Shown here: piece by piece, positions 1 to 64,000 of the stretch | Layout of the letters: each line of letters starts with the position of its first letter | Numbering within the stretch: the stretch's first letter is position 1 | Source: an uncultured virus (IMG/VR IMGVR_UViG_2576861110_000002) | Lineage: Duplodnaviria > Heunggongvirae > Uroviricota > Caudoviricetes | Strand: one strand, 5' to 3' | Length of the DNA: 64,000 nt | IMG/VR virus record: IMGVR_UViG_2576861110_000002 | Span: 1 to 64,000 of that record | Position numbers and translations under genes: made by a program | Notes under the pieces: model-generated | What the model was told of the DNA's origin: nothing | Seen by the model: only the letters and a program-made list of their open reading frames with translations | The model's database searches: none

Positions 1-1263
1 ATGAAACTCAACAAATCTACTGTTGATGCTATTCCATTAACTGAAAAAGGTCAAAAAATATATAGAGATGCAGAACTGATCGGTTTTGCTGTTCGGGTAA
101 CTAATAAAAGTAAAACCTATATTGTTGAAAGGAGGCATGAAGGTGAACTCTATCGAGTGACAATTGGTAAAACTACCGATATTCCTGCAACAAATGCTCG
201 AGCAAAAGCTCAGATGATCCTGGCGAAAATTTCAAACAATGAATATGAAAAGCCTATCAAATTAAAGAATGTTGCTAATCCTTTAGATATTACAGTGAAT
301 GAAGCTCTTCAAATTTATATTGATAGAAATGACTTTAGACCAAAAACAATTAGGCAGTACCGTAAGTACTTTGATTTATATTTGGGGTGGGGCAACAAAA
401 AGCTTTTCCAGATATCTAAGCAAGAAGTACTGGATCGATTTATTGAGGTATCAGAAGTAAGTGAGTCGTCAGCAAATGGTGCTGTATCTCTTTTAGGTAC
501 CTTATGGAAGTATATTCATGTTCTTTATTCAACAGATGAGAACCCGATTCTTAAAAGTAATCCAGTTGACATTATTTCCGTAACCAGAGGTTGGAATAAA
601 ATAGCAAGTAGGGATAGACATCTCCATAAAGACATCATTCACAAATATTACAATGCGGTGCTTCATTATGAAGATGAGTTGAATCTGGAAAATACTGCTA
701 GGTCAAACACGCATCGGGATATCGTATTGATGTGCATGTATACGGGATGCCGTAAACAGGAGGCATGTTGCTTAAAGTGGGCTGATGTAGATATTAAAAA
801 TGGTACTTTAACTTTTAGAGATACCAAAAATGGTTCAGATCATACTTTTCCTATTGGTGATCATCTACACAGTATTTTGCGTGAACGTTGGTTATTAAGA
901 GAAAACGATTGGGTTTTCCCAGCTACTAAGATGCCTACTTCGTGGAATATGCATGCGACTAAGGTAGATACATTATTGAATAGAGTGGGTAAAGAAGTTG
1001 ACTATTACGTTTCAATGCATGATTTCCGCCGTACATTTGCCACTATATGCAACCTTTTAAGATTTAATATTTATGTGACAAAAAGACTTCTTAATCACAC
1101 GGCTAAACCAAGAATTGATGTGACAGGTGGATATGTTCAAATTCCAGATGAGGAATTAAGAGCTTCAATGAACATGATTGAAGCGGTGTATCAAGGTAAG
1201 ATTGATTGCTTTAATTATCAATCTGTATGGGCAGAAAGATTAAAAGAAATAAAGGCGGTCTAA
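1..1263 (+). CDS. int: Tyrosine recombinase/integrase with N-terminal arm-binding domain
   Basis: Catalytic motifs YTGCRKQE, DTKNG, HDFRR, LLNH and GGYV; N-terminal RDAELIGFAVRVT...VTIGK arm-binding pattern. Confidence 0.95.
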   Translation: MKLNKSTVDAIPLTEKGQKIYRDAELIGFAVRVTNKSKTYIVERRHEGELYRVTIGKTTDIPATNARAKAQMILAKISNNEYEKPIKLKNVANPLDITVNEALQIYIDRNDFRPKTIRQYRKYFDLYLGWGNKKLFQISKQEVLDRFIEVSEVSESSANGAVSLLGTLWKYIHVLYSTDENPILKSNPVDIISVTRGWNKIASRDRHLHKDIIHKYYNAVLHYEDELNLENTARSNTHRDIVLMCMYTGCRKQEACCLKWADVDIKNGTLTFRDTKNGSDHTFPIGDHLHSILRERWLLRENDWVFPATKMPTSWNMHATKVDTLLNRVGKEVDYYVSMHDFRRTFATICNLLRFNIYVTKRLLNHTAKPRIDVTGGYVQIPDEELRASMNMIEAVYQGKIDCFNYQSVWAERLKEIKAV

Positions 1264-1272
1264 ACCGCCTTT
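1252..1272. terminator. Probable bidirectional intrinsic terminator between the integrase and the convergent cassette
   Basis: AAGGCGGT-CTAA-ACCGCCTT inverted repeat flanked by A and T runs. Confidence 0.7.
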
Positions 1273-1274
1273 AA

Positions 1275-2357
1275 TCAAATAACTAATTTAAGTTTAGAAG
1301 GATTTTGTGGCTGTAAATCTAATTGCGTAATTTTATTTAATAGATCTAGAGATATATTTAATTCATTAGCTATATCAATTGCTGAAATTCCTTTTTTACT
1401 TAAAGCTTTGAAACATGTATTTAGTAAAGTTGGAACTTCTTTAGGTATTTCATGATCTTCTGATTCTAAAATAGCCTCACCAGTACGCTTCAAATGAATA
1501 AAGCCACTACGATAACTTGTTTCATTTAAAAGATCTAAAGATTTAGCTCTATAGAGCAAAGCTGCCTTACTTATTTTCCAATTTGTTTTCATCTCACTTA
1601 ATTTATTCCAATTAAATCTACCATTAAAGCAATTACGGAAATGAGAAATCATCATTTCTTGTGGAATAAGTAAAGCACTAGCAAAACGATGCGCTTGCGA
1701 CTCAGTGAGAGTGTCACCTGTAACACAACCATCATGTAGTACAAGATGTCCTAATTCATGAGCTAAATTAAAACGCTGGCGACAAGTACTACTAATTTCG
1801 TTATTAACAAAGATTGGTCTTTTAGATGCAATAGATAGAGCATCGACTTCGCTTGAAACACTTGGAAAAGTAGTTACAAAAATTCCAAGCATTTCAGTTA
1901 ATTGAGTCATATCGCTAATAGGTCCCAACCCTAAATTAAAATATTTTCTAAATTGAAGCGCAGCATTTTCAATATCTTGAAAATTCTTTACAGATTCAAC
2001 AGAAGGTATTGAATACTTAGGGAGCCTTAAATTTGCCTCTATAAATTCTACTAACCTTTTTAAATATTCACCCTGAGCGATCACTGATTGCTTTGTAAAA
2101 ATTTTGGCAGTTTTGTTGCTTCGAAAATTGATTTGTTCTTCTTGTAAAATCGGATGAGAACTGTAAAAAATATCCGTTTTTACATTGAAGAAGTTGCTAA
2201 GTACATCAATTAAATCAGGTGTAGGAACAACTTGGTTCATTTCAATTTTATGCAAGAATTGGCGTGACTTACCAACATGAATTGATAAGTCCTCTAAAGA
2301 CAAATGATTAAATTGACGTAAGAGCCGCAATTCTAGACCATTAAAATAAGTATTCAT
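1275..2357 (-). CDS. XRE-HTH + ImmA/IrrE (M78) Zn-metallopeptidase; RmrA-like antitoxin candidate
   Basis: N-terminal HTH (LRLLRQFNHLSLEDLS...KIE) and RQRFNLAHELGH...ESQAHRFASALL HExxH motif. Confidence 0.88.
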   Translation of the reverse strand: MNTYFNGLELRLLRQFNHLSLEDLSIHVGKSRQFLHKIEMNQVVPTPDLIDVLSNFFNVKTDIFYSSHPILQEEQINFRSNKTAKIFTKQSVIAQGEYLKRLVEFIEANLRLPKYSIPSVESVKNFQDIENAALQFRKYFNLGLGPISDMTQLTEMLGIFVTTFPSVSSEVDALSIASKRPIFVNNEISSTCRQRFNLAHELGHLVLHDGCVTGDTLTESQAHRFASALLIPQEMMISHFRNCFNGRFNWNKLSEMKTNWKISKAALLYRAKSLDLLNETSYRSGFIHLKRTGEAILESEDHEIPKEVPTLLNTCFKALSKKGISAIDIANELNISLDLLNKITQLDLQPQNPSKLKLVI

Positions 2358-2393
2358 TTTCTCATCAACTTTTGCCTATTTGCTGTTGAAGAT

Positions 2394-3005
2394 TTACTTG
2401 ATTCCGCTTGCATCATCTAAATCATCATCAGCTAATAGATCATCAATATTATAGCGTTTCAATTCTGCTGGTTCTGGCAATATAGCCGCTGGATCAAAAA
2501 TAAATCTAGAAGTCTTATTAGATGTCCAAGCTGTAATCGGCTGTAATTTCTGGTTAAAACCAACAAAAGCGATAAATGTTTCTTCGTCATCAGTTTTAGC
2601 TGGAACCAAAATGAATCGCCAAAAAACAGGAACTTTTGAATCAGATTCAAATAATTCTAGATTGTAACTTTGCTTAAAAAAGTTTGGTCTTTTCGGTTTT
2701 AAATGATCAGATTCTTTAAAAAAACGGATACCAGGTGTGTTTCCAATTTTAAAGGTGAATTTATTTGAAGAATCTTCTAAATATGTTGGAGATGGGGCAT
2801 TGCCACTACGAATTTCACGAGCAAACCTATTACGGCATCTTCCAAAAATTGCACAACTGATAGTGTAATTATCATCATCTTTTCTACTAAGATCTTGAGT
2901 AGTTTGTGAAAAAACTTCTAGCATATGGTTAGCAAAAAAGCTTAATGTTTCATCATTCAGTGATGCATCATAATAGCTTGGAGGGGGATTCTTCGATAAA
3001 TCCAT
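2394..3005 (-). CDS. Uncharacterised partner of the HTH-peptidase; candidate RmrT-like toxin
   Basis: 203-aa ORF co-oriented 36 bp upstream of the peptidase, with its own promoter; the toxin role is inferred from architecture. Confidence 0.5.
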   Translation of the reverse strand: MDLSKNPPPSYYDASLNDETLSFFANHMLEVFSQTTQDLSRKDDDNYTISCAIFGRCRNRFAREIRSGNAPSPTYLEDSSNKFTFKIGNTPGIRFFKESDHLKPKRPNFFKQSYNLELFESDSKVPVFWRFILVPAKTDDEETFIAFVGFNQKLQPITAWTSNKTSRFIFDPAAILPEPAELKRYNIDDLLADDDLDDASGIK

Positions 3006-3036
3006 AATTAAGTCCTAAAGAGATTTGGGCAATCAA

Positions 3037-3097
3037 AATTTATTGCAAATTTTGAAAAGTGTCAACTAAAACTTTTTGCAATTTTAATTATTTGTCA
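3037..3097 (-). promoter_or_regulatory. Sigma70 promoter of the two-gene cassette overlapped by two direct-repeat operators
   Basis: Minus strand TTGACA(3065-3060)-17-TAAATT(3042-3037); plus-strand TTGCAA-N11-TGTCA at 3043-3064 and 3076-3097. Confidence 0.7.
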
Positions 3098-3142
3098 CCC
3101 AATATTTATCATGGAAACTACAATTATTTCTTAACTGAATCC

Positions 3143-3412
3143 TTATACAGTTGCAAGTTGCGCTGTATTAAGCACAGTCCTGCTTTGCTCATACTTTAAA
3201 ACGTCTTTCTTTTTATATGAAACACGTCTTCCAATTTTCGAAAAAGGCAGTGATGATTGATCACAACGCATTCTGGCTAATGTCCATGGTGAGCAATCTA
3301 AATAAAGCGCCACAACTTCTTGAGGGAACTTCTGTTCTTCATTAGCCATTATGAAGCGATCCAAATATTCTTGTTGCTCTGCATCAGATAGATTTCTCAG
3401 ATCTTTTAACAT
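3143..3412 (-). CDS. Excisionase-like winged-HTH DNA-binding protein
   Basis: EVVALYLDCSPWTLARMR...LPFSKIGRRVSY pattern (HTH_17/MerR-type Xis); last gene of the leftward early operon, near int. Confidence 0.75.
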   Translation of the reverse strand: MLKDLRNLSDAEQQEYLDRFIMANEEQKFPQEVVALYLDCSPWTLARMRCDQSSLPFSKIGRRVSYKKKDVLKYEQSRTVLNTAQLATV

Positions 3413-3757
3413 TTACCCCTCCTTACTTTCCGCTTTAACTTCTTTTGCAAACAACGCTTCAGCACCATCTTCCGTAAACCCAATATCTATTAAGAAAAAG
3501 CCGTGCGGTGCGATTGGATTCCATTTAGATAGGTCTGAGGAGTCCATAATCTCCAAAAATAGATCATCAGAAACACTCCCTTCTAAATAAAGTCGAACGG
3601 TGACAATATTGAAATGCTGCTTAAGTTGATCCCATTCGCTTTGGCTCAACCATTCTTGGTCAGCATAATTGTCATCCAAATATTTCAGATATTCAGGATG
3701 CACCCAACAACCCATTTCATCCCGGATGATCTCAGTTGGTTTTAATTGATTAATCAA
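3413..3757 (-). CDS. Hypothetical phage early protein
   Basis: 114-aa ORF coupled to its neighbours; IIRDEMGCWVHP...GFFLIDIGFTEDG phage-type motif. Confidence 0.7.
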   Translation of the reverse strand: MINQLKPTEIIRDEMGCWVHPEYLKYLDDNYADQEWLSQSEWDQLKQHFNIVTVRLYLEGSVSDDLFLEIMDSSDLSKWNPIAPHGFFLIDIGFTEDGAEALFAKEVKAESKEG

Positions 3758-4125
3758 CCCTCAGCTCCCGATTCGCTTGCCACTTCAACCATTAAAGAAT
3801 AAATAGGCGTGTAATGATCACGAGTCCCATCGCCCCAATGGAATCCACTATTTTCTAAACAGCTAACAACGCTGTCTGGAATCTCTTTCGGTACCAAACA
3901 GTAACCCTCTGGCACCGCCTGAGCTTTGGCTTTATTACAAAAGCTCCATAATTGTCGAGCCTGTTCACGCATAAAGAAGACTTCACCATCTATAATTGAA
4001 TAGATGAAAAGATCCTTATTTTTGTACGTGTCAGCTAAATTAGGCACAAACCAAAGCTCCATAGCTTCTTTTTTAAAAGTTTCAATTTGAGCTTCTAGCT
4101 CTCTTCCCTTATTCAAATCTGTCAT
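3754..4125 (-). CDS. Hypothetical phage early protein
   Basis: Overlapping start/stop with neighbours; AVPEGYCLVPKE motif common in phage early genes. Confidence 0.7.
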   Translation of the reverse strand: MTDLNKGRELEAQIETFKKEAMELWFVPNLADTYKNKDLFIYSIIDGEVFFMREQARQLWSFCNKAKAQAVPEGYCLVPKEIPDSVVSCLENSGFHWGDGTRDHYTPIYSLMVEVASESGAEG

Positions 4126-4487
4126 GCTGCCACCTTTTGATAACTGAATTTCATTGAATTAGAAATGCCACGCATTCGAAGCTGGTTAATAAAACGTTTA
4201 TCCTTATTCATCCAAACCCGGCAAAATGAAGTAAATCTTTTTTGACAGACTTCATTCATTTCGAAACCTTTTTTTGTTTTTATTAAAGAAATCTTTGCCA
4301 CTTCTTTGCCACGCTTCATAACGATGTATCCTTTTTTATAAGAAGGATAGAAACCACTTTCGGACATCCAAACAGTGAATGGGTATGACATTGAGTCAGG
4401 GATGTACTTCATCATGTTAGAATCTCCAAATGGAATCTTTAAGTTTCGCTTTGAAGAGCAAAGCTTCAGTTTCATTAAGTGATACAT
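4122..4487 (-). CDS. Hypothetical phage protein (true start may be internal, near 4415)
   Basis: Stop overlaps the next gene's start (ATGA); SD-like GGAG upstream of internal MM. Confidence 0.55.
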   Translation of the reverse strand: MYHLMKLKLCSSKRNLKIPFGDSNMMKYIPDSMSYPFTVWMSESGFYPSYKKGYIVMKRGKEVAKISLIKTKKGFEMNEVCQKRFTSFCRVWMNKDKRFINQLRMRGISNSMKFSYQKVAA

Positions 4488-4553
4488 TTAAGAAAACTTG
4501 GGTTCGTTTACCTATCACAGTAAAAGTTCTAGTTTTGCTGTTATAAATTTGAA

Positions 4554-5582
4554 TCATTGAGGCGACTCCAATAAAAAGTTACCTTCAACCTCAAGTTCTT
4601 TTCTTCTTTTTATAACCAGCTCCATTAGACGTTCTTGTATACGTTCATCAGCTTCAGAAATATCAATTTCAAGGGCATCTAATGTAGTCAGGTCCTTTGC
4701 TTGTCTGATCTTTTCCCCAATAGAAATATTTTCTTTTGATTGACCAGCAATAATGACTAAGTGTTTATTTAACTCAGTTAAAAAAGATTTTTGATGTTCA
4801 GAAGCCCAGTCTTTCGTTTCCTCAATAAGACTATTAGCTGCATCTGCAGTTTTAGTTTTCTTTAGCTTTTCAATATGGCCAGCTAACGGAGACTCAACAG
4901 GTTTGTCATTATGGTAACGAGTCCAATTTTCCTCTTTGTTATTGGCCTTATTCGCAGTTTTTTTTGCTTGAGTTGAGATAGTTTCTTTATCTGCTTTAGG
5001 TTCAATTGGTCCCAAAACGTTTAGGATGTTGTCGTCATCTATATTTGTCAAACCTACTTCACCACTAATAATTGCGTTAAGTAAATTCTTAAACTCCTCA
5101 CACCAATAAAGTGATTTAACAAATACCCGCAATTCACCGAAATCATGCGATTCTCGTTTAATAAATGCATCTGCAGCTGAACGAGTTAGATGGCAATTAA
5201 CATCTTCCCAAAAATATTTACCATGGCAAATATGAATATTGCGTTCATTCCAATCAGATAAAATGTTTATTTGAGTAGAAGCTTTTACATCGAGGAAAAG
5301 TTCATCTTCCTCTTCAATTGCTAAACCATTTAAAGCATGCTTATCTGTAGCTTTAAGAGATTCAAAAAAATCATCAATTGATTTATATGTTGATTCATCA
5401 TCGGCATCTACAATATTAGTGATTTCTACAGAATCACTAGCCGGATCTAAACCCCAAACAATCTTTTTTTCTTGAACAACAAAAATTGGTGAATCAGTAC
5501 CAGCGTTATCTTTTTCCCAAGAATTTTTGAGTTGTTGGGTAAACTCCGCCCATGTTTCAGGCGTAAATAGAGTAGGTTTCAT
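4554..5582 (-). CDS. Hypothetical phage early protein
   Basis: 342-aa ORF in the leftward operon; NAGTDSPIFVVQEK motif reminiscent of Ead/Ea22-associated domains. Confidence 0.7.
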   Translation of the reverse strand: MKPTLFTPETWAEFTQQLKNSWEKDNAGTDSPIFVVQEKKIVWGLDPASDSVEITNIVDADDESTYKSIDDFFESLKATDKHALNGLAIEEEDELFLDVKASTQINILSDWNERNIHICHGKYFWEDVNCHLTRSAADAFIKRESHDFGELRVFVKSLYWCEEFKNLLNAIISGEVGLTNIDDDNILNVLGPIEPKADKETISTQAKKTANKANNKEENWTRYHNDKPVESPLAGHIEKLKKTKTADAANSLIEETKDWASEHQKSFLTELNKHLVIIAGQSKENISIGEKIRQAKDLTTLDALEIDISEADERIQERLMELVIKRRKELEVEGNFLLESPQ

Positions 5583-5594
5583 AGTTGCTAACCT

Positions 5595-6275
5595 TTAAAT
5601 ATTTTGAAGCGCTTTACGCAAATGTGGGTCAAGGTCATCTTTATTCAGGAGCCATGAGATATATGGGCGCGGTAATTCTTTAAGAGGCGTTCCTTTGTGT
5701 TTACCCCATGTCATTATTTTGGGTAAACGTACAGCTTCAGACATGAGAAATAAGGAGTTCAAATCTTTAATTCCCAGTCGTTCAATTAGAGCTATTAGGA
5801 TAATCCCAGTAAAATAAACATCCGCCCGTGCTGAATGTGCATGTCTTAAATGCTTACGTGCTTCTTCACGGTTACTCATTACGAAATAGTACAGAACAGC
5901 CAATTTATGACTTGTTAAATCAGGCCATACGTCCCTTGCTAAAGCTAAAGTACAAATAGTCTTTGCCTTAATTGCTGGTCCACATTTATTTAGAGCTTTG
6001 ATGTCGTAATCAATATTGTGACCGACAATGAATTCAACCCCTTCAGGTAACCGGAACGATTCGCAACTTGGTTGACCTTCAATATCCGCTTCAATGATGT
6101 TGTGTACAGCCATTGCTTCTAAATCAATCGGTTCAGGACAAGAATAGAAACGGTTAAAAACTTCATCTTTATGAACTAACAATTGACCATTCTCTAAGCT
6201 AAAAGGCGCATAAGCGATTTCAATTGGATAACCATTTAATTTGTTGGTTTCCGTATCTAAAATAATTGCTTTCAT
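5595..6275 (-). CDS. exoX: DEDDh 3'-5' exonuclease, exonuclease X-like
   Basis: LDTET, VGHNIDYD, AHSARADV; C-terminal MTWGKHKG...YISWL. Confidence 0.85.
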   Translation of the reverse strand: MKAIILDTETNKLNGYPIEIAYAPFSLENGQLLVHKDEVFNRFYSCPEPIDLEAMAVHNIIEADIEGQPSCESFRLPEGVEFIVGHNIDYDIKALNKCGPAIKAKTICTLALARDVWPDLTSHKLAVLYYFVMSNREEARKHLRHAHSARADVYFTGIILIALIERLGIKDLNSLFLMSEAVRLPKIMTWGKHKGTPLKELPRPYISWLLNKDDLDPHLRKALQNI

Positions 6276-6289
6276 TGATCATGCACCAT

Positions 6290-6433
6290 TTAACTGTTAG
6301 GCCAACAAAAGCCGCAGTTGTGACATTCCCATTGAGCACCAGAGCCAGAATGACTAACACCTAAAGTGCATTTGTCATTAGTACATCTTGGACAAGTACC
6401 ATAAATCACACGAAAAGATTTAATAACTAACAT
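6290..6433 (-). CDS. Small Zn-ribbon protein, 47 aa (absent from the ORF track)
   Basis: MLVIKIFRVIYGTCPRCTNDKCTLGVSHSGSGAQWECHNCGFCWPNS; two CxxC pairs; fills the operon gap. Confidence 0.7.
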   Translation of the reverse strand: MLVIKSFRVIYGTCPRCTNDKCTLGVSHSGSGAQWECHNCGFCWPNS

Positions 6434-6445
6434 AAATATCCCCAA

Positions 6446-6817
6446 CTAGCGCGTACCAAGAAAACCACGACTAATTTTGTAAGCTTTTCGGTCAGGGGAA
6501 GGTATGTGCGTTTTTTGAAGAATTTGACCTAATTCACGTCCTCTACGATATTTAATTTCGGTTTCTAGATTTCGTAAAATCCACTCTTTTGTATTTAACG
6601 TATATTGTGAAACAGGAGTTAATTCATTGTTTTCATTAACCGTATAAACACGAGTTAAAGTGTGATTTGCAGCATAAACTGTATAGCCAAGACGGACTTT
6701 GTATAAACCATGTTCTTCATCCTTCCCTACGAATTCACGGAAAGTTGATTTATGGTTTACTTGACCATTCAGATTATTTTCGTAACGTTTAGATCCTCGT
6801 AAATAGTTTGTTCTCAT
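6446..6817 (-). CDS. Hypothetical phage protein
   Basis: 123-aa ORF with ATGA coupling. Confidence 0.65.
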   Translation of the reverse strand: MRTNYLRGSKRYENNLNGQVNHKSTFREFVGKDEEHGLYKVRLGYTVYAANHTLTRVYTVNENNELTPVSQYTLNTKEWILRNLETEIKYRRGRELGQILQKTHIPSPDRKAYKISRGFLGTR

Positions 6818-7143
6818 TGTGCACCACCTAATTTAACTACATGTACTTGAACATCAACAGGTTCGCCTGAGTTAAATTGTTGTTGCCAATGTTGCGTCTT
6901 CTGCTCACGCACTTGAGCCTCTGCATCACACGCATAAAGGAAAGCAATAGCTAATACACTAAATATAAGGAAGCATAAAACATACGGCCATTTACTATCT
7001 TTTTTAAACTTTAGATCCTCTGCTGATGGATGCTGATAAAGTCTAGAAGTAGCTGGTTTATTTGTTTTATTCCCGCTAAGTTCTGGTACAAAACAAATAG
7101 GGGTAGATGGGGCAGATTGACTGCCTATATATTTCTGATTCAT
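6814..7143 (-). CDS. Hypothetical single-pass membrane protein
   Basis: Hydrophobic stretch WPYVLCFLIFSVLAIAFLYAC. Confidence 0.65.
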   Translation of the reverse strand: MNQKYIGSQSAPSTPICFVPELSGNKTNKPATSRLYQHPSAEDLKFKKDSKWPYVLCFLIFSVLAIAFLYACDAEAQVREQKTQHWQQQFNSGEPVDVQVHVVKLGGAQ

Positions 7144-7223
7144 AATAATTTGCCTTAATACTTACAGTATTGGTAGGAAAAAGCCCCGATAGCCGACCAA
7201 AGTTTTCTGGGCTTTTTTCATTT

Positions 7224-7562
7224 CTAAGCTTTTACTTCAAAAAGTTGTTCTGTATGTTTCGCAAAAAGAGATACATCACCACCTGTATTTACATACATAG
7301 GTGTTTTATCTCTATGCTCTTCTACACATTTCCCTTTAGGAAGTGGAGCATTCGAAATTAATTTATGTTCTACAGTAATGTTGTTGTGACCAGCACCTTT
7401 AGATTTCGAGAACTTAAGTTGAACTGTTATTACTCCTACTTTTTGAGTTTCCATTGCTGCACTGGCAACTTTACTAACTGCATAACTAAGTTGTTCTGCA
7501 AAAGCTCCGCCATCTATGTCATTTATGAATTCTTCGCAATCAGTAGGACGTAAATTGGTCAT
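7224..7562 (-). CDS. Conserved phage protein, first gene of the leftward early operon
   Basis: 112-aa ORF directly downstream of the operator cluster. Confidence 0.7.
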   Translation of the reverse strand: MTNLRPTDCEEFINDIDGGAFAEQLSYAVSKVASAAMETQKVGVITVQLKFSKSKGAGHNNITVEHKLISNAPLPKGKCVEEHRDKTPMYVNTGGDVSLFAKHTEQLFEVKA

Positions 7563-7599
7563 CTTTTAATTCACCATTAGATGTGTTGGTGAAATTATT

Positions 7600-7648
7600 A
7601 TGCATAAGTGCATAACGTAATGCAATACTGCATTATGCAAATGTGCAT
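7600..7648. promoter_or_regulatory. OL-like operator cluster: three ATGC-N6-GCAT palindromes
   Basis: Sites at 7600-7613, 7620-7633 and 7635-7648. Confidence 0.8.
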
Positions 7649-7676
7649 TATTTTTTGCTTATGAAATTTTGGATAT

Positions 7677-7704
7677 AAAAAAACCGCTACTAGAGCGGTT
7701 TTTT
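7677..7704. terminator. Intrinsic terminator ending the cI operon
   Basis: AAAAAAACCGCT-ACTAG-AGCGGTTTTTT. Confidence 0.8.
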
Positions 7705-7756
7705 GAATTGGATGCTAAGCTATTAATTTAAAAAGTTAATTTACTAATTTAATAGA

Positions 7757-8041
7757 CTAAATCTTTAAATTTTCAACGGTTAGCTTAAGCATTCTTGCTA
7801 ATTCCATGTCAAAACCATGTAGAGCATTCTTAATAACGTTGCCAGCCATATCATGATTTTCAAAATGATCCATTGTAAATGCTTGTGTTACAAGGGGATG
7901 ATGCTCATTAGTGAGTTCTTTTATATTCATTAGAATAGATGCAGCCATATCTGGTGATGATCTTACTACCTCTTCGACAAATGTTGTAAGAAAAGCTTGT
8001 CTACCAATTAAGTCTGCCGTATTTTCCTTATTTTTTTTCAT
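7757..8041 (-). CDS. Hypothetical protein co-transcribed with cI
   Basis: Starts 3 bp after the cI stop and is followed by a terminator. Confidence 0.7.
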   Translation of the reverse strand: MKKNKENTADLIGRQAFLTTFVEEVVRSSPDMAASILMNIKELTNEHHPLVTQAFTMDHFENHDMAGNVIKNALHGFDMELARMLKLTVENLKI

Positions 8042-8044
8042 AAC

Positions 8045-8818
8045 TTAACGTCTCACCTTGCGACCTTCAGATTTCCACCAGTATTGACCAATGATTTGTA
8101 CATTTTCTGCTTCAATGCGAGCTGGTGAATAATATTCATCGGGATATTTAACTTTGTCTGTATTACGAGATACTGCCTTGAAGCCGCCTTTACCTTGTTC
8201 ATTCCATTCAAATAACATCTTGATTTTTAATTCATCACCTTTCAAAAAGGCATAAATTTCACCATCAAAGATTCTTTTAGCAGATGTATCAATTGAGATT
8301 CGTTGCCCTGGATATAAATCCGGGATCATGCTTTCACCATCTACAACTAGTACCTTCGCACAATCAGGTTTAACGTCATATCTTCTTATTTCATTAATTG
8401 GAAATAAGAACTTATGAGGGCTTTGATGTTCAATGTTCAAGTAACCACTTCCTGCACTAACCTTAATTTCACTATAGAAATCAATAGCTACATAACCATC
8501 AGGAACAGGGTCGCCATCTTCGTATAAATGGATCTCAGTATCATAAATTAAATTATTCTCAGGACCTGGATTATGTTCGTTTTGATTTCTTTCTAAGACA
8601 GATAAATCTTTATCAAATAAGTCATTAACAGTTACGCCTGCCCATTTAGCAATAGGTTCTAATGTAGAGCGTCTAGGATCTTTAGTAATTCCGTTCAAAA
8701 TGCGGAATACAGTCGATTGTTTAATCTCTGGGTGCTTTTGCTCAAGATCAGTAGGGTTTGTTTCATTCTTTGTGAGCAAATAATCAAGATTCGATTTCAG
8801 GTAATTCATAGATTTCAC
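8045..8818 (-). CDS. cI: CI-like repressor (XRE HTH + S24 peptidase)
   Basis: HTH IKQSTVFRILNG, cleavage site VSAGSG, VDGESMIP catalytic Ser, LKIK Lys; divergent from a Cro-like gene. Confidence 0.92.
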   Translation of the reverse strand: MKSMNYLKSNLDYLLTKNETNPTDLEQKHPEIKQSTVFRILNGITKDPRRSTLEPIAKWAGVTVNDLFDKDLSVLERNQNEHNPGPENNLIYDTEIHLYEDGDPVPDGYVAIDFYSEIKVSAGSGYLNIEHQSPHKFLFPINEIRRYDVKPDCAKVLVVDGESMIPDLYPGQRISIDTSAKRIFDGEIYAFLKGDELKIKMLFEWNEQGKGGFKAVSRNTDKVKYPDEYYSPARIEAENVQIIGQYWWKSEGRKVRR

Positions 8819-8841
8819 CGTTAACTCCGCGAACCTATTTT

Positions 8842-8918
8842 ATGCGTATTCGCATAATTTGTGGAAAATAACTCACAATTGCATTGACTGTAATGCAAAT
8901 ATGCATAATAATTTGCAT
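8842..8918. promoter_or_regulatory. OR-like operator region
   Basis: ATGC-N6-GCAT at 8842-8855 and 8893-8906 plus extra GCAT half-sites between cI and cro. Confidence 0.78.
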
Positions 8919-8944
8919 TACTAGGTCTGCATTAAGAGCTGAAC

Positions 8945-9148
8945 ATGACGCTTAAAGAAAAAATATTGTTTTTGACAGTCACTCGCGGTTACACCCAACA
9001 AGAAGTAAGTGATGAAACGGGGATTGAGCAAAGTTCTGTTTCAAGAATTTTAAAGAACACTCAAAAAAGTGTGGGTTATCAGAAAGGCATCGCTTTAGAT
9101 GCGTTCGTAAACCGTGAAAAAGAAAAAATGCAATCTCAAACAGCTTAA
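8945..9148 (+). CDS. Cro-like HTH regulator
   Basis: 67 aa, YTQQEVSDETGIEQSSVSRIL HTH; divergent from cI. Confidence 0.85.
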   Translation: MTLKEKILFLTVTRGYTQQEVSDETGIEQSSVSRILKNTQKSVGYQKGIALDAFVNREKEKMQSQTA

Positions 9149-9183
9149 GTGGTTTTACTTTTGAAATAAGTAATGAGGTATGT

Positions 9184-9558
9184 ATGGCTGAAAAACTTTT
9201 AGCAAATGCTTCATCAAAATTAACTTTAGAAGAAAAAGCAAAGATGGAATGGATTGCCAAACTAGAAGGCAAGAATTCCTTATCTAATCTCATCCGTTCT
9301 ATGTGTAAGAAAAAGATTTCAGAAGTAGAAGGTGAGATGGCAGGTAAAAGCTCTCTCGAGGTAATTAAAAACATTTGCACTAGAAAAGTCTCAGAAGCTG
9401 AATCCGAATACCAGTTTCTCAGAAATGTTTTTTGTGGGTCAAAAGATAACGGGTATACCAGAGATACCTTCGAATTAGTGCCTTTACGGGCCGAAAAATC
9501 GCGGCATACAAATGCTAGTGATAAATCAGTCCAGCTTGATCTACTTAGCTGGAAATAA
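9184..9558 (+). CDS. Putative regulator at the CII position (RHH-like N-terminus)
   Basis: SSKLTLEEKAKMEWIAKLEGKNSLSNLIR; located after cro. Confidence 0.5.
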   Translation: MAEKLLANASSKLTLEEKAKMEWIAKLEGKNSLSNLIRSMCKKKISEVEGEMAGKSSLEVIKNICTRKVSEAESEYQFLRNVFCGSKDNGYTRDTFELVPLRAEKSRHTNASDKSVQLDLLSWK

Positions 9559-9591
9559 AAAACCACTCCCTGCGCCAACAGGAAATGGTCT

Positions 9592-9792
9592 ATGGCTGTT
9601 CAAACCCTTGGAAGAATGAACGTGAGTAATTTAGCAAATCATCACTGCTCAGGCAAATGCACTGATTTTAAAGAAGAACAGTGCTCAACTTGTCTTATTA
9701 ATCAAGATGCCCCGCATCAAATCGTAAACACTCAAACCGATGAAGAGAAATTTCTAGATCGTGCATTCAATGCACAAAAGGAGATTTCATGA
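9592..9792 (+). CDS. Hypothetical Cys-rich small protein
   Basis: Operon position; stop overlaps the next start. Confidence 0.55.
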   Translation: MAVQTLGRMNVSNLANHHCSGKCTDFKEEQCSTCLINQDAPHQIVNTQTDEEKFLDRAFNAQKEIS

Positions 9793-9974
9793 CTTCAGAA
9801 AAAAAGGTTTGGCCGTTAGGAACCAATCACACTGATTCTGAGGGAACGCCGTGGAAGCGTGACGAGCAGAACAATTGGTGGTTTTGGCAAGAAAACTTTG
9901 GCTGGTCACGTTATGTAGGTCCAGTGAACCAAGCTTTCTTAGATTTACGATTTGAGGTAGGGACTGAACAGTGA
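9789..9974 (+). CDS. Hypothetical protein
   Basis: SD GGAG, coupled start/stop. Confidence 0.65.
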   Translation: MTSEKKVWPLGTNHTDSEGTPWKRDEQNNWWFWQENFGWSRYVGPVNQAFLDLRFEVGTEQ

Positions 9975-10426
9975 TTTTTGAATTAATAAACCTTAGTGAT
10001 AAATGTACATTTGAAGCACCAAATTTAAAAATTGCTGCTTTAGTTACTTGTGTACTTGGAAATGGTCAATACTCCGCGAAGGGGATAAAACATGATTTAG
10101 ATGTTCCGTTCTTTCTTTTCGGTGGACATGAAGAATGGTTTATCTCTAAATTTGGAACAAATTTTGAAGAAACACTTATTCAAGTTCGAGATGAAGAAAA
10201 ACAAGATTTAGCAGATAGCTTTAATAGCGTTTTATTAGGTTCCTACCTTGACCGAACAGCTTTTTTCAAAGCTTACAACTTAATTAAAGATCCAGCTGAA
10301 CAAAAAGAATGGCGTAAGCAGTGGTTAGATGAAAGACGCTCTTCTTTTAATAATATCTGTGAACGTGCTTGGAATTATGCTGAACAAGTGAGCTTGTATA
10401 AACCAGCTCAGGAAGGTGCAGCATGA
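9971..10426 (+). CDS. Hypothetical phage protein
   Basis: 151-aa coupled ORF. Confidence 0.7.
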   Translation: MIFELINLSDKCTFEAPNLKIAALVTCVLGNGQYSAKGIKHDLDVPFFLFGGHEEWFISKFGTNFEETLIQVRDEEKQDLADSFNSVLLGSYLDRTAFFKAYNLIKDPAEQKEWRKQWLDERRSSFNNICERAWNYAEQVSLYKPAQEGAA

Positions 10427-11040
10427 CGGTACGTCCAATTTTATTTAATTCAGAAATGGTTAGGGCCATTTTAAATGGATCTAAGACGCAAACACGCCGA
10501 ATTATTAAGAGTAAAGTTCAAAAAAAAATTGATATAGCTGAACATCTTGGAGAGTTCTTTGGTTTAGAAGATTCTAAATCACAAATATCTTCTTATTTTC
10601 AGAAAATTTGTCCTTTTGGAGCAATTGGCGACCAGCTTTTTGTTCAAGAGACGTATGGCACCAAAATTAGAAGTTTAGGTGGAACTCCTCATGAGTCATT
10701 TGTCTACAAAGCAGATAACCCAAATGAAATTGCTTATTACGACTGTAAGGGAAAGGGTTATCCAGTTAGATGGAAGCCATCTTCTCGTATGCCTCGTAAA
10801 GCATCACGTGTTTTGCTTGAAATAGTTGATATCCGTGTTGAGCGTTTACATGAAATTAGTGATGTAGATGCTAAGGCTGAAGGTTTTGATAAACCTAAAA
10901 CTGATTCAACTATGCAAAGCAATAATTCTCATAACCCAGTTCTTAACTTTCAAAAACATTGGGAAGCAATAAAAGGTAAAGAATCTTGGAATGAAAACCC
11001 TTGGGTTTGGTGTATTTCTTTTCGGAGGATTGATCAATGA
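10423..11040 (+). CDS. ASCH/PUA-like phage protein
   Basis: RPILFNSEMVRAILNGSKTQTRR, WKPSSRMPRKASR, AKAEG and NPWVWCISF motifs. Confidence 0.75.
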   Translation: MTVRPILFNSEMVRAILNGSKTQTRRIIKSKVQKKIDIAEHLGEFFGLEDSKSQISSYFQKICPFGAIGDQLFVQETYGTKIRSLGGTPHESFVYKADNPNEIAYYDCKGKGYPVRWKPSSRMPRKASRVLLEIVDIRVERLHEISDVDAKAEGFDKPKTDSTMQSNNSHNPVLNFQKHWEAIKGKESWNENPWVWCISFRRIDQ

Positions 11041-11576
11041 AAAGATGTCCATCGTTTAACAGTTACTCAGTCACTGCAGATGGGAAAGTTTTTACACACC
11101 GTCGCAAGGGTAGGTTAGCCAAAGGGCTAAATAGAGTTGATTTTTCATACTCAAAAGAACTATCGCAATTTACCACTTCAAAAGGATATCGCACCGTTTC
11201 TGTATATATCGGTAATGGCAAATCAAGACCAATTGGTGTTCATCAACTTGTTGCAGATGCATTTATTGGGCCTGTTCCAGAAAATCAAGAAGTACGCCAT
11301 CTAAATGGGATTCCATCCGATAATCGTTACGAAAATCTAGCTTATGGCACAAAACAAGATAATGCAAATGATAGGGTTCAGCATGGTGGATATAAGCAGG
11401 GGGCATCACATATAAATGCAAAACTTAATCAAGGGCAAGTAGAGAGCGTTAGGAAAAAACGTGCATCAGGCTCAAAAGTTAAAGATTTGGCAAAAGAATT
11501 TGCTGTAAGTACTAGCACTATTGAGTTGGTCCTCTATGGCAAGTCTTATAAAGTTAACCAAGGTGGCGCCTCATGA
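11037..11576 (+). CDS. HNH homing endonuclease (NUMOD4/HNH_3-like) with C-terminal HTH
   Basis: VHQLVADAFIG...VRHLNGIPSDNRYENLAYGT...N. Confidence 0.88.
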   Translation: MKRCPSFNSYSVTADGKVFTHRRKGRLAKGLNRVDFSYSKELSQFTTSKGYRTVSVYIGNGKSRPIGVHQLVADAFIGPVPENQEVRHLNGIPSDNRYENLAYGTKQDNANDRVQHGGYKQGASHINAKLNQGQVESVRKKRASGSKVKDLAKEFAVSTSTIELVLYGKSYKVNQGGAS

Positions 11577-12181
11577 GCCAGATTGTATATAGAGAAGACA
11601 ATTTCATTGGGGAACTTTTAATGGAAAAGTTCGTCTTCAAAAAAATAGGTGAATATAAGTCAGACTGGGCTTTAGCTTATGTTGATCCAAATAATTTATA
11701 TAGTGCTGGCGGTGGACGTCTAACAGTCGTTTTAAGTAGTTTTACCGGTTCCGCTTTCTTTTCTCATGTTGGTCAACCAACTTTTAAAGAGTTCATTGCC
11801 CAATGCCATGCTCCTTATTTACTTAATAAACTTTTTCCTAAAATTGAAAAGTGGGTAGATGTTGAGGATGGTAATGAAGTAATTGAATACATAGCTATCA
11901 ATAAGCTATCTGAATTAAAAGATGGTCGATCAAGTGGCGCAATTTCCAAAAAAGATCTTAGAAATTTTTATGAACACCTTAAAGAAATTGAATTCGAATG
12001 TTTTTCAAATTTCTTTGACCAGCTCACTTTTAAAGACCGATCAATCATGTGTGAACTGTTTGGTGAAGACTGGCTTTGGGAAAGTGGGCCATCCAAATTA
12101 AATCCTGATTACGTATACCTCGAAAAAATGCTGGTAGATGTGATTTCTGAATTTAAGAATTTAATTGGATTGGATGGGTGA
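11573..12181 (+). CDS. Hypothetical phage protein
   Basis: 202-aa coupled ORF. Confidence 0.7.
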   Translation: MSQIVYREDNFIGELLMEKFVFKKIGEYKSDWALAYVDPNNLYSAGGGRLTVVLSSFTGSAFFSHVGQPTFKEFIAQCHAPYLLNKLFPKIEKWVDVEDGNEVIEYIAINKLSELKDGRSSGAISKKDLRNFYEHLKEIEFECFSNFFDQLTFKDRSIMCELFGEDWLWESGPSKLNPDYVYLEKMLVDVISEFKNLIGLDG

Positions 12182-12573
12182 GCGATATGAAAAATAAACT
12201 CATCGTTGACCGCAACCAAGCTAAAAATATCCGCGATAGGGAATTATGCGAAATAGCGGTAAATATGCGAATTAAGGAAGGGGAAAACAATCAATTTCGT
12301 GCGAGAAAAAAATTTCTCAATCAAGTTTTTTGGGTAGCTGAACCCCTTTGTAGCATTAAATGTGGACCTGAAAAATTCTACGGCCATTTTTCCTGTGATC
12401 CGATTCCTGAAGGTTGGAGCCGTTATACACTTGATAGACCAAGAAGTAGGGTTAATTTTGGTGAACATCGCTTTTTAGTTGAGTGCACTGAAGTTAAGAC
12501 ATTTAAATATTCTGCAGGTCAATTATTCACTGTTTTACTAACGCTTAAAAAAGTTAATGGTGGTGCATTATGA
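12178..12573 (+). CDS. Hypothetical phage protein
   Basis: 131-aa coupled ORF. Confidence 0.6.
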   Translation: MSDMKNKLIVDRNQAKNIRDRELCEIAVNMRIKEGENNQFRARKKFLNQVFWVAEPLCSIKCGPEKFYGHFSCDPIPEGWSRYTLDRPRSRVNFGEHRFLVECTEVKTFKYSAGQLFTVLLTLKKVNGGAL

Positions 12574-14048
12574 ATATGTGCCTCAATCTTAACTTATTAC
12601 CTCATGAATTGATTGTTGATAATTTTGCAGGTGGGGGTGGAACATCTACTGGCTTAGAAAAAGCCTTTGGTCGTCCAGTTGATATTGCAATTAACCACGA
12701 TCCTAAAGCAATTGCCATGCATCGTGCTAATCATCCAAATACTCGTCATTTTTGTGAGGATGTTTGGGATGTTGACCCTGTAAAAGTTACAAACAATCAG
12801 CCTGTAGGATTGGTTTGGCTTAGTCCAGATTGCAAACACTTTTCTAAAGCAAAAGGTGGAAAACCGGTTGAAAAGAAAATACGTGGTTTAGCTTGGATTG
12901 CTCTTAGATGGGCTGACCTTACACGACCACGTATAATCATGCTCGAGAACGTTGAAGAGTTCAAAACTTGGGGCAGATTAGGAAAAGATGGATTCCCGAG
13001 TAAAAAGCACAAAGGTGAAACATTCAGGTGCTTTGTTAATGCATTACGTCATCAAGGTTATAAAGTTGAATGGCGAGTAATGAGTGCTCGGGATTACGGA
13101 TCTCCAACTCTAAGAAGACGGTTTTTTCTAGTTGCTCGCCGTGACAACTTCCCTATAGTTTGGCCCAAGCCTACGCATGCTGCACCAGATAGCAAAGCAG
13201 TTAAAACTGGGAAATTAAAACCATGGCGAATCACTGCAGAATGCATAGATTGGTCAATTCCTTGCCCAAGTATTTTTACTCGTAAGAAACCTCTAGTTGA
13301 GGCAACTTGTCGCCGTATAGCAAATGGTTTAGTCCGTTATGTAATCAATAATCCAGAACCATTTATTGTTCCAATGGATAAGGTTAAAAGCGTTGCCCCA
13401 GTACTTACTGAGTGTGCAAATGCTTCTAGCCCAAGATGTATGCCTATTGATGAACCTTTACGCACAATTTGCGCAGGGGTGAAAGGTGGGCATCATGCGT
13501 TAGTTACTGCGTTCATTGCTAAGCATTATACGGGTGTAGTTGGTAGTGATATTCGCGAACCACTTCATACTATTACTGCAAAAGATCATAACAGTTTAGT
13601 CGTCAGCAACCTGGTGAAACTGCGTAATAACAACATTGGTCAACCAGTAGATGAACCATTACACACCATTACTACAAGTGCGGGTCATTTTGCATTAGTA
13701 CAAGCATTTTTAACTGCCTTCTACGGTAGTGAGAAAGACGGAAACAGCATTCATGAGCCACTTCGTACGATACCAACACGTGATCGCTTTGGCCTTGTAA
13801 TGGTTAAAGGTGAGCTGCACCAAATTGTTGATATTGGCTTCCGTATGCTTCAGCCAAGAGAACTATTCACTGCACAAGGTTTTGAACCTACTTACATCAT
13901 TGATCATGGGATCGATGAACATGGAAACACTATCAAATTAACTAAGACAGAACAGGGAAGAATGGTAGGTAATTCTGTGCCTCCTCAATTCTCTGAAGCT
14001 TTAGTACGTGCAAATTTTGCACATGAACACCTATATGAGGCAGCTTAA
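12570..14048 (+). CDS. Orphan DNA cytosine-5 methyltransferase
   Basis: DNFAGGGG (motif I), SPDCKHFS, LENVEEF, RRRFF, GNSV (motif X); four internal EPL(R/H)TI repeats. Confidence 0.92.
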   Translation: MNMCLNLNLLPHELIVDNFAGGGGTSTGLEKAFGRPVDIAINHDPKAIAMHRANHPNTRHFCEDVWDVDPVKVTNNQPVGLVWLSPDCKHFSKAKGGKPVEKKIRGLAWIALRWADLTRPRIIMLENVEEFKTWGRLGKDGFPSKKHKGETFRCFVNALRHQGYKVEWRVMSARDYGSPTLRRRFFLVARRDNFPIVWPKPTHAAPDSKAVKTGKLKPWRITAECIDWSIPCPSIFTRKKPLVEATCRRIANGLVRYVINNPEPFIVPMDKVKSVAPVLTECANASSPRCMPIDEPLRTICAGVKGGHHALVTAFIAKHYTGVVGSDIREPLHTITAKDHNSLVVSNLVKLRNNNIGQPVDEPLHTITTSAGHFALVQAFLTAFYGSEKDGNSIHEPLRTIPTRDRFGLVMVKGELHQIVDIGFRMLQPRELFTAQGFEPTYIIDHGIDEHGNTIKLTKTEQGRMVGNSVPPQFSEALVRANFAHEHLYEAA

Positions 14049-14051
14049 GAA

Positions 14052-15095
14052 ATGGCAAGATCTAGAAATATTAAGCCCTCATTCTTTATGAATGAAGACA
14101 TTATTGAATTACCTTATGAAGCACGATTGCTATTTATAGGGCTTTGGACTTTAGCAGATCGCGAAGGCCGACTCGAAAATCGACCTAAGAAAATCAAAAT
14201 GTCTTTATTTCCTGCAGACGATATAAACGTTGCAGAACAGTTAGAGAACATTTCTAAGTTCGGTTTTATCGAGTTATATAACGCTGATGGTATTGATGTT
14301 ATCCATATCGTTAACTTTGTTAAACATCAAAACCCACATGGTCTTGAGAAAGATAGTGAGCTACCTGACAGAAATGGCATCTACACTGTCTATCAACGTA
14401 ATCCAAAAAACAAAACAATTGTTGGAAAGGCAATTCAGCTAAATAAAGCTGATTTAAAGCATTTTTACGATAAAACAGGTCCATTTGCCACTCAAAATAC
14501 TGGTTCTGCTGTTGAAAACAGTTATCAAGATAATGAATCGAATCAAGCAAACAGTAGTGGAAGCACACAAGAACAGTTAGATAACGGTTCTAAAACTGTT
14601 TCTATCTCAGACCAAAACGCCCTGAATCCTGAATCCTTTAATCTGAATCCTGATTCACTGAATCCTGAATCCTTTAATCAGAACCCAGAAGGTAATAACA
14701 ACTCCGCCGTTGGCGAAGTTGATTCATCGACTCAAGCAAAATTTAGTTTCAAGAGTGCTTTGAAAAAAAATGGTGTACCTGAGAAAGACGCTGCTGAGTT
14801 CTTACAAGTTCGTAAAGCCAAGAAAGCTCAAAACACCGAAAACGCTTTTGACGCACTTTTGAATGAAGCCCAAAAAGCAGGAATTACACTTCAGCAAGCC
14901 GTCGAATATTGCTTGAAAAGACAAAATCCTTGGGGTGCCTTCAAAGCATCTTGGTACCTAAACGAAAAACCCGAAATGACTACCGGTCAACAGTCAAACC
15001 ATCAATCGTTACCACGCAATGTAAATGATCAATGGGGCGCGCCAAAGAAATATGAACCGGTTGCTCACACAGCTGTGAAGGGTGAGTTGATATGA
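14052..15095 (+). CDS. Phage replication initiator protein
   Basis: MARSRNIKPSFF...RLLFIGLWTLADREGR N-terminus, low-complexity linker, directly upstream of a DnaC-like ATPase. Confidence 0.85.
   Translation: MARSRNIKPSFFMNEDIIELPYEARLLFIGLWTLADREGRLENRPKKIKMSLFPADDINVAEQLENISKFGFIELYNADGIDVIHIVNFVKHQNPHGLEKDSELPDRNGIYTVYQRNPKNKTIVGKAIQLNKADLKHFYDKTGPFATQNTGSAVENSYQDNESNQANSSGSTQEQLDNGSKTVSISDQNALNPESFNLNPDSLNPESFNQNPEGNNNSAVGEVDSSTQAKFSFKSALKKNGVPEKDAAEFLQVRKAKKAQNTENAFDALLNEAQKAGITLQQAVEYCLKRQNPWGAFKASWYLNEKPEMTTGQQSNHQSLPRNVNDQWGAPKKYEPVAHTAVKGELI
14622..14690 (+). repeat. Direct repeats inside the initiator gene; candidate origin iterons
   Basis: 22-bp CTGAATCCTGAATCCTTTAATC at 14622-14643 and 14658-14679, plus more CTGAATCC units. 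Confidence 0.6.
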
Positions 15096-15856
15096 ACGCA
15101 GTGCCTCAAAAATTGGAATATAAAATTTCCCATACAAACCAGATCTGTAAGATCCACAAAGAACACATGATCAATGTACATGGTCGAATCGTTTGTCAGT
15201 CATGTGTTGAAAAAATCATGAAGCAGTCAAATGAAAAATATGAAAGCGATAAGAATATTCGTATTTTAAATTTGAAAATGGCTCGAGCTGGTATCCCTAA
15301 AAGACATGTAAATAGCGGCTTTAGCAACTATGCAGTAACTCACAAAGGACAAGACAAAGCTCGTAAAACTTGTGAAAAATTTACTATGGATTTCAATTCA
15401 GGTGTTTTTCGAAATTTACTTCTTGTCGGCCGTACTGGTACGGGTAAAACACATCTAGGTTCATCAATTCTGAAAAATATCATCATTAAAAACTGGGAGG
15501 CTATATACATTACGTCTGCAGATCTAGCTGAAGATATCGCGGGTGCCTATCGCCGTAGCGGTGATAGTGAAGATGAAGCGCTAAAACGCTATGTAAAAAA
15601 AGATTTATTAATTATTGATGAATACGGTTTACATGACCGTGCTGAAAAACGTCCGCAGCTTCTTGAGAGTGTTCATAAGGTTCTACTCACTCGTTATGAC
15701 GAGTTGAAGCCAACAGTTGTGATTTCAAACCTAAGTCTTTCTGAGGTCCGCGAAGATCTTGGGGACCGGCTTTGGTCAAGATTTCAACATGATGGCTTAG
15801 ATATTGTGGAATGTGATTGGGATGATGCTCGTATAGGTGGAGGTAAAGCACAGTGA
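15092..15856 (+). CDS. DnaC/IstB-like helicase loader ATPase
   Basis: Walker A GRTGTGKT, Walker B LLIIDE, PTVVISN, DRLWSR. Confidence 0.9.
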   Translation: MNAVPQKLEYKISHTNQICKIHKEHMINVHGRIVCQSCVEKIMKQSNEKYESDKNIRILNLKMARAGIPKRHVNSGFSNYAVTHKGQDKARKTCEKFTMDFNSGVFRNLLLVGRTGTGKTHLGSSILKNIIIKNWEAIYITSADLAEDIAGAYRRSGDSEDEALKRYVKKDLLIIDEYGLHDRAEKRPQLLESVHKVLLTRYDELKPTVVISNLSLSEVREDLGDRLWSRFQHDGLDIVECDWDDARIGGGKAQ

Positions 15857-16386
15857 ACGCATTTGTTGATATGAAAAAATCTGAATACGCATTAGTTGCT
15901 TACTCAAACGTAGCAGCTAAATCTGAGGAGCGAAAAGCATTAGAAAAAGCAGTAAAGAAGTGGCTGAAACATCCTGGTAATAAAATCCGACACGTTGAGT
16001 CTATAGGGCGTGATCTCAATATGCCTCACGGCACCGGACCTATGTATAAGCGTTTATGTTGTCGTTGCGAAACTTGTGTTGAATGGGCGCTTTCCACTGG
16101 TTTAATCAAATCTAAGCCAAAACCAGTTGTAAAACGTGGTCCAGATGCTCGTCAATTGCGTATTTTGGCACAGAAAAGCCAATTGACCCCCTACGCTACA
16201 GCTTTTAATGAAGATTGGGATTTACTGGCCTTAGAAGTGGATTATTCCGTTACGGCATTTCAACTTGAACGTATTTATCAAGGCCGTTCTGAAATTGATC
16301 ACAACTTTGTTTGGAATCGAGTCAAGCGTGTTGCTGATCGTTTAGTAGCTGAAAAGTTAAGAGCTAAAGGGGGAGTGTGCAAATGA
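15853..16386 (+). CDS. Hypothetical phage protein
   Basis: Coupled ORF with H/C cluster HGT...CCRCETC. Confidence 0.65.
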   Translation: MNAFVDMKKSEYALVAYSNVAAKSEERKALEKAVKKWLKHPGNKIRHVESIGRDLNMPHGTGPMYKRLCCRCETCVEWALSTGLIKSKPKPVVKRGPDARQLRILAQKSQLTPYATAFNEDWDLLALEVDYSVTAFQLERIYQGRSEIDHNFVWNRVKRVADRLVAEKLRAKGGVCK

Positions 16387-17114
16387 AATCTAAAGCAACC
16401 AGCAAAAAACGCTCAAAAAAATACAATCCAAACAAGTTAACACCAGCGCAAGTTCAAGCTAATCAGAGACAGGCAGAATTGCGTAGAGAAGCTGCTCAAG
16501 AATATGAGTTCAGCATGCGGTTCGTTTCTAAAGATGTACGGGACTATATCGAAGCAAAGAAAGTTGAAGAGGCAGCATTGCTTGAGCGTTTCCCTAATCG
16601 CTTAACAATACCATATCACTTCAGTATTGCAGCTTACGGTTACCAAGATTTAGCAATTGTTCAAGTTCTTGAACATGTAGAAGAGTGTGAGAAATGGAAT
16701 GTTGAACTCACTATCACAATGTCCGATAGAACCGATCAATATGAAGGGCAACTAATAATAAATCAGCCATTTACCGCACCGAAAATGAATTATTTTGAGT
16801 TTTCAGAAGGAAAAGCAGACTGTTATGTAGATATAGGTGGTGGTTTACGTAGAAAAGGATGGAAAGGATTAAATGCAGAGATCTTAATGGCATTAGATCA
16901 AAACAAAAATATACCTGATGGTTTTGGGATTGATTTGATAGAGGTAGAGATAAGTACTTCCTCAAAATTTAAAAGTGTATCTGCGTATAAGGAATTCTTG
17001 AGTGTTGCTGAATGGGTAAACAGTGGAGTAGCTGAGGTAAAATTACGCCAGCTTTGGATTGCTGATCAAATTATAGGAAATGGTAAATCTCTTAGTTTTG
17101 GGGATGCAGCATGA
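16377..17114 (+). CDS. Hypothetical phage protein
   Basis: 245-aa ORF with basic N-terminus KKRSKKYNP. Confidence 0.7.
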   Translation: MQMKSKATSKKRSKKYNPNKLTPAQVQANQRQAELRREAAQEYEFSMRFVSKDVRDYIEAKKVEEAALLERFPNRLTIPYHFSIAAYGYQDLAIVQVLEHVEECEKWNVELTITMSDRTDQYEGQLIINQPFTAPKMNYFEFSEGKADCYVDIGGGLRRKGWKGLNAEILMALDQNKNIPDGFGIDLIEVEISTSSKFKSVSAYKEFLSVAEWVNSGVAEVKLRQLWIADQIIGNGKSLSFGDAA

Positions 17115-17482
17115 TGAAAAGACTAAGACAACGCCAGCGTCAACAGCGAAGTATTTTTGCGATGTTGCAAAGCAACTCTAGGGAGACAAGTACTTTCAAA
17201 AGTTCGGAGACTGTTACTCTAAAAGAACAGCAAGCGCAATCTGCAAAACCTAGATATATCTTCACAGAACTAGGGAAAGAGAAGCTTTGTAAACATTGTC
17301 AAGAATATTGGCCCGTTGATTCTGAATTTTGGTTCATGGTTAAAGCAAAACGTAAAGATGGATCAGTTGTACATCGTCCAGATTCAGCTTGTAAGGGATG
17401 TTATGACATTACCTATCGTCCGAATTTATCAAAGGGTAAATATCAAAAACGCTCAAATCATGAAAAGGGAGCTGCGGCATGA
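17111..17482 (+). CDS. Hypothetical Zn-finger protein
   Basis: CKHC...CKGC. Confidence 0.6.
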   Translation: MMKRLRQRQRQQRSIFAMLQSNSRETSTFKSSETVTLKEQQAQSAKPRYIFTELGKEKLCKHCQEYWPVDSEFWFMVKAKRKDGSVVHRPDSACKGCYDITYRPNLSKGKYQKRSNHEKGAAA

Positions 17483-17886
17483 ACCGTTTCCAAGAAAAGC
17501 AGTTAATACAAATTGACGAAGAGCAGAAAGTTATTAAGTTCACTCGAAAACGTGAATTAATTGAATGTGATCATAAACATATTCAAATTTCGGAAGAAGA
17601 GAGCGAAGTACTTTGCATTGATTGCAAAACAAAATTAAACCCTGTTCTTTGGATAGCTAAATACCTAAGACAACTTAACCAAGTTACAGATCGTAATAAC
17701 AGAATGTTAGCTGAGGTAAGGGTAATTCAGTCAAAGCTTGAAAAGAAAAACAAGTTTATGTGTAAAAGTTGTCATGCGGTTAATGAAATTGACTTTAAGA
17801 AATTACCTTCTCAAGCAGCTATTACACGTGGAATGTCTGTAATTGAGCAAGAGTTTGACGGAATGAAAGTGGAGTTCTGCCAATGA
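17479..17886 (+). CDS. Hypothetical Zn-binding protein
   Basis: CDH...CIDC and CKSC motifs. Confidence 0.6.
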   Translation: MNRFQEKQLIQIDEEQKVIKFTRKRELIECDHKHIQISEEESEVLCIDCKTKLNPVLWIAKYLRQLNQVTDRNNRMLAEVRVIQSKLEKKNKFMCKSCHAVNEIDFKKLPSQAAITRGMSVIEQEFDGMKVEFCQ

Positions 17887-18167
17887 AATACAAAATTGGT
17901 GATAGAGTCTATATAGATTTCAAATCATGTAATCGAATGGAAACTGATGGAACTCATATTTTTTGTGAAGGCCAGATTGATAGGGTCGATGAAGACAATG
18001 ATTTTCTAATTGGAAGACTCGATAGAGGTGGTTATTTTGGTTGTCCATCAACAGATGTAAAAATACTTAATGAAGCATGCGTACACGGGTACGATGTTGC
18101 ATGTTTATTATGTGGTTTTGGTCAATCTGAAACTACAGGTGAAAGGATCTGGCATACCCAACGATAG
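17883..18167 (+). CDS. Hypothetical protein (SH3/KOW-like N-terminus)
   Basis: MKYKIGDRV start; coupled ORF. Confidence 0.55.
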   Translation: MKYKIGDRVYIDFKSCNRMETDGTHIFCEGQIDRVDEDNDFLIGRLDRGGYFGCPSTDVKILNEACVHGYDVACLLCGFGQSETTGERIWHTQR

Positions 18168-18233
18168 TATTTAAGATATAGTTTTTAAAGGTATAAAAGA
18201 TTAAGCTCATCAATAGATGGGCTTTTCTTATAA

Positions 18234-19025
18234 ATGAGAAATATTATGACTTTGGGTATTTGTAAGCTTTGTGGTGAAGAAAAAAATTTAAAACGTTCTC
18301 ATGTTATTGGTAAAACAGTTTTTAGCAAAATACTAAGAGAAACAGAAGGTAATTACGCAATTAACATATCATTAAGTGAGAAGAAAATTAAAAAAAGTAA
18401 TGATACTTGGGAGAGTAGACTTTTATGCTCAGGGTGCGAATCTAGACTTAACAATAAATTTGAAGATTACTCCATTCATGTATTACGGCAAGAATACAGA
18501 GATGTAAAATATTCTAATGGTCCACATGGGGTGTTTTTTAAGAATGTAGAAACATATAGAGTAATTTTATACTTTTTTTCAATTTTTTGGAGAGCTGGTT
18601 ACTCAAGCCATAAAGCATATAAAAATTCTGTAATAAATGATGGCGTTAGCAATCACTTGATAAATGCTTTTGATGGTGAAATCAAGCTTAATTCAAAACA
18701 CTTCTCAGTTAGAGTGAGATTGTTGAAAGATCATACAAATGCCTTACCACCAGAATTTTTAAAAAGACAAATTTTTAGCCCTTATAACCGTCTCAAAGAT
18801 GATGGTTTTGTATTCAGTTTGGTTTATGAAGGGTATTTTTTTGAGTTATTTTTTAATGCTAGTAATTTTAGAGAGAGACAAAAACCAGGTTTTTTAAATA
18901 GTAAAAACGATTTCTTTTTTGTCCCTTATGTAGATGTTTTTGATGTTCCAGAAATTACAGAGGTGCTTTTCCAATGTTTCAAAATTCATAAAGAGACGCC
19001 AGATGAAGAAAAAATTAAAATATAA
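18234..19025 (+). CDS. Low-GC accessory protein with an HNH-like Zn-binding N-terminus
   Basis: CKLC...SHVI...LLCSGCESRL; AT-rich; follows a terminator at ~18203-18227. Confidence 0.55.
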   Translation: MRNIMTLGICKLCGEEKNLKRSHVIGKTVFSKILRETEGNYAINISLSEKKIKKSNDTWESRLLCSGCESRLNNKFEDYSIHVLRQEYRDVKYSNGPHGVFFKNVETYRVILYFFSIFWRAGYSSHKAYKNSVINDGVSNHLINAFDGEIKLNSKHFSVRVRLLKDHTNALPPEFLKRQIFSPYNRLKDDGFVFSLVYEGYFFELFFNASNFRERQKPGFLNSKNDFFFVPYVDVFDVPEITEVLFQCFKIHKETPDEEKIKI

Positions 19026-19073
19026 GCAGCGATTGAGGTGTAGGATAGAGTGGTAACTTGAATAGGATTTCTA

Positions 19074-19289
19074 ATGAAAATTTGTATAGGTGGTGATCTC
19101 AACGGTCAGGTTGTTGAGAAAGATGTTTATTCATTTAAAGCTGCTGAAATCGATCCAGAAAAAAAGTCAGAGTATTTCATTCAGAGTTATATTCTTGGAG
19201 ATAAGCGATTAAGGTTTTGGATTTGTTTTGATATGGATTTTCATGAAGCATCTCAAATTGTTGAAAAAATGATGAGAACAAAACATTAA
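19074..19289 (+). CDS. Hypothetical protein
   Basis: 71 aa, ICIGGDLNGQ motif, SD AGGA. Confidence 0.6.
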   Translation: MKICIGGDLNGQVVEKDVYSFKAAEIDPEKKSEYFIQSYILGDKRLRFWICFDMDFHEASQIVEKMMRTKH

Positions 19290-19332
19290 AATGTATATTG
19301 AAGGAATTCGATATATATTTTATATTATGTGA

Positions 19333-19400
19333 ACTGTTTATCGTTAAATGCCTTTATTTGTTTTATAGTCCGTACTTTCCCCAAGGTGCGGACTTTTTTT
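19333..19400 (+). ncRNA. Candidate ~70-nt small RNA
   Basis: TTGAAG(19298)-17-TATATT(19321) promoter followed by terminator AGTCCGTAC...GTGCGGACT-T run at 19367-19400. Confidence 0.45.
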
Positions 19401-19548
19401 ATTCCTAACAAAAATAATGAATTGGAACTAGGGTCCTTTTATATAAATACAACGGTCAATAATTCTGGAACTAAGTGTTTTAAGGATTATGTCATGCAAG
19501 AAGAGTTTCAAGTTTATGTAAATCTTACTTGCTTGATTTGAGGTCGTT

Positions 19549-20247
19549 ATGATTAAAAAAAGTAACCGCCGTCAGTGGAGTGAATTTTTCTCTAATAATA
19601 AAAGACAGGAACTCTTTAAGGATTTCAGTGTTTCATTAGATAATGACAAAGTTAAAAAGCAAAAAACTAGCTCATGTAAACATGTGTTTTTCCCATGCCG
19701 TGTAGAAAAAGAAAATGAGGGTGAAAACGGTGAAAATACTATATATAGGGGAAGCACAGGCGGTGTTATCATTTCTGGTAAGCAATACATCACAATCAAA
19801 TTGCCTTATGGATTAAGCGCTAACGAGATATGGCGGGCTACAATTGATCAGAACGGAAAGCAAAGAAACAGTCTTTCAGTAGGTGCTAAAAAATATAAAG
19901 ACAAGGTTCAAAAGCAATATGGACCTATGTTTAGGGCACTTAAGTTAAAAGCTATCGATCAACTTTGTGAAATACGATTAATTGTTCAGCCACCACTTAA
20001 AACTCGGTCTTACAGTGCAAAGACTTATCCACGATTTGATATTGATAACTATCCAAAACTACTAATTGATAGTGTCAAAGGTGATGGCTTGTTATTCAAA
20101 GACGACAATATTTTCATAAGTGAACAAATCAAGCTGGCAGAACCATGTGAAAAGGGTTGTGTCTGGCTTTCCTGTGTTTTTACTGAAGAAACTGATTGGT
20201 TGTCAAAAACTGTAGATTTTGATTGGTTAGCTGGGAGAAGCATTTAA
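19549..20247 (+). CDS. rusA: RusA-family Holliday junction resolvase
   Basis: LPYGLSANEIWR, FDIDNYPKLLIDSV and FKDDN motifs. Confidence 0.82.
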   Translation: MIKKSNRRQWSEFFSNNKRQELFKDFSVSLDNDKVKKQKTSSCKHVFFPCRVEKENEGENGENTIYRGSTGGVIISGKQYITIKLPYGLSANEIWRATIDQNGKQRNSLSVGAKKYKDKVQKQYGPMFRALKLKAIDQLCEIRLIVQPPLKTRSYSAKTYPRFDIDNYPKLLIDSVKGDGLLFKDDNIFISEQIKLAEPCEKGCVWLSCVFTEETDWLSKTVDFDWLAGRSI

Positions 20248-20934
20248 ATGGCGAAAAAGAGCGATTTGCAACGTCGAGTACTTATTGGAAGAAAACTTGC
20301 AATGGCGCGTGATATGGCTCAATTACGTCAAGAAGACGTAGCTTTAGAGATATTCGGTACACCACATAAAAACCGAATGAGTGAAATCGAAAATGGTAAG
20401 TTAATGCCAGATGCAGAATTACTTTCGGTGCTATGTCAAAAATACGGTGTTTCAGCCGACTGGGTTCTTGGTTTTACTATTGAGCCAGAACTAGACAAAA
20501 CAGCTTCTGTAGCTGGTATTCTGTTTAACAGTCTAGGTGAAATGATGAGTGAATACACTCAAGCCATGGCATTTCAATTAAGTATGGCTGCAGCACAGCA
20601 TATTGCATCTTTCCCGAAAGCCTTAACTGTAGAGCTGCTTGAAGCATCAAAGGGGCTGATTCAAGCTTGTTTATCGCAAGACCAGTCTATTCAAGAAAAG
20701 GTTTTACCTGAACTTCACACTCTTATGCGTATTGTTCGTGAGTGTGAACAGAATCGTGCAAAACAAATCCGTAATTTAGAGATGGCTATTGATGATGTTT
20801 TCCAGCGTGAAGAGAATGATTTACAGCAAAAAGCTTTAATTGATCTTATCCAAAATAAAAAACGTTTTAGCAAGGCTTCTTTACAGCAGCAAGCTTTAGA
20901 TGAAGTGAAACAAATAGGTCTATTTGCTGAATAA
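20248..20934 (+). CDS. XRE-family HTH transcriptional regulator with helical C-terminal domain
   Basis: IGRKLAMARDMAQLRQEDVA...MSEIENGK...GVSADWVLG. Confidence 0.8.
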   Translation: MAKKSDLQRRVLIGRKLAMARDMAQLRQEDVALEIFGTPHKNRMSEIENGKLMPDAELLSVLCQKYGVSADWVLGFTIEPELDKTASVAGILFNSLGEMMSEYTQAMAFQLSMAAAQHIASFPKALTVELLEASKGLIQACLSQDQSIQEKVLPELHTLMRIVRECEQNRAKQIRNLEMAIDDVFQREENDLQQKALIDLIQNKKRFSKASLQQQALDEVKQIGLFAE

Positions 20935-20947
20935 GGGATAGACTTTA

Positions 20948-21787
20948 ATGGCTCGCAAGATTGAATACTCGGAAGAAATTTGGAACCGGCTAAAAGAAGT
21001 CTATGAATCTTCACCTAAGATTACATGGCAAGCTTTAGTTGATCAGGTTGGCGAAGAACTCGGTTGTGAGATGCCTTCGCCATCCGTTGTACGCCGTAAA
21101 GCACTTGCTGAGAAATGGAAAAAGAAAGCTAAATCTTTAGTCAAAAAGACAGCCCAAGAGCTCAATAAAGAGATTAAAAAATTGACCAAAAAAAATAATG
21201 GTCAAGAAGATACACAAAATACTGATAAATCAGAAAAAAGTGATAGTCAAAATTCCGTCAAAAAAACGTCAAATATTGCTGAATTTAATAGTCAAAACTC
21301 TAAAAATAATGGTAATAACAACGGCGGGCGTTCTACAGTCAACGAGAACTATCTAAAGTCAGCTCTTGTTGTCAAAAATAACCGTATACGAGCTCATAAG
21401 CTGGGTGAGTTAATTACAGATACTATCGATAGTGTTATTCATATTAGAGATGAAGTCCTTAATCTGAATAATCCTACTGAAGATGAATTAGCGCTGGTTA
21501 AGTTTAAAATGGGCTTGATTAGTCAAGTGGTTGATTTGAACGTTAAACAAAGTATCAGCATTTCTAACATTGCTCGAACTGAGGCAATGTTCTGGGGCTT
21601 AGATGTAGATGATCTTAAAGACCAATCGGAAGTTCAAGCACGGCGTAGTTCAGTTATTTCAGGTGCTGAAGAAAGAATGGCAATTGCAAAAGCTAATATG
21701 AAAAAGAAAAAAGAAGAGGCGTTTATGCGTAAGTTAGCGTTAATTGAAGCTGGTGAAGTGGAGCCTGAAGATAGTAGTAATGAATAG
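20948..21787 (+). CDS. HTH/coiled-coil protein, possible terminase small subunit
   Basis: N-terminal WNRLKEVYES...VRRKALAEKW resembles TerS HTH; no other clear TerS candidate in the window. Confidence 0.4.
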   Translation: MARKIEYSEEIWNRLKEVYESSPKITWQALVDQVGEELGCEMPSPSVVRRKALAEKWKKKAKSLVKKTAQELNKEIKKLTKKNNGQEDTQNTDKSEKSDSQNSVKKTSNIAEFNSQNSKNNGNNNGGRSTVNENYLKSALVVKNNRIRAHKLGELITDTIDSVIHIRDEVLNLNNPTEDELALVKFKMGLISQVVDLNVKQSISISNIARTEAMFWGLDVDDLKDQSEVQARRSSVISGAEERMAIAKANMKKKKEEAFMRKLALIEAGEVEPEDSSNE

Positions 21788-21865
21788 TTTGTAATTTTAA
21801 AGGTTTTTTTTGAGGTTATTATCACGTGCTTACTATAATGTAGAGAACACTAACAATTTAGGAGA

Positions 21866-22138
21866 ATGTTCACTATGTCATCTAGTATTACCGCTGCTGA
21901 AGCTGCAAAAATTGCGGAGCAAAGCAATCCAACCGTTCTTGATATTATTAATATTCTCAGTAATGCAATTAAAGCTGACTCGTGTTTTGGAAAACGGTTT
22001 TCCAGTTGGAGTTTTGACAAAAGTGCCGTGAGTTTAGAGTATTTAGAAGAGGCAAAAATTCATTTCTCAAAATTAGGTTATGTAGTAGAAATTATTACTG
22101 ATAGCCCTGTAAGTAACACTTTTAAAGTTAACTTTTAA
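21866..22138 (+). CDS. Hypothetical protein
   Basis: SD AGGAG, upstream TATAAT at ~21834. Confidence 0.65.
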   Translation: MFTMSSSITAAEAAKIAEQSNPTVLDIINILSNAIKADSCFGKRFSSWSFDKSAVSLEYLEEAKIHFSKLGYVVEIITDSPVSNTFKVNF

Positions 22139-22212
22139 GTCTAGGAACTCATCATAAATTCATAGTTAGTAAGTTGCAAAAATGCTCTATATCAGTATGG
22201 GGCATTTTTGTT

Positions 22213-24501
22213 ATGGCAAATTCAAATCACAATGATACAGTTTTATCCTATGACGAGCTCGGCTTTATCATTGGAATGAAACGAGTTGAAAAAAAAGTTA
22301 GTACGATTGATTCAAACATTGAAAAGATCATTGGTATCCTTACTCAAAGCTTTGAAGAGCAAAAAGCACAATTTGCACAGCCTCAGCCTAAACTGACTGA
22401 ATTTCAAAAGATGCTTAATGCTGTCAATAATAGACAAGCTTTAGATTTTGAAGATTTATTAAAAGACAAAGCTAATCCAATCACTCAATCTTTTGTTGTA
22501 GCAGACAAGCTGGTCAAAGACTTTGCTGATGTTTTGGACCAATCAATTAATGACCTTAAAACAGTAGATAAAAAACAAATCAACAAATCTAATGGGCGAA
22601 AGCCCGCTATAGAAATTAATAGTCATGATGACTTATCAAAAATTGTAAATCCTAGTGTACCAGAGCGTGACGAAAAAGGCCGTTTTGTATCAAACCCTAA
22701 TGAACCCCAAAACCAATCATCAATTCGTAAAGTTGCCCAAACGATATCTACGGCGATTAAAGGAGTAATGCCGAACTCAACACAAGGTGTAGATCCTACA
22801 GTTGACGCAATCAATGAAGTTGGTCATTTACTTTCACCTGTACGCCGTGCAGCAGGATTAGCTTTGCGGCCATTAACTGGATTGATGCGTAGTAAAAAGA
22901 GAAATGAGCCATTACCTCGTGAACAAGAGAACCATAACCGCAAACAAATAAAGTTATTGCAGCGTATTGCCGATAATTTGGCGTCTAAGGGTGGTTTGTT
23001 AGGTTCTCTAGGGAAATTGCTTACTTCCGTGTTATCTGCTGGTGGTGGGCTTCTAGGTGGTGCTCTAGGCAAAGGAAAGAAAGGTGTAGGGAAATTAGGA
23101 AAGGGCTTAGGTAAATTTCTTAAGTTTGGCCGTGGTCTACCCGTAATAGGTGCATTGGCTGCTGGTGCATCATTATTAGATTGGAATGAACAAAGCACAC
23201 AAGAAAAAGGCGGTACTGTTGGTAGTCTTGCGGGTGGAGTAATTGGTGGTACTGTCGGGTCTTTATTTGGTCCAGTTGGAACATTAATTGGTGGTATGGC
23301 TGGTTCTTGGATTGGGAATAAGCTAGGTACCGTAGTTGCGCCGTATTTTAAAGAGTGGACAGATTCATTAATTGCTGCAGATGTACCAGGTATTATTAAT
23401 ACTGCTTGGAAAGGGTTTGTTAACTATGCAACCAATGCTTTTGAACTGACAAAAGGTACAGCATCAAAAGTTGTAGACGGTGTTAAAGATACTGCTAGTG
23501 ATACCTTAGATTTCATTAAGGATAAATTTAATCGCTTTAATCCATTTCATGACGGCGTTCCCACATGGGGCATTGGGCAAGGAGTTTATAAGCCGGGTTT
23601 TGGAGCAAATAAAAATGTACCTGCTTATGGATCAACTATTTCTCCAATTGGTGAAAAAACTAAGGAAAAGCAACTTGCAGTTTACAATGCTATGAAGAAA
23701 GCAGGTTTTAATGATAATTGGGCTGCTGGTTTAACTGCTTCCGTTGGTCGAGAAAATGATTATCGAGATGAATACTTGTTTGGTAAACATCAAGATAAAG
23801 CTGGTGGAATAAATATGGGAATGATTTCTTGGCAAGGAGCTCGTAAAGACCGGCTTACGGCATATATGAAGGAAAGGGGATTACTTGATGCAAACGGTAA
23901 TATGGTACGGAGCCAAGCAGCTTTAGATGCACAAGGTGCATTTATGAAGCATGAAATCGAAACGAATCCAGAATATGCTTCAGTTAAAGCTTATATGCAG
24001 AAAAACCCAAATGCATCAAAAGAAGATATTGCCCGAGTTCTCGGCACAAAATATGTAAGATGGGCGTATGGGCAAACAAAGCTTCGCAATGGGAAGTCAT
24101 TTGATTATAGACCGCATTTAGAAAAGGAATATAAATACAGAGCTAACATTGATAAAACCGTTCAGGAACAGAAAACTAATCTACCTAAAGAAAATACCCC
24201 AACTGTATCAGATTTGAAATCAAGTCATATTGTGGAAAATACAAGAGCTAAAGTTGCTAGTGTTTTAAGCACCCAAAAAGCTATCGTTCCCCAAGCTACT
24301 ACAAAAGCAAAACCTTCATTAAATAATCAAAATAGATTATTAACTAATGTCACGCCGTTTAAGCAACCTTTAAATACTCCTAACCCACAGGAAGTCGTTG
24401 TTGTTAATGGTAATAATGGTAATATCAGTCAGAATGTAAATGATAGATTCCTAGCACATGCTTTAACTGGTGGGATAGGAATGGGAAACTTAGAAGGTTA
24501 G
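22213..24501 (+). CDS. Tape-measure/injection protein with phage tail lysozyme domain (P1 Sit-like role)
   Basis: Gly-rich hydrophobic segments; AAGLTASVGREN...GMISWQGARKDRL lysozyme-like motif; ATG 22213 preferred over TTG 22174. Confidence 0.75.
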   Translation: MANSNHNDTVLSYDELGFIIGMKRVEKKVSTIDSNIEKIIGILTQSFEEQKAQFAQPQPKLTEFQKMLNAVNNRQALDFEDLLKDKANPITQSFVVADKLVKDFADVLDQSINDLKTVDKKQINKSNGRKPAIEINSHDDLSKIVNPSVPERDEKGRFVSNPNEPQNQSSIRKVAQTISTAIKGVMPNSTQGVDPTVDAINEVGHLLSPVRRAAGLALRPLTGLMRSKKRNEPLPREQENHNRKQIKLLQRIADNLASKGGLLGSLGKLLTSVLSAGGGLLGGALGKGKKGVGKLGKGLGKFLKFGRGLPVIGALAAGASLLDWNEQSTQEKGGTVGSLAGGVIGGTVGSLFGPVGTLIGGMAGSWIGNKLGTVVAPYFKEWTDSLIAADVPGIINTAWKGFVNYATNAFELTKGTASKVVDGVKDTASDTLDFIKDKFNRFNPFHDGVPTWGIGQGVYKPGFGANKNVPAYGSTISPIGEKTKEKQLAVYNAMKKAGFNDNWAAGLTASVGRENDYRDEYLFGKHQDKAGGINMGMISWQGARKDRLTAYMKERGLLDANGNMVRSQAALDAQGAFMKHEIETNPEYASVKAYMQKNPNASKEDIARVLGTKYVRWAYGQTKLRNGKSFDYRPHLEKEYKYRANIDKTVQEQKTNLPKENTPTVSDLKSSHIVENTRAKVASVLSTQKAIVPQATTKAKPSLNNQNRLLTNVTPFKQPLNTPNPQEVVVVNGNNGNISQNVNDRFLAHALTGGIGMGNLEG

Positions 24502-24508
24502 TTTATTA

Positions 24509-25330
24509 ATGACTCTTAGAGCTTTAAATTTAACGGTATTAATTACTATGCTTGCATTAGCTGGTTGTAATAAAAATAATGAGCAACCAGCTGAAGGAGC
24601 TAACTCAGCAATGCAAGAGCCCGTTAAAGCGGAAGCAATTTACGATTTTACATCTTTAAATGAATCTGATTTTTTGAATCAAAGTATTTTAATAAATGAC
24701 GACAAAACCTATAGAGGAATTAGATTTCATGATTATGATGTAGGTACAAAATTAATAGGTGCAGCGAGTATCGAATCAATTCAGAAGGTTGATAATCATA
24801 CTTTGGCTTTGGCATCCTCAAGGCCATTAATAAATCAAAAAGCTGGTTTATATGGGGTACTGGCAAATAAAGCTAATTTTGATGGTAATTTAGTTGTTTT
24901 AGTTTTTGATCCAAATGTACAAGCAAGGGTTATAGAAGGCGACATAATTGCATTTAAGGGCACTGTTGCGCCGTCAGACGTTTTTACTTATACAAACCCA
25001 AAAACTAACCAAATTGAAGAGTTACCAATTATATATGTTCATTTTTATCAAGCTGGCGAACTATCAATACAAGGTATTAACGATTATTTAAAAAAACAAT
25101 TTTCTGAAATTCCTAAAATCATTCAAGACAAAATTCTCCAATATGAAAAGCTCAATGATTCATGCCGTGGTGGGTCGGGTGATGACCCAAAAACTATTGA
25201 AAGTTGTGAAGCTAGAGATACTTTATATGTGGAAATTAAAAATGGTGGATGGTGTTTTGGCTCAGAAAACGAGAATGCGGTGGGATCGGAAATAAATTGG
25301 TTACCCTGTAAACTGAATAAATATCATTAA
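24509..25330 (+). CDS. Lipoprotein of unknown function
   Basis: Signal peptide ending in lipobox LALAGC. Confidence 0.8.
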   Translation: MTLRALNLTVLITMLALAGCNKNNEQPAEGANSAMQEPVKAEAIYDFTSLNESDFLNQSILINDDKTYRGIRFHDYDVGTKLIGAASIESIQKVDNHTLALASSRPLINQKAGLYGVLANKANFDGNLVVLVFDPNVQARVIEGDIIAFKGTVAPSDVFTYTNPKTNQIEELPIIYVHFYQAGELSIQGINDYLKKQFSEIPKIIQDKILQYEKLNDSCRGGSGDDPKTIESCEARDTLYVEIKNGGWCFGSENENAVGSEINWLPCKLNKYH

Positions 25331-25568
25331 ATTATAGATAGATATGGGATTGAGAAATACAGTCCCATTTTTATTGAGAGTAAATAAACTATAGAGTTAT
25401 AACTCTGTAAATTCTTGAAATAAGAGATAGAGGGTTATTTATTTAAATAATAAAATTTCAGTCAACTAAAAAAAATTAGTAATCTAAATGGATACGAGTA
25501 TGTTGACTTTATAAATATAATATTTATGATTAAAAAAAGGCATCTCGGTTCTTTAAAAATAAGAACAA

Positions 25569-26522
25569 ATGGAGTTATTGATGAAAAATTACACTGTTCT
25601 CGTTAAAGTTACTGAATCTAAATCACTTTTTAGAAAAAATGTGTATGAAGCAACTTTATTTGAACACCCAAAAGTCACAATAACAGGATCAAGCTATGAG
25701 GAAGCCGTAAGTAAGATTCAAGAAAAAATCATGGAGTATTTTGATTTCTTGAGTGATCGCGGTGAAGATATTCCTGAACCGGCTGAAATGACAGCGGTCA
25801 TGTTTAAAAATCGTGACAAAGATGTGTTTTTTCACGTTGTAAGTATTGATACATCTGTTTATAGCGAAAAAACAGAAAAAATTAATGTAACAATGCCGAT
25901 CTCTTTAACAAGAAAAATTGACGATTTTTTAAAAGATAAAGTTCATAATTCAAATCTTTTTTCATCAAGATCTGATTTCATTACTAAAGCATGTAAACAG
26001 TACTTACCATATGCTCAAAATTTAGCTGCAATTTTTAATAATGAGAAAAGTTTTTCTGCTTTGAGGTACAAAGAGAGTAATACAACTGATAATTGTTGTA
26101 ACCTTTTACAGTATCTAAATAATTCTTACGGTGAAGAAGTTATTCTCTTTGCAACGCATCGTACACCAAGCCACGGTTATAGTCATGACGATGGACCCGA
26201 GACAAATTTGCCGCTATTAGGGGCGATAGTAAAACTTAATTTACCTGCTTTACGTGACACATATATTATTTTCGATGGATTATTCTTAACTGCACAAAGA
26301 AAGCCTAGATATAATGAGGTAAAAGAAGTTCTCGATACTGCTGTATTAACAAATAAAACAAGTTTTATTCGACATGCTGTCCCATTTACATCTCAATTAG
26401 ACCCTGCCGAGGCTATAAGTCTGTTAGGAGAGTTTCCGCGTAATAAATTAACAGAAGATTCGAGACCGGAATTTTTCAATTTATTGAGTAATATTTCAGA
26501 AGCGCAATATCAAAATTATTAA
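25569..26522 (+). CDS. HicB-family antitoxin domain + RHH fused to an unknown ~170-aa C-terminal domain
   Basis: TITGSSYEEAVSKIQE...DRGEDIPEP (HicB) and EKINVTMPISLTRKID...SRSDFITKA (RHH). Confidence 0.75.
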   Translation: MELLMKNYTVLVKVTESKSLFRKNVYEATLFEHPKVTITGSSYEEAVSKIQEKIMEYFDFLSDRGEDIPEPAEMTAVMFKNRDKDVFFHVVSIDTSVYSEKTEKINVTMPISLTRKIDDFLKDKVHNSNLFSSRSDFITKACKQYLPYAQNLAAIFNNEKSFSALRYKESNTTDNCCNLLQYLNNSYGEEVILFATHRTPSHGYSHDDGPETNLPLLGAIVKLNLPALRDTYIIFDGLFLTAQRKPRYNEVKEVLDTAVLTNKTSFIRHAVPFTSQLDPAEAISLLGEFPRNKLTEDSRPEFFNLLSNISEAQYQNY

Positions 26523-26584
26523 TCAAAAAAAAGCCTCGCTCCCTGGAAAGAATACGAGGCTTGTCATCACTTAGGAGTAACAAC

Positions 26585-26881
26585 ATGAGTACTTTAACAC
26601 AATTTAATAGGCCTTTGGAAAACCCTATTATTGAATCAATTGATAAACAGTTCTTTGACTTATTAGGTGGTGAAGAACCCCATGGACGCCAATGTTATTG
26701 GGTGGTAATTGAAAACGGAGAGGCGGGAGTTCAGCAATTACCTGCACATTTTGCTCCAACAAATGTTGTACAACTTTCAGATGCTTTCAATTCACTACGT
26801 GAAGTTTTTGTTGCAGGAGAAATTTTGGAGCATGCAAGAGCTTTGAAAAAAATTCCATTTAAAATGAAGAAGAATAGTTAA
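26585..26881 (+). CDS. Hypothetical protein
   Basis: SD AGGAG before ATG 26585; followed by a terminator at ~26930-26957. Confidence 0.6.
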   Translation: MSTLTQFNRPLENPIIESIDKQFFDLLGGEEPHGRQCYWVVIENGEAGVQQLPAHFAPTNVVQLSDAFNSLREVFVAGEILEHARALKKIPFKMKKNS

Positions 26882-27079
26882 TAAGGGAATATTACTTTAA
26901 TAGTTTCTAAAATGAACCTCCCTTAATTTAAAAGCCAGCAATTAAGCTGGCTTTTTTAAATTTAATGACAAATATAAAATTCTTAATTTAATTGATATTT
27001 CCAATGTAATTGATCATATAGTTCTTGAAAAATATTATTCATAAATGCATAATTCGCGCGCGTTTTAAGGATTATGTTA

Positions 27080-27787
27080 ATGACAACAACAGCTTATGAT
27101 ACTCATTTCATGGCTTCCGACATAGCCTTTACAGTAAATCGTACAGAAGTTACTCTAAATATTCCTTTTAGGAAAGTGAAACGTTTGGGCGATATTGTAT
27201 TTGGTATGGCTGGATGTTTATTTTGTATGAGAGATTTTAGCGAGGCCCTTATTGATTTTATCTTACAAAATAAAACACAATTTGAGCTTCCGATATCTAT
27301 ACTTGAAAAAACTAGCAGCGATTTTATTGCATTGATCTACTTAAGTGGTTCTTGCCTTAAAGTTTCAAAAATGGTAAACCACACAGAGTTTACAATAGAA
27401 AACATTACTAATGTTCCTACTGTAATCGGTTCTGGGAGTTTACATACTCAACATATTATTCAAGATTGCCCTAATGCGATAGCTGTTGTTCTAGAAGCTA
27501 TTAAATATGATCAATATACTGCAGGGGAAGTTAAATATTGCAGTATTAAACGAGAAGAAGTTCATAATTTGGAAGCGCCTATCATGTCTACAACTCTTAA
27601 TAATCAAATACAAATGTTGCAAACAGAGATTGCTGAAACAAATCAACTTGTTGGAAATGGCAATACTTATCACGCTAATACTGAAACATACCATCATGGT
27701 GAACCAGTCAAAATTTCTACTGAATTAGGTTTACAAATGTTTCAACACAGTTTAACGAACGTCCGAAATAAATTAACTACTAATTAA
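27080..27787 (+). CDS. Ntn-hydrolase, proteasome-beta/HslV-like threonine protease
   Basis: M-TTTAY N-terminus, MASD, RK, FGMAG, IGSG, D-QY-TAGEV; SD TAAGGA 8 nt before ATG 27080; promoter TTGAAA-17-CATAAT (27025-27053). Confidence 0.7.
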   Translation: MTTTAYDTHFMASDIAFTVNRTEVTLNIPFRKVKRLGDIVFGMAGCLFCMRDFSEALIDFILQNKTQFELPISILEKTSSDFIALIYLSGSCLKVSKMVNHTEFTIENITNVPTVIGSGSLHTQHIIQDCPNAIAVVLEAIKYDQYTAGEVKYCSIKREEVHNLEAPIMSTTLNNQIQMLQTEIAETNQLVGNGNTYHANTETYHHGEPVKISTELGLQMFQHSLTNVRNKLTTN

Positions 27788-27795
27788 TTTTAAGT

Positions 27796-27825
27796 AAAAA
27801 ACCTGCATATGCAGGTTTTTACTTT
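27796..27825 (+). terminator. Intrinsic terminator
   Basis: AAAAACCTGC-ATAT-GCAGGTTTTT. Confidence 0.8.
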
Positions 27826-27912
27826 TAAAGGTTATGAAAATTAATGGAACTTACTTAATTCTCAGAATAAATTTACTTAGAAGATAACCTCATTGATATG
27901 AGGTTATTTTTC

Positions 27913-28854
27913 ATGGGCAGTCTTAATCTTGCAGCTATAACAGCTACTTCTCCATACATTAAAAAGATCCAATCGGCATTAGAAAAAGCAACAGGCCAAA
28001 CGATTGTTACACCAGAATTTCGCAAAATTAAGCGCGTTGCTGGTGTTAGCGTTTTACCAGTTGCATTTTTCTTTTCTGGTGGCGCTACGCTTACACTTTA
28101 TATTCGTGCATTAGCGGATGTAGTGAAGGCCGAACTGAATGATAAAGTAATTGTTCTATCTGGCGATTTTAGTGATGACTATAAGCCAACATTTGAAAAC
28201 GCCGTAAGTTGTGTTGCTAAACTTATCCGTGAAGCACAATCTAAAATCCAAGAACAAAATAAGCGTGAAAAAGTTAGCTTACCGCCGCGCCGTACTTCTG
28301 TAGATCAGAAAATTAAAGAAGTCGAAGAACAAGAGCAAAAGCTTGATGAGGATTTAGCTAAGCAAATAGCTCACCGTGACCAGCTGAAAGAACAAATTGA
28401 ACATGCTAAGCAACAACTTGGTATAAGTTCGGAGGCTGGTCAATCCGAACTGGGAAAGCCTGAATTTGATAGTGCGAGTCCAATCAAATCAGTTACAGCA
28501 AATATCACACGTGGTAAAGCTGCAATGAACAAAGCCATTATGGAAAAAACCACAGTGCATAGAGCTATGTATCGTAATGATCTAGGCTGGGTGGATTTTG
28601 AGTATGGCAGTGATAAACAGGGCATTAAGCATATTATCAAGCGCCGTATGGAAAGTGATGGCATGACATATGATGAAGTTGTGCATATGCTTGTGGATAC
28701 TATTGTGCAAACAATCGCTCAAGGTAGTACACAACGGCGTACAGAACGTGGATTATCTACAAGAATAAATATTGTATTTAATTCGCATGAAGCGTCATTG
28801 ATTAAGCGAGAAGGTAGTAATGCATGGCTGCTTACAGCTTTTGAAGTGCATTAA
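27913..28854 (+). CDS. DarA-N/Hdf-like head-associated protein fused to a PBECR (barnase/ColE5/RelE-fold) nuclease-like domain
   Basis: N-terminal KIKRVAGVSVLPV.FFFSGG...DVVKAELNDK (DarA_N-like), coiled coil, C-terminal LGWVDFEYG..KQGIKHII...WLLTAFE (PBECR1-like). Confidence 0.65.
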   Translation: MGSLNLAAITATSPYIKKIQSALEKATGQTIVTPEFRKIKRVAGVSVLPVAFFFSGGATLTLYIRALADVVKAELNDKVIVLSGDFSDDYKPTFENAVSCVAKLIREAQSKIQEQNKREKVSLPPRRTSVDQKIKEVEEQEQKLDEDLAKQIAHRDQLKEQIEHAKQQLGISSEAGQSELGKPEFDSASPIKSVTANITRGKAAMNKAIMEKTTVHRAMYRNDLGWVDFEYGSDKQGIKHIIKRRMESDGMTYDEVVHMLVDTIVQTIAQGSTQRRTERGLSTRINIVFNSHEASLIKREGSNAWLLTAFEVH

Positions 28855-28945
28855 AAAAAGCCCGGTAGTTAGAGATGGGTTGCGACATCTTCTAACCTAC
28901 ACTTATGACCCTATACGTTCTCGTGTCATAAGTGGAGCGGGCTTT
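28853..28945 (-). ncRNA. Candidate structured ~93-nt RNA convergent on the DarA-N/PBECR gene
   Basis: Minus-strand TTGAAA(28980-28975)-17-TATTAT(28957-28952); closing stem AAAGCCCG/CGGGCTTT enclosing two hairpins; U7 tail. Confidence 0.55.
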
Positions 28946-29053
28946 GTATATATAATAATCCATGCATTTCTTATTTTCAAATATGGAACCATTCACGCTT
29001 ACATATATACAAAAGCAATACCCTTAATATAGTTCTTATTAAGGGTGTTTTTT

Positions 29054-29410
29054 ATGCAAATTCAAATCGGTATTGATATTGTCTTAATTCTTGCATTTTT
29101 AGCTTATCTTTCCGTTGTTACAGGATGGAATAGCAAGAATAAAGCTGCGTATATTAAACAATTCCGTCATGTGCCTATAAGCCTCTTATTTAAAGAAATC
29201 AGATATATGTATTTCATAAGTATGGCATGTGTATTGATCACTATTATTCTTGTTGATTGGCGAATCTATAACGTTGCTTCATATTTTGATGCATTAAGCG
29301 TTTCATTATGGATATTCATAATCTATTTCACCATTTTTTCAACTTACCAGATCGGCACTGCAATACTAGTAAAGCTTTTGATGATTTTCAGTAATAGAGC
29401 AACTTCCTAA
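29054..29410 (+). CDS. Small three-TM membrane protein
   Basis: Three hydrophobic segments; first gene after a GGAAC element. Confidence 0.65.
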   Translation: MQIQIGIDIVLILAFLAYLSVVTGWNSKNKAAYIKQFRHVPISLLFKEIRYMYFISMACVLITIILVDWRIYNVASYFDALSVSLWIFIIYFTIFSTYQIGTAILVKLLMIFSNRATS

Positions 29411-29748
29411 TGATCACATCTAAAACAATTTTAGACATGGTTGAGTACTGGCTTAATCATCCGGTTAATGGGAAGTATGGTTCTGACTTTGGTGCACCTC
29501 TTTATGATTTGCTAATGGCACCTTTAGACTCGAGGGTGGCAGATAGTTTTCTTATTAAGATGAAAAAGGATCTACCAATATTATCTGAGCTTAACTCTGA
29601 CCAATTAGCCCTGTATTCACAAACCGAAGGATTTGAGACGGTTCATATTCATTTAAGCATCATGAATGTGAATATAGATCTTAACCAAGTAGCAGACCGA
29701 TTGGGTAAATCAGTAACAGGTGAGACATATGACATTAACGCAAGCTGA
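29410..29748 (+). CDS. Baseplate wedge gp25/W-like protein
   Basis: GKYGSDFGAPLYDLL motif; directly upstream of a baseplate J-like gene. Confidence 0.6.
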   Translation: MITSKTILDMVEYWLNHPVNGKYGSDFGAPLYDLLMAPLDSRVADSFLIKMKKDLPILSELNSDQLALYSQTEGFETVHIHLSIMNVNIDLNQVADRLGKSVTGETYDINAS

Positions 29749-31174
29749 TTTTGAAGCCCAGCTCCAAGCAGCGATAGATGATTATGAGATTCAGGAACGC
29801 TATAAAGCTCAAGATCCACTTGTCGTTCACCAGCTGCGTTCTATGGCTAGTTTTTTGACTGCATTTGGTCCAGAAATCGATATTGCTTCAATTGAACCAT
29901 TTACCAAAACACGTGACCGCTCAATTATTGCGGATGCTACAAATAAAGGCATTTTGCCTATAGGTACACCGTGTCAGCACTTAATAGAAATTATCAACCG
30001 GTCAACAAATGCTGTGAGCTTAAGTCAAGGGCGAATGATTGAGGACCATAGCGGCGGTAGAGTATGGCGGTTGCTTCAATCAATTACTGTTAAAGCTGGT
30101 GAGACGGCGGAAGTAATAGCAGAACAAAGTGAATACCGTGAAATTAAATATGTTGTACCAGTTACTGAAGGGTTCCATAAATATCGAATAGACCTTTTAG
30201 AGGACCTTTCACTTGCAAATATTTCGGTTAAGCAGGGCAATAATAACTATGTAATTAAGCCGCGCTGGATGAATGTTGAACCAGGTGAATATGCTGTAAC
30301 TGTTACTACAGATAATCTAAGAAGATTGTTTATTGAGTTTGGCGATTCTGAGAGAGCTGGTCGTACTCTGCAAGCCAATGAAACTGTAATAATTGGAATT
30401 CTTGAGACATACGGGGAAGTTGATGTTAATCGTTTAAAAGATGCGGCCTTACTTGATGTACTTACTAATGATGAACAGCGGGTATCAGTGCGTTTTAAAG
30501 CTGGTGGACTGATTAGAGAGGGCGTAGATCCGTTAGCTGTATCAGAATTACGTTTATTATCAAGCTATCCATCACTTTACGATGAAGATGCGGTATTTCT
30601 CGGCAACTTTGACTATGCAGTCCGTAAAAAATTTATGAAACGGGCACAGTTTATTTCTGTCTGGAATGAAACGTTGCAAGAGCAACACTTTGCCATTACA
30701 TACCGCGACATAAATCATTTAAATCTTGTGGTGGTTGCGAAGAACCCAGCTGAACAAGCAACGTTAGAACAAGATATCTGTCGGTATATTGGTTATTGCG
30801 ATAACTTGTATGAAGGTAAAGTGAATGTACATGAAGTAGTTGAAAAGCCAATTGAAGTAAAAATTAAAGGCTCTTTGGCTTCTGTACATAACACTGATAT
30901 GGTTAAGACACAGATCAAAGAATTACTTGTAGAACGATACGGGCGTGAATCATTGAGCTCAAGTCGATGGCTGGTTAATGGCTTTAATACGCAAGAAATG
31001 GGGAAGCTGATTAATGACAATATTGTGGCTTTCCAAGACCGGATGAGTGACTTTACCATTATGCTTTCAAATGAGTTGAATAAGCCTAATGAGTGGGTGT
31101 ATGTGACAAAAGACAGCATTACTGTTGAGTTGGAACGCACCGCTGATATTTCGGGGGCTACATGGACCCTATAA
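29729..31174 (+). CDS. Baseplate J-like wedge protein (P1 BplA-like)
   Basis: Size, IEFGD motif, GVDPLAVSELR and synteny. Confidence 0.65.
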   Translation: MTLTQADFEAQLQAAIDDYEIQERYKAQDPLVVHQLRSMASFLTAFGPEIDIASIEPFTKTRDRSIIADATNKGILPIGTPCQHLIEIINRSTNAVSLSQGRMIEDHSGGRVWRLLQSITVKAGETAEVIAEQSEYREIKYVVPVTEGFHKYRIDLLEDLSLANISVKQGNNNYVIKPRWMNVEPGEYAVTVTTDNLRRLFIEFGDSERAGRTLQANETVIIGILETYGEVDVNRLKDAALLDVLTNDEQRVSVRFKAGGLIREGVDPLAVSELRLLSSYPSLYDEDAVFLGNFDYAVRKKFMKRAQFISVWNETLQEQHFAITYRDINHLNLVVVAKNPAEQATLEQDICRYIGYCDNLYEGKVNVHEVVEKPIEVKIKGSLASVHNTDMVKTQIKELLVERYGRESLSSSRWLVNGFNTQEMGKLINDNIVAFQDRMSDFTIMLSNELNKPNEWVYVTKDSITVELERTADISGATWTL

Positions 31175-31776
31175 GCTTTACTCGGCCTATCGATGAACAC
31201 TATGTAAGTACGGGCTTGCAAACCGCACTTGCTAAAGCATTTAAACAAGTATTTGCACAAAACTTTGAGCAGTCCATTCAAGATTTATTGGATTACGGTT
31301 GTCCTCATATCGGTAGTAAAACAGTTGTAGAACGGTTCTCTAAACAAAACGGACTTGTTGTATTACGCCGAAATAACACCTCTGACACGTTAATGCGAAT
31401 TATCTATGCCAATTGGAGCAGCATGGGTAATAAAAGAGGATTAGCGTTTTTAGAGTTTGTTTTACGAATGTTGTGGGGGAAAGATCATTTTCAGATTATC
31501 CGGCTATGGCATAGCTTGGAAAAGCTAAAAGAATATCCAGCCTATTTGTCTGATTTTGAAAAGCCAAATTACTTCTTAACAAGTCGGATTAGAATTGTTT
31601 TAGATAAAACTGTTGATGCAAATGAAGTGGTAGAGCTGTCACCGATATTACGGCGTTTAGTACCAGCCAATATTGTCGTTAAAGTTCACTCAATGGCATT
31701 TGATAGAGATTTAGGCACAACAAGCTTTACAGCGGCAATAGCAGCTAAGCCTTATGCAGTCTATAACTTCCTTTAA
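31162..31776 (+). CDS. Baseplate/tail I-like protein
   Basis: KRGLAFLEFVL...LRRLVPANI; follows the J-like gene. Confidence 0.6.
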   Translation: MDPISFTRPIDEHYVSTGLQTALAKAFKQVFAQNFEQSIQDLLDYGCPHIGSKTVVERFSKQNGLVVLRRNNTSDTLMRIIYANWSSMGNKRGLAFLEFVLRMLWGKDHFQIIRLWHSLEKLKEYPAYLSDFEKPNYFLTSRIRIVLDKTVDANEVVELSPILRRLVPANIVVKVHSMAFDRDLGTTSFTAAIAAKPYAVYNFL

Positions 31777-31854
31777 TTCAATTGGAACTGTTGAGTTAGC
31801 GCTCAAATACAAAATGATTTCATAGTCCTGTTCATTAGTTCAGGACTTTTTTAT

Positions 31855-32313
31855 ATGCAACAAGCTCAAGACAATGTTTTAGTAGGAATCGCAGAACCTA
31901 TCAATGATCAGGGAGAAAACTTATTAATTGATCATTTCTTAGGATATGCAAGCCATGAATTAGAACCACAAGAAATTGATAAAGTTATTAAAGGGGAAGT
32001 GGTTGAAGGCATCACGGAATATGCTCAGGGCCATTACTATAAGATTTCAGCAAATCCTGAAAACCAAAATGCAAAAGAATTTGAAATCAGTATTCATTTT
32101 CAGGATGGCCCAATTCCAGAACATGGTGTGAATGGGGTTACCAGTGAAGCATTGTTAAAAGTACTTATTCACCGTACTAAAACCTTGGATGAAAAATTTC
32201 CGAGTGAGTTCAACAAACAAGCCATTATTTATATGGAAAGTGCGCTAGAAGAATTTAATAAGCGTACAGCTGAACGCCGTGCTCGTGGTGTTGAAGGCAC
32301 ACTTGTTAAGTAA
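31855..32313 (+). CDS. tad1: Tad1-family anti-defence sponge protein with acidic N-terminal extension
   Basis: HYYKI...IHFQDGP..EHGVNGVTSEALLKVLIHR...FPSEFN.QAI..MESAL..FNKRTAERRARGVEGT matches the Tad1 pattern I.FQ.G...GV....LL....R...F.S.EN..A....EAL....R...R..R.V.GT. Confidence 0.78.
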   Translation: MQQAQDNVLVGIAEPINDQGENLLIDHFLGYASHELEPQEIDKVIKGEVVEGITEYAQGHYYKISANPENQNAKEFEISIHFQDGPIPEHGVNGVTSEALLKVLIHRTKTLDEKFPSEFNKQAIIYMESALEEFNKRTAERRARGVEGTLVK

Positions 32314-32324
32314 TGGGGTGATGT

Positions 32325-32552
32325 ATGCGTTTAAGTATTTTTTGTCGAAAGCGTGGTTGCTCTCAATTAATTGACTTATCTCAAATGGATTGTTTGCAAG
32401 TCTCCCAAAGTGAACATAGAGGCGGCATGGTTAGTGAAAGCTTTTATGACGTTTTTATCTCACTTAAAAGTGGATACATTTTTGATGCAACCATTGAAGA
32501 TAAACAGCATGACAAGCTATTGGAATTGATTGAGTTTGATCAAAAGATTTGA
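32325..32552 (+). CDS. Hypothetical protein
   Basis: 75-aa ORF with an SD, directly after the Tad1-like gene. Confidence 0.6.
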   Translation: MRLSIFCRKRGCSQLIDLSQMDCLQVSQSEHRGGMVSESFYDVFISLKSGYIFDATIEDKQHDKLLELIEFDQKI

Positions 32553-32624
32553 TTTGGAACTGATTAAATTTCAACTGTAGAACAACTGAAACAATAGCCT
32601 CAATCACAGCATTGGGGCTTTTTT

Positions 32625-33530
32625 ATGGCTAGCAAAAATAGAAAGACAAAAGTTCTATCTTACAACTTACATGATCGATGCCGTAAATTTACCGGTGTTG
32701 ATCGAAGTAATGTCGATGTAGATGCAATGGTCAACTTGATCAACAGTGACCATGTACAAGAAATGGTTGCTACTAATTCATTACAAGGTTTTTATGGTCA
32801 TCAAATTCGACAGCGCTATGGTATGGTGCCGCCTGAAACGGTGATCATTAAAGGTAAAGTTGTATATCTTTCACGGGCGTTTAAAACAATTGAATTACGT
32901 GCTTCAAAGGATGGAACAGTTGAACACCGAGAAGAGTTTTATGATAACGAGCCTGGTGAGATCGCATTACAAGATTATAAAGCCCAAGCGGGTGGTTTTA
33001 GCACATCAGTCAATTACAAGAATGTCGGTGGCCGTTTAATTCCAACGGGTTTTTTTGGTTTTGATTTCGTTGCACAACCAAATTATGCAAGTAATGTAGG
33101 GGATGGTCAGTTATTTGATGGATTATTTGTTCCTGAAGAGCCAGAAGGTGTTGTTTCTTGCTTTGATAGCGCAACAGATATTTCACAGTTATCACAACCT
33201 GAAATTATTATTGCCCAATTACTTGAAGATCAAATCTTACAGACCTACGACAATATCAATAGCCAACTTCAACTTTTAAATGAGTTAGGAAATGCTCAAG
33301 GCTTAGTAGGTGAACTCTCAGAAAAAGTTGATAAACAGAAACGCCTGCAACAACTTAGAGAAGAACGCAAAAAAGAACTCTATACGGGTTTGGTAAATCC
33401 GGTGAAGAGCTTTGATTCAGTTCAACAACATGCTGAACAAATTCTGCAATCCATGGATCAGCCAAGTGTAAAAGAAAAAGCTAAAAAGCCGAAAAAGTCT
33501 TTTGGCAGTATCTTTAGTGTATGGGGGTAA
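32625..33530 (+). CDS. Prohead protease/head processing protein (P1 Pro-like)
   Basis: GFYGHQIR, GTVEHREEF..NEPG, AGGFS, FGFDFVAQPNY. Confidence 0.7.
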   Translation: MASKNRKTKVLSYNLHDRCRKFTGVDRSNVDVDAMVNLINSDHVQEMVATNSLQGFYGHQIRQRYGMVPPETVIIKGKVVYLSRAFKTIELRASKDGTVEHREEFYDNEPGEIALQDYKAQAGGFSTSVNYKNVGGRLIPTGFFGFDFVAQPNYASNVGDGQLFDGLFVPEEPEGVVSCFDSATDISQLSQPEIIIAQLLEDQILQTYDNINSQLQLLNELGNAQGLVGELSEKVDKQKRLQQLREERKKELYTGLVNPVKSFDSVQQHAEQILQSMDQPSVKEKAKKPKKSFGSIFSVWG

Positions 33531-33532
33531 TA

Positions 33533-34348
33533 ATGAATTACCCCAACGATTCGCTTAAATGCATCCAAAACGCTTGGTATAAGCAGCTTGTCAATTTTCG
33601 TGCTTGGTATATGCCTGAGACACAATTAACGGCTGACTGGAAGTTGAGAGCCATTGGTAACGCTATAAAAGCATGTCCGTCACGGATGATGGACGATTCA
33701 GAAGCAATGCTTTCTGAATATAGAAAAAGCCAGAAGCATGAGGAAGAATCCAAAGTGCTTTTACCTGTAATGCTTACTGCAACAGCGTTAACTGACCAAC
33801 CCCCTGATGTAAATCAATTATTACCAGTGCCTGATTTTATTGAAACGGTCATTGATGAGAAACGGGTGAAGGTTCGTCTGGTGCCGACAACTGTACGTGC
33901 TCAAATCGCTTTCTTTGCCACCAATCCCAATGATCTGCGTTCAGTCATTGGGCAATTTTGCGCGTACATGTCTAGCAATGATAACCGTCGTTTTAATGTG
34001 CCATTTCAGCAATGGAATGATCATGTATTTAATTCAACATTCACTGTTTTTGAAAATGAACTTTTTCCATCACCAGTCCCAAGCGAAGCAATCAATCTTT
34101 CTATCTCAACTGTAGATATTCAGCTCGTGGGTTATACACCTAACGTCATCGGTTTCGGTGGTCCATTCGACCAAAACACAGGTAATGGCTATGAACCTGA
34201 CGGCTCAGCAACGGAACAGCCCGCAATCAACGACAAAGTTGTAGTGCAAGCTGATCAGTACACATCACTCGATCACCAGCGTGTGAAGGGTGATAGAGAA
34301 ACAGGTGAAATTACAGTTGAGAGTATAGATGACAGACTTAATCGATAA
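33533..34348 (+). CDS. Virion structural protein (tail completion-like)
   Basis: ORF within the structural operon; function inferred from context only. Confidence 0.45.
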   Translation: MNYPNDSLKCIQNAWYKQLVNFRAWYMPETQLTADWKLRAIGNAIKACPSRMMDDSEAMLSEYRKSQKHEEESKVLLPVMLTATALTDQPPDVNQLLPVPDFIETVIDEKRVKVRLVPTTVRAQIAFFATNPNDLRSVIGQFCAYMSSNDNRRFNVPFQQWNDHVFNSTFTVFENELFPSPVPSEAINLSISTVDIQLVGYTPNVIGFGGPFDQNTGNGYEPDGSATEQPAINDKVVVQADQYTSLDHQRVKGDRETGEITVESIDDRLNR

Positions 34349-34529
34349 GGCACAAGAAAGTGCTGATTATTTATTGCAGCAAGAAATTGCAAATCGATGC
34401 CGTTTTGACGGCGAATCTGAAAAAGAATGTATTGAATGTGGTGAAGAGATACCAGAGCGTCGCCGTGCACTTGGTGGGGTTAAATTCTGCATTGAATGTC
34501 AAACCAAGATAGAACGTAAACGGCGCTAA
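34329..34529 (+). CDS. TraR/DksA C4 zinc-finger protein
   Basis: MTDLIDKAQ, CIECGEEIPERRR...CIECQ. Confidence 0.9.
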   Translation: MTDLIDKAQESADYLLQQEIANRCRFDGESEKECIECGEEIPERRRALGGVKFCIECQTKIERKRR

Positions 34530-34540
34530 GGATAAATGTA

Positions 34541-35053
34541 ATGTCTGGAATTATTCGTATAGACAGCCGTGTTGCTGGGTTTTCGGATCAACCAATTCGA
34601 CTTATTGGAGCGGCATTTGCTGATACAGGTGAGCTTGTTATTCAAAAAACAGCTGTTTATTCAAATTTGCCCGTACCAAGCGATTTAAGTGATCAAACAG
34701 TTGTAGTAACTGACTCACCGGATCAAGTACAGAATTGGCAATTAAGTTTCAATGCTAAAGAGCACTTAGAAGAAGTGATTTCAATTTACCAAGCTCGTTT
34801 CAGAGCAAAGTTAATTGAAATTGAGCCGAAGCTAAACCAGTACAACCCTAAAAACGTACTTGAAATCCGTAAGGTCGATAAAAACGGCCTTCAGCAAGAA
34901 TTTGATAGCAGCAGCTTAAACAATGGACACATTGCAATTCTATTAGCTGTTTGGGCTAGTACGAAAATTGCCAAAGGCTTTTCAATTACTGAAGGGAATC
35001 AGTTTGAAGAAGATGCTGTAGATCCAACAATGCTTCCTTTTTCAATCTTTTAA
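34541..35053 (+). CDS. Hypothetical protein upstream of the terminase
   Basis: 170-aa ORF with SD TAAGGA. Confidence 0.7.
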   Translation: MSGIIRIDSRVAGFSDQPIRLIGAAFADTGELVIQKTAVYSNLPVPSDLSDQTVVVTDSPDQVQNWQLSFNAKEHLEEVISIYQARFRAKLIEIEPKLNQYNPKNVLEIRKVDKNGLQQEFDSSSLNNGHIAILLAVWASTKIAKGFSITEGNQFEEDAVDPTMLPFSIF

Positions 35054-35072
35054 GTAATGGTGTTTTTACGGT

Positions 35073-37064
35073 ATGGCTTTGGCACCATTAAAAGAAATTC
35101 CCGAATGGTGGGAACTTTGTGAGCGTTATCGATACGACATCTATGCTTTCGCCGTAGAAGCATTAGGTGTCGAACCCACATGGCAACAAGAATTACTTTT
35201 TGAATCTATTGCATTTGATGGTAGCCGTACTTCAGTAGCATCGGGGCATGGTTGCTTTGGTAAAGGGACTTTAATCAAATTAGCCAATGGGGAATTTATC
35301 CCAGTTGAGCGTATTAATCTAAATCATAAAATTCTTGCTGCAGATGGTAAGACAGAACTAGATGTAATTAAAACAGTAACCGGTTATCAGGAAATGTTCC
35401 GGTTTGAATATGAGAATGGTAAAGCTCATACATTCAATAAATCACATATTCTTTGCTTAATTTCTTTATACGATGGTAACGGGTGGTCAAAGGGCGACAA
35501 GATTGAATTGCTTGTTTCTCAATATATGAACCTTAAACCTGAAAGTAGGGAACAGTTTGCATCTTATAGGCTTATAGATGGGGAACATAAGCCTTTAAAA
35601 ATTACATCGGTTACTGAGCTAGGTGAAGGTAAATATTACGGTTTTGTACTCGATCCAGATCCATTTTTCTTAGGTGAAGATAACTTAGTACTACATAACA
35701 CTGGTAAAACGGCCAGTGCCGGTATTGTTGCCTTATGGCATCTCCTGTTTTTTGATGAATCCATCATGATGTTTACTGCTCCGCAGATTGGGCAGTTAAA
35801 GAAACAAGTGTGGAAAGAAATCAGTATCAATCTAGCACGATTGAAGCAAGGGCCTTTGGCTTGGCTTGCTGATTATGTTGGGTACCAATCTGAACTTGTA
35901 TACATCAAAGGCTACAAAGAAAAATGGTATGTCTTTGCGAAGACAGCACCAAAACATCAACCTACAAACTTAGCGGGTAACCACGGCGATAACTACATGG
36001 TCTGGGTCGATGAGGCCAGTGGTGTAGATGATGCCGTACTTGATGTAGCATTTGGTGCATTAACGCACGAAGACAACCGTGCAGTAATGACCTCTCAGCC
36101 TACCCGTAACGCGGGGATGTTCTATGAAACTCATCACAAGTTAAGTCATCGAGCAGGTGGGGTATGGATTGCTCTCACATTTAATGGTGAAGAGTCACCA
36201 CTAGTTAGTAAGCAGTCCTTAGAAGAACAACGGCAAAAATACGGAAGCAGGGAAGATGCCCAGTATAAGATTCGTGTTCTAGGTGAATTCCCAGACTTAT
36301 CAGACGAGTTCTTAATTACCAAGCGTCAAACTGAAGAAATGTATGTTGGCGCCAGTATTTTTGATGACCATCAATTCGGTTATGTCATTACGGTTGACGT
36401 TGGTGGTGGTGTCGGCCGTGACGATTCAGTAATTGTTATTTCTAAAGTTTGGGGTGAATCGCAATGGGGAGAGCGCGCACGCCGTGTAGAAGTTGTAGAT
36501 ATTCCATTATGCAAAAACAGAGATGATATCTTAGAACTATTTGCAAAGATTAATGAGCTACTTTTACAGTACCCAAATGCTAACTTAGTTGTAGATGATA
36601 ACGGGGCGGGTAAAGGTTTAGGCCAATACCTTAAAAAGCAAGGTATTTTCTACGTTCCTGTTTATTGGGGCTCACAATGTTTTAGTAATGACAATAGAAA
36701 AGAGTTTACAAATAAACGGTCATTAGCTTATGTGGGCTTAGCTCGAGCAATCGCAAGTGGCCGTTTTAAAATAAAAACGAAGAAACACCATGTGAAAATT
36801 AAAGATCAGTTAATCCACGTTCCATACCGTTTTGATGACTTTGCTCGTTATAAAATCTTAAGCAAAGACGAAATGAAACGGATGGGAATTAAATCACCGG
36901 ATATTGGTGATGCTTTTGCCTTCTTATTCTTAGAAAACGTTCACTACACTGAAGCTTACGAAACTGTAAATGTCACTGACGATACACCAGAAGGCCGTGA
37001 ACAAGCTGAACGTAAGTCAAGATTCAGTGCTTTAAGAGAAGCAGCTGAAAAAGAAAATGATTAG
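35073..37064 (+). CDS. Terminase large subunit (P1 PacB-like) containing an intein
   Basis: Q motif PTWQQ, Walker A SGHG/TGKT, Walker B VWVDEA, RVLGEFP, TVDVGG, SPDIGDA. Confidence 0.92.
   Translation: MALAPLKEIPEWWELCERYRYDIYAFAVEALGVEPTWQQELLFESIAFDGSRTSVASGHGCFGKGTLIKLANGEFIPVERINLNHKILAADGKTELDVIKTVTGYQEMFRFEYENGKAHTFNKSHILCLISLYDGNGWSKGDKIELLVSQYMNLKPESREQFASYRLIDGEHKPLKITSVTELGEGKYYGFVLDPDPFFLGEDNLVLHNTGKTASAGIVALWHLLFFDESIMMFTAPQIGQLKKQVWKEISINLARLKQGPLAWLADYVGYQSELVYIKGYKEKWYVFAKTAPKHQPTNLAGNHGDNYMVWVDEASGVDDAVLDVAFGALTHEDNRAVMTSQPTRNAGMFYETHHKLSHRAGGVWIALTFNGEESPLVSKQSLEEQRQKYGSREDAQYKIRVLGEFPDLSDEFLITKRQTEEMYVGASIFDDHQFGYVITVDVGGGVGRDDSVIVISKVWGESQWGERARRVEVVDIPLCKNRDDILELFAKINELLLQYPNANLVVDDNGAGKGLGQYLKKQGIFYVPVYWGSQCFSNDNRKEFTNKRSLAYVGLARAIASGRFKIKTKKHHVKIKDQLIHVPYRFDDFARYKILSKDEMKRMGIKSPDIGDAFAFLFLENVHYTEAYETVNVTDDTPEGREQAERKSRFSALREAAEKEND
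35253..35699 (+). mobile_element. Mini-intein (149 aa, no homing endonuclease) in the terminase Walker A
   Basis: Starts CFGKGT, block B TFNKSH, ends YYGFVL...LVLHN followed by Thr; removal restores SGHGTGKT. Confidence 0.93.
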
Positions 37065-37136
37065 TTATATGGAACTGCCCACTTAAATACCTATTCTTCA
37101 TAACTACCATAGATCAATAAATCATATGGGTGGGTT

Positions 37137-38738
37137 ATGGCTATTAATTTCTTTTTAACTGACGCAGGTCGGAATGCATTAAATAAAGCAGGCGATGTTG
37201 CTAGCTTTGGTGGGGAGCTTACTCATCTTGCTGTTGGTACCGGCAAATTTGATGCATCAGTTGAAGCGAAAAACCTAACTTCTCTTAAAAATGAATTAGC
37301 CAGATTTTCGCTTAATGGTGGTGGTGTAGACACAGAAACTGGAACTTTGCGTTTTGTGATGAGTATTGAGCCAACTTTAACAATGGAAGTGTTTGAGTTA
37401 GGTATATATCTATCAGATGGCACTTTACTTGCAGTGGCGTCAACTACAGAAGTTCAATCAATCATGTCACTGCATGCAAACGTGGTTGCTATCGTTACTT
37501 TTGGATTTGTTTTAACTGACGTTAATTTAAAAAATGTAACTATAAAAATTGATCCAAATACTCCAATTGCAGTGATGTTGATGAACCAGCATAGTGCAGA
37601 TGAAGATCCACACCCGCAGTACGGCGCGTTAATACAGGAAATAATCAAAGAACACTTAAATCAAAATGATCCACACCCGCAGTACGGCGCGTTAATACAG
37701 GAAATAATCAAAGAACACTTAAATCAAAATGATCCACATTCACAATATGCTTTTAGAAAAGACGTAAAAGAAAAAGATGAGGATTTACAGCGCCAAATTA
37801 ATGGTTTAGATACTTCATCCCAAAATTTAAGTCAGCAGCTAACGGATTTAAAAAAATATTTAGATTCTCAATATCCGAAATTATTGGGAGCAGGGGTAAA
37901 CATTGGGTCTAAAGCTACTATTGATTTGGGTGGAAAGGTAACTGACTTACGTGACTCAAAATATGCAATCCATTTAACACCTGAAAGCATGCATGAAGCG
38001 TGGACAATAACGCGTTCTGAAAAGTCATTTGATTATGAAGTTTGGAACCGTTCAGGGCAAAACCGAATTGGGTATTCTGGAATTGTAAGTTGGTCTGTAA
38101 TTCAAGTTGCTGCAGAAACACTAAACGATGGTAATGGCGATTACACAGTACCAGGTGTTTATATCATTCCAATTCAACCAAAAGAACAAAAAGAATTCAT
38201 ATTGGTTGGTGCTGGTGGTGCTGGTGGTGGCAGTGTCTGGGAGTTAGGAGCATTGGCACATGGGACCAGTGGTACAGATACACGCTTACGTTTAAATGAA
38301 CTTGATTTGGCGGTTGTTGGGGGCGGTAAGGGCGGTACAAGTGGTCAGTGGTCGAATGGTAGTGCTTTCTCAAATGGTGCTGGTGGTTTAGCAGGTGTAA
38401 TCACTGTGACATCAAACATTACCGAAATTTCACGCAAGCTTGGTAACGCTGGTACAGCTGCAAACCAAACAAACCACAAAGGCGGTGCTTCAGTAAGTCC
38501 AGAGGGTAATTGGGGTGCAGGTGGAGATGGCGCAAATGGAGTTGGTGATCTTGGTTGGGGTTTAGGTGGTGGCGGTGCTAGTGGCGGATTATTGGTTTGT
38601 AGATATTCTAATATCAGTGAAAAAATTCAATACATGACACTCATTGTTGGTGAACCTGGTGTTGCAACCGAAAGTAATGGTAACACTGGTAAAGCAGGTA
38701 CTGGTGGCTTTGCTCGTGTAAGTACTGTTAAAGCTTAA
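37137..38738 (+). CDS. Tail fibre (tail-collar N-terminus, DPHPQY repeats, Gly-rich C-terminus)
   Basis: LTDAGRNAL, ELGIYLSDGTLLAV, DPHPQY, VGAGGAGGG. Confidence 0.85.
   Translation: MAINFFLTDAGRNALNKAGDVASFGGELTHLAVGTGKFDASVEAKNLTSLKNELARFSLNGGGVDTETGTLRFVMSIEPTLTMEVFELGIYLSDGTLLAVASTTEVQSIMSLHANVVAIVTFGFVLTDVNLKNVTIKIDPNTPIAVMLMNQHSADEDPHPQYGALIQEIIKEHLNQNDPHPQYGALIQEIIKEHLNQNDPHSQYAFRKDVKEKDEDLQRQINGLDTSSQNLSQQLTDLKKYLDSQYPKLLGAGVNIGSKATIDLGGKVTDLRDSKYAIHLTPESMHEAWTITRSEKSFDYEVWNRSGQNRIGYSGIVSWSVIQVAAETLNDGNGDYTVPGVYIIPIQPKEQKEFILVGAGGAGGGSVWELGALAHGTSGTDTRLRLNELDLAVVGGGKGGTSGQWSNGSAFSNGAGGLAGVITVTSNITEISRKLGNAGTAANQTNHKGGASVSPEGNWGAGGDGANGVGDLGWGLGGGGASGGLLVCRYSNISEKIQYMTLIVGEPGVATESNGNTGKAGTGGFARVSTVKA
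37605..37738 (+). repeat. Perfect 63-bp in-frame tandem duplication
   Basis: 37605-37667 is identical to 37668-37730, followed by a partial third copy. Confidence 0.95.
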
Positions 38739-38752
38739 ATAGGTGAAACAGT

Positions 38753-39031
38753 ATGAGAAATGATTATCGAAATGCTATTAGAGACTTAATTCACCGTAAT
38801 CTTCAACAAAATAATATTCAGAATCTGATTGTTTGGGAAATCAAAGACGATGAATCTCAAGATCCATCACTGTTGAGTTTGAAATTATATGGTTCAAGAA
38901 ACCATATTGATGCAGTACTTGTGGCGTGTGGTGTGAACGGCGTTTGGGAAAAGTTACCTCTTCATAAGGTGGCTTTTCCAAGGCTTGTTGATCTTTTAAG
39001 ACTTCAAAAAGAATACTGGGAGGATAATTAA
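38753..39031 (+). CDS. Tail X/LysM-like baseplate protein
   Basis: IKDDESQDPSLLSLKLYGSR...VLVACG. Confidence 0.55.
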   Translation: MRNDYRNAIRDLIHRNLQQNNIQNLIVWEIKDDESQDPSLLSLKLYGSRNHIDAVLVACGVNGVWEKLPLHKVAFPRLVDLLRLQKEYWEDN

Positions 39032-39032
39032 A

Positions 39033-40163
39033 ATGTCAGCATTCAAGCCAGATGATTTACGCCGTGCCCAGCTGCAATTAAACCAGTCTTTGCAAAATGG
39101 TGGAGTTCGTAGAGATCAACAGAGCCGCCAGCGTGCAGATAGAGAACAGCGGGCATTTGCAGAAAAAGAAATTGAATATGATGATTGGGGACGAAAGATC
39201 CCTAAACCTATGTTCTTGCGACCACAAGATATTGCCCAAGGGGAAAAATATGATGTCGAAAGGGTACTTTTTACAACATTAGGTCAGCGAAATGGAGAAG
39301 TACCACGGCGTATTACCCGTGATGATATCTTGGCATTTCAGGAAAACATTCAACTATTAAAAGATCAGTATAGTAAGGGTATTACCCCTCAAAACATCAT
39401 TAATTTAAGCCGACAAGACGATATTGACCGGGCAAATGAGCAAATCTATTTGGCGGTTCCAGTAAGCAGAAAAGCTGGTTTAGTTCACTTGCTTACTAAT
39501 GCCGGACCAAATAGTAAAGTTTTAAATCATCACGTTGAGATTGAGTTTTCTAACTTTAAATCTGTTGTTTTTGATATCGATAAACAGGCATTAAACACCG
39601 TCAAAAACCGCTTGGCTAAAGGCAAAATCAAATTTCAGTGTGATTGCGAACGTCATACGTTCTGGTACCGCTATATGGCAACTATTGGCGGTTACAATTT
39701 AGGACGTGATGAGGGCGGCTTTCCAAAGATACGTAACCCGCATTTATCAGGTGTGGCTTGTAAGCATGTATTGCGCGTTGTTAAGTGGATTAGTTCACCA
39801 TCTGGGATTGCCTACCTTAAAAAGGAAGTAGAGAAAGACCGTAAAAAACAAGTAGGTGCACGGTATAAGCAAACAGATAAGCAAATACAGAATTCAATTA
39901 ACGAGCAAGTAAAGGATTTGATGAATGGTTCTGTTAAGCCAATCAAAGCCAATATCCAAAAAGCAGAAAAAGAAATGATGCGTAGAGCTGATAAAGTTGC
40001 CAAAAAGCTCTTAGAACGCGAATTAAAAACCCTCAAACGTTTTGAAGTGGAAACTGTTAGAGCGAGTCAAATTGAAAGAATTCAAGCCTTACATAAATCA
40101 GGCGCAATCGACAATGACATGTTAAATGTCTTTATGAAAGGTTTAAGTCGAAATGCTAAATAG
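39033..40163 (+). CDS. P1-like tail-associated protein with SWIM-like Zn motif
   Basis: CDCERHTFWYRY...FPKIRNP...ACKHV. Confidence 0.55.
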   Translation: MSAFKPDDLRRAQLQLNQSLQNGGVRRDQQSRQRADREQRAFAEKEIEYDDWGRKIPKPMFLRPQDIAQGEKYDVERVLFTTLGQRNGEVPRRITRDDILAFQENIQLLKDQYSKGITPQNIINLSRQDDIDRANEQIYLAVPVSRKAGLVHLLTNAGPNSKVLNHHVEIEFSNFKSVVFDIDKQALNTVKNRLAKGKIKFQCDCERHTFWYRYMATIGGYNLGRDEGGFPKIRNPHLSGVACKHVLRVVKWISSPSGIAYLKKEVEKDRKKQVGARYKQTDKQIQNSINEQVKDLMNGSVKPIKANIQKAEKEMMRRADKVAKKLLERELKTLKRFEVETVRASQIERIQALHKSGAIDNDMLNVFMKGLSRNAK

Positions 40164-40701
40164 ATCAGTAAATCAAGTTGCAAATGGACGCCGTTTAGCA
40201 GCTAGACGCGTTGTTATGAATGCTCTAGCAAGTATTCCAGCGCAAATTTGGCGAAAAGAAGTAATTTTCAATAATCCGGCTGAAGATTCAAAACCTTTAG
40301 ATCCTCTTTCTTTTGAAGCGAACACTTTATCGATCCAAGACGAACCCAACTACAATTATGAATATAAGGGCGCTGCTTATGTTCATTTCGATAAATTTAA
40401 TGGTGGTTATATTCAAAAGAACTTCTCAATGAATAACCCCTCAGATTTGGTATTAACTGCTCAAGTAGAGCCATTTAATGATGAGTTGGAAGATGTAATG
40501 GAAAGGATAATCAACATCCCCGACTTGATTCTTAAAGAAGGGGACCTTTTAGGATTAATGATTTATGAAAATTTAATGTTGTGGTTTGAGATTGTGAATA
40601 TTACTGGTTTTAGCCTCATGGCAGATTTTGGCAGTAAGTATGTTTTAAACCGTAGAGATGATTTGTTTATTTCACCTATAGGTGATGGAGAAACTAAATG
40701 A
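40153..40701 (+). CDS. Putative morphogenesis protein
   Basis: Coupled ORF in the structural operon. Confidence 0.55.
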   Translation: MLNRSVNQVANGRRLAARRVVMNALASIPAQIWRKEVIFNNPAEDSKPLDPLSFEANTLSIQDEPNYNYEYKGAAYVHFDKFNGGYIQKNFSMNNPSDLVLTAQVEPFNDELEDVMERIINIPDLILKEGDLLGLMIYENLMLWFEIVNITGFSLMADFGSKYVLNRRDDLFISPIGDGETK

Positions 40702-41000
40702 GCTATTTAATATTCAATGAAAAAGGTAAAAAGACAGGTGACATTGAAATAGCTGAACAATGTACTTCTGCAATTTTCAATTACCAGGTAATCGGGAACG
40801 GGGCAGAAGTAGAGTTTTTCGGAAGCAATATTCCATATGCAGATCCGCAAAACGATTCTCACTGGGTGTCTATTCTTACATTAACAGCTGCTGCGCCAGA
40901 TACTGAACCGTTTAGACAGCATTGCTGGGATAAGCTCCGTTATAAAGTAAAAGCAGGTGATAATGTAGAGATTTATGTTTCTAGTGGAGTAAGTGGATAG
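40698..41000 (+). CDS. Hypothetical protein
   Basis: SD GGAG, coupled start/stop. Confidence 0.6.
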   Translation: MSYLIFNEKGKKTGDIEIAEQCTSAIFNYQVIGNGAEVEFFGSNIPYADPQNDSHWVSILTLTAAAPDTEPFRQHCWDKLRYKVKAGDNVEIYVSSGVSG

Positions 41001-41154
41001 CTATATAAATAAAGGGCTGAGATGGTCCTTTAGCTACATTTTCTTTGTCCTCAATTTTGGGGACTTTTTTATGTTTGGAACCGACCAGCTTTAGTAAAAA
41101 TAGGCCATGTCAGACTTTCTGCATCTTACATAGAAAGCCAAAGGCTGGTTTAAA

Positions 41155-42933
41155 ATGACTGTGTTATCAGAAGAAATTCGTAAAAAGTATGAGGCTCAAC
41201 AAATTGCTACAGCTCAGTGCCGAAATTACTATTTCAAAAGTCCTGATGAGCTTGAAAATGGGTTTGACAGTGCACAAACAGCGGCAGAAGAGTACCCAGA
41301 AGTATTAAAAGCAATTTTTGATTCAATTGGCATCGAATATGCGCCAGAAGTTGATAAAGCTGTGATGTTTGGGGTATCACAATATCAAGCACGCCATGGG
41401 GGTGAATTACCGCATCCTTCAATCATTGCAGCTGCGTTAACTGCTGGTTTAAGTGGTGCTAAACAAGCTGGTTCTTTGCCAACTGATACTATTAGCTATT
41501 ATGACAGTATTAATGAATCTGGATTTGATGATGTAAATCATCAGCATCATGAATCTGTAAGTATCGTCCCAGCGATTACTGTAGCAACCATTGCAAACGT
41601 TATCGCTTATGCAACGCCAATTGTCGCAATGATTCCAAATTCTAATGGATCAAATGAAGTTCCGTTAGTATCTATTCGTTTTGTCACCAATCGTGATTTT
41701 GGTGCAATGAAGAAATCAGAATACTTAGACGGTGCAAATGCCTCAAAGCCATATGTAGAGGGCCGTTTACGTTTTGCATTGTCAAATGGTGGTGCAGGTA
41801 CAACTTACTCAGTAGTAGCACGAACCGGTTATGAAGATTTCAAGGCTAAAACCCCTGATGTAAATGCTAAGTTGCTTCCATTCATTGCTGGTAATGTATC
41901 AATCAAAATCAACGGTAAAGAAGTCGCGCATACTCGAAACCGTAGTAAATCAAAATTTTCTGGCAAGATTTCCGCTATCGCTGAAAAAAACGTATTTGTA
42001 AACGGCGTAGAGTATCGTGTTGTTGGTAGTGAAATTGACCTTAATGCTAGCAAAATTAGCGTGACTTTAAATGAAGCTTTACCTGCTGGTGCTAAAGTTG
42101 AAGTTCATCTTGTCGCTGATTTTGATGCGCGTGATGGTAATGGTAACTTCTTAATGACGCCTGTTGGTGTTGATTTTGAACCTGAATATGAAAATTTGGT
42201 GGCTTCACCAATTATGGCACAGGTTACAGCGGCCACCTTATTGCAGACTCAGTTGAATAATGAACTCAAACTCGGCTTCTTAGGTCAAGCTTTAGCAATT
42301 ATTCAAGGTAAAGTTTTCTTGGAGCAAACGGTCCGTCTTTTAGGTGAAGCAAAAGATTTAGCTGAATACTCAGGCCACGAAATTACTTTTGATGCTTCTC
42401 GTGGTGTAACTGGTAAATTGGCAGCTGCGTTTAATACCACTGGTGATCTGTTTGGCGAAGTAATGAAGTTCATTTCGGCTGCAAAAATGGATATTAATCA
42501 GCGTACTGGTGGTTCTACTGTTGCATACGATTTGTATGTTGGGGATAGTGGTGCAGTATTCTTTAACCAACTTTCTAGCGATAAGATGCCGACAAAAACT
42601 GGGTACTCTGCTGGTTATGGTCAAATTGTCCGTATTGGTACTCTTGCAGATGGTACAAACGTTTACCACGCACCGACAGCACAAGAGCTTGTAGCTGAAG
42701 CAGATACAGCGTTTGATCTGCTTTTAGTTGGTCGTGGTAATGAGCCAATTCGTGCGCCGTTCGTTGGCTTTATTCAAACGCCTCTTTCAGTTATTGAAAC
42801 TCGACCAGATGCGCGTGAATCAGTACTTACTTTAATCGGTGCTCAAGCAGCCGAAATGAACCCGTTAGAACGTTATGCTGATCAAAGCTATGTCATCCAC
42901 TGTATCAATATGCCATCTCTTAAAAAATCGTAA
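41155..42933 (+). CDS. Major capsid protein (P1 gp23-like)
   Basis: 592 aa, own late element, high-expression codon usage, N-terminal propeptide-like region, terminator after (42945-42970). Confidence 0.7.
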   Translation: MTVLSEEIRKKYEAQQIATAQCRNYYFKSPDELENGFDSAQTAAEEYPEVLKAIFDSIGIEYAPEVDKAVMFGVSQYQARHGGELPHPSIIAAALTAGLSGAKQAGSLPTDTISYYDSINESGFDDVNHQHHESVSIVPAITVATIANVIAYATPIVAMIPNSNGSNEVPLVSIRFVTNRDFGAMKKSEYLDGANASKPYVEGRLRFALSNGGAGTTYSVVARTGYEDFKAKTPDVNAKLLPFIAGNVSIKINGKEVAHTRNRSKSKFSGKISAIAEKNVFVNGVEYRVVGSEIDLNASKISVTLNEALPAGAKVEVHLVADFDARDGNGNFLMTPVGVDFEPEYENLVASPIMAQVTAATLLQTQLNNELKLGFLGQALAIIQGKVFLEQTVRLLGEAKDLAEYSGHEITFDASRGVTGKLAAAFNTTGDLFGEVMKFISAAKMDINQRTGGSTVAYDLYVGDSGAVFFNQLSSDKMPTKTGYSAGYGQIVRIGTLADGTNVYHAPTAQELVAEADTAFDLLLVGRGNEPIRAPFVGFIQTPLSVIETRPDARESVLTLIGAQAAEMNPLERYADQSYVIHCINMPSLKKS

Positions 42934-42996
42934 GTAATACAAAATAAGGCGCATTTCGATGCGCCTTTTTACCCTATTTATTGAAAGGAAAATCTC

Positions 42997-43623
42997 ATGG
43001 CTGCTGCAACACAAAACACTGACGAAACTTTAGCTTCAACTGACGAACAAGCGACTACTAAACAAAAAAACACACGTAATAAAACCAATAAAACTACAGA
43101 AACACAGAATACCCAAGCTGGTGATGAAAAAGCTTCAGACCAAGGTGATTTGTTAAATAGCCAAGGTCCTGAAGACGGCGCATCTCAAGATGAAGGTAAT
43201 AAACCTACTGATTTGAAAAATGGCGATTCAGATAATGAAGAGTCCAATACTCAAGAAAATGGAAATCCAACTGAAACATCGAATGATTCTGTCAAACCTT
43301 CAAATGATCTAGATTCAAATGGTGGTAAGTCTGGTGATGATGTGGGGACGGAATCGGATCATGTCCTTAAAGAAACTGATACTTCTAAAGTTAATACTCC
43401 CATTACGGATTTGTTAACAGTATCAGGTGGGAGTAGCGTGGATCCGCTAGTTATTAAAGTTACTAATAACGGATTTTCAACAGTTTTAGAACCGTTATCA
43501 CGTGTTGCTATTGAGGCAGGTAAAACAGCAAGTATTACGTGTCATAACCAAACATTTAAACATCAAGTACTGGAAAACTTACGTCAGTTGAAGGGGCTTG
43601 GTAAGAATCTAACTGTTGAGTAA
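42997..43623 (+). CDS. Structural protein with acidic disordered N-terminus
   Basis: C-terminal domain (NNG..EP..AG..LENL.Q.KGL) is paralogous to the next ORF. Confidence 0.6.
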   Translation: MAAATQNTDETLASTDEQATTKQKNTRNKTNKTTETQNTQAGDEKASDQGDLLNSQGPEDGASQDEGNKPTDLKNGDSDNEESNTQENGNPTETSNDSVKPSNDLDSNGGKSGDDVGTESDHVLKETDTSKVNTPITDLLTVSGGSSVDPLVIKVTNNGFSTVLEPLSRVAIEAGKTASITCHNQTFKHQVLENLRQLKGLGKNLTVE

Positions 43624-43627
43624 CAAG

Positions 43628-43915
43628 ATGACTATTTTCATTATTGATGGCACGAACCCAATTATGGATGCTGTTGGTGATCATCCTACTGAACGAAGTA
43701 TTACACTTCAAAATAACGGTTTAAGTGACATTACCGAACCATTTACGCAAGTTTTGGTACAAGCTGGTCAAAAGGTCACATTCACTTTGATCGGTGACGA
43801 AGCTCATAAACAATTGCTAGATAACCTAGATCAAATTAATGGCTTGAAAGGTAATGTACTTCAAATTGTACCTACTGAGGCAGAAGAGCCTACAGAACCT
43901 GCTAGCGGATTATAA
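43628..43915 (+). CDS. Small structural protein, paralog of the upstream C-terminal domain
   Basis: ITLQNNG..EP..AG..LDNLDQINGL. Confidence 0.6.
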   Translation: MTIFIIDGTNPIMDAVGDHPTERSITLQNNGLSDITEPFTQVLVQAGQKVTFTLIGDEAHKQLLDNLDQINGLKGNVLQIVPTEAEEPTEPASGL

Positions 43916-44033
43916 AATTTAGGAAATGAAAAACCACTTTCGAGTGGTTTTTTTTACATTGGAACTAGCCAGAAAATCAAAAAAGCCAACGGCTCAAAAT
44001 ACTTAAAACAAATAGCCTTGGGCGTGTAATGTA

Positions 44034-45329
44034 ATGAATATACTTGCTCTATCAAGTACAGGTGAGCTATCCCTTGTAGCAGGGGCCAGCCCATCACTAA
44101 AACTGGAATTTGATACTCACAGTTATCTTGCAAATACAGAAATCAATGTGGCCTTTTTTGCGAAAGTAACTAGCCCACGCGGTCCTGCAGATATTTCTAT
44201 GCGTTTGGAAATCCGTGATGCGGTAACAGGTGATCAAATTGTTACTGTTCAGGGATTAGTAGATGGAGACATTGAAAATTCTGCTTCTATTGTCGCTGTA
44301 GCTGATGCGAAAGAATATTTTGAGCGTTTTGATTTATCGTTAGGTATTGATGCGTTACAAGCAATACTCAAATCAAATGCTTATAACGAATCAAATAGCT
44401 TAGGTCGTGCTTCAAAAACATTGGCATTGGAAGATGAATCGTTACCATCATTTAATCCAGATGAACTATATAAGATTCTGACGAGTCAATTAAGTACACC
44501 AGCATATCTGACTTTACCAAATCCTCATGATTTACCAATTTATGTTGCGGCACAACGTGCAGCTACAAAGTTACGTATTCCTTTGGATGCTGAAATCAAC
44601 CCAACTTTTACAGCTGAGCAAGCAGCTCAATTTGCGACAAGTGTAGATGCACAATCACAGTTTGTTCAATTCATTTGGAGTCCGAACCTATGCCGTCCAT
44701 CTGGTGCTGTCACACTAAGAGGGCGTAAGGTCCCAGCTTATTATTTGGGCCATTACATCGGCGATAAATTATTACGTAACGCAAAGTTAAATAAACAAGG
44801 CTTTGCGCCGTTAAAAAATGCAGTAGCTTGGAAAGATTATCCATTTACAGCAAAAAACTTAAGCCAGATGCCGAATATTGATCTTGAAGATGAACAGACT
44901 CAAGAAATGTTGGCAAAGGCTAAAGTAAATGTAGTTCGCCCAGTTAAGTTTGAAACTACATTATTCGTTTTAAGTGATGTATTAACCCAGTATCAAAGTA
45001 AAAATAGTGCATTGCGTTTAGTTCCTGCAGCTGAGATTGCGGCACGAGTTACGAATAAATGTATCGAAATCCTTAGAACTTACATGTTCCAAGCTACACC
45101 GGACTATATCAAAAAAGCTGGTGATGAAATTCAAGAGTTTTTAGAGGGTGCTTCTAGTGAAACAACCGGTTGGTTACAACCGGCTGAAGATCTAGGTGGT
45201 AAACCTTTTGAGTTCAGTTTAATACCTGACAAAGACTATCCATATGAGCGTGTACGACTCTATTTAGCCCATGGAGTTGTTGGTACAACTCGTGCCGCAA
45301 TTTTTGATGACGACGTTTTAGTTAAATAA
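44034..45329 (+). CDS. Tail sheath protein
   Basis: Sheath-like C-terminus (EMLAKAKVNVV, SDVLT...SALR, GWLQP, ERVRLYL...GTTRA). Confidence 0.65.
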   Translation: MNILALSSTGELSLVAGASPSLKLEFDTHSYLANTEINVAFFAKVTSPRGPADISMRLEIRDAVTGDQIVTVQGLVDGDIENSASIVAVADAKEYFERFDLSLGIDALQAILKSNAYNESNSLGRASKTLALEDESLPSFNPDELYKILTSQLSTPAYLTLPNPHDLPIYVAAQRAATKLRIPLDAEINPTFTAEQAAQFATSVDAQSQFVQFIWSPNLCRPSGAVTLRGRKVPAYYLGHYIGDKLLRNAKLNKQGFAPLKNAVAWKDYPFTAKNLSQMPNIDLEDEQTQEMLAKAKVNVVRPVKFETTLFVLSDVLTQYQSKNSALRLVPAAEIAARVTNKCIEILRTYMFQATPDYIKKAGDEIQEFLEGASSETTGWLQPAEDLGGKPFEFSLIPDKDYPYERVRLYLAHGVVGTTRAAIFDDDVLVK

Positions 45330-45347
45330 TTTTAAGGATCTATCAAG

Positions 45348-46115
45348 ATGAATCCATTTGGCCCAACTACAGAAAAACCTTTAGCTTTACGTGCTTTTGA
45401 TTCAGCAGCGGAGAATATTTCTACCGTTGTAAGTAAGGTTTCAAGTACTGATCGAGAACAGCAATCTGTGATTGAACAAGTACGACAAATTGCTCTGAAC
45501 ATTCTATCTGATACGGTAGATACAATCAGTGAAGGTAAGCTTGAAGAAGGTGAACTGGGCGTTGATCATTTAGACGCATTAATTGTCGATGCATTAGATG
45601 GTGCAGATGATGAAGACGGTATCTATGAAAACGCTTTGATGGCGTCTCTTTCCGATGCTTTCTTAACATTTGGCGTTGACGCTACTGATATTGAAGAGAT
45701 CTTTAGTGATGATACAGAAGTTGCTGATGCGGCGTTAGAAGCAGCAGCCAATACAGTTCTTGCTAATATGCCAGACGAAGGCCCTGAACTTGAAGAACTG
45801 GTTCGTGAGTTTATTTTCGGTGAAGCAGATGAAACTGAAGAAGGTTTCGATTCAATGGCTAAAAAAATTAAAGCTCGAAATGGAGCATTTAGCCAACGGA
45901 AAGTAAATGGGCGAAAAATTCACTACCGTGGTGTGCTGGCTATTCGTCAAGGTGTCAAAACCGTTGTGAATAAACGATTACCTGGTCAAAAGGTCCGTTT
46001 AACTGCAGCACAAAAAGCTGGTATGAAAAAAGCTCGACTTCATGCTTTTACTGCAAATGCAATCAACAAGCGTTTACGTTCATTCAAAAAAGGTAAACGC
46101 TTAGGTATTTACTAA
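45348..46115 (+). CDS. Acidic/basic virion protein
   Basis: Very acidic core and very basic C-terminus separated by GFDS. Confidence 0.6.
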   Translation: MNPFGPTTEKPLALRAFDSAAENISTVVSKVSSTDREQQSVIEQVRQIALNILSDTVDTISEGKLEEGELGVDHLDALIVDALDGADDEDGIYENALMASLSDAFLTFGVDATDIEEIFSDDTEVADAALEAAANTVLANMPDEGPELEELVREFIFGEADETEEGFDSMAKKIKARNGAFSQRKVNGRKIHYRGVLAIRQGVKTVVNKRLPGQKVRLTAAQKAGMKKARLHAFTANAINKRLRSFKKGKRLGIY

Positions 46116-46176
46116 TTACTCATAGGTAAGGTCATTTTTGGCTTTACCTATAATCCATTTAATTAAGGAAATACTC

Positions 46177-46455
46177 ATGAATACAACTCAAATCATAGGT
46201 GAAGCGCCTGGTATTCAATATCAGAAAAAAACTGATAAAACAGAAATAAAGACCAATCAATCATTAACTGACACAATTATTATTGGTCGTTTTATGCGTG
46301 GGCGTTTTGATGCACCGATGACAATACATAAGGGTAATATCCGTGGTGAACTTGGTTATGAACCAAATAATCCTGATTATCGTTGTGTCCAAGATGCGCT
46401 AGATCGGGGTGTACCTTCATTACAGGTTCTGCGAGTACCACCAAATATTGGATAA
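46177..46455 (+). CDS. Small protein resembling a tail-sheath N-terminal domain
   Basis: GEAPGIQY...IIGRFMRG...LQVLRV; SD TAAGGA before ATG 46177. Confidence 0.5.
   Translation: MNTTQIIGEAPGIQYQKKTDKTEIKTNQSLTDTIIIGRFMRGRFDAPMTIHKGNIRGELGYEPNNPDYRCVQDALDRGVPSLQVLRVPPNIG
46403..46455 (+). repeat. 53-bp direct repeat, copy 1
   Basis: 52/53 identical to 48230-48282. Confidence 0.92.
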
Positions 46456-46540
46456 GTTCTAAAAAGAAAGCCAGCTGTATAGCTGGCTTTAATATAAGGG
46501 GAGTTCCAGTAGGAACGTCTTAATTTAATGATATGCCCTT

Positions 46541-47437
46541 TCAGTTCACAGGTTCAAAAGGAAAGCGTTTTAATACTTTGCCAAGCTCAAGTACTTCATC
46601 CTTATGAAGAAACTCCCATAGCCCATTAAACTTTTCGCGTAGTTGCACGACATTAATGGGCGTGTGGTGTAGAGAATATTGCTGTACTGAAAGAGCGCCG
46701 TTTTCCTGAATCGAAATCCAGAAGTTTTTCGGACCTTTGGGAGATTGATACTTTAGCTTCTCACCTACATGCTGTGCTATTTCATAAGCTAGCGGATTTT
46801 CTAATGCTGGATACCGTGCAGCGAGATTATCTACAAATTTTTCTAAACGTTTAAGTGTATCTGTTTCGGTTGGGCCTAGCTCATGAAGTGGTATTGTCTC
46901 AAGATACTGCTTCGCATCATCAAAATGGATTGAAAGCAATTGGCTATATTTAGCAATTCCAAAGTGGCGATTATGACGTATCCACATAGAGGCTCTTAAA
47001 CTTCGATCTTTTCCTGCACGACGATCGACGATTGCATGTAAAGCATGCTGTTGTTCAGGTGAGATAGCTTTTCTATGATTGATTACTTGGCCTTTTGTCC
47101 AGTAATTCCATAAGACATCATCACATTCGTTTTGGTACATGATGACAGTGTCACGAAGTTCAGGTTTTACTTTGTTAGGACTGATGGTGGTGAGCCAAGC
47201 AAGAAGTTTTCTTAGTGGTAGACAAACCATTTCCTGTAAGTCGCCAAGAGTAGGTATAACGATTTTCGTTATACCCCATCGTTGAGGATTGGCATTCAGT
47301 TTTGCTAATTGAGACTGCCAAGCTAACCCCATACCCTCAACAATAGGCTTCATGGGTGTATATGGCTGACCATCATGTTCCACCAAGTACAACTCAGCAT
47401 TGTGGAAAGGTACGGTGATTTGAGTTAAAGTAGTCAT
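46541..47437 (-). CDS. ant: Phage antirepressor (P22 Ant N-terminal domain)
   Basis: VPFHNAELYLVEHDGQPYTPMKPIVEGMGLAWQSQ...CDDVLWNYW. Confidence 0.88.
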   Translation of the reverse strand: MTTLTQITVPFHNAELYLVEHDGQPYTPMKPIVEGMGLAWQSQLAKLNANPQRWGITKIVIPTLGDLQEMVCLPLRKLLAWLTTISPNKVKPELRDTVIMYQNECDDVLWNYWTKGQVINHRKAISPEQQHALHAIVDRRAGKDRSLRASMWIRHNRHFGIAKYSQLLSIHFDDAKQYLETIPLHELGPTETDTLKRLEKFVDNLAARYPALENPLAYEIAQHVGEKLKYQSPKGPKNFWISIQENGALSVQQYSLHHTPINVVQLREKFNGLWEFLHKDEVLELGKVLKRFPFEPVN

Positions 47438-47555
47438 GTCTAATTTCCTCTTAGAGATTGGATATAACCCCTTGTTTACTTTGATCGGTACAAGGGGTTC
47501 TTTTTATCAAGACCATATCCTGTCCTGATGAGTTAAATATAACAACTATTAAATA

Positions 47556-47635
47556 TAATAGCAATTGCGAGTATTAATAAAATTATATTTAATAGCAATT
47601 GCGAGTATTAATAAAATTATATTTAATAGCAATTG
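47556..47635. repeat. 34-bp tandem repeat (2.35 copies) in the ant/HTH divergent promoter region
   Basis: TAATAGCAATTGCGAGTATTAATAAAATTATATT at 47556 and 47590, partial at 47624. Confidence 0.92.
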
Positions 47636-47674
47636 TTCTTGTGATACACTGAACTAAATATTTTTTGGTATATC

Positions 47675-47929
47675 GTGATGGTTGAAAAAAACAATGTCGC
47701 AACTTTGCGAGAGCAAGCTGGTATGACAGTTTATCAATTAGCTAAACAATGCGGATTTATATCAAATAATCATGTGCTTAATAGGTATATAAAAGATGCA
47801 GAAGCAGGAAAACACATCAGTGTTTATCGTGCCTTACTCATTTACACCGAACTAAAAAAAGCTGGTGTATGCGAGAAGTTTGAAGATGTCTTTTGGCTTG
47901 AATGTGATGATAAAGATATCGAAAACTAA
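47675..47929 (+). CDS. Small XRE/Cro-like HTH regulator divergent from ant
   Basis: VATLREQAGMTVYQLAK...FEDVFWL. Confidence 0.75.
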   Translation: MMVEKNNVATLREQAGMTVYQLAKQCGFISNNHVLNRYIKDAEAGKHISVYRALLIYTELKKAGVCEKFEDVFWLECDDKDIEN

Positions 47930-48018
47930 AATATTTTTCTTGTGGAGTTGGAACTAACTAACTTCTAAGCTTTCCTCATTGTAAATAATGGCTTTATTCA
48001 ATGAATAGGGTCATTATT

Positions 48019-48150
48019 ATGTCCAAAGCTTTAGCTTATGCACCGGCAGTAAATACAGCTAGAACAAAGTTGCCCAGTACTGAATCAGATCCTTTCTATT
48101 TTAGGCACATTACAAGAAAATCAGTTATTATGAAAATCATAACAACTTGA
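48019..48150 (+). pseudogene. 43-aa ORF behind a late element; probable truncated late-gene 5' end
   Basis: GGAAC element and hairpin upstream; MSKALAYAPAVNTARTKLPSTESDPFY then runs into AT-rich sequence. Confidence 0.4.
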
Positions 48151-48230
48151 TTAACTATTTGTTTTAACTTAACAAACTGAGAAGCCCAATCTAAGCCAAT
48201 GCCATCAACGATATGCTTCATGGGCGTGTA
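48150..48230 (-). pseudogene. Fragment of a second P22-Ant-N antirepressor
   Basis: Minus strand reads YTPMKHIVDGIGLDWASQFVKLKQNS*, homologous to YTPMKPIVEGMGLAWQSQLAKL in ant. Confidence 0.8.
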
Positions 48231-48282
48231 TCGGGGTGTACCTTCAGTACAGGTTCTGCGAGTACCACCAAATATTGGATAA
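48230..48282 (+). repeat. 53-bp direct repeat, copy 2
   Basis: Duplicate of the 3' end of the 46177-46455 gene. Confidence 0.92.
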
Positions 48283-48462
48283 AAAGCTGATTTAAAAAGC
48301 TACCTTTTAGGGTGGCTTTTTTATTAAGACCTATTAAGTGGTTGTTAAACAGGTCTTGAAACAGATCTTCAAATTGTTTATATTGAGTTAACCCTGTAGC
48401 AAACTTAACTTTCTGAGGACGGTTCTAATCAATTGGCTACAAATTGATGTAGGACACATCAA

Positions 48463-48750
48463 ATGAGAAACGTCATGAACCACATAATCCATAGTCGATT
48501 TGTGGCTAGTGTTTCTGAATTAAAAAAGAATCCTACAGCAGTTGTACAAAATGCTTTTGGCGAAGCAGTAGCTATTCTGAATAGAAATAATCCAGAATTC
48601 TACTGTGTTCCGGCAGCAATGTATGAACGCATGATGGATCTAATTGAAGATCAGGAACTAATTAAACTAGCCGAGCAAGTTGATACTGACGAAACTGTGA
48701 AGGTATCTATTAATGAGTTACGAGCTAGAGTTCTCAAAAACAGCTCTTAA
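48463..48750 (+). CDS. Phd/YefM (StbD-like) antitoxin
   Basis: ASVSELKKNP...VAILNRNNPEFYCVP...YE. Confidence 0.9.
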   Translation: MRNVMNHIIHSRFVASVSELKKNPTAVVQNAFGEAVAILNRNNPEFYCVPAAMYERMMDLIEDQELIKLAEQVDTDETVKVSINELRARVLKNSS

Positions 48751-48979
48751 AAAGTTTGACAAACTTAACCCACAAATCGCTGAGCAGTTTATTCGTAAGC
48801 TGGAAGCAATCCTAGATAACCCTAAGATACCGAAGAATAAGCTGAGAGGATCAGTTGATCTATATAAGATTAAACTGAAATCAGCAGGATACCGCCTTTT
48901 ATATCAAGTCAAGGATGATGTAGTCGTAGTTCTTGTTCTTGATATAGATAGGCGAGATGTTATCTATAAACAGATGTGA
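48713..48979 (+). CDS. relE: RelE/StbE-family toxin
   Basis: YELEFSKTALKKFDKL...YKIKLKSAGYRLLYQV...RRDVIY; overlaps the antitoxin; terminator at ~48983-49005. Confidence 0.9.
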   Translation: MSYELEFSKTALKKFDKLNPQIAEQFIRKLEAILDNPKIPKNKLRGSVDLYKIKLKSAGYRLLYQVKDDVVVVLVLDIDRRDVIYKQM

Positions 48980-49106
48980 TATAGCCCGCTTTTGCGGGTT
49001 TTTTTATTAATATAAAGTCAGTTTTCTAAAATGGAACTGATTAAAAACCAATAGCAAAAACATCATTAATCTTGTTGCATAAATCTGCATTTTGAGCATC
49101 AAAATT

Positions 49107-49754
49107 ATGCAACAATCTAATCCGATTTTACTAAATCAGCTTAAACAAGATTACATTGCTCTACAGCAACTTGGTTCACCCTTATTAGCATGTCAGGGGA
49201 TGTTTGTTCCTCGTGGCATGGAAGACCTTCGCTTCTTATTTAAAAGTTGCCCACGGCCAATTGTGAGTAATGAAGATCCAGCAGAAGTTCAATATGCTGG
49301 TGGATTTACTGGAATTGTTGCTGGTCCTCCGAAAACCCATTACACAGGCAACCTTCAAATCCTAGTAACTGAAGCAGGGCATGATCAATTATTAGCTGAA
49401 TATGTCGTAGCTAGTGGTGGAATCATCCATGGTGATTATTACGATGGCCGATTAGGAAGTTTTACACGCTCATATGCACTTGAAAACTGTGCTATTCGCT
49501 TTGAGTCAGCTGAGTATGATTCAGATAGCCGATCTCAAGTTATGACTGTCTCTTGCCCAATCGACTATAACTACTTTGGTAGCTTCGCAAACATTGGTAC
49601 CAACGGCAGTATTCAGCCGGGTAAAAAAGAAATTGATGGTACAGCTGAGCTTGTTAATCGAGTTCAGCAAGTGATCAATACTGCTCAACAAGCAACTAAT
49701 CTTGCAAATGCTGTGCAAGGCGTTGGTCGTCAACTGGGCAATCTATTTGGGTGA
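49107..49754 (+). CDS. Tail tube/baseplate tube-fold protein (P1 BplB-like)
   Basis: Size, beta-rich pattern, IDYNYF; first gene after a GGAAC element. Confidence 0.5.
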   Translation: MQQSNPILLNQLKQDYIALQQLGSPLLACQGMFVPRGMEDLRFLFKSCPRPIVSNEDPAEVQYAGGFTGIVAGPPKTHYTGNLQILVTEAGHDQLLAEYVVASGGIIHGDYYDGRLGSFTRSYALENCAIRFESAEYDSDSRSQVMTVSCPIDYNYFGSFANIGTNGSIQPGKKEIDGTAELVNRVQQVINTAQQATNLANAVQGVGRQLGNLFG

Positions 49755-50197
49755 TGGCAATGAAGTTATTACCTGAATCAGAAGGGTATGCTGTAGTTGC
49801 TGGTTCTATCCAGCAACTATCAGAAGAGCTCTATAAAGAATATCAATTATCGGGCTATTCAATTTTGCTTGATGATATCGTAAGAGCATTTTTAGAAGAG
49901 GCTAAATACTATGCAGGTTGGGCGGTATTAGATTGTCAGACTAAAGCTTCTACAAGTATTGAACTGAATGAAACTATTGAACTTAGCGGCGATGAGTACG
50001 TAATCATTCAACCTGTAGTAAAAGCTCATTGTGATCTTTTGCAAGCGAGATTGGTTGAGTCGACTCGTGGACTCGGTGTCGAAAGTTATGGATTATCTGT
50101 CTCGGAAGCTCAACAGATCTATAATGAAAAGAAAGACGCTTTACCAAAGCTTGCATTTTGTATGGCCCCTATAAGTTTTAACATGGGGAACCGTTAA
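49751..50197 (+). CDS. Putative morphogenesis protein
   Basis: Coupled ORF in the tail operon. Confidence 0.55.
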   Translation: MMAMKLLPESEGYAVVAGSIQQLSEELYKEYQLSGYSILLDDIVRAFLEEAKYYAGWAVLDCQTKASTSIELNETIELSGDEYVIIQPVVKAHCDLLQARLVESTRGLGVESYGLSVSEAQQIYNEKKDALPKLAFCMAPISFNMGNR

Positions 50198-51090
50198 TGC
50201 AAATCACCATTGTTTCTGCGGGTAAAATTATTCCAGCTTCTGAGCTCATTAGCGCAACTTTAAGAACTGATCTTGTACCTATTCCAGCATCCATTGAGTT
50301 TACAGTTCAATCAACCACTGAATTAGACTCCCTTTTAAAAGAAGGGGAACAACTTACTGTAAATGACATTTCTCATCCTTTTGAACTTATCAAAGTTACC
50401 CCTTTAAAAACTCAAACTATTAAACAAGATCGCCGTGTTGGTGGCATCTCTTGTATTGGTATTTTGGCTGGTTGTAAAAGACTTATCGAATACTCAAAGC
50501 AAGCAATTATTAGTAATGAAACTTCTTTTAATTCTGTAATTCGAGCTTGTGGGGCAACTATTAGTCTAGGCAATGATCTGCCTTTGCCTAAATTTGTTTG
50601 TTTAAAGGGGAGTATGCCTACACAGCGCTTGGCTCATTATCTACAACAAGAAGCGGCTGTAATTTGCTTTCAAAATAATAAAGTGTCTGCTCAAAAAATT
50701 GATTCTTTCTTCAAAAAGGAACCTATCACAAAACTAGATCCTAGCAGTGTCGTTTGGATATCCAGTAAACCTTTGGAACTGATGCAAAAATCATCTTTTG
50801 TCACAGTTGAGAATAACGGTTCAACGGTTGTTGGTGATGACTCAATAACCCCAGGCCACACTGTTACGCAAAGAGCTGGTTTAGATGCCCGACAAGTCAA
50901 AAACTTGGAAAAAGTTTTGATTATGCGTGGGACCATTATTAGACCACTAAATTTGAACTGGAATGCAGGCGATATATTTGAAATAGATAGTAAGAAGTAT
51001 GTCGTTTTAACTGCTGCACATCATATAGATACAGGCGCAATCGGGGGATCAATGGGGACTTCATCAAAGTTCTGGATTGCTAATTTGTAG
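50197..51090 (+). CDS. Baseplate hub-like protein
   Basis: Directly upstream of the spike gene; LRTDLVPIPASIEFTV. Confidence 0.55.
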   Translation: MQITIVSAGKIIPASELISATLRTDLVPIPASIEFTVQSTTELDSLLKEGEQLTVNDISHPFELIKVTPLKTQTIKQDRRVGGISCIGILAGCKRLIEYSKQAIISNETSFNSVIRACGATISLGNDLPLPKFVCLKGSMPTQRLAHYLQQEAAVICFQNNKVSAQKIDSFFKKEPITKLDPSSVVWISSKPLELMQKSSFVTVENNGSTVVGDDSITPGHTVTQRAGLDARQVKNLEKVLIMRGTIIRPLNLNWNAGDIFEIDSKKYVVLTAAHHIDTGAIGGSMGTSSKFWIANL

Positions 51091-51099
51091 GTCAAATAT

Positions 51100-54000
51100 A
51101 TGAATGGTTTAAAACGTGCAAAGATTTTAAGTTACAACGCAAAAGGTCGTACTGCACAAGTACACATTCATGGTTTAACTGATGGCGCGAGTGAAGGAAT
51201 TACAGCAACTTTTGCCTATCCAGTCGGCGATAGTGATTTAGATACAGAAATTCAAATTGTGGATGGGGAAGACGTCTATGTCTTCTTTGAAAATGGTAAT
51301 GAAGAACGTCCAGTAATCCATAGTTATGTCAGTCACGGAGATGGTGCGATTGTAGGGGTGCGCCGTATTCGACAAGACAATATTGAATTTATCTCTAAAG
51401 AAAATTTAAAAGTAGATTCTGGCACAACCGTTTCAATCAAAACGCCGTTAATGAATGTACAAGCTAATACTCAACAAACTGGTAATAGCACATTAACGGG
51501 AAATAGCACTGTAGTGGGTAATACTTCAGTTGCGGGCAATAGTGCTGTAGCAGGTAGTATGGCCGTTGGCACAACGCTTACGGTTGCAGGTGTGCCTATT
51601 GACCCTAAAGCTATTGAGGGTGCATTTAAAGATGCTCTTGATAAATTAGAAAGTTTAAAGGAAGAGTTAAAAGAACAAGGCGAAAAAATTGATGAAAATA
51701 AAGATCAAGTAAGCCAAGAGATTGAAGAAAAAGTAAAAGAAGTAGAAAAGTTAATTGAAAATATTAAAGATTCTGATGCATTTAAATTGCTTGAAGAAGG
51801 TATCAATCATATTGATGAAGAAGTGCAAAAAATACATGATCAAGTAAAAGAAGTTGGTCAAATTGCGCAAAATAAAGTTGATGAAGTAAGAGCTTATATT
51901 GATCAAGAAATTATTGATACCAAACTAATTGTTGAACAGCATGCCAGTGATGCAAACATTCGTTTAGATGAAGCCAACCAACGTATTGATCAGTCTATTC
52001 AAGCGAATGAAGCGCTGGTTGCAGATGCTCAGCAACGTGCAATTCGTGCTGAAAAAGAACTCGATGACAAAATCGGATTTATTAAAAGAGAAACAGATTC
52101 AATCATTGCTGATGTAAGAAGTGATGCAGATGAAATTCGATTAGTCGCAGAAAATGCAAAAAAAGTAGCTGATCAAGAAGTTCTAGACCGTAAAAAACAA
52201 GCTGCTGATACTCTTATTGTTATTGATCAAACTAAGGCCGCCTTAAAACAAGACATTGATCAAAACTTAGTAAAAGCTGGTCAAATGATTGATGATGCTA
52301 AATTAGCATTAGGTGAAGAAACTAATACACTCATCAATCAAAAAATTGAACCTATTGTTAACCAAACTGAAGCTGCAGTTAAAAAAGTTGATCAAGTTGC
52401 AGCCCAGTATGTTGACCTAGATAAAAAAGTCGATTCGGGTCTTCTAGCTGAAGCTGAAGCACGTGCAAATGATAAAGAGGCTTTAACTCAAAGTTTTGAG
52501 CTTAAGTTTGCTGAAATGCAAAACGAATTCGGTAAGTCAAACGCTCTAATTTCAGAAGAAATAAAAACTCTAGCAGCTCAAGATAAAGCGTTTACTGAGC
52601 AAATTAGCACCGCACAATCACAAATTGGTGACAACAAAACTGCTATTAACAAAGTCGAACGTACTGTAAGTGATTTGAATCAATCTATTGCTGAGAAAAC
52701 CTCACAAATTGAATCTACTCTTAAAAACTCACAAGAACAAATAGAAGGTAATGCCGCAAACATCGAAAAAGTAGAATCTTCAGTGAAACTTGTTGATGAG
52801 AAGGTTGTTTCAGAAGCAAAAAAACTTGAAGAACTAAAAACTGACTTTAATTCGAATAAAACTAAAACAGAGTCGGATATAGCAACAATTGCTCAAACAG
52901 TTTCTGATGGTGATAAAGCCTTATCTTTACGTATCGACTAAACGAAAGCAGCTTTGGAAGAAGCTGATCGGAAATCTAATGCAAATATTTTAGAAGTTAC
53001 TGAGTCACTTACCGAGTTGGAACAGTCTACTGCTTCGAAATTTAGTGAACTTGATACAAGTATCTCTAAAGAAAACTTAAAGGTACAAGGGCAAATTACT
53101 GATATTCAAAAAAGTGTTTCGACCTTAGAAAGTAATACAAATACAAGCATAAATGGCCTTTCATCATCACTTAAAACTACTGATGATCTTGCAAAACTGG
53201 CTTTTGATAATGCAGCAGAAGCGCAGCAAACAGGAACAACGGCGGTAAAAGCTACCGAAGCCCTTTCTCAAAATTTATTAAGTCTAAAATCTCAAACTCA
53301 AGTAACTTCTGGGGTACGTGCAGTCGTCACGACAAAAGGTATTGATGACTGGACACGTTGGCGTACCACTGCAGAAGCGAAAGTAATTCAAGATTCTGAT
53401 GCACTAGGTGGTTATATTCTTGAGCTTGGGAATAATGCTGATAATGATGAAACATGGGTTCATTGGAATGAGTTTGTAAAAATTAACCCAGATACACTTT
53501 ATCGGGTTCGTGCACGTTTCCGCCGTGTACTCGGTGAAAATGGATCTATTTATCTTGGTGTTGCATGTAAAAATGCAGACCAAAGTAAATACGTAACGAC
53601 TACAAACACCCTTGCAGAAGATATGGGTTCTTCTAACTACTTATTGTCGGCCATTAAACCTAATTTAGGTGAGTGGCAAGAAGTAGTTCTATACATGAAG
53701 GGTAAGTCTACTGGGGCAGCAACTGGCTTAGGGACAATTGATAATCCGCGTACTTTCCCCGCGCAAGCTGAATTTTATGCCCCAATCTTTATTGCAAACT
53801 ACAACTTCCAGACAGGAATTTGTCAGCTTAATTACATTATTGTTGAAGATAACAACTCATTAGCTTCAGCTAATGATGCAACCGCAACAGCAAATGATTT
53901 ATTCAAAACAGCAACTAACAGAACAGAAGCTGAAGCTGAAAGGACCAGTAAGCTTGAAACAAGAATGCAGAATGCAGAAACAGGTATTCAGAGCAATGCT

Positions 54001-57000
54001 CAAGCTTTATTGAAAACAGCTACAAAGAGTGATCTCGAAAGTGCAATGGGCCGTGTATCGACTGATATAACAGCTGCTGTAGATAATTTAAAAATCGGTG
54101 GTGTTAATGCTGTTGCTAATTCAGAAGCTCCTAGAACATCGACAGCTACAACAAGTCGTGAATACTTAATGTATGAACGAAGCAAAGAGTTAAAAGTTTT
54201 TTATGACGAAAACTTAGATAAGCCGGTTACCATTTCATTTGAAGTGAGTGTACCTGTTGCCGGTTCGGTTCAGGTTTACTCATCTAATGGTTCTGCCCAC
54301 TTTTTCACAACTTCAGTTACAGTAACTAAAGCAAATGAATTTCAAAAATTTGCAGTGACGGTTTTTCCTAAATTAAACACTGGCAGTTCAACTGAATCTA
54401 CAATTGAGTTTTACGGTACATATGGCTCAGGCCGAATTCCAACAATTCAAAAATTACAGATCGAAGCCGGCAATAAACCTACAGCATGGAGCCCAAGCCC
54501 TCGGGATACGCAAAGCTCATTAAATGCTAATGCAGAAGCGATTAAGATCACTCAAGCGGAAGTTAAGAAGCACGGCGAAACATTGTCTTCTCAAAGTTTA
54601 GATATTTCTAAGCTTAGAAATGATCTAAATTTAACTAATAATGAAGTAAATAAAAAGGCTTCGTCAGAAGCATTGGAAGCAACGAAATCAGATGTAACAG
54701 AACAAGCTGGACAGATTAAAGCAGTTACAGAGCAAGCAACAGCACTCTCTGCAAGTTTGAGTAGAGCCGCAGCTGCTGGTTCGAATTTGCTTATCCAGTC
54801 AAATGTTGTGGGTAAATATAACGGAACTTCATATCCTCATCTTTCATATAAGCTAGGCGAGGATTGGGAGGTAGGCGCAAAATACACTTTAATGTGGTGT
54901 GCCGAACATCAAAGAAATGGTGCGGATACAAACTCTAATTTGGCAGTTTATGCTGGGGGAGGTCAGCAAGCCTTACAATCCGTTGTTAATACAAATGGCA
55001 AAGTTATTAATAAAATAACCTTTGTTAAAAATAATCAAGTTATTGAAAAACGTGCTTTAAATTTTTACATGATTAACAGTCCTACTGCTGCTCAAGGTTC
55101 AGTCGGAACGGTTTATTGGGCAGTGCTTGTCAGGGGTGACTTAATCACTACTGAATCGTGGATCCCCAGTGCTTATGACTACAACGCTGCAGTAGACCAA
55201 GTTAATGCAAACTTTAATGATTTCAAACAAACATATGTGACTGAAAAGGAGGCACTAACAAAGAGAACATCAAGTCTTGAAACTGGACTTTCAAATGCTG
55301 AAAAAAATATCGATAACACCGCAAAAGCACTGCAGAACTATGCAACCACAGCAAAGTTAGACGAAGCTACAGCAAATCAAACTAATCAGCTTAATGCTCA
55401 AATTAAAAATGTTAAAGCATCTATTGAATCTGCTAATGATAGTGACTCATTACTGCCAGATTTTAATTTAAAAAACCCTGAAGATTGGATTAATTACTAT
55501 AGTTATGATTTGAAAATCCACTTTAAAACAACTAATACAGGTAAAGTTGGCAATACTGTCTTTAGAAAAGATTCTTCGAATCAAGCAGGATGTTGGATAT
55601 ATAGCCGTAAAGCTTTACCGACAAATCGTTCATATAAAGTTAGCTTTTGGGTCCGCCGAAGTGCAGATTCTACAGGTGATTGCAGCATTACGGCTATGTA
55701 TGGCAAAGCTGATGGTAGTTTTTCAAATGCTACAATCACTGCATCAGCGATTGCTTTAATTAGAATTCCAGCAAACGAAGAATGGGTATATATCGAACAG
55801 GTTGTAACTTTTAATACTCATCCACAAATGAAGTTAGGTTTTGCGCTTGGACACAATGGCAGTGGTGGTTGGTGGGAGTTACAAGCTTATCGGGTAAATA
55901 GCGTTTTCACAGACAAAGATGTAGACACATCACTTGTACGCGCTACACAACTACAAAATTATTCGACTACTGCTGACACAAATAAAGCAGTTGCCGCAGC
56001 TACAGATGCATTGGAAGCAAAATTTAAGCAGAAGTTCGGAAATTTATGGACAGATAGTTCAGCAACACTGGATAGCACCCGTTATACAAAAGCAGAAACA
56101 AATAAAGCTATAGCTGAAGAAAGTAAAATTCTAAAAGCAACAATCTCGTCAAGTGGTGGAGACAATTTAATCAAGAATGGTGATTTCTATGCGCCTTTTT
56201 CAATCTCTAACTGGCGTCAGAATGCTGTTGTTGAAGGTAATGTTCTAGAAGTTTTTAAGGATGCTTATGGCGCAAACTGGGGGAGATTCCGCTCTACGAA
56301 TTCGTCTACATATTTTAAAGGTTTTATCGAGTCAATTACGATAGCTGATGGTTTAGAAATAAATCAAACCTATACGTTGTCACTTAAAGCCAAAGCTCTA
56401 ACTGCAGCACAAAAAACTTTGCTATTAATCATCCATAGATATGATGGTAGCAGTAATAATCAGGTTGTTAATGAATGGAATATTGCAACAGATAAAGAAG
56501 TATTATGTACTTATACTTTTGATACAAATATCAATAACTTACAGTATATTAATATTATCCTATGTGCTCAAGTAGGGTATGCTCCTGATTTCTTAATTCG
56601 AGAAGTTCAATTAGAGAAAGGTGAGTTAGCAACAGGATTTAGAAAAAATCCTCGTGAAATTGAGAAAGGTTTAGAAGCTAACTCATTAGCAATTACAGGT
56701 ACTAAAACAGATGTTCAGAAAAATTTAGAAAAGATCCAAGTACTAACTGAAAATTATACAACTCTGAAATCTACTGTTGATACGAATAAATTAACAGTTG
56801 ATGGGAAGTTTCAGGAAATAAACTCTACAATTAGTGATAATCAACAAAATATAACCCAATCAATTAATAGCTTAGATTCTAATTACAAGCAGTTAAATCA
56901 AGATCTAGGACAAGTCTTTAATTACAGAGTTTATTCTTCAGGCTGGAATAATGATTTTACTGGAATCAAGAACTTAAAAGGTGAGACTATATCTGTAGCT

Positions 57001-60000
57001 TCTAACCGCGGCTTTTCTGTGCATGTTTTAGCAGCAGATGGCTCGATTGCAACTTCAACTCGATATGACACATATGGTGACCCTGCAAACGCCGTTGCCA
57101 TGAGTAATGCTATTAATGAAATACCTAAAGATACTTTTGTGATAATCACAAATTATGATTACATTGCTATGAATTTAAACACAGTTAAAGCTGCGTTACT
57201 TTCATTAGGTGCAAATCAATTTACTCTTGATCAGATTACGGGAAGGGATGCATATATCCTAATTGGTCAGAAAGGAATAGGGGCTGGAAGAGGTATTGAG
57301 CTCCATGCAACTCCTGATTCTGGTCTGAATGGTGCAAAACAGATAATGGTTGCTGTTCAGGTCGTTAGTGGCATTCCTCTAGGTTTGGCAAATAACAGTG
57401 GAAACTTGCAAAAAGTTTTGGAAAATCATGCTCAAATTCTTCAACAAAAAATTACTCGATCTGATGCAAAAGAAGTATTTGCAGAAGAAATAAAATCCTT
57501 TTCAGCAAAACTAGATACTATTCAATACGCAGAAGACAATTGGATTTTATTAGGAGATGAAACCAAAACATTAAATGTTTCAACAGGCACAAATCAAACT
57601 TTTCCGGTCTGGGAACTACAATATAAAATTAAAGAACTACCAATCGCTAAAGGTGATCCTGTAGTTATACGAATCAAATATAATGCTTCGGCAGGTCTAA
57701 TTGGTGCAGTTTGTACCATCCAATTTCACGGCGCGGTATATGGGCTTGGTTTACCATTATTTACTGTTCAAGCAAGTGGAGAATTAGAATTAACGGGGAT
57801 TTTTCCAAGTGATGTAAAAGCTACGAATTTTGAATTTGTTCCTCTGGGTTTAAGATTTGATAATGCTCCTTCAGCGGGCACATTTTCAGTTTCGAATATT
57901 TTCATTAGCCGAGGAAATTCTGCTCCTAATTTCAAAGGAGGATTTAAAACTACTCTTAAACAAAATGCGAAATTTGTGGAAGATACATTTATCAATGCTG
58001 ATGTTAACAAAGGTGTTATTGCACAACAAATTCAGCAATATGACGCTTCTGTACCAGGTGGACTTTCAACGGTATTAAAAACTACTAAAGCAGCAGCGGA
58101 TCAAACATCAAAAGATTTAATTAATCTTCGTAATAATGATATTACTCAGCTCCAAACAAGCACCGACAATCTGGGTTCAGCATTAGAAAATACAACTAAG
58201 CTTGCAATGATGATTACTAACGGTAAGTTGCTTTACGGTGATGTAAATTTCAAGAAAGGAATGAACAACGTCGGCACTTATAACAATCTAGGCAATGGTA
58301 CAGTTAGTGTTACTCGTGAAGCTAAAAGTGCTGACAATCCGACAACTTCAACTCATGAACTTAGAATCGTTACAACTGGTTCAGCAAGCCCGAATTTCGG
58401 CGGTTTTCATCAACAGTTTTTCACACGTTCAAATGCTATTTTTATCATTAAATACCTGATTAAATTACCTATCGGCTACAAGTTATATCCTGCAGCAAAT
58501 TTAATGGGCGATGGATCAGTAGATAAATTCATTGGTAGCACTGACGGGACGGGGAGATTTGAAGTTTATGTTCGTATGGTTAAATCCGGTGCCACCGGAA
58601 GATTCGATACTTCTGGATTCGTACATGTAGCGGGTGGACCAGCCCCAACACCTGAAAGCCCTCTAATCTGGACTTTAGCTCAAATTGAATGTTATGACGT
58701 AACTGACTATGCATCTGCAGATCCTAATTTACAAGATTTCGTTTCCACAGCTAACGAGTCATTAGGGACATTAACTAATTTTAAGGAGACATGGGCAAGT
58801 AAGCTTACTGAAATGTCTTCTAAATTGGATAGAACTAATAGTGCATATATTCTTAATTCTGACCTCACAAATACAAATATTGAAAGAGCAATTGCTGCAT
58901 CGTCAAATCAGTTAAAGTCGGAATATATTGATCCATTACAGAAAAATACTGAAAGCTTAAAAGAAAATATTTTAACGAATGTTGACTTATCAGGTTTGAA
59001 TCCAGATATTTACTATCCTGTTATCTTTCAGTTGGCTACCGGTAAGCAAAAGTATGATTTTAAAGTATTTTGTACTTTAGGCGGCCAAAATAATAGTAAT
59101 GTGCCTTGGGCTACACATGGTACACGCTCTTTCGGTCTTAATTGTGAATGGAGTGTTACCGCCAATGGATGGGGTACTCAAGCAGAAAATAGAATTATTG
59201 ATAAGTTCTCTTTTAGCTGGACTGCACAATCACCTTTAATAAATATTAAGCAAATGCCTAACTCTTCAATTGAAACTGTCTTTTTACGGGGTGGGGCGAG
59301 ATATGATATTTCACACTATAAAACGATTACACCACTTATTAAAACTGAGTCTTTCACAGCTTTGGGACAATCTATTGAACCAATTCAATATAATTCGTCA
59401 CTTGTACCAGTACCAATTTTTGCAGAAATTGTAAAAGCTCAAGACACAGCTGCTGCAGCATCTAGAACAGTTGCTGACATACAAAGAGATTATGTGACTT
59501 CTTCAAAATTGAATGAGGCAGTTGCTTCATCCAATGAACGATTATCAGCCCTCTATTCAGCAAATAGCCAAACCATTATGGCGTCTGCTTTGCAAACTTT
59601 TGAGAAAGATTGGATTATTAGAACGCCTAGCGGCTCAAGAATAGGTATGCGTTTAATTGAAGATCAAACTTGTCGTGGTGGTTATGCATTACGAATGGGA
59701 GATAATTCTGGCAACGATGAAATCTGGCTAAACTGGTTCTCTACCTTACCAATTGATGATAATAAGATGTACCGGATTAAATACCGCTACAGAAGGGTGT
59801 CAGGTGCTGGTGTCGTTTATGTGGGGGCCACCTGTTTTAATGCCGCAAAATCTGCATTTATTACAGATGCGAATTACATAAATGGAGATATTGGCTCAAG
59901 TCATTATGTGGTTGGAGGCGCTGCTCCTGCCTTGGGTTCTTGGGTAACTGGAGTTGCTTATTTCAAGGGTAGATCTGCTGGTGCAAGTAGTGGGGCTGGA

Positions 60001-60681
60001 ACGCTTGCTAACCCTAAAACATTCGCAAATAAAGCAGCTTTCTTTACACCTGTTTTTATTGGTAATTATTCAGCTCAAGCAGGCGAAGTAGATCTTGATT
60101 ACATTGATATTGAAGATGCAGACAATATTGCTGAATTTGAGAGTTTCAGGACCACTTATACAACTGATGTAGGAGCTTATGCAGGTTCTCTTCAAACCCT
60201 AACTTCTGTTTATGGTCCAAATGCAATTAATCTTAAGTCTCAAGTTGATTTGATCAATGGGATGAAAGGTAAATATGTAATGGGTATGGATAACAACGGC
60301 GTTTTCTCAGGTTTATCCATGGTAAGTGAACAAAATAATGGAACTGTCCAAACTTCTATAGGTTTCCAAGCTGATAGAATTTTCTTCACAACAGGTACTT
60401 CTTCTACTAAATACATGCCGTTTATAGTCCAAGACAATCAAGTCATTATGAATAGTGATGTATTTATTAAGAATTTGACCGCAGCAAACTTCAAAGCGAA
60501 GTCTTTAACAGCTGAACTGTTTAAAGTCGATAAATTGAGCGCGATTGCTGGTGAGTTGGGGACATTAACTACCTACAAGGATCCGGCTAAACCCAATGGT
60601 GCAAGGATGGTTTTAAGCGGCAGTTTAATTACGGTTTACGACGATAATAATGTTGTCAGGGTTAAATTAGGGCTGTGGTAG
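51100..60681 (+). pseudogene. Baseplate spike (gpV/gp5 OB fold) fused to a giant central fibre with carbohydrate-binding-like, ILEI/PANDER-like and J-type C-terminal (DUF1983-like) domains; one in-frame TAA at 52939-52941
   Basis: ORFs 51100-52941 and 52954-60681 share a frame; junction reads RID*TKAAL; N-terminal VYVFFENGNEERPV; C-terminal KYVMGMDNNGVFSG...FQADRI...RVKLGLW. Confidence 0.8.
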
Positions 60682-60725
60682 TGAAGAGGGGCTAGTTATC
60701 TAGCCCTTTATTTTTGGAGGACAAT

Positions 60726-61016
60726 ATGCCACAAGGCTTACAAGTATTTGATGAGTCTAAGAATATATTATTAGATGCTACTACTCGTATTACTAGACTT
60801 ATTGGTAGGGTTGAAGGTGGTAGTCCTCCCGGTATCTCAGGTTCAGTAACAATACCTACTGACAGTATTGGTAATGGTAATATATTTTTTATTATCGATT
60901 TATTACCCGGCTATGGAAGTAATCTTGCAGAGATGACCTACAATAAATTAACTATTTCAGGTAATACAATTAACTATGCAGGTCTAGTTACTGGATTCTA
61001 TTATGGGGTTTATTAA
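60726..61016 (+). CDS. Tail-tip associated protein
   Basis: MPQGLQVFDE...YYGVY pattern typical downstream of J-like fibres. Confidence 0.65.
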   Translation: MPQGLQVFDESKNILLDATTRITRLIGRVEGGSPPGISGSVTIPTDSIGNGNIFFIIDLLPGYGSNLAEMTYNKLTISGNTINYAGLVTGFYYGVY

Positions 61017-61781
61017 ATGGCTGCAGGTTTTCAAGTAGTTAATGATAGAAATACTATTCAAATTGATAGTAATTATAGCAATCTACACTTACATTCTGTT
61101 TTAGATATTAAATCAGGGGTACTAATTGATAGTTTACCCGGTTTTAATCCTAGATGGCGTTTTGATGGGAAGATGCGTAAGCTTAGTGTTCCAAAAGCTG
61201 ATTTACCTCTTCCTGTTATTGCTTTAGAAGTTATTAATGACTGTAGTTGTGCTTTTGGTGGAATTCAATCTAATGGCTATAATTGGGATATTGTTGTTTA
61301 CTACGGTAAGCGAGTAACAGGCGGTGTATGGACTATAGAAGAACCCCCAGCAGCTAAGGTATATATATTTTCTACTAGGGTTCAGCCCTTATCATCTGGT
61401 GTAGGTTTAGAAATCTACAGAGAAGACGGTACTGTAGCTTTTTCATCTCAAGCTAAGCCTTTAACTATTGTAACTAGTTTACAAGAGATTAGTGGGGTTG
61501 ATTATTTATATTCAGGAAATATAGCTAATAAGGCTTTATTATTTCAGGGTATGGATGTTATATGGAGTTTTTCTATGGATGTTGATGAATTTTATGTATC
61601 AACTTTCTATGGATATCAAGATAATAAAATTTATCAAATTGGTAGAAACACCTCTGACCCTAATGGACATATGATGCCTGAATTATATGCTTGGTTTGAT
61701 CATTTTGAAGTTAACACACATAGTTGGTATCAATTAACAGCTCCTTATCCTTTGTTAATTGATACGACTATTCTTAATTAA
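61017..61781 (+). CDS. Tail-tip associated protein
   Basis: MAAGFQVVND..IQIDS and GLEIYREDGTVAFSS repeats. Confidence 0.65.
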   Translation: MAAGFQVVNDRNTIQIDSNYSNLHLHSVLDIKSGVLIDSLPGFNPRWRFDGKMRKLSVPKADLPLPVIALEVINDCSCAFGGIQSNGYNWDIVVYYGKRVTGGVWTIEEPPAAKVYIFSTRVQPLSSGVGLEIYREDGTVAFSSQAKPLTIVTSLQEISGVDYLYSGNIANKALLFQGMDVIWSFSMDVDEFYVSTFYGYQDNKIYQIGRNTSDPNGHMMPELYAWFDHFEVNTHSWYQLTAPYPLLIDTTILN

Positions 61782-61833
61782 TTTTAATAAAAAGAAAGCC
61801 CCTTAATTGGGGCTTTCTCCATTTAAATGCATT

Positions 61834-62028
61834 TTATGCAGGCTGATCATTACTTTGTGGTTCTTCTACAAAAGTGTAGTTAACTGCAATGGAACCAGTC
61901 TCCAAATCCCAGCCTAGGTTTAATGTTTTGAAAGCAGGACGATTATTATATCGTTGACTATTTACAATATCTTTTGTCTTTTGAGCTAATTCGATATCTA
62001 AATCGTTAAATACTTTAACTTCAGCCAT
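61834..62028 (-). CDS. Small hypothetical late protein
   Basis: SD AAGGA, own GGAAC element on the minus strand, bidirectional terminator at ~61794-61818. Confidence 0.65.
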   Translation of the reverse strand: MAEVKVFNDLDIELAQKTKDIVNSQRYNNRPAFKTLNLGWDLETGSIAVNYTFVEEPQSNDQPA

Positions 62029-62100
62029 GAGCTTTTCCTTTGAACAGATTAAAAAATAAGTTCAGATAGAATTGCATGCAGTTAATTAATGAAATCTGTA

Positions 62101-62124
62101 GGGTTCCAATTCACTTTGGAACCC
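62101..62124. promoter_or_regulatory. Back-to-back GGAAC late elements forming a palindrome
   Basis: GGGTTCCAA-TTCACT-TTGGAACCC between divergent genes. Confidence 0.7.
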
Positions 62125-62187
62125 ATCTAAAAGTAAAAAAATAGCAGCCTTCAAAATACATAATTATTTAGGTATTTTGGCTTCGTT

Positions 62188-63723
62188 ATGTCTTCTCGGT
62201 TCTTATCGTTGTTACTCGGTGAAAATGTTAATTCATATGATCAGCAATTCGATACGTCTAATCAGGATGCAACAGCACAGCTATATGAAACTATGGCTCC
62301 GTTTTCACTTGGGACTAACCAAACCAAAGCCAATAAGAAGCGTACTCGGAAAGAAATTCTTACTAAATGGGAGAGAATGTTACGCTTTGCACCTATCGCA
62401 GAGGGTATGGGGATTCATGTTTCTGCAGCCTTAGGCGGCGATTCTTATAGCGGCCAACAAGTCTTTATTACGCCCGCAGAACGGTTAAAAAAGGCGAATG
62501 GACCAGCAGCTGAAAAACTAAAAAAACAACTAGATGAGCGCCGTGTAAAGATGGAAAAGCTGATCAATAAGTATTTAAGCAAGCTAGCCCGAGATGCAAT
62601 TTCATTTGGTGATTCTTATGCACGTATTTACGGGAAAAAAGATAAAGGTGTAATTGACCTCGTATGTAATGAGTATACTTATCCACCATTAATACAACCT
62701 TTCGAACAAGGCAGTAAGACTGTCGCCTTTTTTTGTTTAGATCCTCGCAATTGGCAAAAAACTATTACCAAACTGAATACTATCCAAATGGTACGTTTCA
62801 AAATGCCCCGTATGAGCAATATTGCTCAATATGAGCTTGTTGAAACTGGTCTTGTCACGAAAATGTTGGAGGGTGATGATCCAGATGAGCTACCAATCTT
62901 ACCCGCGCATTTAGGCGGCTCATTTCTTTATGAGATTGAAGATATTTATGATGATGTAATCCTCGCTTTGGCATCTATGAATAGCCAGCAAATCGCAGAT
63001 ACCGTAAATCAGATGTTCTTGACAGTAAATATGTCAGGAATGCCGCCAGCACAACGTCAAGCCTATATTCGTGGTTTAGAAGGTTTGCTTAAAAATCATG
63101 AGGCTTATGTCCGTGATGCTTTATCAGGTGGTGAAGCAGTCTGGAATACTGCTTTTCACATGCTTCCAGTATTTGATGAAAAACAAGTTCTAAATCCAGT
63201 GGGTGATATCAAGAATCAACGAAGCTCACCTATTAATATTGAACAGTTCATGATTAATGTCCGTTTGTTAATGGGCGGTATAGGTCTAGACCCAAGTATG
63301 GTAGGGTGGGCTGACATGTTAACTGGTGGTATTGGAGAAGGTGGAGCATTCCATACTTCTGCACAAATCATGCGTAGGTCACAAGACATTCGAACAGCAG
63401 CTTCCGAAGGGATTAATCAAATTCTTCACTTGGATTGGGGTTTTGCTTATAACGAACAATTTGAGCCTGAAGATTACCCTTGGCAAGTTGAATATTATTC
63501 AAACCAAACTGCAGCAGCTACGGAAGAAATCAACAATGCTCAATCAAGAATGAATACAACATTACTTAAAACACAAGTAATCGCATCATTGAAAGAATCA
63601 AATTTAGATGTAGATATTATGGCCTACATTCTTGAGCGCGATACAGGTATGAAATATGAGGAAGCATTAACATTAGCTGAAAGTATTGCTAAGAGCCGTA
63701 AATTTCCAGAGGATGAAGAATAA
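62188..63723 (+). CDS. Portal protein (P1 Prt-like)
   Basis: 511 aa, helical; GIGLDPSMVGWADMLTGGIGEGGAFHTSAQ. Confidence 0.7.
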   Translation: MSSRFLSLLLGENVNSYDQQFDTSNQDATAQLYETMAPFSLGTNQTKANKKRTRKEILTKWERMLRFAPIAEGMGIHVSAALGGDSYSGQQVFITPAERLKKANGPAAEKLKKQLDERRVKMEKLINKYLSKLARDAISFGDSYARIYGKKDKGVIDLVCNEYTYPPLIQPFEQGSKTVAFFCLDPRNWQKTITKLNTIQMVRFKMPRMSNIAQYELVETGLVTKMLEGDDPDELPILPAHLGGSFLYEIEDIYDDVILALASMNSQQIADTVNQMFLTVNMSGMPPAQRQAYIRGLEGLLKNHEAYVRDALSGGEAVWNTAFHMLPVFDEKQVLNPVGDIKNQRSSPINIEQFMINVRLLMGGIGLDPSMVGWADMLTGGIGEGGAFHTSAQIMRRSQDIRTAASEGINQILHLDWGFAYNEQFEPEDYPWQVEYYSNQTAAATEEINNAQSRMNTTLLKTQVIASLKESNLDVDIMAYILERDTGMKYEEALTLAESIAKSRKFPEDEE

Positions 63724-64000
63724 TGGCTTTTTTTGAATACGAAACACAGAATAAAACTATAAATAACAGTTTTGGAAACGTTTTAAATCCGTTTAAAGAT
63801 CGTTTTGCTAAAAATCCTGTCTTATGGTCTGGTCTAACAGTGGATCAAGCTGTTTCCCATTATCAGGAACTTTACGCATTAGGAACACTTTCAGCTGCAC
63901 ATTTTGGAATAGAAATTCAGCCTTACCGTGCAAACAGTAAGATTGCTCAAGCGAATATTCCAATTTTTGATCCTTCAAACAAAGTTGCTTGGTTAGCCAA
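63723..64000 (+). CDS. Structural protein, truncated by the window end
   Basis: ATG overlaps the portal stop (TAATG); open reading MAFFEYETQNK...VAWLA to the end. Confidence 0.6.
   Translation, partial: MAFFEYETQNKTINNSFGNVLNPFKDRFAKNPVLWSGLTVDQAVSHYQELYALGTLSAAHFGIEIQPYRANSKIAQANIPIFDPSNKVAWLA

Follow-up and report, generated by a model that had tools for sequence, protein, structure and literature searches.

How a producing cell tolerates the predicted PBECR RNases, and what limits the activity of these enzymes, has to our knowledge not been addressed so far. One locus of an uncultured Caudoviricetes virus raises the question in a concrete form. In the 64,000-nt stretch of its DNA that was analysed here as a whole (the window), a plus-strand gene ends in a predicted RNase domain, PBECR1, and a compact, highly structured element preceded by a promoter-like sequence faces the gene from the minus strand. 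A prediction of 2017 holds that PBECR domains are RNases injected together with the DNA of phages and conjugative elements; neither antisense nor non-coding nor small RNA is mentioned in the passages of PMC5512222 that were searched. An earlier, sequence-only reading of the locus had proposed a constitutive RNA of about 93 nt that could serve the adjacent RNase-like domain as an antitoxin, decoy or substrate. What, then, is this element, and what would it be doing at the end of an RNase domain?

A predicted RNase gene and the element that faces it

The features of the locus, in window coordinates, are these:

27898–28854, plus strand: gene of a 318-aa protein, Hdf-like in its N-terminal part (aa 8–184, phrog_1620) and with a C-terminal PBECR1 predicted RNase domain
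28564–28845, plus strand: PBECR1 domain (aa 223–316; Pfam PF18809, 45.8 bits against a cutoff of 27.6, E = 9.5e-12)
28975–28980, minus strand: −35 hexamer TTGAAA of the RNA promoter (10/12 matches, 17-nt spacer)
28952–28957, minus strand: −10 hexamer TATTAT, ending 6 nt before the closing stem
28853–28945, minus strand: predicted small RNA of about 93 nt, a three-way junction and member of the PBECR1-associated antisense RNA family
28938–28945, minus strand: 5′ arm of the closing stem, AAAGCCCG, pairing with 28857–28864
28900–28934, minus strand: hairpin 1, with a 10-bp stem (28925–28934 with 28900–28909) and a 15-nt loop, ACGAGAACGUAUAGG
28868–28896, minus strand: hairpin 2, with a 10-bp stem, one bulged A and an 8-nt loop
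28853–28864, minus strand: 3′ arm of the closing stem, CGGGCUUU (28857–28864), together with a U7 tract (28853–28859)
29017–29049, no strand assigned: 13-bp hairpin with T runs on both sides, terminator-like on both strands, between the RNA promoter and the next plus-strand gene

The AlphaFold model has a pLDDT of 91.6. The top structural matches of the PBECR1 model are toxins of the BECR fold, namely CdiA-CT (Z 6.2), RelE/ParE-type toxins, BrnT and the colicin D tRNase (Z 4.9), with Z values of only 6.2–4.2 and a best Foldseek E value of 2.5e-3. Each of the toxins that the model resembles has been solved together with an inhibitor dedicated to it. The PBECR1 domain of the window keeps every one of the 12 columns that are invariant in alignment A2, among them H56 and R61. 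The domain was matched in 357 representative proteins at E ≤ 1e-3, and a search restricted to proteins of similar length gave only five hits, most relatives being giant proteins. Searched by tblastn, the domain returned only ABMM1 and weak Helicobacter phage matches from phages, and only five Acinetobacter records from plasmids.

On the minus strand, TTGAAA-17-TATTAT (28980–28952) precedes an element that reads, in order, AAAGCCCG-CTC-[CACTTATGAC..GTCATAAGTG]-TAG-[GTTAGAAGATG..CATCTCTAAC]-TAC-CGGGCTTTTTTT; the combination of promoter and structure that the sequence-only reading had described is indeed present. That reading also had the 5′ and 3′ ends pair around two long hairpins. The predicted fold is the same three-way junction, and the minimum free energy of the 93-nt stretch is −33.9 kcal/mol, against −18.3 ± 2.9 for 200 shuffles (z −5.29), none of which is as stable. 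The 5′ end of the RNA is placed from the promoter and its 3′ end from the U tract, whose first three U are the UUU of the closing stem and whose last two are the complement of two A in the TAA stop codon (28852–28854) of the gene at 27898–28854. The U tail thus overlaps the stop codon of the PBECR gene, on which it had been said to end, and together with the 3′ arm of the closing stem it looks like an intrinsic terminator. The opposite (plus) strand of the element folds about equally (−37.3, z −4.27), so that the fold of a single sequence cannot choose the strand, and it is the comparative data that do.

The promoter by itself proves little, since the number of promoter-like sites between 27500 and 30000 is not above chance (9 against 10.2 expected); the site in front of the RNA is the only 10/12 match among the nine. 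An overlapping 70-aa ORF (28820–29032) has no family match. The region was found in 14 RNA runs from four studies (0.91–0.92 of the sampled words), as contigs without strand or ends. Four raw-read RNA runs that share only the species label lack the prophage and have 0 reads on the region, and are therefore no test of expression.

Searches for a known RNA returned nothing: Rfam 15 gave 0 matches at the gathering score over the whole window, nothing relevant at E ≤ 10 in 28780–29080 and 0 matches at E ≤ 0.1 in 10 homologous loci, and ARAGORN found 0 tRNA- or tmRNA-like genes in the window. The earlier suggestion of a C4/CI-type regulatory RNA finds no support here, as Rfam holds C4 and gave no match. 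C4 of phages P1/P7 is a phage small RNA whose 5′ and 3′ ends likewise pair around two hairpins, with functional loops; it is encoded on the strand of icd/ant, upstream of these genes, and matures by processing of the operon transcript, whereas the RNA described here is convergent to an RNase gene. The literature searched, which included work on PBECR, RNA antitoxins and Acinetobacter prophage small RNAs, does not mention the element, and the family to which it belongs has apparently not been described so far.

A family of predicted three-way-junction RNAs

Covariance-model searches recovered 78 distinct sequences from phage, genome and metagenome contigs of many phyla, with GC contents of 43–69%. 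The first covariance model (R1) missed diverged members that were later found by the second (R2), under which the window element scores 94.9 bits (E = 1.8e-29); it is the sole copy in the 78.9-kb provirus record. A weak R2 match at 53295–53388 of the window (17.7 bits) was treated as chance, and the chance matches of a DNA pattern scan, which made up 5 of 38 viral loci (GC-rich repeats) and 44 of 80 genome loci, were dropped after the covariance-model test.

Covariation, which the sequence-only reading had named as a check on its claim, is very strong. Across the 78 sequences, many of which are related to one another, the share of paired cells in the paired columns is 89.4%, whereas shuffles give 57.6% and in none of 500 cases attain the observed value, and cells with a double change number 752 against 224; when the pairing partner is slid by 1–3 columns as a control, 31–43% are paired. 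Compensatory changes occur in 7 of 8 pairs of the closing stem (helix 1, 91.3% of cells paired), in 9 of 10 pairs of the hairpin 1 stem and in all 10 pairs of hairpin 2 (helix 3). Two of the covariation alignments, A4 and A6, had been fitted to the model, whereas A7 had not; de novo alignment of 30 sequences with MAFFT and RNAalifold returned the same junction, with 29 pairs, 25 of them showing compensatory changes. The strand is decided by the wobble pairs. Read on the strand antisense to the gene, G·U exceeds A·C by 186 to 41 (70 to 10 in the first sequence set), and the folded strand is therefore the antisense one.

Conservation extends beyond the helices. The loop of hairpin 1 is kept family-wide with the consensus aCG...a.Gu.gUAGg, as is a single-stranded GCUCCC motif, which we take to resemble an anti-Shine–Dalgarno seed. 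In about 62 loci, 6 sites per 100 nt are polymorphic within the element, against 50 per 250 nt and 121 per 350 nt in flanking coding sequence. The promoter is conserved as well: the −35 hexamer is invariant in 15 distinct sequences (64 related loci), with the spacer variable at 4 sites, and family-wide a sigma70 match of at least 9/12, its −10 ending 3–14 nt before the closing stem, precedes 33 of 77 elements but only 0.9% of 3080 random positions (45 of 77 elements and 3.8% of random positions at a match of at least 8/12). This holds even though 45 of the 78 elements sit inside a sense ORF that is 200 codons long or longer.

Most relatives have the element nested in the frame that encodes a giant polyvalent protein, immediately behind the PBECR1 domain, and 44 of the 45 in-ORF elements share one reading frame, which gives a recognisable peptide motif. 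The constraint acts at the nucleotide level, not at the protein level. The Gly codon is GGA in 74 of the 78 elements; the codon preceding it ends in G in 74 of 78, yet stands for nine or more different amino acids. Each of two xCT codons, variable in its first base, recurs in 77 of 78 elements, the Arg codon is CGT in 58 and never AGR, and within the element third codon positions are more conserved than first positions.

A U tract as a family-wide terminator feature had to be rejected, as at least five U in the 9 nt after the stem are found in only 29 of 78 elements. A simple intrinsic (bidirectional) terminator is likewise excluded, by this count, by the two conserved inner hairpins with their loops and by the location within ORFs. 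The earlier remark that the element holds more structure than a terminator needs is borne out by the family at large, whose inner hairpins and loops are conserved and lie mostly inside ORFs.

Coupling to PBECR1 and its exceptions

Co-occurrence with PBECR genes, the other check that had been named, came out very strong too. Metagenomic PBECR1 loci, collected by protein similarity alone and with enough downstream sequence, carry the element in 62 of 65 cases, always antisense and beginning, at the median, 6 nt ahead of the point where the protein match ends; it is absent from 3 of the 65, which are distant loci of 28–32% identity. All 16 distant PBECR1 loci in viral contigs have it, and 32 of 33 true pattern matches in viral contigs adjoin PBECR1. 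The arrangement is convergent and overlapping in every locus, and one locus with three PBECR1 domains has an element of its own after each. Relatives with a different C-terminal domain are without the RNA and have a plain terminator in its place, and the locus of a PBECR-like domain in a Helicobacter phage has no element even with filters off.

Bacterial genome contigs add loci at which the RNA stands by itself. There, 22 of 36 loci have the RNA without PBECR1 and only 14 have a PBECR1 match within 1.2 kb. Two of the RNA loci outside PBECR1 follow an LPD3 domain and one faces a PBECR3 gene; others lie near Bro-N, AntA antirepressor-like, HTH_3, YagK/YfjJ and integrase-like genes. Stand-alone copies occur in intergenic DNA, often in tandem, tandem units of about 100 nt being seen at a few loci only. 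The orphan copies have high model scores, which points to selection on the RNA alone, and the structure is kept in orphans that are non-coding.

Two side observations concern the arrangement of these loci. The element marks a cassette boundary, RNA and PBECR1 being swapped together on a constant N-terminal domain, and the distribution has an asymmetry like that of toxin and antidote, with RNA alone common in bacterial genomes and PBECR1 alone rare.

These comparisons give good support to the view that a promoter-driven minus-strand RNA is functionally tied to the adjacent RNase-like domain. We tentatively favour the reading that the element is a real small-RNA gene of about 93 nt from a family spread over phages and other mobile elements, with a sigma70-type promoter of its own and convergent to the Hdf-like/PBECR1 gene, and that its product would neutralise the PBECR1 RNase; an antitoxin, a decoy or a substrate are the roles in which it may do so. 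The main rival of neutralisation is cis-antisense control of a type I-like kind, which we consider unlikely. The promoter would drive an antisense transcript with the three-way junction as its 5′ part, and this transcript would silence a toxic RNase in lysogens or donors by pairing with the sense mRNA at or beyond the PBECR1 end, leading to duplex cleavage, transcriptional interference or loss of downstream message. The convergent overlap in every locus suits such control, as do the 45 of 78 elements that are antisense to a long ORF. With a U-rich tail in 29 of 78 elements only, the antisense transcript would probably read through into the PBECR1 coding sequence at many loci, and this possible run-on fits cis-antisense control at least as well as it fits neutralisation. 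The hairpin at 29017–29049 is the probable end of the PBECR1 mRNA in the window, and plus-strand transcription reaching it would place the full complement of the small RNA in that mRNA.

An antisense RNA, however, is complementary by construction, and neither a three-way junction nor loops conserved across phyla are needed for the pairing. Orphan copies have no sense gene to regulate, and the U7 terminator of the window would end the RNA at the stop codon and leave the coding sequence uncovered. It is also left unexplained why PBECR1 alone among the domains of polyvalent proteins should need such control, with a separate RNA per domain copy. In type I systems the toxin is a small hydrophobic membrane peptide, and the RNA binds its mRNA and blocks translation. 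A structured antisense RNA with its own promoter that overlaps the toxin transcript is common to these systems and the present one; here, however, the partner is the predicted RNase domain of a large protein (the 318-aa Hdf-like/PBECR1 protein in the window), and the overlap falls on the 3′ boundary of that domain.

It is improbable, in our estimation, that the RNA is a positive partner needed by the RNase as a cofactor, as a guide or as a substrate to be processed, or a regulator that acts in trans on its own and hitch-hikes at a recombination-prone domain boundary, such as a mobile-element small RNA for superinfection immunity or antirepressor control. The stand-alone and often tandem intergenic copies beside antirepressor-like, Bro-N, HTH_3, YagK/YfjJ and integrase-like genes would agree with a role of this sort, and so would the GCUCCC motif with its presumed likeness to an anti-Shine–Dalgarno seed and the selection on the RNA alone that the orphans suggest. 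Hitch-hiking, however, is hard to square with coupling in 62 of 65 loci at a fixed offset from the PBECR1 end, and a cofactor produced only once the DNA has entered would come too late for a protein active from its arrival. Against trans-regulation, a duplex-energy scan of 77 translation start regions in the window gave no convincing target, the best value (−37.9, against a mean of −21.3 ± 4.3) belonging to a long, loop-ridden duplex computed with the RNA's own fold ignored.

That there is no RNA gene at all, and that the element is a sense-strand terminator, a 3′-UTR or mRNA structure, a linker peptide (a protease or packaging signal) or a DNA-level shuffling site, is very improbable: the equal folding of the plus strand in the window, the one frame and peptide motif of the in-ORF elements and the position at a cassette boundary would all agree with it, but the G·U excess favours the antisense strand, third codon positions are conserved above first ones, promoters are conserved on the antisense strand, non-coding orphans maintain the structure, and most elements lie mid-ORF, where a terminator of the sense gene would make no sense.

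A putative antidote RNA among known toxin systems

Neutralisation by the RNA invites comparison with type III systems (ToxIN, CptIN, TenpIN), with which the sequence-only reading had likened the locus. Antitoxins of type III consist of short repeats in tandem that precede the toxin gene on its own strand, share its transcript and are cleaved by the toxin. The likeness holds only by analogy, in that an endoribonuclease, here a predicted one, is accompanied by a dedicated structured RNA proposed to neutralise it, that both are often found on mobile elements and that some copies here are in tandem. The defining architecture is absent: here a single unit of about 100 nt (93 nt in the window) has its own promoter, is convergent and antisense, and is usually nested in the toxin ORF. 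The predicted fold of the toxin also differs, being BECR-like and not ToxN-like, and RNA binding is putative.

In CdiA-CT/CdiI, colicin D/ImmD and barnase/barstar, a BECR-fold RNase module is followed at once by its antidote gene, as the predicted BECR-like module would be here. Polymorphic toxin and colicin cassettes resemble the PBECR1 loci further in that toxin and antidote are exchanged jointly, as a cassette, while the N-terminal delivery domain stays constant, and in that orphan antidotes occur, and the nearest structural neighbours of the PBECR1 domain belong to them. The difference lies in the nature of the antidote, which is a protein in those systems, whereas an opposite-strand RNA gene would fill the immunity slot here; no cassette-specific small ORF is present at the PBECR1 locus.

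We envision that, in the producing cell, a constitutively made RNA would bind and inhibit the PBECR1 RNase, or serve as its preferred decoy substrate, during synthesis and packaging. Active protein free of RNA would then enter the new cell together with the DNA, probably packaged in the head, as the Hdf-like N-terminus suggests, and the RNase would be shut off again once the RNA is transcribed from the incoming genome. Orphan RNAs in prophage remnants may in turn protect against RNases injected by related phages. In its widest form, which we regard as possible if doubtful, this reading holds, as a novel form of toxin–antidote pair, that an RNA immunity gene with its promoter is nested antisense in, or just after, the toxin-domain frame, such that every PBECR1 module in the polyvalent proteins of phages and conjugative elements carries its antidote.

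If this is true, the RNA would serve as a timer, with the injected RNase active only during the first minutes that follow DNA entry; orphans that reside in prophages would amount to RNA-based immunity against the injected effectors of incoming phages; and selection on the RNA would have produced, as a by-product, the conserved linker peptide that follows PBECR1. The element would then clearly exemplify an RNA gene that is overprinted, together with its promoter, on a coding frame, with the linker sequence dictated by the RNA. As most members lie in ORFs, searches for structured RNAs confined to intergenic DNA would miss the family. The Acinetobacter phage lineage of the window, in which the RNA and its promoter lie outside any ORF, offers a natural test bed where both can be mutated without touching the protein. 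A conserved RNA partner would explain how producers tolerate PBECR RNases and how the activity of these enzymes is limited, and RNA-based toxin neutralisation would thereby extend to the BECR superfamily.

The element and its partner gene

The window covers the first 64 kb of the 78.9-kb provirus record and, around the element, shares 98.7% identity with Acinetobacter phage vB_AbaM_ABMM1 (ABMM1). PHROG annotation shows a temperate phage whose plus strand carries replication genes, then tail, baseplate and head genes, with several accessory genes inserted.

Features of the window
Left end: integrase (PHROG annotation)
8045-8818: CI-like repressor (PHROG annotation)
27898-28854, plus strand: two-part gene ending at the element; N-terminal half Hdf-like, C-terminal part PBECR1
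28980-28952, minus strand: promoter TTGAAA-17-TATTAT (from the sequence)
28945-28853, minus strand: predicted three-way-junction RNA

Accessory inserts of the late region include a 317-aa HicB-like protein (25569-26522), an antitoxin/RelE-like pair (48463-48979) and, on the opposite strand, an anti-repressor (46541-47437, minus). A 775-aa protein (22174-24501), whose ABMM1 annotation is tail tip lysozyme, partially matches phrog_19273 (E 4.1e-21), a giant polyvalent-protein family that also spans the PBECR1 part of the gene next to it; in this phage, modules of polyvalent proteins seem to exist as separate genes.

The N-terminal half of the two-part product is Hdf-like (phrog_1620, E 1.1e-29), and its C-terminal part contains a PBECR1 domain (PF18809, E 9.5e-12, exceeding the Pfam cutoff). 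The AlphaFold model of this domain is confident (pLDDT 91.6); its closest structures are BECR-fold RNase toxins, namely CdiA-CT (Z 6.2), a Salmonella toxin (Z 5.8), BrnT (Z 5.0) and colicin D tRNase (Z 4.9). These matches are consistent with the Pfam call, of which they are no independent proof because the Z values are modest.

The minus-strand layout proposed in the sequence-only reading matches the window exactly: after the promoter, an 8-bp closing stem encloses two 10-bp hairpins and is followed by a U7 tract, whose final two U lie opposite the two A of the TAA stop codon of the PBECR1 gene. The proposed three-way-junction fold also held up, the 93 nt folding at -33.9 kcal/mol (z -5.29) with none of 200 shuffles as stable; in single-sequence folding the plus strand is about as stable. 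The promoter is the sole 10-of-12 match among nine promoter-like sites in 2.5 kb, and since this site count is no higher than chance, the match alone proves little. No tRNA gene was found in the window, and the idea of a known regulatory RNA found no counterpart in Rfam 15, where no family matched in the window or in ten homologous loci.

Between the RNA promoter and the next gene lies a 13-bp hairpin (29017-29049) whose 3' arm holds the probable Shine-Dalgarno sequence of that gene, AAGGGTG, and whose T run leads directly to an ATG at 29054. This ATG is the likely start, since the PHROG alignment begins at residue 4 of the GTG-started ORF; the hairpin may be terminator and translational gate at once. 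The ABMM1 CDS vBAbaMABMM1_78 (6121-6711 of locus L001; OQ471969 70033-70623) spans the RNA gene, promoter and hairpin and runs into the next gene. Its reading frame is interrupted in the window (ORFs 28820-29032 and 29045-29410), and it is probably a gene call extended too far.

A conserved RNA family and its folded strand

Among close relatives, the gene is present in 68 IMG/VR loci and the element in 64 of them, as 15 distinct sequences. Inside the RNA, four positions carry substitutions and the U run shows a single length difference; one of the substitutions converts G-C to G-U on the minus strand, and another disrupts a hairpin-1 pair (five loci). The promoter hexamers are invariant and the spacer variable. 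With 6 polymorphic sites per 100 nt, against 50 in the last 250 nt of the gene and 121 in the next 350 nt, the element is the least polymorphic stretch of its neighbourhood. Six loci, L066 and L070 among them, carry the gene with a different C-terminal domain and lack the element; in L066 its position is taken by a plain terminator, with the usual downstream gene beyond it. Locus L069 has only the PBECR1 part and retains the RNA and its promoter. Judged from these arrangements, the PBECR1 domain and the RNA behave as one cassette. L066 (2501-3907) and L070 keep the Hdf-like domain at the N terminus (aa 1-230, 74% identity); their swapped C-terminal part of ~240 aa, with no Pfam match and no RNA, is a predicted exchanged effector cassette.

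A full HMMER search placed the PBECR1 domain in 357 representative proteins, most of 2000-5000 residues with the domain mid-protein; the giant ones are the polyvalent proteins that Iyer et al. described in 2017 (PMC5512222). The covariance model R1, derived from the element of the window, unexpectedly matched seven distant PBECR1 loci; these matches run antisense to the gene, immediately past the domain and within the open reading frame. A nucleotide pattern from the conserved loops, made to exclude the window's own lineage, yielded 38 viral loci, and a similar pattern in species-representative genomes more than 122 places, 80 of which were tested with a second model (R2). Built from 56 aligned matches and used to sort true members from chance pattern matches, R2 retained 33 of the 38 viral and 36 of the 80 genome loci. 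The viral/genome and protein-derived locus sets overlap, some contigs being identical. By record title, members come from Pasteurellaceae, Neisseria, Comamonas, Acinetobacter boissieri, Ferrimonas, Colwellia, Desulfobacterota, Syntrophomonadaceae, Bacteroidota, Verrucomicrobiota, Dehalococcoidales and others.

Covariation bears out the pairing. Across 78 distinct sequences, standard pairs fill 89.4% of pair cells against 57.6% when shuffled (0 of 500 shuffles equal), both-sided changes occur in 26 of 28 pairs, and double-change cells number 752 against 224 in shuffles; sliding the partners by 1-3 columns lowers pairing to 31-43%. The first alignment, of 32 rows, gave 92.2% against 58.5%. Because both alignments were fitted to a covariance model, we repeated the test without one: MAFFT and RNAalifold on 30 diverse members recovered the same junction de novo; of its 29 pairs, 25 show compensatory changes. 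Read antisense to the gene, G.U pairs outnumber A.C mismatches by 186 to 41 (70 to 10 in the first set), an excess that identifies the antisense strand as the folding one.

In-ORF members share one translation frame (44 of 45) and a linker peptide motif, G..T[HQ]..PT..R...GA. Gly is encoded by GGA in 74 of 78 members; the codon before it has G as its third base in 74 of 78, yet it stands for at least nine different amino acids. Two xCT codons each persist in 77 of 78 with the first base free, and the Arg codon is CGT in 58, CGN in 75 and AGR in none of the 78. This codon-level conservation, spanning members of 43-69% G+C, tracks bases, not residues, and the peptide motif is best interpreted as a side effect of the RNA. 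The consensus of the model-fitted family alignment contains two similar single-stranded motifs, GUGUAGG (hairpin-1 loop, 3' side) and GCGUAGG (junction before hairpin 2), and an invariant GCUCCC after the closing stem; inspection of this alignment by eye found no tertiary pairing among the three.

On the folded strand, 33 of 77 members have a sequence that agrees with the sigma70 consensus at 9 or more of 12 positions and whose -10 ends 3-14 nt ahead of the closing stem, against 0.9% of 3080 random positions (same loci and strand); at a threshold of at least 8 of 12 the figures are 45 of 77 and 3.8%. The enrichment persists although 45 of 78 members lie wholly inside a sense ORF of at least 200 codons. 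Bacteroidota members are not expected to fit the sigma70 consensus. Five or more U in the nine nt after the stem occur in only 29 of 78 members; a U-rich tail is no general family trait, and the U7 of the window is one of the clearest examples.

Coupling to PBECR1 and copies elsewhere

The element is present in all 16 distant PBECR1 loci of viral contigs. A protein-only metagenome search gave 78 loci, 65 with a match reaching the domain end and at least 110 nt beyond, and the co-occurrence anticipated by the sequence-only reading was found in 62 of these 65. Here the element is always antisense and starts at a median of 6 nt before the protein-match end (range -12 to +90). The three loci that lack it are the most distant matches (28-32% identity), and a Helicobacter phage PBECR-like domain (26.6% identity) has none. 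Of the true viral pattern loci, 32 of 33 adjoin PBECR1 and the remaining one faces a PBECR3 gene. Contig L159 has three PBECR1 domains with an element after each, plus a fourth element (881-983, 1451-1553, 2402-2504 and 2540-2642). Three RNA copies each occur in loci L256, L190 and L237, and two each in L175, L168, L201, L262 and L194; the L256 repeats have a period of ~142 nt, with a promoter-like spacer in each unit.

A PBECR1 match lies within 1.2 kb in only 14 of 36 bacterial-genome RNA loci. Domain remnants with frameshifts stand at the RNA in three genome loci (L225, L239, L190). Elsewhere the RNA follows an LPD3 domain (PF18798; L195 1301-2071, E 3.9e-16; L246 1191-2072, E 1.7e-10) or faces a PBECR3 gene (PF18812, E 2.4e-22; L228/L187), and from these neighbours it may serve more than one effector domain. 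Other genome copies sit between genes, often two or three in tandem, next to Bro-N, AntA, HTH_3, YagK/YfjJ, MmeI or integrase-like genes. On the loci compared, PBECR1 almost never occurs without the RNA; the RNA without PBECR1 does occur.

Possible roles of the RNA

The comparisons establish a conserved three-way-junction element that folds antisense to the gene, has a conserved promoter and is tied to the PBECR1 cassette; we infer that it is transcribed. Our favoured reading, held tentatively, is that the RNA would be a dedicated neutraliser of the PBECR1 RNase. The one-sided dependence between them is the pattern of a toxin and its antidote, every PBECR1 copy brings its own RNA, and the conservation of loop sequences between phyla suggests an equally conserved partner encoded next to the RNA. 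Moreover, related BECR toxins have a protein immunity gene in the slot that is here taken by an RNA.

The main rival, cis-antisense control of the PBECR1 mRNA, draws on the certain complementarity of sense and antisense and on the frequent lack of a terminator in the family; such pairing would not, however, require loop sequences conserved across phyla, and we consider it unlikely. An independent regulatory or cofactor role, with the intergenic copies on one side and the near-constant company of PBECR1 on the other, is more doubtful still. A sense-strand, peptide-only or DNA-level explanation, for all the shared frame of the in-ORF members, is highly improbable beside the G.U excess.

The searched passages of the 2017 polyvalent-protein paper and of a 2026 BECR classification preprint mention no antisense or non-coding RNA. 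The element was not found in the full text searched, which holds few subscription journals, and a prior description is possible. Considered as a system, in which a toxin is accompanied by an antidote RNA or by an antisense RNA, it would be a new variation on an established kind. Both the RNA family and the arrangement of the genes appear to be new.

Follow-up and report, generated by a model that had tools for sequence, protein, structure and literature searches.

The gene described here, a member of the Tad1 family, lies in a 64,000-nt window of viral DNA that forms part of a 78,862-base IMG/VR provirus record. The window matched the Acinetobacter baumannii phage vB_AbaM_ABMM1 with 97.6% identity over 92% of a 6-kb test stretch, and the ABMM1 counterpart of the 152-aa protein is 98.7% identical and labelled 'hypothetical protein' in GenBank. 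Exactly the same protein is recorded by NCBI from 233 contigs, the longest of 4.17 Mb, and is named just 'hypothetical protein' there too. Its residues 1–58 are acidic, with 12 D/E against 2 K/R. As the earlier note on this DNA had said, tad1 is embedded among structural genes and stands in the midst of tail and baseplate genes (Table 1). Upstream of it lie the genes of a baseplate protein (phrog_1369, E = 7.6e-187) and of a phrog_4620 protein; downstream, the 75-aa ORF is followed by a gene whose product has a tail-fibre-like N terminus (phrog_4727/1801) and, further on, by tail sheath, tube, spike, portal and terminase genes. In window coordinates, the linear ABMM1 record in GenBank stops at about 34329–34518 with an annotated 190-bp repeat region, whereas the provirus continues into the terminase gene; the physical phage genome probably ends about 2 kb downstream of tad1.

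Table 1. Features of the tad1 locus, in window coordinates
Feature	Position	Strand	Description
TTGGAACT element	31782..31789	+	GGAAC at 31784–31788; 71 nt upstream of the tad1 start
Leader hairpin	31824..31852	+	arms AGTCCTG/CAGGACT and a six-T run; ends 2 nt before the ATG
tad1-family gene	31855..32313	+	ATG-started ORF; 152 aa, pI 4.95, 17.1 kDa
75-aa ORF	32325..32552	+	phrog_5518, unknown function; 11 nt 3′ of tad1
Terminator-like hairpin and T-run	32596..32619	+	after the second TTGGAACT (32554–32561); abuts the next gene start at 32625

Related loci were collected from IMG/VR using the single tad1 protein as query. This yielded 73 loci with a tad1 protein 81–100% identical; the 75-aa gene and a 301-aa gene stand downstream in 72 of the 73, and a 204-aa gene stands upstream in 67. 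A search that started from the 301-aa gene found tad1 in all 69 loci with enough upstream DNA, the remaining one of the 70 being too short. The upstream genes differ in two loci (L066 and L067), and a 111-aa ORF is inserted in three (L065–L067), all of which kept the roughly 80-nt leader together with tad1. This ORF (2582–2917 in each of the three loci) has a signal-peptide-like N terminus and lies directly upstream of the tad1 leader, at a position that seems to take up accessory genes. On the other side of tad1, the 75-aa phrog_5518 ORF had no match in Pfam or NCBIfam and might be a second small anti-defence gene. A few kilobases upstream, in the same late-strand block, are genes for a protein whose N-terminal part is Hdf-like and antirestriction-related (27898–28854; phrog_1620, E = 1.1e-29) and for a HicB-like protein (25569–26522; phrog_497), which points to additional genes of counter-defence or accessory function scattered among the tail genes.

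The tad1 start codon is preceded by a copy of the word TTGGAACT, which contains GGAAC. GGAAC occurs 57 times on the plus strand of the window, and 11 of these copies fall in intergenic DNA, which totals 3,452 nt (5.4% of the window); the exact 8-mer TTGGAACT occurs 7 times against 2.9 expected. Ten GGAAC elements lie 51–78 nt upstream of the starts of plus-strand structural genes, one gene's start in this range being taken from its PHROG match. The tad1 element had been described as deviant in its spacing, but at 71 nt it falls in the middle of the range, and the argument from spacing for a timing unlike that of other late genes is unsupported. Because tad1 is fixed in the tail-gene cluster and shares its upstream word with the structural genes, we infer that its late co-expression with them is likely. 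The form tTGGAACt was found on the plus strand at 22144, 27846, 31784, 32556, 37071, 41077, 43961, 47950, 49033 and 62118, in front of genes for tail lysin-like, tail fibre, sheath, tube, portal and other proteins, and it may be a late-promoter or activator site of this phage group. The copies at 31784, 32556 and 47950 sit in the loop of a 9–10-bp hairpin, and by eye a short ATAG word follows tTGGAACt at +13, +18, +33/34 or +46. No match to a sigma-70 promoter was found on the plus strand of 31100–32700.

The leader is predicted to fold with −17.3 kcal/mol and is unchanged in 54 of 71 related loci; the sole Shine–Dalgarno-like word of tad1 (AGGA, 31842–31845) lies inside the 3′ arm of its hairpin. 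Both terminator-like hairpins of the locus are placed between a TTGGAACT word and a start codon, end 2–5 nt before the ATG and carry Shine–Dalgarno-like purines in the 3′ arm. Because transcripts of the downstream genes must read through these hairpins or start inside them, the arrangement suggests attenuation or translational control at tad1 and at the next gene. Contigs from three RNA-library runs (X2, X4 and X10) cover a whole 3.9-kb stretch within contigs of 9–21 kb and are uninformative on timing, strand and ends, and the raw-read run X23 had no reads on this stretch.

The 152-aa protein belongs to the Tad1 family. When all PDB chains were searched with phmmer, 8 distinct sequences were returned at E ≤ 10, seven of which are Tad1 chains or phiKZ gp184 and the last of which is noise (E = 0.55); the E values were 9.9e-11 for CmTad1, 2.7e-6 for gp184 and about 2.7e-4 for CbTad1. 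At E ≤ 1e-3, exhaustive searching with HMMER gave 2,294 representative proteins, 231 of them at E ≤ 1e-10. A family profile made from 131 relatives taken from this search recovered the same seven PDB sequences and no others, with E values of 2.6e-25 for CmTad1 and 1.8e-20 for CbTad1, both over nearly the full length, and 3.6e-17 for gp184. PHROGs placed the protein in phrog_2428 (E = 6.3e-52), a group of unknown function. The Pfam model PF24729.2 (Acb2_Tad1_hairpin) did not match the protein at E ≤ 10, nor did it match anything when run across the entire record, and NCBIfam gave no match for the protein. We did not count the Pfam miss against Tad1 membership because PF24729.2 recovers just 8 of the 131 family relatives; a precomputed PF24729.3 label stands on 10 of 24 close homologs, one of them 91% identical.

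The predicted structure agrees with this assignment. An AlphaFold2 model made with a 131-sequence alignment reached a pLDDT of 86.6 and a pTM of 0.75 (an earlier model with 17 sequences had scored 68.5), and the Tad1 fold, an N-terminal antiparallel β-sheet followed by two long helices, is present in it, with strands at residues 8–15, 23–32, 53–55, 61–66 and 77–82 and helices at 97–114 and 118–143. In a Foldseek search of the PDB the matches listed up to rank 17 were all Tad1 chains (best E = 2.1e-7), and the next match listed had an E of 0.24. VIA-align superposed the model on CbTad1 (7uaw_A) with a Z score of 11.0 and an r.m.s.d. of 2.5 Å over 118 of 125 residues; the best eight matches were all Tad1 (Z = 9.5–11.0), and the ninth (Z = 7.2) covered the helical hairpin only. 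In a viral structure library, the matches were phage proteins labelled 'Acb2/Tad1 hairpin domain-containing'. Sequence, family profile and predicted fold thus bear out the Tad1-like identity proposed in the earlier note, which had said that it would fall if neither an HMM nor a structural match to Tad1 was found; matches of both kinds were obtained.

The structural alignment pairs residues 10..152 of the model with 0..124 of the CbTad1 chain, so that no appended tail is formed by the first 55 residues, which are modelled as two strands and a short helix of the N-terminal sheet (pLDDT 76–85). The conserved Phe of the FQxG motif is at position 82 here, compared with a median of 52 among 144 relatives outside the Acinetobacter clade, which were picked by likeness to the query so that frequencies among them are biased; its position is below 75 in 103 of these, 75–109 in 12 and at least 110 in 29. 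The proposed acidic extension of about 55 residues is acidic and does comprise some 30 extra residues, but for the most part it is the N-terminal β-sheet of Tad1, as the alignment with CbTad1 makes clear.

We then mapped the published contact residues onto the protein through phmmer (HMMER) alignments of the query with CbTad1 and CmTad1, verifying the numbering offset letter by letter for all 13 named CbTad1 and all 11 named CmTad1 residues. Eleven contacts of CbTad1 to 1′′-2′ gcADPR are named in the Leavitt preprint (10.1101/2022.05.03.490397). Eight of them are identical here: H29, G55, R78, F87, N92, R109, R113 and G120 of CbTad1 correspond to H60, G85, R107, F115, N120, R137, R141 and G148. 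One change is conservative (F82 to L111, a position that is Leu in 116 of the 144 relatives, a sample biased towards the query) and two residues differ (R57 to I87, which is Ile in CmTad1 too, and N122 to L150). Among the same biased sample of 144, N120 is kept in 143, R137 in 142 and R141 in 143. The CbTad1 mutants R109A/R113A and F82A/N92A lose binding of gcADPR and of cGAMP (Li et al., 10.1101/2023.11.15.567273). Of these mutationally validated residues N92, R109 and R113 are all retained here; F82, which forms one face of the adenine sandwich in CbTad1, is Leu, and this counts against the reading as a gcADPR sponge. It is plausible from these residue states that the gcADPR pocket is kept in the Acinetobacter clade.

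A different picture emerged for the second site of Tad1, which binds cA3 and cAAG at the three-fold interface of the hexamer through R88/T95 in CmTad1 and R90/T97 in CbTad1 (Li et al., 10.1101/2023.11.15.567273). Both phosphate-binding residues of CmTad1 are replaced here, R88 by E118 with reversal of charge and T95 by I125, and C87/A91/M92 have become S117/K121/Q122. Only one of the eight hexamer-interface residues of CmTad1 (R88, T95, K96, Q98, E99, M102, W103 and K106) is kept, as K136, and M102/W103 are E132/E133. Across the 21 protein variants of the clade (71 loci), the E118/I125-type states show little or no variation. In the query-biased set of 144 relatives from elsewhere, the position of the Arg is occupied by E in 38, by D in 35, by R in 14 and by K in 12, and the interface Trp is present in 20; non-Arg states at the trinucleotide site are thus the commoner ones among the nearest relatives. 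The sole unusual state is at position 119, which is Phe here and Glu in 107 of these 144 selected relatives.

The motifs quoted in the earlier note were all found, FPSEFN as residues 115–120, ESALEE as 128–133 and the C-terminal R..R..R.V.GT as R137/R141/R144, V146 and G148–T149. The variant residues to which it drew attention are real, but they sit in the trinucleotide site and the hexamer interface and not, as it supposed, in the pocket for gcADPR and cyclic dinucleotides, where eight of 11 contacts are identical. The FPSEFN/ESALEE changes are accordingly read here as likely to abolish the binding of cA3/cAAG, not to shift the specificity of the pocket, and anti-CBASS activity is less likely than first supposed because the variant residues mark the trinucleotide and hexamer face. 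The predicted loss draws on two residues plus the interface, and another interface or site could exist.

Taken together, we consider it highly probable, by analogy with characterized Tad1 proteins, that the product of tad1 is an anti-defence sponge of the Tad1 family, belonging to an A. baumannii ABMM1-type myovirus or prophage, most likely directed against Thoeris, without binding of cA3 or cAAG and possibly a dimer. Starting from the observed family membership and residue states and from the predicted fold, we infer the ligand and the oligomeric state as follows. By homology to CbTad1 and CmTad1, two protomers would interlock to form two closed pockets, with the N-terminal β-sheets in front and a four-helix bundle behind. 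The adenine of a TIR-made signal (3′cADPR/1′′-3′ gcADPR, also 2′cADPR) would be stacked between L111 and R137 and its edge read by N120; R137 and R141 would hold the diphosphate and H60, G85 and R107 the ribose hydroxyls, with the C-terminal tail (G148) as a closing lid. Sequestration of the signal would leave the Thoeris effector ThsA inactive. The second, trinucleotide site is predicted to be absent, since its Arg/Thr pair is E118/I125 and the interface Met-Trp is Glu-Glu, and the protein may be a dimer instead of a hexamer.

Published activities bear on this proposal. In the founding study, 10 of 10 tested homologs inhibited Thoeris, one of them from an A. baumannii prophage, though perhaps not of this clade (Leavitt, 10.1101/2022.05.03.490397). 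According to Table S2 of Hadary et al. (PMC12393519), three of the tested Tad1 homologs (numbers 49, 50 and 65) were validated against type I Thoeris; by eye, these have D, L and V where the Arg would be. The A. baumannii protein AbTir makes 2′cADPR and is described as distinct from Thoeris (10.1101/2022.05.07.491051). A TIR-domain search of the 78,862-base provirus record found none, and because the record is without host DNA this is uninformative on host defences.

A sponge acting on both Thoeris and CBASS, taking up cyclic di- or trinucleotides besides gcADPR and owing an altered ligand range to the variant residues, is in our view unlikely. CbTad1 accepts 2′,3′- and 3′,2′-cGAMP in its gcADPR pocket through F82, N92, R109 and R113 (10.1101/2023.11.15.567273), three of which are identical here, and this pocket might, as in CbTad1, still accept cyclic dinucleotides; Tad1 homologs that inhibit CBASS as well as Thoeris are, moreover, reported to be widespread in the Hadary preprint (PMC12393519). 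Yet the trinucleotide residues are replaced with reversal of charge (R to E118, T to I125), and the guanine-holding Q8, L13 and L119 of CbTad1, which are unconserved even in CmTad1 (Li et al., 10.1101/2023.11.15.567273), fall in regions without sequence alignment here. By eye, the Hadary tables do not list the three tested Arg-less homologs as validated against either CBASS tested. We regard it as very improbable that the Tad1 fold serves some other purpose here, for instance in an accessory protein of the tail or baseplate, and not as an immune-signal sponge. The gene lies inside the tail-gene cluster, all 69 related loci with enough room contain it, an uncommon degree of fixation for an anti-defence accessory, and the database label is just 'hypothetical protein', but the ligand-holding residues are the most conserved of the family and are retained here, all ten homologs of the founding study inhibited Thoeris, and the gene with its leader also stands beside different upstream genes (L066 and L067).

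Compatible with a Thoeris-directed sponge, though improbable in our judgement, is a virion-carried Tad1 that would be made late with the tail genes, packaged and injected with the DNA before the host signal arises. Its relative phiKZ gp184 (E = 2.7e-6; profile, 3.6e-17) is a minor capsid protein of the inner capsid surface (PMC11297242), and a further preprint calls gp184 Tad1 and describes its C terminus as freed by the head protease and then injected (10.1101/2025.11.23.690004). Several Bacillus phage homologs are labelled 'structural protein', long N-terminal additions occur in 29 of the 144 query-biased relatives, the gene has a baseplate gene on one side and a tail-fibre-like gene on the other and is preceded by the same TTGGAACT word, and the protein has about 30 extra acidic N-terminal residues. 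These residues are, however, modelled within the compact fold (pLDDT 76–85), unlike the anchoring part of gp184 with its more than 100 residues, while GenBank 'structural' labels may be guesses and gene position is weak evidence. We give little credence to a still broader proposal, that the Acinetobacter clade is a distinct Tad1 type, late and linked to the tail module, whose acidic face (E118, E128, E132 and E133), taken on in exchange for the trinucleotide and hexamer face, and acidic N-terminal strand–helix elaboration might serve for riding in the virion, which phiKZ gp184 achieves by other means, or for a mode of assembly or binding new to the family. The Thoeris-directed sponge remains the reading that we prefer.

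Among characterized proteins, CbTad1 and CmTad1 (from Clostridium botulinum and a Clostridioides mangenotii prophage; PDB 7UAV/7UAW and 8KBB–8KBH) are homologous over nearly the full length and have the same predicted fold, with about 22–26% identity in structural alignments. The protein here is some 20–27 residues longer, all at the N terminus, and differs from both in the replaced R/T and Met-Trp (E118, I125, E132 and E133) and in Leu for the stacking Phe. The founding member, Tad1 of SBSphiJ7 (142 aa, Bacillus host), belongs to the same family and to the same Hadary homolog table; by eye it carries the canonical CREN...T...MW motifs that the protein here lacks. In phiKZ gp184 (PDB 8Y6V, chain I), the C-terminal domain is homologous, query residues 65–149 aligning with 140–226 of the chain (E = 2.7e-6); gp184 has 230 aa and an N-terminal part that wedges into the capsid and is cleaved by the head protease (PMC11297242; 10.1101/2025.11.23.690004), a domain that the protein here is without. 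Both proteins are encoded among virion genes. 'Putative structural protein' is the annotation given to many Tad1 homologs in Bacillus myoviruses (Bcp1, Bc431v3, JBP901 and others), and these labels together with gp184 hint that virion association of Tad1 may be common.

Acb2 proteins are not known to have a β-sheet. Their helical hairpin is joined with that of Tad1 in Pfam PF24729, and the trinucleotide-binding mode of Tad1 is said to recall Acb2 (Li et al., 10.1101/2023.11.15.567273). Those in the Hadary tables (PMC12393519) measure 62–108 aa, in contrast to the 152 aa and the five predicted strands before the helices found here. Here both the sheet and the pocket residues of Tad1 are present, the protein is without a PF24729.2 hairpin match, and no Acb2 chains were among the PDB sequence matches obtained with phmmer or the profile.

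The Tad1 family, its mechanism and the membership of this very sequence are already in print. In Supplementary Table S1 of Hadary et al. 2025 (PMC12393519), a list of Tad1 homologs detected by HHpred comparison with 7UAW, rows 1114–1115 are, by eye, letter for letter this protein, within a block of 39 rows that represents the clade. None of these 39 rows bears the label 'known homolog', and none of the 20 tested Tad1 proteins in the 84-protein Hadary panel carries the motifs of the clade. The one slightly new point is the prediction, plausible from the residue states, that the clade keeps the gcADPR pocket but loses the cyclic-trinucleotide and hexamer face.

Bacteria widely defend themselves with Thoeris and CBASS, and sponges of the Tad1 family are a main means by which phages counter these systems. 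The predicted binding of a Thoeris signal without trinucleotide binding would offer a cheap test of whether the two sites of Tad1 are separable, while opening no new question. That a Tad1 gene is present throughout the ABMM1-type prophages (69 of 69 loci with room for it) is useful to know for phages considered as therapy candidates against A. baumannii.
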